Of a stretch of DNA of 64,000 nt, positions 1-64,000 are shown piece by piece. Each line of letters starts with the position of its first letter. Position 1 is the stretch's first letter. The notes beneath the pieces were generated by a model. It searched no databases. It was not told the DNA's origin and saw nothing but the letters and a program-made list of their open reading frames with translations. A program made the position numbers and the translations under genes. The DNA is from a virus (taxonomy: Duplodnaviria > Heunggongvirae > Uroviricota > Caudoviricetes): IMG/VR virus record IMGVR_UViG_3300045988_152699. One strand, given 5' to 3'.

Positions 1-493
1 TGAATTCTTTCTTGCCTCCTACCACGCCATCTGCATGAACAGGGACCAGCCAAGGGTATTTTTCTCTTACTTCAGCCGGTGCTGCATGCTGGTGGTGCCA
101 TCTGCAAAGGGGCAATTGCTTTTTGTGACAACCCGGCGCGGTACGACCGGAGATATGGTGCAGAGACACCTCTTCAGATATTACTCCATGCATGTAGCAG
201 GCAATGCAGGGGAGAGTGCCAAGAGCATTGGCGATGGTCCGTTCCTCCGCCGTCGGTGTTCGCCCCTTCAAGCCACGAGATTTTATTTTTACCGCACTTT
301 TCCGCGTTTTGCTGGCTGGTGGGCGCTCTTTCTGTTTAGCGATACGGCGGTCGATAGAATCCCGCATTTTCTGATATTGCGATTCTCGCCAGGCGGGGTC
401 AGCCAACTTTTCCCGTTGCCGAGCGATCGCTCGTTCTCTGGCTGCCTTCTGCCACTCGCGGCGCTGTTCAAGTTTTTGTTCGATTGTTTTCAT
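1..493 (-). CDS. ref: Ref, HNH endonuclease (recombination enhancement function); 3' end runs off the window edge
   Basis: ATG at 493 reading leftward with no stop before position 1; N-term MKTIEQKLEQRREWQKAAREREIARQREK, HNH-like CHKKQLPLCRWHHQH; missing from the ORF track because it is edge-truncated. Confidence 0.8.
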   Translation of the reverse strand, partial: MKTIEQKLEQRREWQKAARERAIARQREKLADPAWRESQYQKMRDSIDRRIAKQKERPPASKTRKSAVKIKSRGLKGRTPTAEERTIANALGTLPCIACYMHGVISEEVSLHHISGRTAPGCHKKQLPLCRWHHQHAAPAEVREKYPWLVPVHADGVVGGKKEF

Positions 494-495
494 AT

Positions 496-523
496 GGCAA
501 AAAAAGGCGGCCTAATGGCCGCC
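496..523 (-). terminator. Rho-independent terminator candidate between cra-like ORF and ref
   Basis: Stem GGCGGCC/GGCCGCC with TAAT loop, followed on the minus strand by a T7 run. Confidence 0.5.
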
Positions 524-590
524 AATGATGTCAAGGAGTGAAGTAATGGCAACGTCTTCGTAGTTGACAAAAACTGCGGCCAAATTATAG

Positions 591-607
591 CAATCAATTA
601 GAGCAAT
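591..607 (-). promoter_or_regulatory. C1 operator-like site upstream of ref
   Basis: caatcaATTAGAGCAAT, 14/17 to reverse complement of ATTGCTCTAATAAATTT. Confidence 0.6.
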
Positions 608-739
608 GGTAGATATTTTGTTTCTCGCGAATCACATTTTTTCACTTCAGTACCTGTGTGCTATACTCCTTCTTGATTGATTGGATGCGGAATACAAACC
701 CGCTCTTTTGTGCAGCCTGGCTCCTTGCCAGGCTTTTTT

Positions 740-1051
740 TTATTTCATCATGGAAGCTGTTAACGCTTTGGACCTTGCTGAACTGATTGAAAGGGCATTG
801 TTTACCTTACCCAGGAGTTCGCCAAATTCCCCCATCACTCTAGTAAGCCCGCGCCGCGCTTCCTCCTCCGTTGCATTCATCACAAAATGTTCAGCACTCC
901 GCATGCTTTTAACGGGGAACGCAACAGATATCGAGTCGATATCAGGCATCCTATCGCTCAACTTTACGGTGACAATGACAGATGGCGACAGAATATTAGT
1001 GCTTACAGACAGCACTACATATTTTCCGTCGATGTTGAAATCCTTTCTCAT
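740..1051 (-). CDS. Hypothetical protein in the cra (cre-associated) position; start uncertain
   Basis: 103-codon ORF co-oriented between cre and ref; no domain recognised. Confidence 0.4.
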   Translation of the reverse strand: MRKDFNIDGKYVVLSVSTNILSPSVIVTVKLSDRMPDIDSISVAFPVKSMRSAEHFVMNATEEEARRGLTRVMGEFGELLGKVNNALSISSARSKALTASMMK

Positions 1052-1067
1052 ATGCCACCATAAATAT

Positions 1068-1084
1068 CAAAGAATTAGAGCAAT
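1068..1084 (-). promoter_or_regulatory. Weak C1 operator-like site between cre and cra-like ORF
   Basis: caaagaATTAGAGCAAT, 13/17 match. Confidence 0.35.
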
Positions 1085-1101
1085 CATTTACGTGTTAATG
1101 G

Positions 1102-2133
1102 CTAATTGCCATCTTCCAGCAGGCGCACCATTGCCCCTGTTTCACTATCCAGGTTACGGATATAGTTCATGACAATATTTACGTTGGTCCAGCCACCAGC
1201 TTGCATGATCTCCGGTATTGAAACTCCAGCGCGGGCCATATCTCGCGCGGCTCCGACACGGGCACTGTGTCCAGACCAGGCCAGGTATCTCTGACCAGAG
1301 TCATCCTTAGCGCCGTAAATCAATCGATGAGTTGCTTCAAAAATCCCTTCCAGGGCGCGAGTTGATAGCTGGCTGGTGGCAGATGGCGCGGCAACACCAT
1401 TTTTTCTGACCCGGCAAAACAGGTAGTTATTCGGATCATCAGCTACACCAGAGACGGAAATCCATCGCTCGACCAGTTTAGTTACCCCCAGGCTAAGTGC
1501 CTTCTCTACACCTGCGGTGCTAACCAGCGTTTTCGTTCTGCCAATATGGATTAACATTCTCCCACCGTCAGTACGTGAGATATCTTTAACCCTGATCCTG
1601 GAAATTTCGGCTATACGTAACAGGGTGTTATAAGCAATCCCCAGAAATGCCAGATTACGTATATCCTGGCAGCGATCGCTATTTTCCATGAGTGAACGAA
1701 CCTGGTCGAAATCAGTGCGTTCGAACGCCAGCGCCTGTTTTGCACGCTCACCGGCATCAACGTTTTCTTTTCGGATCCGTCGCATGACGAGTGAAACAGC
1801 ATTGCTGTCACTTGGTCGTGGCAGGCCGGACCGACGATGAAGCATATTTAGCTGGCCCAAATGTTGCTGGATAGTTTTCACTGCCAGACCGCGCGCCTGA
1901 AGATATAGAAGATAATCGCGAACATCTTCAGGTTCTGCGGGAAACCACTTCCGGTTATTCAACTTGCACCATGCCGCCCACGACCGGCAAACGGACAGAA
2001 GCATTTTCCAGGTATGCTCAGAAAACGCCTGGCGATCCCTGAACATGTCCATCAGGTTCTTGCGAACCTCATCACTCGTTGCATCGACCGGTAATGCAGG
2101 CAAATTTTGGTGTACGGTCAGTAAATTGGACAT
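1102..2133 (-). CDS. cre: Cre tyrosine site-specific recombinase
   Basis: 343 aa, MSNLLTVHQNLPALPVDATSDEVRKNLMDMFRDRQAFSEH..., near-identical to P1 Cre as I recall it; start about 435 bp from loxP as in P1. Confidence 0.97.
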   Translation of the reverse strand: MSNLLTVHQNLPALPVDATSDEVRKNLMDMFRDRQAFSEHTWKMLLSVCRSWAAWCKLNNRKWFPAEPEDVRDYLLYLQARGLAVKTIQQHLGQLNMLHRRSGLPRPSDSNAVSLVMRRIRKENVDAGERAKQALAFERTDFDQVRSLMENSDRCQDIRNLAFLGIAYNTLLRIAEISRIRVKDISRTDGGRMLIHIGRTKTLVSTAGVEKALSLGVTKLVERWISVSGVADDPNNYLFCRVRKNGVAAPSATSQLSTRALEGIFEATHRLIYGAKDDSGQRYLAWSGHSARVGAARDMARAGVSIPEIMQAGGWTNVNIVMNYIRNLDSETGAMVRLLEDGN

Positions 2134-2551
2134 TTAACACTCAGATAATGGTTTTAAGTAAAGTGTACAGGATCGGCTCTGCCTTTACCTGTTTATGGTT
2201 CTCGTCATAGAAACGCCAGCGACCGCGCGTGCGTTCTATTTTCTCTTCACCGCGCGATAATGACAGTTGACAACTATCACGATCAAACCCTTTTGCCCGC
2301 CAGTAACCACGGTTTTTCTCAAGCTCAAGATGAGTGGACACTTTAGCAGCTGAATATCCCATTTTTCACCTCTGATTGATTGGTGGTGCTAAGTGCGCTA
2401 CGCGAAATCTGGAGCACTAACACTGCCAACATTTCGCAGATTTTACGTAGCGCAACCTTGATCAAATGATCAAGTGATCACTATTTGACCTGATAAGGTA
2501 TTGAACTGTATGGATTTACAGGTAAATTGATCATGTTCAATAACCCTTAAG

Positions 2552-2585
2552 ATAACTTCGTATAATGTATGCTATACGAAGTTAT
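2552..2585. other. loxP recombination site
   Basis: Exact ATAACTTCGTATA-ATGTATGC-TATACGAAGTTAT (13-bp inverted repeats, 8-bp spacer). Confidence 0.97.
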
Positions 2586-2628
2586 TAGGTCTGAAGAGGA
2601 GTTTACGTCCAGCTGCGCATAAAAATCA

Positions 2629-2645
2629 AGAATTATTAGAGCAAT
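2629..2645 (-). promoter_or_regulatory. C1 operator (immC cluster)
   Basis: agaattATTAGAGCAAT, 15/17. Confidence 0.65.
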
Positions 2646-2711
2646 AAATTTTGAGAGAAAAATCCCACTCCACCAGCCAAAAACTGGATTGTTTTTCATA
2701 GTTGTTTGACA

Positions 2712-2728
2712 ATTGCTCTAATAAATTA
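2712..2728 (+). promoter_or_regulatory. C1 operator (immC cluster)
   Basis: ATTGCTCTAATAAATTa, 16/17. Confidence 0.8.
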
Positions 2729-2966
2729 TAGTTTTGCCGCCGTTTCGTAATACGACTTTGGATTCACTATTTAATGTGTCTTCAGCGTTGTAGAGCGGCT
2801 CAGAAGGAAATGAGCAAACAGGGAAACCTTATACAACGGCATTACAGCTATGCATTGCTCATCTTACACACAGCGCAATGTTGTTAGATTACCCCAGCAT
2901 GGATCATGGGTGAAACAGTAGGTCAGAGCTTCAGGCTCTGTGTTGTCAATACAGTGAGGCATAATT

Positions 2967-3176
2967 ATGGCTTTCATTCCACCAACCATCGACGACGTTA
3001 GACATTGCTCTAACGCTTTATCTGTAGACCCCGCCGAAACCGACGCTGCCCGCGCCATTGCTGAACACTACTCAAAGATATCCAATCAGGAGTACCGCAT
3101 CACCCAAGACGACCTGGATGATCTCACTGACACAATCGAATATCTCATGGCCACTAACCAGCCAGACTCACAATAA
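2967..3176 (+). CDS. coi: Coi, C1 inactivator
   Basis: 69-aa ORF immediately upstream of c1 and co-oriented, flanked by C1 operators. Confidence 0.8.
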   Translation: MAFIPPTIDDVRHCSNALSVDPAETDAARAIAEHYSKISNQEYRITQDDLDDLTDTIEYLMATNQPDSQ

Positions 3177-3192
3177 ATGCACTAATAAATCT
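3176..3192 (+). promoter_or_regulatory. C1 operator overlapping coi stop
   Basis: AaTGCaCTAATAAATcT, 14/17. Confidence 0.55.
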
Positions 3193-3286
3193 ATTATTTT
3201 CGTTGGATCCTTCTATAATGGTGGCCAACAACTCCCAGTGTAATCCGCTGTGAGTTGTTGGCCATGTCAATTCTGGAGGAGGATCA

Positions 3287-4138
3287 ATGATAAATTATGT
3301 CTACGGCGAACAACTGTACCAGGAGTTCGTCAGCTTCAGGGATCTCTTTCTAAAAAAAGCTGTTGCACGCGCCCAACACGTTGATGCCGCCAGCGACGGT
3401 CGTCCTGTTCGCCCGGTTGTCGTTCTGCCGTTCAAAGAAACGGACAGCATTCAGGCTGAAATTGATAAATGGACTTTAATGGCGCGGGAACTGGAACAGT
3501 ACCCAGACCTCAATATCCCAAAGACTATTTTATATCCAGTGCCTAACATCCTTCGCGGTGTGCGTAAGGTTACTACTTATCAGACAGAAGCTGTGAACAG
3601 CGTCAACATGACCGCTGGCCGCATTATTCATCTGATTGATAAGGACATTCGCATCCAGAAAAGCGCGGGGATCAATGAGCACAGTGCGAAATACATAGAG
3701 AACCTGGAAGCAACAAAAGAGCTAATGAAGCAGTACCCGGAGGATGAAAAATTCCGTATGCGTGTACACGGCTTTAGCGAAACAATGCTGCGCGTCCATT
3801 ACATTTCCAGTAGCCCTAACTACAATGATGGTAAATCAGTTAGTTACCATGTGCCGCTGTGTGGTGTGTTTATCTGCGATGAAACTCTCCGTGATGGAAT
3901 CATCATCAACGGTGAATTCGAGAAAGCAAAATTTAGCCTTTATGACTCTATAGAACCGATCATCTGCGACCGCTGGCCGCAGGCAAAAATATATCGCCTG
4001 GCAGATATTGAAAATGTAAAAAAACAAATTGCCATCACTCGCGAAGAGAAAAAGGTCAAATCAGCCGCATCAGTTACGCGCAGCCGTAAAACTAAGAAGG
4101 GGCAGCCAGTAAACAGCAACCCCGAAAGCGCGCAATAG
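3287..4138 (+). CDS. c1: C1 repressor of lysogeny
   Basis: 283 aa, MINYVYGEQLYQEFVSFRDLF...; position next to coi and loxP; cognate operators throughout the window. Confidence 0.92.
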   Translation: MINYVYGEQLYQEFVSFRDLFLKKAVARAQHVDAASDGRPVRPVVVLPFKETDSIQAEIDKWTLMARELEQYPDLNIPKTILYPVPNILRGVRKVTTYQTEAVNSVNMTAGRIIHLIDKDIRIQKSAGINEHSAKYIENLEATKELMKQYPEDEKFRMRVHGFSETMLRVHYISSSPNYNDGKSVSYHVPLCGVFICDETLRDGIIINGEFEKAKFSLYDSIEPIICDRWPQAKIYRLADIENVKKQIAITREEKKVKSAASVTRSRKTKKGQPVNSNPESAQ

Positions 4139-4163
4139 TTTTCCATCCGGCATGGTCAAATTG

Positions 4164-5648
4164 TTATTCATTAAGCCATGCCAGAGCTTCATCAACCTGC
4201 GCTTCGTCTTCGACGCTAAGCACTTCATCTTGGGGAACATAGTTCGCCAACATAGCGAAACAATATGTATCCCAATGGTCCGGTGAGTGCAGGTTGAGTT
4301 TTTTCTTCATATCTTCCTTTGACATCACCTTCCATTGACCTGCGGAATTTATCCCTACCGGTATCTTTGATGCTTCCTCTATAGTCGCAGCCCCCTTATC
4401 AAGCCTCATACGCCCTGATTTTACAGCTTCTGCCGCCTGAATATTCGCGAAAGCGCGCATATCGAAATAAAGGCTTTTATCTTCACGGCTGTGCATCTTT
4501 TTACCCCAGCGGATACGCTGGACGGTAATGCCATAGCGTTCGTACATTAGATCAGCCGTCGATTTCCCCAAGCCATCGCCATCAATAGCTATGGTTATGT
4601 TCGGGAACCGTTCTGGGTTACATTCTGCGAAAATCTTGGCGGCTAACTGCGTTTCTGTAACGTCTGTGTATTCCAGCATACGATAGTTGATTACACGGCG
4701 TTTATTTCGCTGGCCGGACACCATCATGATATTAATAACGGACTTATCTCGTCCTGTGCCACCAGCAACGTCAACACATGCAACCCAGCCCCATCCTTTG
4801 GCAATCTTGACCTTTCGCCGCGTCGCCCGCTCAACCTCATCACGACCAAGAAGAAAGCCATCTTGAGATTTGGGAAATTCACCACGTACTTTGATCATGT
4901 ACATGGGGTTATCACGACCGCCATACTCCGCAAGTTTTGCTCGTATAAATTTTGCATCTACAAGCGGAGATTCTTCACTATTCAGTATTATCGCAGTAAA
5001 CAATCCATCAGGATTTCCCGGGCGAATAGCTAGTCTGTGGTGTGAATCGTAGAAATAGCCTGAAGGTCGCGTAGGCTGGGAAAGAAGCAGAATACGGTTA
5101 TCCTTACCGGTCAGCGCACCTGTTATCACACTGAATGCTTTATCACTCACACCCGACGCTTCGTCGATGATATACAAGAGATGATCGGCGTGTTCACCAG
5201 CCAACGCCTCCTCATTTCCGGGGCGACAGGACTTTATCAATATTGTCCAAACACCCTTGCCAGTCACCTCAAAAAAAGACGTTTCTGTAAGAATGAAATA
5301 CTTCGACAACCACGGGAATCTGCTAACAGCAGTAGCCCAATTGCTCTTTATGTATTTGAAAATACCATCAAGGACTTGCTGTCTTTTGTTAGCGACCAGA
5401 ATGACGCGAGCGCCGGGGAAAAACATGATGAAGAGTATTGCAATGATACTCGTCATATCCGATTTACCAGTACCATGGCCGGAGGTCACACTTGTCCAAC
5501 TGCCGTCCTGCTGCGTGGACTCAATGATCTCATCCTGCTGCCAGGTTGGTGTCTTCCCAAACAACACATCAGCGGCCGCAATCCAGTCATAACGATATAG
5601 CGCCACCAGCTCGCGCCAACGTGGGTCCGTTACGCAACTTCTGGCCAT
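4164..5648 (-). CDS. pacB: PacB, terminase large subunit
   Basis: 494 aa, overlaps pacA stop by 1 nt; size and position as in P1. Confidence 0.85.
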
Positions 5649-6841
5649 TAATCATCATCCCCGTACAGTTTGCGGGTAACTTCTTCGTCTTCCTCCTCGT
5701 CTTCGTCCAGATCCTGTTCAAGCCATGCTTCGTTTGATATGCCTTCCGCATCGACATCACCATAACCACCTGTATCGACGATATCGGCAATTTCTTCTCT
5801 ACGATGCTCAATCCACAATGCCGCATCAGCGCGGCGGCTGGCGGCCCGTTCTCGCGCGATTTTATCCAGATCTTCAAGTGATGGAGCGCCAGATGCTGTT
5901 TGGTTTTCCTCATCATCGGTATTGGTCTTAGGAGCACGCAGATCGGCTTTGATTTGCTCCAGCATCAGGGGCGGCACTTTTCCTCCATGCGCCTCGATGA
6001 ATTCAGCCGCTTCCAGCACTGACCAGTTATTTTCACGCTTTCGTTCGTATGCCAGCTTAACAATGCCAGCTTGCCCCATAGATAAAGCGTGCTTTTCCGC
6101 CTCCCGGCTTTCTTTTCGATAGTTATTCCGGATGCTGTAAATGGTGTTGATCAGGCTGCTTATCTGCGCGGAACAGCTGTTTAGCATGCTCGCGATACGG
6201 TATTCAGGCGGAGTACCTTCATCATCGTCTTTTTGCTGATCGCGCATTTCCTGCACTAGGCGAATACACGTATCCCTGGCGTTCTCCAGCATAAGGAGAT
6301 GAGAAAGAGACTTTTCCAGAAGAGTGGTTTCCAGAACATCGGCCCCGGACCGACGCAACATAGCGCGCGCGGCCTTCCGCGCTTCAACGTTATCTATCAG
6401 GTAATCGCCAGCTTCGAATTCAAAGCGTTCACCATCATCATCCAGGGTGTCGCGTTCCAGGCGATCACGTAAGGTCCGGTGGGCGCGGGTGATCACGTCA
6501 TGATCATCTGAACGATCATTTATGCGCTTATTTTGGCGCTTCGCATTCTCGACTGCGGCACTGACAACGGCATTAACTCTTTGTTTTTCCGCTATTTCAG
6601 CCGAAATATGATCACCTGCATGTTGATCATTAGAGTGATCAATGATCATGCTTTTTAGTGGCTTCCTGACTGGCTTATTTGGCTTGCGGCTGTCCGTAGT
6701 CCTGGTGTCTTCTTTAAAGGCACGGAGATAACGACGTGCGGTATTAGGGTTAAGATTAAACTCGGCGGCATACTGTGCGATGGTGTAACCACCATCTCGC
6801 GCCAGGCGAGCAAAATTCTTCTTGTGATCGTCCCAGGTCAC
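5648..6841 (-). CDS. pacA: PacA, terminase small subunit (contains pac site); GTG start
   Basis: 397 aa; GTG start preceded by AAAGGAAG SD; pac hexamer repeats lie inside the gene. Confidence 0.85.
6490..6648. other. pac packaging site: 3 + 4 TGATCA hexamers (Dam sites)
   Basis: TGATCA/GATC at 6490, 6501, 6513 and 6609, 6624, 6636, 6643; about 159 bp span, matching the P1 pac architecture. Confidence 0.85.
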
Positions 6842-6926
6842 TTATGCTTCCTTTCGTAAAAACTCTTTTTGACGCGAGGGTAACGAAAGTCACATGTCAA
6901 AAGGCCCGGAACGGGCAAGCAATCAA

Positions 6927-7379
6927 TCAGATACGTGCGGATGTGGCATTACCGTAATGACGGTGCTGACGGGCCACCTTATTGAAAAGTTGACGCGCCA
7001 TTACCCAAGGCTGGTGCTCCCGGCGTTCCTTTTCGTCCTGCGTCATATAGAGTTCGTTCTGGAGTTTTTCATCAAACCGGCGCGGAGCGCGGCTACGGCG
7101 AAAGAATTCAGGATTCAGAGAGTGGATCTGAAATCTACGTGGGCGTGTACTGTCATCTATCAAAACAGACGAATACTTAGACACAGCGATAGCCTTTAAG
7201 CGCAGATAAACATCGCGCTTATCGACATCCAGATGCGGGTATTCCTTTTCAAGAATTGCTGCGAGTTCTTTCGCTGATAGAAGAGATTTAGTGCGGATCA
7301 TGTAATCCGCAATCTCGTACGATGTTATTCGTGAGTGATTTATTTCCATGAAGTGGCGTCCCTGCCAGTTAAGTAACAT
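6927..7379 (-). CDS. lpa: Lpa, late promoter activator
   Basis: 150-aa ORF directly upstream of pacA with a C1 operator at its 5' side. Confidence 0.7.
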   Translation of the reverse strand: MLLNWQGRHFMEINHSRITSYEIADYMIRTKSLLSAKELAAILEKEYPHLDVDKRDVYLRLKAIAVSKYSSVLIDDSTRPRRFQIHSLNPEFFRRSRAPRRFDEKLQNELYMTQDEKERREHQPWVMARQLFNKVARQHRHYGNATSARI

Positions 7380-7449
7380 CCTGTCACCTACTGATTAGCC
7401 CATGTCAACTAATCAACGTGGAATATAATACCCTCGATTAAAGAAATAG

Positions 7450-7466
7450 CAATACATTAGAGCAAT
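7450..7466 (-). promoter_or_regulatory. C1 operator upstream of lpa
   Basis: caatacATTAGAGCAAT, 14/17. Confidence 0.6.
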
Positions 7467-7467
7467 T

Positions 7468-8511
7468 TTATCTAACACTCGACGAATGACTTGTGATAAC
7501 GCCCACTCCAAGCGCGTAATCAAAGAACAATCGTTGATGCATCGCCAACCTACCGTGCGTCTTCTCCCAATTATCGCGGTCACGCTCAATATCACGCTGG
7601 CATGACTGGCACAGAGGAATTGCGTAAATGTCATGCGCGCATAATCGACTATGACGAACGATATAAGGCGTAATGTGAGCGCCAGCTCCCGCAGCTCCAC
7701 ACCCACAGCATGGACGGGAAGCAACAAAGTCCATGTACTCAGGTAATTTTAGCGATTGCAGTTTTGGTATTTTGAAATGCGCCATGCCAGGGTCGGAGTC
7801 AACATCCACAGGGCATACTTTTGCACGCATCGGCGCGGCGCGTTCTTCCATCATCTGAACATATGCTGTAGCGCGATCGTCATACGGGCGAATATCCGCC
7901 TCTTTCAGAGGTCCGCTATCCTGCGGAGTAGCCTTCATCTTATTTATTGATATGCGGCAGACTTCTTCCGGCATCAGGTGCATCATGTTGCGCATGAAAG
8001 CCCACCAGCACAGCTCCTGAATACTTAAATCATGGCTATTTGAAAGGCCCATTTCCTGACGGGCGACATCCAGTATCCAGTTAACGCGATTATTGTGCAG
8101 CGTTTCTTTCAGCTCATTAAAACCACGCATCCGGTAATGGTTATCGTGATGCCAGCACAACAACACCGCGCTATTGTCTCGTTCAGCGTGGACAATATGG
8201 TTGTCACACCAACTACGATCTGCGGCCTGGCATTGACCCTCTTTCCTACGCAACCACGCCACCAGCGCGTCAATTCCACCAATACGGCGAAACAGTTCAT
8301 CGCTGTTAAAAAACGGCTGCAACGCCTCATTTGTTGCCATGGTTTGCTCGGTAACAACGAGGCCGTCTTCCATGTGCTCGATTAACTCACGCGGCACCGG
8401 CTCCATAATAAATTTACGGCCAGCCTCCACCAGCTTTCTGACCTCCTGATCCACTTTGAACGTGGCGAGGCCAAGCTCTTTCTGTACAAATGGAGTAATT
8501 ACGGCTTTCAC
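7468..8511 (-). CDS. pdcB: PdcB-like protein (post-doc region), Cys/His-rich C-terminus
   Basis: 347-aa ORF; C-terminal CCGCG...H...C...C...CQSCQ motif; symbol assigned by position only. Confidence 0.5.
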
Positions 8512-8538
8512 ATCACACCTTTAATCACTGATTGGGCT

Positions 8539-8739
8539 TTATCTGCTGCCCGGCATTCTCTGTTTAAGCACAACCATTTCCTGACGGCATAACACAGCAA
8601 TAGCTGTCCTGGCACCAATTTGCTTACCAACCAGGTATTGCTTTACCTTGCGGCGACTCACGCCATCAAGAAGCATCTTTAACGCTTCACGGGACAATTT
8701 GTTGTATTTGCGTGCCATTAATCTACTCCGCAGGACCAT
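8539..8739 (-). CDS. pdcA: PdcA-like small basic protein; likely start at internal Met (8718)
   Basis: 66-codon ORF immediately downstream of doc; symbol by position only. Confidence 0.45.
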
Positions 8740-9103
8740 ACAATCTACGTAACGTGTCGGCGACAGAAGATACAGATATCTCGCCAGTCGCAGCGCCTAC
8801 AGTAAGGTCTGCCAGTTCAGGTGAATCAAATACCTGCACCCCGTTACGGCGTAGAAATAACAGCGCACTGTTTAGCGCGGTACGCTTATTGGCATCATTG
8901 AATATATGCCCTCTCGCTGTAGCCACCAGGTAGGTGGCGGAGACTTCGAAAAGGTCGGTGATCTCTTCGTAGGCAACTCTGGCCTGAACTCTCCCGATAA
9001 TGGCCTCTGCCCTACCCGGATCAGACATTCCCGGCAGGCCGCCGTAGCGGCTTATATTCGCATCATGAAGCGCAATAAGTTCTTCCGGTGATATATGCCT
9101 CAT
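8723..9103 (-). CDS. doc: Doc toxin (death on curing), Fic-fold kinase
   Basis: 126 aa, [25 protein letters not shown]...; overlaps phd stop by 1 nt. Confidence 0.95.
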
Positions 9104-9324
9104 TATCGGTTAACCAGTTCCTTGTTGGTGGAGTCCAGGGTGTCAAACAGGGATGCAAATTCAGCATCCAGCGCCGCTTTTTTGTAGGCTTCGAAAGTAG
9201 CCTTGCTGACAATTACTGCTGGCTCACGGCCTCTGCGGGTGATTTCAACCTCTTCCCCGGCTTCAACATTGTTGAGCACTTCAGAAAGGTTGCCACGCGC
9301 GGTACGGAAGTTAATGGATCGCAT
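9103..9324 (-). CDS. phd: Phd antitoxin
   Basis: 73 aa from internal ATG ([17 protein letters not shown]...); the ORF track start at 9330 is 2 codons upstream. Confidence 0.93.
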
Positions 9325-9332
9325 AAACACCT

Positions 9333-9356
9333 CGTGTACTCGTTATGTGTACACAA
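9333..9356. promoter_or_regulatory. phd/doc operator palindromes
   Basis: GTGTAC half site and perfect palindrome GTGTACAC directly upstream of phd. Confidence 0.5.
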
Positions 9357-9396
9357 TTATAAACTTCACAGGCATAAAGCACCAGCACTTTGCAGC

Positions 9397-9786
9397 TTAA
9401 ATCACCGGACAATCATCAAATTCCCCACTTCGGGCATCATTGATGACATGAGTGATCACACCAAAAACAGCATTACTGCCCGTGTATCCATCGTCATCTA
9501 CTGGTAACGCCTCTTTCTTCCCGGTGCTTAAGTCCTCCAGGTGCTGGCGCGGATACTTCCTGTATCTCTTTATGCGATATTCACCCTCCATAGCGCACAC
9601 AAGCAGAGAACCATCAACCGGAGTAAGCGAGGAATCAACCACCAGCAAAGCACCCTGCAATATTCCCTCACGGTGATGGCTATCAGCTGCCCGCATGAAG
9701 TAGGTCGCTGAAGGATGTCTAATTATCTGCTGATCAAGAGAAATTCGGCTTTCAACATAATCCGCCGCAGGAGAAGGGAAGCCCAT
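9397..9786 (-). CDS. humD: HumD, UmuD' homolog
   Basis: 129 aa, GFPSPAADYVE...HPSATYF... aligns with E. coli UmuD C-terminal domain. Confidence 0.9.
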   Translation of the reverse strand: MGFPSPAADYVESRISLDQQIIRHPSATYFMRAADSHHREGILQGALLVVDSSLTPVDGSLLVCAMEGEYRIKRYRKYPRQHLEDLSTGKKEALPVDDDGYTGSNAVFGVITHVINDARSGEFDDCPVI

Positions 9787-9805
9787 AGCGTTTTACCTCA
9801 ATGAT

Positions 9806-9825
9806 ACTGTTTATTCATACAGTAT
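9806..9825. promoter_or_regulatory. LexA (SOS) box upstream of humD
   Basis: TACTGTTTATTCATACAGTA, CTGT-N8-ACAG consensus. Confidence 0.75.
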
Positions 9826-9909
9826 ACATTGAAAAGGCATAGTTTGTGAAAGCGGGGTTTGTAGGCGCGCCACGCTGGGGGCTAATCACATTTCTCCCCC
9901 ATCTTGCCG

Positions 9910-10161
9910 TTATTTTTTTGGTGCATCCTCGTTCTGATACACCGGATCGCTCCCTTTTGGCAACTGGAGGCTTAACTGCCGGTAGTGCCGTAGCCGTTCC
10001 ATGAAATAGGCGCGCAGGTTTTCCGGTTGCTCACGGGCCACCTGCTCTGCAATCACAGGTATATTCAGCCGTTCTTTGTAAGCAACGCCGCTGGCGGCAA
10101 GGTCTACGTTCACCTTGTCTCGCTCTTCCTGGCTTTTAGCTGCTATATTTCGATCTGACAC
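9910..10161 (-). CDS. hot: Hot, homolog of DNA polymerase III theta subunit (HolE)
   Basis: 83 aa, [39 protein letters not shown] resembles HolE. Confidence 0.85.
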
Positions 10162-10528
10162 AGGAAACCTCCAGGAGTTAGTGGATCAGGCACATGCACA
10201 ATAACGTTCTCAATGTTAGCCGTTCAATTCAGACAATCAGAGACTGCACCAGTGTGGTGGCATCAATCCCATTGCGGAACAGCATAGACGAACTGCAAAT
10301 TCGTGTATTGAATCCGAATCAGGCTAATAAGCAATTGCGCTTTATTTTGACGCTGAAAAGTGAAACAGAGGGGATAAAGCACAGCGTAAAAGTGTTTTCT
10401 GAGGCCATTCTGCTTAATGGGAAGCTCCGGCATCTGGTAAGGCCAGAACGTCAATATCCTGACGTCCTGGCGCGTGAAAAAGACCTTCTTTCTGAAGTTC
10501 AGGATAGGGGGATCGATTTCGTCAAATG

Positions 10529-10813
10529 CTATCCCCTGCATTGAGGGCAGGTGTTCCCTTCCGCAAAGTAGGGAAAATTGCTATCAAGTTCATCACACCA
10601 TCTGCGATGGTCGTAGCACCAAAACGCCTCCCACGGTGCACGGAAATACTTCATCCACCAGGACACTCGATCAGGTATATCTGCTGGTGGCAGTTCTTCT
10701 GGCAATAATTTGCCTGATAATTCCCTTTCCGCCCGCGACAGCATTTTTTTGAGGCTCGCGTTCTCTTTTTCAAGCTCATCTACGCGCACCTGTAATTCAG
10801 CTTTCGTTGGCAT
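10529..10813 (-). CDS. Hypothetical protein with C-terminal Cys cluster; start taken at MPTKAEL
   Basis: ATG at 10813 overlaps the upstream gene by 17 nt; C-terminal CPQCRG. Confidence 0.45.
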   Translation of the reverse strand: MPTKAELQVRVDELEKENASLKKMLSRAERELSGKLLPEELPPADIPDRVSWWMKYFRAPWEAFWCYDHRRWCDELDSNFPYFAEGNTCPQCRG

Positions 10814-11735
10814 GGTCCACCTCATGCTTTTCAGCCACCAGCGGCAATAAAGCCCTGGCCATCTTATGAACCAATAGTGCATCAATAATGCCAAGCGTAT
10901 GCCCCGGCTTAATGTTTAATGCTGCCTCAAGATGACACCTTTCCAGACCGCTTTTCTCGGCTTGTTTATGATGATATGGCGTAATAACGTCGCCCAAAAC
11001 ACGGCTAATTCTTTCTCGTAATTGCTGGGTGCCAGCACACTTGATCGCTGTATCGTGGAGACGGTTAACCAGTTCGCGATAAACATGCGGCTTAATGCGG
11101 ATACGTTCACCGGTGACGCCCTTTCCTGGCGCTGGCACCGAACTATCCGGAATATCCGGATAGTTGCCAGCCTCGTAAGCTACCCGCAGCCAGTGCATGA
11201 ATGTTTCAGTGGACACACAACCACAGTCCACATCGATTTTCCCGCGTTGCTGTTCCAGCCATTGCCCAAAATCCAACCTGTAAGTCTTACTTTCAAGTTC
11301 ATCACCATTGAACTCGACTTTCTGCGACGCTATGAGAGCTGATTCGTATTGTTCGCGAGTGACAACTGACTGGTATTCATCGCTATCAAGGTCACCAATT
11401 GGAAGCTCAATATCACAACAAAAATTGCGCCCAAAGAAAGTGTCTTTTTTGTGGTCTGAGCCAAAAGCAAAAGTCGCGCATGGTGCCATTAAATTGACAC
11501 TGGGTAGGTAACAATAACTCATTCCATCAGGCCACCCGCCGCACTTAGGCAGCTCCTTCACTAACAAGTCGATAAACTTCATTTTTTTATCATCTTTGCA
11601 AGCCGCCAAAACCATTTGGGCAAGTGCCAATACTTCATCTGCCGTATATCCAGCACCGTGACCATACATTTCGATACGGGAAATAATCTCTGATATACGC
11701 TCTTCAGTGATTCTGGTCATTTCTTTTTGCGCCAT
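10797..11735 (-). CDS. Hypothetical protein
   Basis: 312-aa ORF, co-oriented block. Confidence 0.5.
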   Translation of the reverse strand: MAQKEMTRITEERISEIISRIEMYGHGAGYTADEVLALAQMVLAACKDDKKMKFIDLLVKELPKCGGWPDGMSYCYLPSVNLMAPCATFAFGSDHKKDTFFGRNFCCDIELPIGDLDSDEYQSVVTREQYESALIASQKVEFNGDELESKTYRLDFGQWLEQQRGKIDVDCGCVSTETFMHWLRVAYEAGNYPDIPDSSVPAPGKGVTGERIRIKPHVYRELVNRLHDTAIKCAGTQQLRERISRVLGDVITPYHHKQAEKSGLERCHLEAALNIKPGHTLGIIDALLVHKMARALLPLVAEKHEVDHANES

Positions 11736-12091
11736 TTCTTTTCACATTCCTTAGTCCATTTTTCAATGTTCATTTTGGCAATATCAGTCATTCCATCACC
11801 TAAGAAATACTTTCTCCGGTACGTCTTGCACTTAAACCACACTACAACAGCCACCAGCCAGAAAATAAAAGGCCATACAGCAATACCAACGACAGCCGCG
11901 ATAAAGCCCAATAGCCATAAATGAAGCTCTCCAACTTCTGTTTCCGGCAATATTCTTAAAGAATTAAACAGCAGGCTGAACGAATGGTCGTATGCATTGG
12001 CAGTATAAGACATGCAATCCATATAATTAAAGTCATAGCCTGCGGCTGCCGCCCATAATGGGCGGTCAAGAAAATGTTTTAGTGTCATCAT
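11717..12091 (-). CDS. Hypothetical membrane protein
   Basis: Hydrophobic segment LWLLGFIAAVVGIAVWPFIFWLVAVVVWF, basic C-terminus. Confidence 0.5.
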   Translation of the reverse strand: MMTLKHFLDRPLWAAAAGYDFNYMDCMSYTANAYDHSFSLLFNSLRILPETEVGELHLWLLGFIAAVVGIAVWPFIFWLVAVVVWFKCKTYRRKYFLGDGMTDIAKMNIEKWTKECEKKWRKKK

Positions 12092-12097
12092 ATAAAT

Positions 12098-12394
12098 TTA
12101 AGGTTCAGACCAGTTATCTTCAATAGCAATGCTTAATCTTTGTAGCCATTCTGCTAATTTCAGCATTGCTTCTCTTTCGCTTAAACCACGAGGAAAATCA
12201 TCAAGCGAAATTGTTGGCTTGAAGCCACCGTAATTATCCATTTCAACAGTCAGATTTTGCTCCAGCACGGTATTCCTTACGCGGCTATTGTGCCGAAGCA
12301 AATATACTGAACGTGATTTATTGGTTTTATGGTCAAACTGATATTCGGTAAGTATCATCTGGCTTTTGCCATGACTATTACCTCTCCACATACT
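12098..12394 (-). CDS. Hypothetical protein (98 aa from MWRGNSHG)
   Basis: Strong SD GAGGT 5 nt upstream of ATG at 12394; a 40-codon hydrophobic ORF (12399..12521) ends on this SD. Confidence 0.45.
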   Translation of the reverse strand, partial: SMWRGNSHGKSQMILTEYQFDHKTNKSRSVYLLRHNSRVRNTVLEQNLTVEMDNYGGFKPTISLDDFPRGLSEREAMLKLAEWLQRLSIAIEDNWSEP

Positions 12395-12569
12395 TACCTC
12401 ACTTAATAAAACAACTCCATGCGTAGTTGATGATTTTTTCCCACGCAATATAAATCTGCACTCCGGCAGTAAAACCAAAGCCAACAATTGCTGAAAAAAT
12501 CAAAACATTTACTTTTGACATTATAAATTTTCTCTCGGTGTCGTAGGTGATAGCACCATAATTGATAAT

Positions 12570-12803
12570 TTAGTGAGTTAGCAGTTCCATTTTTTTGATG
12601 ATTTCCGCATGAGCATCATCGTTATCAACACTTAGCTCGTTTAATGCTTCTCGCACTACATCAACTTCTTCAGGCTGAAAGAAGTCGTCGCGGTAATCAC
12701 CAAATAGAACCGAAACCAGCCTGCCACCAGCAACATCAAGATTGGCGCTAACAGGTGGCTCTTTGCCATCCTCAAATTCGACAACAAAAGTTAATTTTCC
12801 CAT
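12570..12803 (-). CDS. Hypothetical acidic protein
   Basis: 77-aa ORF in co-oriented block. Confidence 0.4.
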   Translation of the reverse strand: MGKLTFVVEFEDGKEPPVSANLDVAGGRLVSVLFGDYRDDFFQPEEVDVVREALNELSVDNDDAHAEIIKKMELLTH

Positions 12804-12879
12804 CGTTACCCCCAGAAGATAAAAATAGCGGCAATCGCCATAGCTACGCCTACAATCGCAAATGCTTCAGGCCAGCTCA

Positions 12880-13140
12880 TTACCGCACCTCAAGTCTCCA
12901 TACCGCCTGACCAATCCGGCTGGCATGGGTATCTTTGGATACTGTTCCGTCTTTAGCCAGCTCCATAAGAATTTTGCGCAAATCTGCCGAGCGCCATTCT
13001 TCATCAGGAAATTCCTTCTCCATTGCCAACCGCAGATTCCAGGTTGCTATCGTGAATGGATATTCACCGCCGAGAGCTTTCTCTTGTAGGGCAGCACGGG
13101 AACGCATCACCTGCAAAACCTTCTCTTTTACATCCATCAT
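12880..13140 (-). CDS. Hypothetical protein (start at MMDVKEK)
   Basis: ATGA overlap with stop of the upstream gene. Confidence 0.4.
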   Translation of the reverse strand: MMDVKEKVLQVMRSRAALQEKALGGEYPFTIATWNLRLAMEKEFPDEEWRSADLRKILMELAKDGTVSKDTHASRIGQAVWRLEVR

Positions 13141-14012
13141 TTCGCCTCCTGCGGCGGTTCTGGTAGCGGCATCCAGTGTGATGGAATCCACGACGCACCA
13201 GGTATTACCCACCCATCATTAGCGTCAGGATGCCCCGGGATGTAAGTCGCCCATTTCATTCGCCAGTCACCTTTCCTGTCAAACTCCCTGGCAACAAGAA
13301 CGGCTGTTTTGGTATCCGGCATTCGCTCACTACAGCTTATCCAACCATCCGGAGTTACCGGAACTTGCGGAATGGCTGTCTGCTCTCGAACGTCATTAGG
13401 CGCTATAGGTTCTGCTGCCAACTGACTGGCATATTTGTTAATGGTAACGATAAGCTCTTGCTCAGCCTCATCCAGACAATCACCGATACCTCGCCTGTCA
13501 CCGTCAAAATCATCGAAATCGGCACGAATCTTGGCAACCTTCAAGATTGCGGACAACACCTCACTAGGAATTACCGGATAGTTGGTTGACGTTTCCGCGA
13601 TTTCCCGAAAATTATTGGTTGACGAATTCTTGTTTTCCCGAAAGTTTCCGGACTGAAGCATGGCGGCGCGGCAGGCGTTCCAGCCTCTTACCTCTGCAAT
13701 AGCGGCAACAGCATCAACCGCGTACATGCTAAGAGGATTAGGCATTGGTTTTTCTTCCGGTACTACTGGAACGGGTGGAGCGGCGAATAGATGTCCTCCA
13801 AAGTCAGGAAGCTCTCCAATGGCCTGTACGAACTTTTGTTTGCCTACGTCAATTCCTAATGGGTAGTGAGCTATAATTTTTGCCACTGGCTCTGCCTCCA
13901 GTGATGCCAGAGCAATTTCATAAGCACGGCGCTCAATATTGTCTCTCACATCCAGGCTACCTATGCGCTCTTTGATTTCTTTAATCAGTTCTTTGTCGGT
14001 TAAAGTGGTCAT
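13137..14012 (-). CDS. Hypothetical protein with DUF551-like C-terminus
   Basis: 291 aa; C-terminal W..IPSHWMPLPEPP resembles lambdoid DUF551 tails (from memory). Confidence 0.5.
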   Translation of the reverse strand: MTTLTDKELIKEIKERIGSLDVRDNIERRAYEIALASLEAEPVAKIIAHYPLGIDVGKQKFVQAIGELPDFGGHLFAAPPVPVVPEEKPMPNPLSMYAVDAVAAIAEVRGWNACRAAMLQSGNFRENKNSSTNNFREIAETSTNYPVIPSEVLSAILKVAKIRADFDDFDGDRRGIGDCLDEAEQELIVTINKYASQLAAEPIAPNDVREQTAIPQVPVTPDGWISCSERMPDTKTAVLVAREFDRKGDWRMKWATYIPGHPDANDGWVIPGASWIPSHWMPLPEPPQEAK

Positions 14013-14218
14013 TTGTTAATCCTCAAAACTTTATGCCCGGGCGCAAAAGCACGCGTTTTGTCTTTGCTTATTCGCCAGCCATCCTTGCGCGCCTCTTTTG
14101 CACAGCCAGCCCATGACGTACCTATATACTCACCGAAGTCTGGCGACTTATATTTGCCATCTGTACACTGGAGGCAATCACAATAGAGATGCATGGTGTA
14201 ACTTGCAGCGATAGCCAT
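14009..14218 (-). CDS. Hypothetical small Cys-rich protein
   Basis: SD AAGGAGAG 4 nt upstream of ATG at 14218. Confidence 0.5.
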   Translation of the reverse strand: MAIAASYTMHLYCDCLQCTDGKYKSPDFGEYIGTSWAGCAKEARKDGWRISKDKTRAFAPGHKVLRINK

Positions 14219-14394
14219 ATCACTCTCCTTTAGTGCGCAAGTGGTTTTTCCAGCGGTTTTGCGCCGCGCTGGGCTTTTTGCAAAAACCACAATCCATCAT
14301 CCCGTAATATTTCATCAACCCCATCCGTCGGTTGCTGAGTCTCACCCACTGCCAGACGCCAGGAGCGTTTCTACGAACTAACAGAATCTTTGCT

Positions 14395-15054
14395 TTACGG
14401 TTTTTCATCGCTTTGCTCTCCTGCATCTCCTTTGGTGCGAATTCCAGCGGCGCGTGGCACATTAACTTCCACGATGCGCACAGTTGGTTTGTACATCTCA
14501 ATCGCAGTCAGCCAGTCAGCGCCAGTCATGCGCTTTTCTGCATCGCCATTAGTCCACTTAACCGGTACACCAATAGCCTTCATCGCGATTTCTATTTCCC
14601 CGGCAATGGCGCTTTTTCCGCAACCAGTAAAACCAGATACAACGACCAGAACTTCACCTTTGGCTGGTTTTATTTCCCGCGCTTCCAGTTCTGCTATGCG
14701 CTTACTTCCATCCGAGATAACACCTTCGTAATACTCACGCTGCTCGTTGAGTTTTGATTTTGCTTCCTCAAGCTCAACTCTCAGCTTCCCTACCGTTAGC
14801 GCAATATCCTCGTTCTCCTGATCGCGGCGTTTTATGTATTGCTGGTTTCTTTCCCGTTCATCCAGCAGCGCCAGCACGGTTTCTGGTCCGGTCAGAAATT
14901 TGAAGGCGTTGAGCGCATCAATATCCACACCGTAATCTTTAAGTTCCTGTTCACTTAACAAATCATCATCAGCTGGCAACATTAACAGGCGTTCCATTGC
15001 TGGAATTGCACGTTCCGCCGCCTCACGCAGTGCCTGGTAATTAATTTCGCTCAC
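14395..15054 (-). CDS. Ea22/Ead-like protein with C-terminal Walker A-like motif
   Basis: N-term MSEINYQALREAAERA; C-term SGFTGCGKSA; paralog of the next gene. Confidence 0.5.
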   Translation of the reverse strand: MSEINYQALREAAERAIPAMERLLMLPADDDLLSEQELKDYGVDIDALNAFKFLTGPETVLALLDERERNQQYIKRRDQENEDIALTVGKLRVELEEAKSKLNEQREYYEGVISDGSKRIAELEAREIKPAKGEVLVVVSGFTGCGKSAIAGEIEIAMKAIGVPVKWTNGDAEKRMTGADWLTAIEMYKPTVRIVEVNVPRAAGIRTKGDAGEQSDEKP

Positions 15055-15713
15055 TGGTTGCCTCCTTTGCGAAGCTGGGCAGCAAAGTCAACTAACCACT
15101 CAGTCATTTCAACCTTCCCTACCAGGTCTGAACCAGGGTGCATACAGCAATCACTCTGCGCCGCTTTGAAATCCTTATACTCATATTCTTGGGCCACCAG
15201 ATTTTTTGCAGCTTCTATAGCAGCATCCACCCCCTGCGCCCGCACTTCAGACAGGAAAGCATCGGTAGCTGGAGTTTCGCTGTGGTGCAGGGCATCGTTG
15301 ATAATCATTGCAGCAACTCCGGCCTGCCCTGCATCCGTGACCGACACATGCTCAAGAGTTACGGCCATTGCGTGTTTCAGCCCAGCGTTCTCTGCCACCA
15401 GCGCAGCGAGATTAGTCTCAAGCTCTGAAATTCGGCACGTGGCATCAATATTTGTGTCCTCCAAGCACTTAATTTCACCAAGCAGCTCCAGTGCAACCTT
15501 TGGGTTGAACGCGGCAACATGACGAGCGTTGTTCTCTGCATTTTTCTGTCCATCAAAGCCGGTCCATTTGATAACGTCTTCACATCGTTCATCACCGGGC
15601 GTGTGCACCGCATAAGTACCAGTATCCGTCGAAATAAATGCGACCCATTCGTCTGGTGTTGCCTTTTCTGCCGCCTCACGCAGTACCTGATAGTCAATTG
15701 TCATTCTCGCCAT
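15051..15713 (-). CDS. Ea22/Ead-like protein (tandem paralog)
   Basis: N-term MTIDYQVLREAAEKATPDEW; ATGA-type overlap with downstream paralog. Confidence 0.5.
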   Translation of the reverse strand: MARMTIDYQVLREAAEKATPDEWVAFISTDTGTYAVHTPGDERCEDVIKWTGFDGQKNAENNARHVAAFNPKVALELLGEIKCLEDTNIDATCRISELETNLAALVAENAGLKHAMAVTLEHVSVTDAGQAGVAAMIINDALHHSETPATDAFLSEVRAQGVDAAIEAAKNLVAQEYEYKDFKAAQSDCCMHPGSDLVGKVEMTEWLVDFAAQLRKGGNQ

Positions 15714-16345
15714 CCTTCACAGTTGTAATCACTACAGCCTTCAAAATCATATGGGCTGTACTGCCAGGTTATTTTTCCGCAATGCGGACAATTCCAACGC
15801 ACCTTCCCGCTTCGCGACTTCTTTCTTCTGTTTTGCTTTTTCAACCAGTCAGGCATGACCAAACCTGCGCCCTGAACCATTGTTCTGCGGTTAAAGTTAT
15901 TGATATTGAACGTCCGGCGCTTTGCTGCATCAGCAATGGAAAATGGCAACCAAACTATTCCTGGTTCGTTTTTGTTGGCGACGCTAAAGATGGTCGCTTT
16001 ACTGAAGTCATCTGTTGGCAATCCACCGTGTTGAAGCCAGTAAACATCGTTGCCGTTCCAGCTACCTTTTTTGTAGGCCACATACGCAGTGCAATCTGAC
16101 TCAATCAGGCTTTCTGTAGGGATGTACTGGCAATCAACGTGCCACACAGCCATTGCATCCACACTATCGGCACAAACAGGCTGATCGATATCTCGCCCAC
16201 AACTCCAGGCTTTTTGGGCTTCTTCCAGCGTGTAAACATGAGCGCGATCGATATCAGAACTGTAACCATTGCCGTTATGGCAATGGAATGAGGCGTTATT
16301 ACCCACAGTTTCACGCAAGCACATCATGTAAAAGCGGTTATTCAC
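15701..16345 (-). CDS. Hypothetical protein with C-terminal Cys cluster
   Basis: 214 aa; CPHCGK...CEGW. Confidence 0.45.
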   Translation of the reverse strand: MNNRFYMMCLRETVGNNASFHCHNGNGYSSDIDRAHVYTLEEAQKAWSCGRDIDQPVCADSVDAMAVWHVDCQYIPTESLIESDCTAYVAYKKGSWNGNDVYWLQHGGLPTDDFSKATIFSVANKNEPGIVWLPFSIADAAKRRTFNINNFNRRTMVQGAGLVMPDWLKKQNRRKKSRSGKVRWNCPHCGKITWQYSPYDFEGCSDYNCEGWRE

Positions 16346-16622
16346 TGGTTGCCTCCGCTTCCCACGTTTTCAGACTTTCACCACAGAACGGGCAAAATGA
16401 AACTCGAATAGGCGATTTAGAAAATTCACCAGACCGCAGCATGATCAGGTCTTGTGAATGAATTAATTCATGGTTATAGATTTTGTATTTCAGCAGACCT
16501 TTTCGCGTCGTGTATTCAGCGTCATGCTCCAGGGATTGTGCCAACGCCGCGCACGGTTCTATCTTGTTGCCATTAATTTGGCATTTTGACTCACTCACTG
16601 GTTGCCCCCTGAATACGCTCAA
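16338..16622 (-). CDS. Hypothetical zinc-ribbon protein
   Basis: 94-codon ORF, C-terminal CPFCGE. Confidence 0.35.
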   Translation of the reverse strand: MSVFRGQPVSESKCQINGNKIEPCAALAQSLEHDAEYTTRKGLLKYKIYNHELIHSQDLIMLRSGEFSKSPIRVSFCPFCGESLKTWEAEATSE

Positions 16623-17211
16623 ACTCGATTACCCACACCCAGGGATTAGCGTTCCAGCTTTCTTCACCATAGATGGATTCCCACAGGCGCTGGAACGCAA
16701 CCTTGGCCATTGCGAAATCTCCCTTGGGAGTTAGGAATGTTCCCGGGTGATCAGGAAGCAAACTTCCAGCAGGCTGAACGCCCTCATCCCTTGCATCGCA
16801 TTCGCTGATATCGTTCAACCGCTCAACGCGCACGTTGGTAATTTCCAGAAGAATGCGCGATGCCCAGCGCGGCATGTGAATTGATGGCGTCCACTTTTCT
16901 GATACTGGTTTATTACAAACCTCGACCGGAACCCGGTGCGTTTGTTCTGTCCAGGAGTTACGCACGCTTGCGCGATAAACCAGCGTTGCGACGTCCGTCG
17001 CTTTGCCATGTACCCGGTAGGTTTCGCGAACCCAAATATGATCGCCCGGTTGACCATATGGACAATGCTTAGCAAGCAACTCTGCGGCCACTGCACGTCC
17101 ATAGAATTTTTCTTCAACAATCCTGCGAGTCTGTGTTTTATTCCCGCCAAGAATTGCCCGGACCATCTCATCGTTGAAAATCATGCCGCGCTCTTTCACT
17201 TCGCCTTTCAT
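16591..17211 (-). CDS. Hypothetical protein, possibly ASCH-like
   Basis: 206 aa; N-term MIFNDEMVRAILGGNKTQTRR resembles ASCH-type motifs (weak, from memory); SD GGGGGA. Confidence 0.45.
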   Translation of the reverse strand: MKGEVKERGMIFNDEMVRAILGGNKTQTRRIVEEKFYGRAVAAELLAKHCPYGQPGDHIWVRETYRVHGKATDVATLVYRASVRNSWTEQTHRVPVEVCNKPVSEKWTPSIHMPRWASRILLEITNVRVERLNDISECDARDEGVQPAGSLLPDHPGTFLTPKGDFAMAKVAFQRLWESIYGEESWNANPWVWVIEFERIQGATSE

Positions 17212-17220
17212 GCATCCCCC

Positions 17221-17307
17221 TTACCCATGCGCGACGATGCCGCCAAAAGTGATAGAGAACAGCCAGAAATAGATCGCGGCCATAATGATTTTGAATGCCG
17301 TGTTCAT
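17221..17307 (-). CDS. 28-aa hydrophobic peptide (MNTAFKIIMAAIYFWLFSITFGGIVAHG)
   Basis: AGGAG SD 5 nt upstream; stop 10 nt before the next gene start; below the ORF-track length cutoff. Confidence 0.35.
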   Translation of the reverse strand: MNTAFKIIMAAIYFWLFSITFGGIVAHG

Positions 17308-17334
17308 ATTTTCAGCTCCTGTGATTGATTGGAT

Positions 17335-17367
17335 ACATGCCGCGCCTTGCGGCATGTTTTTATTTTT
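17335..17367 (+). terminator. Hairpin plus T-run (terminator-like on + strand) next to a C1 operator
   Basis: ACATGCCG-CGCCTTG-CGGCATGT followed by TTTTTATTTTT. Confidence 0.4.
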
Positions 17368-17389
17368 ACTTTCTCTGTTTTAAAAATCA

Positions 17390-17406
17390 AGATTTATTAG
17401 AGCAAT
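17390..17406 (-). promoter_or_regulatory. C1 operator
   Basis: agatttATTAGAGCAAT, 16/17. Confidence 0.8.
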
Positions 17407-17912
17407 TATTGCTGATGAAGAAGCGCATTTTCATACTCCCTGACCATTAACGTAAGTACGCCGTGACTCCTGAAAACACGCGCCACTTCAATCTTATCTT
17501 CCAGCGCGAACGCAATTTTACTTAGACCAATTTTCTTCAGGAGATCAATCTTTGCTGGACCGTCATTTCTGTCATCGGTGGCAGGACGCATAGATAGCAA
17601 AGGCTCAGCCCCATTTGTTACGTGCTTACGCAACCAGGCTCGTGTTTTATCCCTGGCTATCTCACAGCGCCCGGTTACAAACCAGACCGTGTAAACGTTA
17701 AATAACTGGCGCACCATATCAATAACTGGAGTGATGGGAGTATCGGTGTCACAGGCGAGATTAAACTCGTTCCAGTCCTTTGTTAATGCACCTTTACCTG
17801 GTGGCGGAAGCAAATGCAGTCTGTCTTCAGTTGCCTCTGATATTGTTCCATCAATATCAACTATGACGATATACGGACGTTCCTGGTGTGCGTGTTTATT
17901 GAAAATACTCAA
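17406..17912 (-). CDS. HAD-superfamily phosphatase-like protein
   Basis: N-terminal IVIVDIDGTIS (DxDGT motif). Confidence 0.6.
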   Translation of the reverse strand: MSIFNKHAHQERPYIVIVDIDGTISEATEDRLHLLPPPGKGALTKDWNEFNLACDTDTPITPVIDMVRQLFNVYTVWFVTGRCEIARDKTRAWLRKHVTNGAEPLLSMRPATDDRNDGPAKIDLLKKIGLSKIAFALEDKIEVARVFRSHGVLTLMVREYENALLHQQ

Positions 17913-17984
17913 ATGCCCTCCTCATTGGACGAAAAAAATGCTGGTGGGCGCACTCCACCAGCATTAAAAGTGACACTGTAACTG

Positions 17985-19247
17985 TCAGCGAACGTAAATA
18001 GTGCCGCCGTTCTCTTTTTCCCATGCATCGCTACGTGCATAGCAAACATCGAGAAGTCTTCTTGCCGCTGTTTCCTCTAAACCCAATTCGACAACCAACT
18101 GCTCATGACGGCGGGTAACCACATCAAACAGGGTATGCAGCCCTTTAGCTGCCAGATCATCAATAAATTCCGGTTCGAACGGCAGCTCTGCCTCTGCCAA
18201 CATAACCTCTTGCGCCCACTCAACTCGACGGACCAGTTCCGGGCGGCGGCTTTCCATCTCTTTACAGATCAATTCATGGAAGAACTCTACCCAACCTTCC
18301 GGCTGGAACTCGCGGAAAATGGCCAACGGCTGGAAGTTTGGCATCAACCATTCGTTGATCCGGATATCAATGGCATAGCCCATGTCGCAGCAGAACTGAT
18401 AAGCAAAGTCCAGCTTAGAAACGATATAAGGACGCTCGTTATTGAACTCTTTAGGCGATGAGATCCCATAAGCCAGGAGGCGCGGGAAGAAGGAGATTTG
18501 CCCTAACGTCGGATGAAGTTTGCTTGCAGGGAAACGGCGCTCAGTAATGCCATACATTTCCTTCTTGAGCGTCGCAAATTTGGCATTCTCATTAACCAGC
18601 GCGGTAACCTCTGCTTTTTTATTAGCAAATGCCACGCGCGCTTCGCTTGCATCTTTAATAGTTTTTTTGAGCTGTTGGTTAAGGTCGGCGACCTGCTTAC
18701 GCAGTTCCTGTCGCTCGCTTTTAGCTTTGTTATAGCGTTTCTCAAGGTTAAAAGGATCAAGTTTCATGATCTCTTTATATTGAGATTTTAGCGTTGAAAT
18801 CTGTGAGTTCCGCAGTTCAACCATCGCGGTCATTTCATTGAGTTTTGTTTCCAGCTCAATGCTTATACGTTCGGCATTATCAGCACGCTGGTTGGCGTCA
18901 TGCGTCGCATCGTCGATCGCGTCCTGTTGCTGGCGTTTCAAATGTTCAATTTGCAGCTGAAGCTCTTCAATTTCTTTACTCTTCAGACCGAGATCCAACT
19001 GCATATTTTCAGCTGCATCTACCAGGGAGTTATGGCTATCAGCTTCTGCGTTATAAACATCAATAAGCTGTGCGTGAAGCATCTCCGCTGACTGAACCGC
19101 ATTATCAAAAAAACGCGCTGTGAGGTCATCACAACTAACGCGGCGTTGCGCGGCCCGGATGTTCTGGATAATGGCCGGGATACCGGCATTCAGGACGTCA
19201 GGGATAGATACATTTTCGATTGATTGGTTTTGTGCTGAAGTGATCAT
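17985..19247 (-). CDS. Hypothetical coiled-coil protein
   Basis: 420 aa, long heptad-like Q/E/K-rich central region. Confidence 0.5.
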   Translation of the reverse strand: MITSAQNQSIENVSIPDVLNAGIPAIIQNIRAAQRRVSCDDLTARFFDNAVQSAEMLHAQLIDVYNAEADSHNSLVDAAENMQLDLGLKSKEIEELQLQIEHLKRQQQDAIDDATHDANQRADNAERISIELETKLNEMTAMVELRNSQISTLKSQYKEIMKLDPFNLEKRYNKAKSERQELRKQVADLNQQLKKTIKDASEARVAFANKKAEVTALVNENAKFATLKKEMYGITERRFPASKLHPTLGQISFFPRLLAYGISSPKEFNNERPYIVSKLDFAYQFCCDMGYAIDIRINEWLMPNFQPLAIFREFQPEGWVEFFHELICKEMESRRPELVRRVEWAQEVMLAEAELPFEPEFIDDLAAKGLHTLFDVVTRRHEQLVVELGLEETAARRLLDVCYARSDAWEKENGGTIYVR

Positions 19248-19248
19248 T

Positions 19249-19467
19249 TCAAAGTTCCGTATTAGCTTGTGCTTCGGTCATTTTTCCTAAGTATGAAGGA
19301 GGAAGGACTACGCAATTTGTATCCAGTCCCTCACCTATGGCAGCCTGTAAAATTCTGGCTAAGGTGAGTCTCTTGTTGCGATACCTGGTGATGACATGCC
19401 TGATACCGCCGGTCGGCGTAACAAAGGCGATCAGCCAGTAGTGATATTTCCGTCGGAATGGCCACAT
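19249..19467 (-). CDS. Hypothetical small protein
   Basis: 72-aa ORF directly downstream of operator pair. Confidence 0.4.
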   Translation of the reverse strand: MWPFRRKYHYWLIAFVTPTGGIRHVITRYRNKRLTLARILQAAIGEGLDTNCVVLPPSYLGKMTEAQANTEL

Positions 19468-19481
19468 AGTGCACCTTGTAG

Positions 19482-19498
19482 ATTGCTCTAATAAAAAA
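19482..19498 (+). promoter_or_regulatory. C1 operator
   Basis: ATTGCTCTAATAAAaaa, 14/17. Confidence 0.65.
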
Positions 19499-19530
19499 CG
19501 TGATGAGTGTACATCACGTTTTAAAAATAT

Positions 19531-19547
19531 GGAATTATTAGAGCAAT
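19531..19547 (-). promoter_or_regulatory. C1 operator (inverted partner)
   Basis: ggaattATTAGAGCAAT, 14/17. Confidence 0.65.
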
Positions 19548-19548
19548 A

Positions 19549-20250
19549 TTATTCTGATTCTCGCTCAAAAAATGAGCTGATAAGGGGAAGCCAATCCTCT
19601 GACACTTCGCGAGGTCGCGGTTTGCCGTGGAAAAAGATTATTCGGCAGTCTTTTGGTAATGCCCCATTCCCCCTGGAGTAACGCGCGCTCGCATATTTTG
19701 AACCAGGTTCCACAACATCGGCCTTGTAACTTACAAACCATCCTGGATACAGATCCTGAAATGCTGGTGTATCATCGCCCATAACCTTTCGTAAGAACCC
19801 CTGGTCACCCCAGCACTCAGTAGTGACACAACGAGAAATCCAACCTTCCGGATCTTGCCAGAATGAACTCCAGATATGCGCTTTAACACTATTTGGTATC
19901 CACAGGGCACCGCTGCCACGATATTGTGGATGGTAAAAATCCCTAAGCATGGTGAAGCTGGTTGGTGGATGCTCTAGGATTGGGCGTATATCACCGGCAA
20001 TAACCGTGTCCAAATCCAGATAGAACAGATCATCGGTTATATCCGGTCGGAACAACTCGATTTTCGCCCACCAGCCACGGCACTTTTGCCACTGGTTGAT
20101 CAATGGGACAACTTTGACGCCAGGTACATGTAAACGCTTCAGGTCTGTCAGGCAAATAATTTCATAGCCTTTTGGCAGTTGATTAACCAGCCACTGCACA
20201 TCGGAAGCGTTATAGTCACCACCAGAGCGAAAAACTAAAGCAATCTTCAT
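19549..20250 (-). CDS. Glycosyltransferase-like protein (DXD motif)
   Basis: 233 aa; [11 protein letters not shown]; ATGA overlap with upstream phosphatase gene. Confidence 0.4.
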
Positions 20251-43292: not shown

Positions 43293-43429
43293 TTGGATTT
43301 TACCTTCCTCCCCTACTCCCGAAAAAAATAAAAAAATTGCTTGTCACGAGAAAGTCAACAAGTGACTTTCAATAAAATCTCTTCCGAAAAGGGATTCACA
43401 CAAGTGCCTTGTGTTTAAGGAAGAGTAAA

Positions 43430-45136
43430 TTGAGTAACTTACGCGAATACCAGAATCGTATTGCAGATATCGCAAAACGCTCTAAAGCTGTGCTTGGCTG
43501 GGCAAGCACTGCGCAGTTCGGTACTGATAACCAATTCATTAAAGATGATGCCGCGCGTGCCGCATCTATCCTTGAAGCTGCACGTAAAGACCCGGTTTTT
43601 GCGGGTATCTCTGATAATGCCACCGCTCAAATCGCTACAGCGTGGGCAAGTGCACTGGCTGACTACGCCGCAGCACATAAATCTATGCCGCGTCCGGAAA
43701 TTCTGGCCTCCTGCCACCAGACGCTGGAAAACTGCCTGATTGAGTCCACCCGCAATAGCATGGATGCCACTAATAAAGCGATGCTGGAATCCGTCGCAGC
43801 AGAGATGATGAGCGTTTCTGACGGTGTTATGCGTCTGCCTTTATTCCTCGCGATGATCCTGCCTGTTCAGTTGGGGGCAGCTACCGCTGATGCGTGTACC
43901 TTCATTCCGGTTACGCGTGACCAGTCCGACATCTATGAAGTCTTTAACGTGGCAGGTTCCTCTTTTGGTTCTTATGCTGCTGGTGATGTTCTGGACATGC
44001 AATCCGTCGGTGTGTACAGCCAGTTACGCCGCCGCTATGTGCTGGTGGCAAGCTCCGATGGCACCAGCAAAACCGCAACCTTCAAGATGGAAGACTTCGA
44101 AGGCCAGAATGTACCAATCCGAAAAGGTCGCACTAATATCTACGTTAACCGTATTAAGTCTGTTGTTGATAACGGTTCCGGCAGCCTACTTCACTCGTTT
44201 ACTAATGCTGCTGGTGAGCAAATCACTGTTACCTGCTCTCTGAACTACAACATTGGTCAGATTGCCCTGTCGTTCTCCAAAGCGCCGGATAAAGGCACTG
44301 AGATCGCAATTGAGACGGAAATCAATATTGAAGCCGCTCCTGAGCTGATCCCGCTGATCAACCACGAAATGAAGAAATACACCCTGTTCCCAAGCCAGTT
44401 CGTTATCGCGGCTGAGCACACGGTACAGGCGGCGTATGAAGCACAGCGTGAATTTGGTCTGGACCTGGGTTCCCTACAGTTCCGCACCCTGAAGGAATAC
44501 CTGTCTCATGAACAGGATATGCTGCGTCTTCGCATCATGATCTGGCGTACTCTTGCGACCGACACCTTTGACATCGCTCTGCCGGTTAACCAGTCCTTTG
44601 ATGTATGGGCAACCATCATTCGTGGCAAATTCCAGACTGTATATCGCGACATTATTGAGCGCGTTAAATCTTCTGGTGCGATGGGGATGTTTGCTGGTGC
44701 TGATGCAGCATCTTTCTTCAAACAGTTGCCGAAGGATTTCTTCCAGCCAGCCGAAGACTATATCCAGACTCCGTATGTTCACTACATCGGTACCCTGTTC
44801 GGTAACGTGAAAGTGTACGAAGTACCTGCTGGTATTTGTAAGAACTTAACGACAGAGAACATTCAGTTCAGCTCGATGGATGTGCTGTGCTACGTCCGTG
44901 ATGAAAATCCGGGTAAAGCAGGCTTCGTGACTGGTGATGCTGTCCCGGCTATCCCGTTCCAGCATCCGACCACTCCGGCGCTGGTCAACCGTACCACACT
45001 GTGGGGTTCGGCTATCAACGATATGCACCCACGCAACGGCGCTGATTACTTCACTCGTGTAACGCTGACAATGGCCAAAAAAGGCGGGCTTAACTTCATT
45101 AGCGGCGACACGATTGATGCCGGTGACTCTGAGTAA
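43430..45136 (+). CDS. Major head protein precursor-like; TTG start
   Basis: SD AAGGAAGAG 5 nt upstream of TTG at 43430; 568 aa; adjacent to sheath gene. Confidence 0.5.
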   Translation: MSNLREYQNRIADIAKRSKAVLGWASTAQFGTDNQFIKDDAARAASILEAARKDPVFAGISDNATAQIATAWASALADYAAAHKSMPRPEILASCHQTLENCLIESTRNSMDATNKAMLESVAAEMMSVSDGVMRLPLFLAMILPVQLGAATADACTFIPVTRDQSDIYEVFNVAGSSFGSYAAGDVLDMQSVGVYSQLRRRYVLVASSDGTSKTATFKMEDFEGQNVPIRKGRTNIYVNRIKSVVDNGSGSLLHSFTNAAGEQITVTCSLNYNIGQIALSFSKAPDKGTEIAIETEINIEAAPELIPLINHEMKKYTLFPSQFVIAAEHTVQAAYEAQREFGLDLGSLQFRTLKEYLSHEQDMLRLRIMIWRTLATDTFDIALPVNQSFDVWATIIRGKFQTVYRDIIERVKSSGAMGMFAGADAASFFKQLPKDFFQPAEDYIQTPYVHYIGTLFGNVKVYEVPAGICKNLTTENIQFSSMDVLCYVRDENPGKAGFVTGDAVPAIPFQHPTTPALVNRTTLWGSAINDMHPRNGADYFTRVTLTMAKKGGLNFISGDTIDAGDSE

Positions 45137-45196
45137 TCAGGGGAAGTTCTCCGTTTAACATAGCGCCCCCGTGCGGGGCGCATAACAGGGAAAGTT

Positions 45197-46786
45197 ATGT
45201 CTCAATATTCAATTCAACAGTCATTAGGTAATGCATCCGGCGTCGCGGTTAGCCCGATCAATGCCGATGCGACGTTATCTACCGGTGTTGCATTAAATAG
45301 CAGCTTGTGGGCTGGTATTGGCGTATTTGCGCGTGGCAAGCCGTTTACTGTTCTTGCGGTTACTGAGTCCAATTACGAAGATGTTCTCGGCGAACCGCTG
45401 AAGCCGTCTTCCGGCTCACAGTTCGAACCAATTCGCCATGTATACGAAGCTATTCAGCAAACATCTGGTTATGTTGTTCGCGCTGTTCCGGATGATGCGA
45501 AGTTCCCGATTATTATGTTCGATGAATCAGGCGAACCGGCTTACAGTGCGTTGCCATACGGTTCTGAAATTGAACTTGATAGTGGCGAAGCCTTTGCTAT
45601 CTACGTTGATGATGGTGATCCGTGTATTTCACCTACCCGTGAGTTAACCATCGAAACGGCAACAGCGGACAGCGCGGGTAATGAACGCTTCCTCTTAAAA
45701 CTGACCCAGACGACTTCGCTCGGCGTGGTAACGACCCTGGAGACACACACTGTGTCTTTGGCGGAAGAAGCGAAAGATGACATGGGCCGCTTGTGTTATC
45801 TGCCTACGGCTCTGGAAGCCCGTTCTAAATATCTGCGCGCGGTTGTTAATGAAGAGCTGATTTCGACAGCGAAAGTAACAAACAAAAAATCGTTGGCGTT
45901 CACTGGCGGTACCAACGGCGATCAGTCGAAAATCTCAACCGCTGCGTACCTGCGTGCGGTGAAAGTGCTGAACAATGCGCCGTACATGTACACCGCTGTT
46001 CTCGGCCTGGGGTGCTATGACAATGCGGCGATCACTGCGTTAGGTAATATCTGTTCTGATCGCCTGATTGATGGCTTCTTTGATGTCAAACCGACATTGA
46101 CGTACACGGAAGCGATCTCTGCTGTTGAAGATACCGGTTTACTTGGTACCGATTATGTAAGCTGTGCTGTCTATCATTTCCCGTTCTCCTGCAAAGACAA
46201 ATGGACCCAATCCCGCGTGGTCTTCGGTCTGTCTGGCGCGGCGTATGCGGCGAAAGCTCGTGGCGTCAAGAAAAACTCCGATGTCGGCGGTTGGCATTAC
46301 TCACCGGCTGGTGAAGAACGTGCCGTCATAGCTCGTGCATCACTTCAGCCGCTGTATCCTGAAGACACCCCGGACGAAGAAGCTATGGTCAAGGGCCGAC
46401 TCAATAAAGTATCTGTAGGTACTTCGGGCCAGATGATCATCGATGATGCTTTAACTTGCTGCACGCAGGACAACTATCTGCATTTCCAGCACGTCCCATC
46501 CCTGATGAACGCAATCAGCCGTTTCTTTGTCCAGTTAGCCCGACAGATGAAGCATAACCCGGACGGCATTACTGAGTCTGGCCTGACTAAAGGGATGACC
46601 AAACTTTTGGATCGCTTTGTCGCCTCCGGCGCTCTGGTGGCTCCTCGTGATCCTGATGCTGACGGTACAGAACCGTATGTGCTGAAAGTTACGCAGGCGG
46701 AATTCGATAAATGGGAAGTAGTCTGGGCCTGCTGCCCGACTGGCGTAGCCCGTCGTATCCAGGGCGTACCGCTGCTTATTAAGTAA
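45197..46786 (+). CDS. Contractile tail sheath protein-like
   Basis: 529 aa; size, position and sequence impression only. Confidence 0.55.
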   Translation: MSQYSIQQSLGNASGVAVSPINADATLSTGVALNSSLWAGIGVFARGKPFTVLAVTESNYEDVLGEPLKPSSGSQFEPIRHVYEAIQQTSGYVVRAVPDDAKFPIIMFDESGEPAYSALPYGSEIELDSGEAFAIYVDDGDPCISPTRELTIETATADSAGNERFLLKLTQTTSLGVVTTLETHTVSLAEEAKDDMGRLCYLPTALEARSKYLRAVVNEELISTAKVTNKKSLAFTGGTNGDQSKISTAAYLRAVKVLNNAPYMYTAVLGLGCYDNAAITALGNICSDRLIDGFFDVKPTLTYTEAISAVEDTGLLGTDYVSCAVYHFPFSCKDKWTQSRVVFGLSGAAYAAKARGVKKNSDVGGWHYSPAGEERAVIARASLQPLYPEDTPDEEAMVKGRLNKVSVGTSGQMIIDDALTCCTQDNYLHFQHVPSLMNAISRFFVQLARQMKHNPDGITESGLTKGMTKLLDRFVASGALVAPRDPDADGTEPYVLKVTQAEFDKWEVVWACCPTGVARRIQGVPLLIK

Positions 46787-46795
46787 GGAAATACA

Positions 46796-47611
46796 ATGAG
46801 CAAAAACTTTTTTCAATCCGGGGCATTTTTGGGGAATGGACTGTCTCGTTTCGCTTTGAACTCTGATCCTGTGCAGTTGATGGAGTCTGCCCGAGCAAGC
46901 GCCGAACCGACAACAGATCCGGTTATTAATAATAATCCGAAACCGGCGGCACAGACTAACGATAACGTTCCATCTGCCACGGCTCCTGAGCAAATCCTGG
47001 AAGGGAAAGACGGTAAAGAATGGACCGTCGAACAGGCGCACCAGATGATTCTGGAAGCTGCAAATCGAAGTGCTATGCAGAATGCGTTGAGTGATGCGGC
47101 CGACGCCGTTTTCGCCTGGGCTGATAGCGGTGATCTGACTTTCGACTCCCTTGATGGTTTCGTTCAGGCTATCGCTGGTATCTCTGATGACGACGACTCC
47201 GAAGTTACAGAAGAACAGGACGATGCCTATAACGAAGCATGGGCAAATGTTGCTGACTTCCTCGCAGCATGCGGTGTAGATGATGACCTGATCGAAGCAC
47301 TTGCTGATGATGAAGACGACGACGCAGCTGCTGATGTTGGTGCCTCTATCGCTGGTTTAGATAGCGACGACCGTGACGAACTGGAAGCAGCGTTTGTTGT
47401 TGCTGGCACTTCTGATGAAATGCTGACTGAAGCATTTAAGAAGGTTGTTCGTAACGGTGAGATCAAACTCATCCGTAAACGCCTGCGTAAAAAACGTCTG
47501 ACTGCGGCTCAAAAATCGGCGCTGAAAAAAGCGCGTCGAAAAGCCCAGACCGGCGCGGCAAAACTTGCCCGCAAAAAGTCAATGAAACTGCGCCGTAAGC
47601 GCCTTGGCTAA
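46796..47611 (+). CDS. Hypothetical protein with acidic body and strongly basic C-terminal tail
   Basis: C-term KRLRKKRLTAAQKSALKKARRKAQTGAAKLARKKSMKLRRKRLG. Confidence 0.5.
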   Translation: MSKNFFQSGAFLGNGLSRFALNSDPVQLMESARASAEPTTDPVINNNPKPAAQTNDNVPSATAPEQILEGKDGKEWTVEQAHQMILEAANRSAMQNALSDAADAVFAWADSGDLTFDSLDGFVQAIAGISDDDDSEVTEEQDDAYNEAWANVADFLAACGVDDDLIEALADDEDDDAAADVGASIAGLDSDDRDELEAAFVVAGTSDEMLTEAFKKVVRNGEIKLIRKRLRKKRLTAAQKSALKKARRKAQTGAAKLARKKSMKLRRKRLG

Positions 47612-47646
47612 AGGAGGAGGCCGGAGAACTCCGGCCTTTAACTTGA

Positions 47647-48228
47647 ATGGCACCTATACCTTATGGGGTTTACAGCCAGGCTGACGGTGTATCGCCATTT
47701 CTGAAAGTTACTTTAACGAACTCTCAGTACCAGGTTACCGGATATATCAGCCAGGGGGCGGCAATGAACATGGCCCAGAATTGGGAAGCGCCGTTTACCG
47801 GTATGTCCATGGGATCTGTTGCTGGTGCTTTCAGTGGTTTTGCGCAGGTTGGTACTGAAACAACGTCGGTGGCCCGTTGGAACAGCTTAATGGTTTGGGA
47901 GGGGGGAACACCGCCGACTTTCACGCTGCCAGTAACTTTCATCGCTTTGTTTGACCCATTCACGGAGGTTTCAGGAGCTATCGCCGCATTGTCAGCGATG
48001 ATTAGCCCGGAACTTAAAGATGCCAGTATTGGTGGTCGAATCCCGGAGCGTGTGACGCTAAACATTGGTCGCCGGATCAACATCATTGATGTCGCTATCC
48101 AGGACATAAGTTTCGATCTCGATGCGCCCAGGGACAGCAATGGGCATTTCCTGAAAAACACCGTCAACCTCCAGTTGACCGGTTCTTCGATATATAACAG
48201 CTCCGATATTGTTCGGGCGTTCCAGTAA
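47647..48228 (+). CDS. Putative tail tube protein
   Basis: 193 aa following the sheath gene. Confidence 0.4.
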   Translation: MAPIPYGVYSQADGVSPFLKVTLTNSQYQVTGYISQGAAMNMAQNWEAPFTGMSMGSVAGAFSGFAQVGTETTSVARWNSLMVWEGGTPPTFTLPVTFIALFDPFTEVSGAIAALSAMISPELKDASIGGRIPERVTLNIGRRINIIDVAIQDISFDLDAPRDSNGHFLKNTVNLQLTGSSIYNSSDIVRAFQ

Positions 48229-48239
48229 AAGGATTTTAT

Positions 48240-48749
48240 ATGGGGCACAATAACACTAAGGGAAACCGTAAATTTATTAAGGGCCGCTATACTGCCAACG
48301 CGGCCAAAGGCGAACGACTGGTATCTTCTGAATTCCAGCTCACTTTTGCAGGCCATGAAGATATCAGCGTACTGGTTCGCACGTCGCAAATTCCTGAAAT
48401 GACCCGCGAGGATGTGGAGGACTATGGTCCGAATGGTGTGAAGTTCAACCAGCACGGACCAATTCGAAACTCTGGGGAAATCCAGGTCCAGTGCGTGGAG
48501 ACTATCGAAGGCGATATTCTTCAGTTCATCAAGGATCGCATTGCGGCGAAGGACTATGTTGATATCACGATGGCTGCGACCCCTGAATCCAAATCTTCCG
48601 GGGTTAACGCTGTGACAAAAGCTGCTACAACAATTGAAATGTTGGACTGCAAAATCTACAGTGATGCAATCGACTTTAGTACCGAAGATGTGACTGCCGC
48701 TGTGCGCCCGTCACTTCGTATCGTCTACAACTGGATTGAGTGGGATTAA
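48240..48749 (+). CDS. Hypothetical virion or baseplate protein
   Basis: 169-aa ORF, last gene before terminator. Confidence 0.45.
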   Translation: MGHNNTKGNRKFIKGRYTANAAKGERLVSSEFQLTFAGHEDISVLVRTSQIPEMTREDVEDYGPNGVKFNQHGPIRNSGEIQVQCVETIEGDILQFIKDRIAAKDYVDITMAATPESKSSGVNAVTKAATTIEMLDCKIYSDAIDFSTEDVTAAVRPSLRIVYNWIEWD

Positions 48750-48768
48750 GAGTCATCCCTTGTATTTT

Positions 48769-48793
48769 AAAGCTCCTTCGGGAGCTTTTTTAT
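48769..48793 (+). terminator. Rho-independent terminator
   Basis: AAAGCTCC-TTCG-GGAGCTTT followed by TTTTTTATTT. Confidence 0.8.
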
Positions 48794-48865
48794 TTGGAGA
48801 GGAAAGGGTGCATTGAGGATACCTGACACACGAAGAGTGGCGGAGATCTCTCCCCGCCAGGTCTC

Positions 48866-49021
48866 TTACCTTTCAGATTCGTAGGCTGTGAAGACAGTGA
48901 CCTCCGTCTGGCCGGTTCGGATTCGTACCTCGCAGAGGTCTTTCCTCGTTACCAGTGCCGTCACAATGACGGTTAAACAGATGACGATCAGAGCGATTAA
49001 CATCGCTTTTTGCTGCTTCAT
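48866..49021 (-). CDS. Hok/Gef-family type I toxin (51 aa)
   Basis: MKQQKAMLIALIVICLTVIVTALVTRKDLCEVRIRTGQTEVTVFTAYESER; SD AAGGAG; overlapped by a mok-like ORF (48873..49079). Confidence 0.75.
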   Translation of the reverse strand: MKQQKAMLIALIVICLTVIVTALVTRKDLCEVRIRTGQTEVTVFTAYESER

Positions 49022-49202
49022 AGCCTACTTCTCCTTGACCTTTTGGTCGGTAAGAGGCTAATCTACGTATGCTAAGCATAGATATGGCCTCAGATTAATG
49101 TTAAGCGTCTTGCAGGACGCGTGATGTTATCTGGGGCTTTCTTCTATCTGCTTTTCGGGTAATGCCTGAAGCAGATAGCCTCAAGCACCCGCAACGATTG
49201 TA

Positions 49203-49448
49203 TCAATGTCTGGCTTTTTTTCTATAGAAATCACCAGGAAGGGTGAATATCCACATCAGAAGAAATGTTGCAGCAAACATGATCCCTAATGGCCAGACCG
49301 CGCCAAAGAAAATCCATACTAAGATCTCCTCTGCTTGTTCTTTGCGGTCGATATCGACAAGCATTTTTCGGCTGATCATGTATACACAGAAGCCAATACA
49401 AACATATCCTGCAAAAGCGATCGCTAACTGTAAAAAATCAGATTGCAT
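49203..49448 (-). CDS. Hypothetical two-helix membrane protein
   Basis: 81 aa from MQSDFLQLAIAFAGYVCIGFCVYMI; SD GAGGT. Confidence 0.45.
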   Translation of the reverse strand: MQSDFLQLAIAFAGYVCIGFCVYMISRKMLVDIDRKEQAEEILVWIFFGAVWPLGIMFAATFLLMWIFTLPGDFYRKKARH

Positions 49449-49498
49449 CTCCGACCTCAAACTGAAAACGCCAGGTGACTCCAGATTAGAGCAATCTA

Positions 49499-50344
49499 TC
49501 ACCCTCTGAATCCTGCCGGTATACCCCATTGTTCGTTATCTTTATTTTTGGCTAAAACCGCATTAAGAGCTTCGTTTACCGTCATGCAATGCGGCAGATT
49601 ATCGAAGTTTGATACCCCGCCAATATCAGGAGAACGCTTGTTCTTCAGGTAAGCATATTTCCGCGCTGCCGCCTCTACTTTCTGCTTGAACTCATGTTTT
49701 TGAGCGCGTTTTTTGGATAACCGCAGATTGTCAGCCTTTGCTTTTGCCTCAGCGATCCATGAAGTCAATTTTTTGAGTCTGCTCGTTCCGGCACCGCCGG
49801 AAACTGATCTTTTTGTTTTTTTAACTTGTGACTTCTTATTCTTTATTGCCACGTCATCCTGACAGGGGGAGGGGGTATCATTTTGACATGGGGGTGTGGA
49901 TAAAAAATTAAATAAAGCCAATGTCTTAGCGAGAACAGCTTTAACCTTGGTTGCCGCTGAAGAGATCTTTAATTTGCTTTCAATCAGCGCATTTTTGGCT
50001 TGTTGTGCGAAGGCCAAAAAGGATGGTGTAAACCGGTACAGGTTAGCGCGACGTTCACGGTGATCGCCGATAACAATCTCTACAGATAGAATTCCTTTGT
50101 TTACAGCTTCACGGAATGCACGAACGACGGTTGATTGGCTATAACCAGTTTCTGCCGCGATCAGGCGGTGAGGCTTGTGAATGAAGTATTCACTGGTTGT
50201 TGCCGCGAGATTTGCACATTGCGACAGGATATGCCCGGCGCTACGGGATAGACCGGAGTGTGTTACAAAGCAGGCCAATTCATAGCCAGAAAAAGTAAAA
50301 TCGCTCATCGTTATACAGCTCAGGAAAGTGACTTTAGCCAGCAT
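49499..50344 (-). CDS. repL: RepL, lytic replication initiator; start uncertain
   Basis: 281-codon ORF immediately downstream of kilA. Confidence 0.65.
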   Translation of the reverse strand: MLAKVTFLSCITMSDFTFSGYELACFVTHSGLSRSAGHILSQCANLAATTSEYFIHKPHRLIAAETGYSQSTVVRAFREAVNKGILSVEIVIGDHRERRANLYRFTPSFLAFAQQAKNALIESKLKISSAATKVKAVLAKTLALFNFLSTPPCQNDTPSPCQDDVAIKNKKSQVKKTKRSVSGGAGTSRLKKLTSWIAEAKAKADNLRLSKKRAQKHEFKQKVEAAARKYAYLKNKRSPDIGGVSNFDNLPHCMTVNEALNAVLAKNKDNEQWGIPAGFRG

Positions 50345-50373
50345 TACAATGCTGGTGGTTCTTACTACGTCTG

Positions 50374-51174
50374 TTAGCGCGTTGCCGCGACAGGTACCAG
50401 CACACCAGCATCAAGCAATCGCTTCATCAGCCACTGCTGACCTTTGCCGGTTATACGAGTCGTGAAAGAAATCCTGCTTCCATTGCTTGTATCGATCACG
50501 GTTTCTTTAAGGGTGAAATACCCACGGGATATGTATTCTTGTTTGGGGACGTTTCTGCGTTCACCGGTTGCGATCAGAATTCCGTTATCACGCAACCAGG
50601 TGAAGAGATAGTTTTGGCCCAGGCCGAGCACTTTGGCATAGTTGCCGATTAGAACCCCGCTGGCGGTAGCAACGCGTTCGGCGAATTCGACTTTAGGTGC
50701 ATCCATCAGCATTTTTTGCTCCAGCCGTTGCTTTTGCTCTGCCAGGTCAGCAGCCAAACGGAGAGCTTCTGGGAGGCTCTTCGGAATAGCAGGTTGTAAT
50801 CTTCCAGCTCGATAGTCGATAAATGTCTGGTTTACCTTCAGCCGAAACGCGGGAGAAATCCAACCAGCGTACTCCACTGCGAGCAATTCATGGGCAAAAG
50901 TGCCGCCGCCACGGCCTTCGAACGAAACTATGCAATTCTGCATAGTTTCTTTTTCAAGCTCTTCGATGAGCTGTTTGGCTGACAGCGTTCTTAGCCATTG
51001 AGCTGGCGCTTTATGGGCACCGAGTCCGCTCGCTCTGTGTAGAGCATTAAGGTTGTAACGGCCAGCGCGGTCGGTCGTAATTTCAACACCACAAATAACG
51101 GGCAGAGTGGTTGAAGGATCGACATTTTGATGAAGGTTTGATATATTCATATCCGCATTGAATGTTTGTTGCAT
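50374..51174 (-). CDS. kilA: KilA (KilA-N plus KilA-C domains)
   Basis: 266 aa; C-terminal LPEALRLAADLAEQK block shared with Ant; C1 operator upstream. Confidence 0.75.
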   Translation of the reverse strand: MQQTFNADMNISNLHQNVDPSTTLPVICGVEITTDRAGRYNLNALHRASGLGAHKAPAQWLRTLSAKQLIEELEKETMQNCIVSFEGRGGGTFAHELLAVEYAGWISPAFRLKVNQTFIDYRAGRLQPAIPKSLPEALRLAADLAEQKQRLEQKMLMDAPKVEFAERVATASGVLIGNYAKVLGLGQNYLFTWLRDNGILIATGERRNVPKQEYISRGYFTLKETVIDTSNGSRISFTTRITGKGQQWLMKRLLDAGVLVPVAATR

Positions 51175-51242
51175 TTTTTCTCCAAATTTGCATCAACCTT
51201 CAATCACCAGCTCGAAATGGTGATTCTTTGCACTTAGAAAAC

Positions 51243-51259
51243 GAAATTTATTAGAGCAA
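51243..51259 (-). promoter_or_regulatory. C1 operator upstream of kilA-repL
   Basis: AAATTTATTAGAGCAAa, 16/17. Confidence 0.8.
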
Positions 51260-51338
51260 ATTTTTCTGGCTCGATCCAGATCGGGTTGGACGATCTGCTC
51301 AGAAACCTGCCAGTTTGCTGGCAGGTTTTTTTCTTTTG

Positions 51339-52376
51339 TTAACCTATTGCTACTGGTTTTAACAAACCAGCATCAAGTAGCTTGCGAGTTAACCACTGCT
51401 GGCCTTTACCCGTTAATTGGGGCGTCAGCCGTATCTGGTAGCCATTTTCATCATCCAGCACCACTTCTTTCACCGTGAAATACCCGGCGTTGATGTACTG
51501 TTGGCGCGGTACGTTTTTGCGCGCACCAAAAGCCATGAGAATGCCGTTCTGGCGCAACCATGAGAAAAGGGCGTTTTGCTTAAGTCCAACGACCTTTGCA
51601 AAGTTCCCGATCAGGATTCCATTGGCCACTGATACCCGGTCGGCAAAATCGACTTTAGGGGCTGCGGCCACCAGCTGTTGTTCCAGCTGCATTTTCTGTT
51701 CTGCCAACTCGGCAGCCAGGCGTAGAGCTTCTGGTAATGTTTGGGGGATCGATGGGGCAGGGGAGTTTGCCTGCTGCAATTCTTCCAGTTTGTCGATCAG
51801 CGAACGGCGGACAGCTTTTGATTCGCGCGCGGCGACTCGCATGGCTTGTTTGAAAGTCATGGTTATGACAAGCATTGATGTTTTGTTCATTTTTTCCACT
51901 ACACTTTTTGTGTAGTGCTCACCATCAAGCTCATCGAGTATTTTTTCTATGAATTTGTTGTTCCGAACCTCTGGTTCCCCACATAACTTACGCGCTTCAT
52001 TGACCATCTTTAACAGTGTCAGGCTGTCGATTGTGTCTCCGGTGTTGGGGATGATATTCACGGCTGGTGCTGGCGTAGCTGACGTAACAGGTGCTGTTTT
52101 TTCAACATTCAAATTATTACCGGTCATTCTATGTGCCTCCTTTCTCATTTCTGCTGCCACTGTTGCGTAACGTAGACGTCCTTGTTCAATCAAATAATCC
52201 CTGATCTCGGCTATCAGTAGCTTGTTGATCACAGCCTTATCTGTTCGGGTATAAAAACGTCTGGTTATCATGAAGTAGTTGGCAATTGCGCCGGGGATCT
52301 CCCGTGTCGGCATACAGATTGTATGCAAGGCGATCGCTTCGGCTATTTCATTACGGGTGACGAGAGGTGTTTTCAT
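51339..52376 (-). CDS. ant: Ant antirepressor (Ant1)
   Basis: 345 aa; C-terminal KilA-C-like block LPEALRLAAELAEQK; icd overlaps its start. Confidence 0.7.
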   Translation of the reverse strand: MKTPLVTRNEIAEAIALHTICMPTREIPGAIANYFMITRRFYTRTDKAVINKLLIAEIRDYLIEQGRLRYATVAAEMRKEAHRMTGNNLNVEKTAPVTSATPAPAVNIIPNTGDTIDSLTLLKMVNEARKLCGEPEVRNNKFIEKILDELDGEHYTKSVVEKMNKTSMLVITMTFKQAMRVAARESKAVRRSLIDKLEELQQANSPAPSIPQTLPEALRLAAELAEQKMQLEQQLVAAAPKVDFADRVSVANGILIGNFAKVVGLKQNALFSWLRQNGILMAFGARKNVPRQQYINAGYFTVKEVVLDDENGYQIRLTPQLTGKGQQWLTRKLLDAGLLKPVAIG

Positions 52377-52594
52377 AAACCCCCCTGAACGTCGGCAGAG
52401 AAGGGGAGGCTCCAGTAACTAAGTGAATTGCGCGAGTTAGTTGAAAAACGGGCAGTAAAAATGCAGGGGCCATCAGGCAATTGAGAGCGTGCTTCGTCTT
52501 CAGTTGCTGCGATAACGAAGTGATAGTGGTGTTTTTTACAGGAATAGAAACGCCAGATGAATTCTGGGCGTGTGCAAGGATTGGCATTAACCAT
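52373..52594 (-). CDS. icd: Icd, cell division inhibitor
   Basis: 73-aa ORF overlapping ant start by 4 nt. Confidence 0.6.
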   Translation of the reverse strand: MVNANPCTRPEFIWRFYSCKKHHYHFVIAATEDEARSQLPDGPCIFTARFSTNSRNSLSYWSLPFSADVQGGL

Positions 52595-52679
52595 AGTTAC
52601 GGCCTCACTAACAGGTTTAACAACCTGCTACCCGCTGTCAAACAGGTGGCAGGACGTGACAGGGTTGACAGACTGGCGT

Positions 52680-52790
52680 TAGTGAAACCAGCAGGCCGAA
52701 GCCTCCCCATCACGCCCCACCATAATTCGGGCGTAACGCGGTTTACGGACACAAAAATACCGCAATATCGGAAATCTGCGGTTGTCCGCA
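52680..52790 (-). ncRNA. Candidate c4-type antisense RNA region (boundaries approximate)
   Basis: UUCG-loop hairpin GGAGGCTTCGGCCTGC and repeated TTTGACAGC with complementary GTCTGTCAACCC between operator and icd. Confidence 0.3.
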
Positions 52791-52907
52791 CTAACATTCA
52801 GGCTGTCAAACCCGGTCGCAGAATTTGCTACGACGGTGGAACTATAAGCCTGAACGATTAAAAGGTCAATATGATGCGAAAAGATAGCATTCGCGACTTA
52901 AAAATAC

Positions 52908-52924
52908 AAATTTATTAGAGCATT
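52908..52924 (-). promoter_or_regulatory. C1 operator of immI
   Basis: AAATTTATTAGAGCAtT, 16/17, followed by a weaker second copy. Confidence 0.8.
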
Positions 52925-53020
52925 ATTTGTTTAATAAATACACAGTTGGATCTAATAACCTCTTTTTTTTAAAGGCGAAAATATGTACCCTAAATGAGTT
53001 ATAAGGCAGGTGAGGTTATA

Positions 53021-53152
53021 ATGAGAAAACTATTACTACCGTTATTATTTATGGCTGGGACTGTTAATGCAGCATCAAGCGTAAAGGAGATTTGTACCGA
53101 TTATACGAAATACCTTGGGCACGTTTACGCCTTTGCGATCAATGACTATTAA
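53021..53152 (+). CDS. 43-aa secreted peptide
   Basis: SD GTGAGGT; signal peptide MRKLLLPLLFMAGTVNA; AT-rich. Confidence 0.4.
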   Translation: MRKLLLPLLFMAGTVNAASSVKEICTDYTKYLGHVYAFAINDY

Positions 53153-53173
53153 TCCATGCGTAGGAGTGGATTT

Positions 53174-64000: not shown

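What the first reader, a model, noticed from the sequence alone, without database searches (positions are those of the whole stretch)
48866..49200. Hok/mok-like type I toxin locus between the structural operon and repL
A 51-codon ORF has the Hok/Gef hallmarks: short polar N-terminus, one transmembrane helix, and the periplasmic motif RK.LCE.R...E.V.F.AYES. It has a strong SD (AAGGAG), an overlapping upstream mok-like frame (48873..49079), and a 10-bp leader hairpin (CTATCTGCTT/AAGCAGATAG). It lies at a convergent junction after the terminator at 48769. This would be a second addiction module beside phd/doc; I do not recall a hok-type module being described for P1.
Basis: partly seen in the sequence, partly recalled or inferred. 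Interest (0 to 1): 0.55.

Follow-up and report, generated by a model that had tools for sequence, protein, structure and literature searches.

The report
Intact hok/mok/sok toxin–antitoxin cassette
The flagged region is a complete, ordinary hok/sok-type RNA-controlled toxin–antitoxin cassette carried by a P1-like phage-plasmid in place of P1's pmgF-rlfB-rlfA genes; the same sequence is already annotated as hokD in hundreds of public plasmid records.

Summary
The 51-codon ORF at 48866-49021(-) is a Hok/Gef toxin (Pfam 78.7 bits, cut-off 22). Its leader matches the Rfam hok/sok model (112 bits, cut-off 59). The other family elements are also present:
- an overlapping mok frame;
- an antisense Sok gene (49071-49141, +) at the position of the experimentally validated sokW;
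- the 5' tac / 3' fbi end-pairing, supported by compensatory changes in 26 homologues;
- an extended -10 hok promoter.

The real unit is larger than flagged, about 48770-49224.

The novelty claim does not hold. The window is not reference P1. It is a P1-like phage-plasmid in which P1's pmgF-rlfB-rlfA (about 1.8 kb) is replaced by 693 bp carrying hok/sok and an 81-aa membrane ORF. The stretch is 100% identical to pD72-mcr1 over 48700-49550. PGAP labels it hokD in the P1-like plasmid records listed, one "Punavirus P1" record labels it MokW, and Venturini et al. 2019 mention it in passing.

The closest studied relative is hokW-sokW of Stx2 phages (92% aa, 87% nt), a proven type I TA that aids phage release.

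Most likely this is a Sok-repressed Hok killer that stabilises the plasmid prophage. A lysis-helper role is the main rival. Interest is low.

The parts
49197..49224 (-). hok promoter: TAGAAA, 16-nt spacer, TG-n-TACAAT (extended -10). The transcription start is inferred at about 49190.
   Evidence: Promoter scan, 9 of 12 matches with TG. The -10 box aligns with TAGAAT of 933W hokW and with TATAAT/TAGAAT in other homologues.
48806..49190 (-). Conserved core of the hok mRNA (385 nt), from the 5' tac element to the 3' fbi element.
   Evidence: Homology with lambdoid and chromosomal hok loci starts and stops at these ends. MFE -157.9 kcal/mol, z=-8.8. 86% of pair cells are paired across 26 homologues, against about 42% when partners are slid.
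49179..49190 (-). tac element (5' GGGUGCUUGAGG), which pairs with fbi in the full-length mRNA.
   Evidence: MFE fold. Pair 4/404 is U-A in 16, C-G in 9 and U-G in 1 of the homologues. After removal of the 3' end it refolds into a 5' hairpin.
49144..49178 (-). Conserved leader hairpin (CUAUCUGCUU ...
   Evidence: Helix 2: 92% paired, 3 pairs with changes on both sides.
49036..49065 (+). Sok promoter: TTGACC, 18-nt spacer, TAATCT. The -35 box overlaps the hok SD on the opposite strand.
   Evidence: It is position-homologous to the sokW promoter (TTGCCT ... TAACCT). Mutating the sokW promoter abolished antitoxin activity (PMC8621323). It was not called by the strict consensus scan, at 8 of 12 matches.
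49071..49141 (+). Sok antisense RNA gene (about 71 nt): a 5' single-stranded tail complementary to the mok start region, then a long hairpin and a U-rich tail.
   Evidence: Coordinates transferred from the annotated sokW of phage 933W. Hairpin fold -34.5 kcal/mol, z=-5.4. Lies inside the Rfam RF01794 match.
48873..49079 (-). mok reading frame (68 codons). It starts inside the Sok target and runs through the hok start.
   Evidence: ORF list. Its ATG aligns with the mok/mokW ATG in homologues.
48866..49021 (-). hok toxin gene (51 aa, one transmembrane helix, Cys15 and Cys30).
   Evidence: Pfam PF01848, 78.7 bits. 92% identical to HokW. 96% identical to K-12 HokD and 42% to R1 Hok, both reference sequences recalled from memory.
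48878..48884 (-). CUACGAA motif containing Tyr47 codon UAC (48881-48883). Candidate TadA A-to-I editing site (Tyr to Cys). Inference only.
   Evidence: TACGAA is invariant in all 26 aligned homologues. Editing of the equivalent Tyr codon in hokB/C/D/E mRNAs is summarised in bioRxiv 10.1101/2025.08.07.668861.
48839..48858 (-). 3' UTR hairpin GGCGGGGAGAGAUCUCCGCC, lying between the hok stop and fbi. It is the IS186/IS421 insertion hotspot in sister plasmids.
   Evidence: Helix 18, 88% paired. IS421 with a 10-bp duplication GGAGAGATCC sits here in CP057851. Venturini 2019 reports the same direct repeat for IS186B.
48806..48818 (-). fbi (fold-back inhibition) element CCUCAAUGCACCC, complementary to tac.
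48769..48788 (.). Stem-loop terminator of the bplB operon. It is the only terminator-like hairpin downstream of hok. On the hok strand it is followed by only UUU.
   Evidence: Terminator scan, + strand only. The hok-specific terminator found after fbi in lambdoid and chromosomal copies is absent here.
48792..49484 (.). Whole substituted cassette (693 bp) relative to reference P1. It replaces pmgF-rlfB-rlfA.
   Evidence: Pairwise alignment with NC_005856 and the P1 annotation.
49203..49448 (-). Neighbouring 81-aa membrane ORF of unknown function. It is part of the substituted cassette but not of the hok/sok unit.
   Evidence: PHROG 3772, unknown function, E=3e-54. No Pfam, NCBIfam or PADLOC hit. 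It is outside the region homologous to lambdoid hok loci.

Best explanation
This is an intact hok/mok/sok type I toxin-antitoxin cassette of the hokD/hokW (prophage) clade, carried by a P1-like phage-plasmid.

Proposed mechanism, inferred by homology and not tested here:
1. A weak constitutive extended -10 promoter makes a stable hok mRNA of roughly 385-420 nt. Its 5' tac end pairs with the 3' fbi element, so the molecule is closed to ribosomes and to Sok.
2. Slow 3' trimming removes fbi. The 5' end then refolds into its own hairpin and the mok start region opens.
3. While the element is present, the short-lived 71-nt Sok RNA is made from the opposite strand, with a promoter that overlaps the hok SD. 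Sok pairs with the mok start region, blocks mok translation and hence the coupled hok translation, and the duplex is cleaved.
4. When Sok is no longer replenished, the processed mRNA is translated. This happens on loss of the plasmid prophage or on shut-off of host transcription. The 51-aa Hok peptide then inserts in the inner membrane and kills the cell.

The most likely role is post-segregational killing. That would give this unit-copy plasmid prophage a second addiction module beside phd/doc.
For: Shown by tools:
- Toxin family: Pfam 78.7 bits against a cut-off of 22.
- Leader/antisense covariance model: 112 bits against 59, over the full model length.
- mok frame starts inside the Sok target.
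- Sok coordinates and promoter align with the annotated sokW.
- tac-fbi closes the MFE structure, z=-8.8.
- Covariation: 33 pairs with double-sided changes against 10-16 in slid controls, including U-A to C-G in tac-fbi.
- In silico 3' truncation makes the 5' end form its own hairpin.
- hok promoter with TG-extended -10.
- phd/doc is in the same window.
- The locus is conserved at 99-100% identity in the many P1-like plasmids listed and in isolated phages phi456 and Ro157c2YLVW.

From the literature:
- HokW (92% identical) is toxic and sokW neutralises it from its own promoter (PMC8621323).
- 42 of 45 diverse Hok homologues tested were toxic (bioRxiv 10.1101/2025.08.07.668861).
Against: - No expression, stability or killing data exist for this locus.
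- The strict promoter scan does not call the Sok promoter, at 8 of 12 matches.
- The cassette lacks the dedicated terminator that follows fbi in other copies. It relies on the reverse face of the bplB terminator, which has only three U residues.
- The locus belongs to the chromosomal/prophage clade. Three members of that clade (hokA, hokB, hokC loci) were reported unable to mediate post-segregational killing (cited).
- In the spread sample of related plasmids, about as many copies are split by IS421/IS186 or reduced to a sok-only remnant as are intact. That is compatible with weak selection.
- NCBIfam Hok models score below their curated cut-offs: 49.5 against 73 and 38.1 against 89.
Confidence: 0.8

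Rival explanations
1. Same molecular device, different job. As shown for hokW-sokW in the Stx2 prophage Sp5, Sok disappears on prophage induction and Hok is made early. Hok damages the inner membrane and helps lysis and phage release. Here the cassette lies directly downstream of the C1-repressed lytic replicon (kilA-repL-81-aa ORF), so lytic read-through could add to the effect.
For: The closest characterised relative (92% aa, 87% nt) has this role: deleting hokW-sokW halved phage release (PMC8621323). The locus has the same orientation as repL and is 0.3 kb downstream of it. Only a weak 5-bp hairpin lies between them. The C1 operator core is retained at 49485-49495. The locus is present in P1-like phages isolated as virions.
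Against: P1-type phages have their own holin/endolysin system. Nothing here shows induction-dependent loss of Sok. The effect in Sp5 was only two-fold. A transcript with an extended 5' leader would not have tac at its 5' end, and its behaviour is unknown.
Confidence: 0.25
2. A selfish or decaying passenger. The cassette arrived by recombination in a hotspot, is kept silent by Sok, and gives the phage-plasmid no measurable benefit, as reported for chromosomal hok loci.
For: The bplB-repL interval holds at least five alternative cassettes. Many sister plasmids carry IS421/IS186 between hok and fbi, or only a sok remnant. The native terminator is lost. Chromosomal hokA/B/C loci did not mediate post-segregational killing.
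Against: In this window every regulatory element and both reading frames are intact. About 220 plasmids (estimated from the spread sample) keep the complete unit at 97-100% identity.
Confidence: 0.2
3. Anti-phage exclusion cargo. Infection by a lytic phage shuts off host transcription, Sok decays, Hok kills the cell and aborts the infection, as reported for R1 hok/sok against T4.
For: R1 hok/sok on a high-copy plasmid reduced T4 plating (cited in PMC8621323). Variable regions of phage-plasmids often hold defence genes (general knowledge).
Against: No PADLOC model matches. The large Hok survey found no enrichment near defence systems. The reported R1 effect was weak and needed high copy number.
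Confidence: 0.08

Closest known systems
hokW / mokW / sokW of Stx2 phages 933W and Sp5 (VT2-Sakai)
   Same: 87% nucleotide identity over exactly 48806-49202. The toxin is 47/51 identical. Same leader, Sok hairpin, promoter positions, tac and fbi. Shown experimentally to be a type I TA.
   Different: - The Sok 5' recognition tail and its target differ at about 6 of 19 positions, so cross-repression is doubtful.
- A 1-nt indel puts mok out of frame with hok here, whereas it is in frame in 933W.
- The hosts differ: an integrated lambdoid prophage there, a plasmid prophage here.
- The downstream terminator differs.
hok/mok/sok (parB) of plasmid R1, the family prototype
   Same: Same architecture: the Rfam model is matched end to end, mok overlap, antisense RNA over the mok start, tac/fbi end-pairing, and a 3' hairpin. 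The expected role on a low-copy replicon is the same.
   Different: Only 42% amino-acid identity, against an R1 Hok sequence recalled from memory. No nucleotide similarity was detectable by blastn. This Sok hairpin has a 16-nt insertion relative to the model. Post-segregational killing is proven for R1 and untested here.
Chromosomal hokD (relF) of E. coli K-12, Qin prophage
   Same: The toxin is 96% identical (48/50, against a sequence recalled from memory). This is presumably why PGAP names the plasmid gene hokD.
   Different: The chromosomal copies with that toxin and no leader homology (L015, L030) lack tac, mok and sok upstream. The window copy has the full regulatory set.
phd/doc of P1 (type II addiction module)
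   Same: Same predicted outcome, killing of cells that lose the plasmid prophage. It is present in the same window at 8726-9324(-).
   Different: It uses a protein antitoxin and a Fic-family toxin that acts on translation. It is unrelated in sequence and mechanism.

Membership tests
[quoted passage not shown] | Small Hok/Gef membrane toxin (about 50 aa, one TM helix, conserved periplasmic tail) | tested here: met
   Pfam PF01848 at 78.7 bits against a cut-off of 22, covering 42 of 42 profile positions. PHROG 251 at E=4.9e-32. Caveat: NCBIfam Hok models score below their cut-offs.
[quoted passage not shown] | hok mRNA leader / Sok region with the conserved secondary structure | tested here: met
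   Rfam RF01794 at 112.3 bits against a gathering score of 59, model positions 1-157 of 157, at 49190..49016(-).
[quoted passage not shown] | mok reading frame that starts upstream of hok and overlaps the hok start (translational coupling) | tested here: met
   ORF 48873..49079(-). Its ATG aligns with mok/mokW in homologues. The coupling itself is not testable in silico.
[quoted passage not shown] | Antisense Sok RNA gene with its own promoter and terminator, complementary to the mok translation initiation region | tested here: inconclusive
   The position, hairpin (z=-5.4) and hexamers match the annotated and experimentally supported sokW. The consensus promoter and terminator scans do not call it. 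No transcript data.
[quoted passage not shown] | 5' tac / 3' fbi long-range end-pairing of the full-length mRNA | tested here: met
   12-bp end helix in the MFE fold, z=-8.8. 90.7% of cells are paired. U-A to C-G compensation occurs in 9 of 26 homologues. Further compensated variants are visible (GAAG/CUUC, GAGAC/GUCUC).
[quoted passage not shown] | 3' processing that activates the mRNA; unstable Sok versus stable hok mRNA; killing of plasmid-free cells | not testable with these tools
   The only support is an in-silico refolding of a 3'-truncated transcript.
Bacteriophage P1 reference gene set (rlfA/rlfB region) | pmgF-rlfB-rlfA between bplB and repL | tested here: not met
   Alignment with NC_005856: homology stops at 48791 and resumes at 49485. 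The window is a P1-like variant. Over 48700-49550 it is 100% identical to pD72-mcr1.

The most novel reading that the evidence does not exclude
In P1-like phage-plasmids the same hok/sok cassette may serve two purposes. In the plasmid state it would act as a post-segregational killer. After induction it would act as an early membrane-damaging lysis helper, as hokW-sokW does. Its placement immediately downstream of the C1-repressed kilA-repL lytic operon would couple the two: the operator core is retained at the junction and no strong terminator intervenes. The frequent IS186/IS421 insertions between hok and fbi, and the sok-only remnants, would then be traces of selection to tune or to neutralise this killer (anti-addiction).
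Probability: 0.12. Interest if true: 0.45.

Novelty: already known. Interest (0 to 1): 0.15.

Why it matters
It matters little as a discovery. The family is textbook, the exact sequence is annotated in public records, and a 92%-identical system has been studied experimentally.

It is useful as annotation. It shows that a large group of P1-like phage-plasmids, including mcr-1 and ESBL carriers, holds a second, RNA-based addiction module beside phd/doc. That could contribute to their persistence without antibiotic selection.

Current records annotate only the toxin ORF. They omit Sok, mok, tac/fbi and the promoter.

Tried and rejected
- **Sok promoter and terminator scans.** The consensus scan called neither signal. 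I relied instead on positional homology with sokW.
- **Reaching R1-type loci by nucleotide search.** blastn 'distant' on plasmids did not reach R1-type hok/sok. The comparison with R1 therefore rests on the Rfam model and on a protein sequence recalled from memory.
- **NCBIfam.** The Hok subfamily and HokA equivalog both score below their cut-offs. The name 'HokD' cannot be confirmed by HMM here.
- **PADLOC.** No defence-system model matches Hok, Mok or the 81-aa ORF.
- **The 81/108-aa ORF.** Pfam and NCBIfam give nothing, and the only hit is PHROG 3772 of unknown function. I took the 81-aa form because GGAG precedes its ATG and PGAP uses the same start.
- **Covariation on the inner half of tac-fbi.** MAFFT shifts the Photorhabdus group by one column because it lacks the bulged base. 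Those 'unpaired' cells are an alignment artefact, which I judged by eye.
- **Literature.** Searches for hok together with P1-like, IncY or phage-plasmid found no functional study. The only mention found is the table entry 'antibacterial toxin' in Venturini 2019.
- **Weak Rfam hits.** CRISPR-DR46, sbrA and ceN48 lie far below their gathering scores. They sit on the terminator or on the Sok hairpin, so I rejected them as chance.

Full report

Yes. The minus strand of 48866-49021 encodes a 51-aa peptide. It matches Pfam HOK_GEF over the full profile at 78.7 bits against a cut-off of 22, E=2.4e-22. It also matches PHROG 251 'MokW-like host killing'.

- The AAGGAG Shine-Dalgarno is at 49032-49037(-).
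- The overlapping 68-codon frame is at 48873..49079(-).
- The 10-bp hairpin CTATCTGCTT/AAGCAGATAG and the convergent terminator at 48769-48788 are all present.
- Rfam's hok/sok model RF01794 matches 49190..49016(-) from its first to its last position at 112.3 bits against a gathering score of 59.

Chance is excluded.

**2. What replicon is this?**

The window is P1-like:
- phd/doc lie at 8726-9324(-).
- C4 RNA and three tRNAs are present.
- There are 11 copies of the C1 operator core, against 0.01 expected.

Reference P1 (NC_005856) has pmgF, rlfB and rlfA between bplB and repL. The alignment shows that homology to P1 ends at 48791, just after the bplB terminator. It resumes at 49485, at the conserved core ATTGCTCTAAT of the C1 operator Orlf, directly after the repL stop codon. 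About 1.8 kb of P1 is replaced by 693 bp, made up of the hok/sok unit and an 81-aa membrane ORF of unknown function at 49203-49448(-).

Over 48700-49550 the window is 100% identical to pD72-mcr1 and two other plasmids. It is 99% or more identical to 228 plasmid records, although that band also contains records matching only part of the query. PGAP labels the ORF 'hokD: type I toxin-antitoxin system toxin HokD' in the records listed. Phage records hold it too:
- MH422554 'Punavirus P1', where it is annotated MokW;
- phi456;
- vB_EcoM-Ro157c2YLVW.

Over 25 kb the best plasmid match is only 98.7%, so the window is its own mosaic.

Two papers touch on this interval. Venturini et al. 2019 describe the substitution in pSvP1 as '2 orfs including antibacterial toxin', with an IS186B nearby (PMC6906374). 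The JL22 paper lists rlfA-rlfB-pmgF as one of eight variable regions of P1-like phage-plasmids (PMC9603915).

**3. Anatomy**

Homology with hok loci of lambdoid prophages (933W, Sp5, Rac and others; 86-90% identity) covers exactly 48806-49202. That span is the transcript core, plus the -10 box.

*hok promoter and transcript.* The promoter is TAGAAA-16-TACAAT with an upstream TG, at 49224..49197. Its -10 aligns with TAGAAT/TATAAT of relatives. The inferred 5' end GGGUGCUUGAGG (49190-49179) is complementary to CCUCAAUGCACCC (48818-48806), which lies 48 nt past the hok stop codon.

*Full-length fold.* In the minimum-free-energy fold of the full transcript these two elements close the molecule (-157.9 kcal/mol; shuffles -110 ± 5.4; z=-8.8).

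*Covariation.* I fetched 47 hok loci from one-genome-per-species contigs. I cut 25 transcripts with both end motifs present, aligned them with the window, and projected the window's fold onto the alignment. Results:
- 86.4% of pair cells are standard pairs, against 40-43% when partners are slid by 1-3 columns.
- 33 pairs have changes on both sides, against 10-16 in the slid controls.
- No shuffle out of 500 reaches the observed covariation score.
- In the end helix, pair 4/404 is U-A in 16 sequences, C-G in 9 and U-G in 1.

Other compensated end variants are visible directly: GAAG/CUUC in Citrobacter and GAGAC/GUCUC in Photorhabdus. Because the structure was derived from one member, the 'cells paired' value is inflated. 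The double-sided changes are the meaningful part.

*3' truncation.* Removing the last 31 nt in silico makes nt 1-34 form their own hairpin and frees nt 118-134 near the mok start. That is the kind of rearrangement described for R1 (established knowledge: Franch, Gultyaev and Gerdes 1997).

**4. The antitoxin**

Phage 933W carries an annotated 71-nt sokW. Transferred through the alignment, it corresponds to 49071-49141(+).

- The RNA has a 5' tail GCUAAGCAUAGAUAU, complementary to the mok AUG region. A long hairpin and CUUUCUUCU follow (fold -34.5 kcal/mol, z=-5.4).
- Upstream lie TTGACC (49036-49041) and TAATCT (49060-49065), 18 nt apart. They occupy the positions of sokW's TTGCCT and TAACCT.
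- The -35 box overlaps the hok SD on the other strand.
- The generic scan does not call this promoter, at 8 of 12 matches. However, mutating the homologous sokW promoter abolished antitoxin activity (PMC8621323).
- The Sok tail differs from SokW at about 6 of 19 positions. That would insulate this pair from other hok/sok loci in the same cell (inference).

**5. Function**

The molecular mechanism is inferred from family membership:
- a stable, self-closed hok mRNA;
- activation by 3' trimming;
- Sok blocking mok and therefore hok;
- Hok depolarising the inner membrane.

Experimental support comes only from relatives. HokW is 92% identical, is toxic, localises to the inner membrane and is neutralised by sokW. 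In a separate survey, 42 of 45 diverse Hok homologues tested were toxic.

For the biological role I rank the options as follows.
1. Post-segregational killing of cells that lose the unit-copy plasmid prophage.
2. An induction-coupled lysis helper. This is plausible because hokW-sokW doubles Sp5 release, and because the cassette lies 0.3 kb downstream of, and in the same orientation as, the C1-repressed kilA-repL operon with no strong terminator between them.
3. A largely neutral passenger.
4. Anti-phage exclusion.

Several facts caution against the first option:
- The locus belongs to the chromosomal/prophage clade. It is 96% identical to HokD and 42% to R1 Hok. The hokA/B/C loci of that clade did not give post-segregational killing.
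- The dedicated terminator that follows fbi in other copies is missing.
- In the evenly spaced sample of 60 out of 633 related plasmid records, about 21 hold the intact unit. About 18 have an IS4-family element between hok and fbi. About 14 keep only leader/sok fragments.

**6. Extra details**

- The IS (IS421/IS186 type) sits in the loop of the 3' hairpin GGCGGGGAGAGAUC(U/C)CCGCC, with a 10-bp duplication GGAGAGATCC. This is the same repeat Venturini et al. report. It separates fbi from hok by about 1.35 kb.
- Other P1-like elements (CP069570, CP024832, RCS47) keep the hok leader and Sok-coding stretch up to about 49057. In them the hok ORF and the Sok -35 box have been exchanged for a 198-aa ORF cassette.
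- The codon for Tyr47 lies in CUACGAA (48878-48884), and TACGAA is invariant in all 26 homologues. The equivalent Tyr codon of hokB/C/D/E mRNAs is reported to be A-to-I edited to Cys by TadA. This is a lead, not a test.

**7. Verdict**

Novelty is absent: this is a known family, a known clade, and a sequence already annotated in public records. The finding is well placed as annotation and of low interest as discovery.

Noticed in passing
window 48792-49484; loci L003, L005, L006, L055, L056: The bplB-repL interval is a cassette-exchange hotspot in P1-like elements. P1 and P7 hold pmgF-rlfB-rlfA. RCS47 holds a 198-aa ORF plus ISEc46. SJ46 holds a 210-aa ORF (labelled Lom outer membrane protein in the RefSeq copy) and an extra RepL-like ORF. 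CP024832 holds ParA, DUF3892 and the 198-aa ORF. This window holds hok/sok and an 81-aa ORF. The left junction is always just after the bplB terminator.
   Followed up: partly
window 49485-49495 (-): The C1 operator core ATTGCTCTAAT (P1 Orlf/Op55) is retained directly after the repL stop. The P1/non-P1 breakpoint falls immediately after this 11-nt core. The same junction is seen in four other non-P1 cassette types, but not in SJ46. The core occurs 11 times in the window, against 0.01 expected.
   Followed up: partly
window 48839-48858; L054 6380-7760: In roughly 30% of related plasmids an IS421/IS186-type element is inserted in the hok 3' hairpin, with a 10-bp duplication GGAGAGATCC. It separates the fbi element and the terminator from hok. 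This echoes the IS insertions next to chromosomal hok genes of E. coli K-12 (from memory: Pedersen and Gerdes 1999).
   Followed up: partly
L055 2476-2680, L056 2501-2590, L005 (RCS47) about 2120-2330: Sok-only remnants. Some P1-like plasmids keep the hok leader and Sok-coding stretch up to window position about 49057, but have lost the hok ORF and the Sok -35 box to a 198-aa ORF cassette. These could be anti-addiction relics or simple debris.
   Followed up: partly
window 49203-49448 (-): An 81-aa predicted membrane protein (PHROG 3772, unknown function) lies immediately downstream of repL. It is absent from reference P1 and is conserved in both hok-bearing and hok-less cassette variants. It has a GGAG SD and is possibly part of the lytic repL operon.
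   Followed up: partly
window 48878-48884 (-): A CUACGAA motif surrounds the Tyr47 codon of hok. Its TACGAA core is invariant in all 26 homologues. It matches the sequence context reported for TadA A-to-I editing (Tyr to Cys) in hokB/C/D/E mRNAs.
   Followed up: no
window 49025-49027 and 49040 (-): A 1-nt indel relative to 933W (GGTCAAGG against GG-CAAGG) switches mok from in frame with hok (933W mokW) to out of frame (this window, as in R1). Both states occur across the family alignment, so the Mok peptide sequence itself is probably unimportant.
   Followed up: partly
window 8726-9324 (-), 30689-32346 (-), 52642-52847 (-): Other P1 landmarks in the window: phd/doc (98% identical to P1 sequences recalled from memory), three tRNA genes, and the C4 antisense RNA with its a1/b1 targets (immI region).
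   Followed up: no
L016 (Acinetobacter idrijaensis contig, 275 bp), L028 (Xanthomonas pisi contig, 431 bp): Very short contigs in non-enterobacterial genome assemblies encode a Hok 100% identical to the window's. Given their size, these are most likely contaminating E. coli or P1-like reads rather than true horizontal transfer.
   Followed up: no
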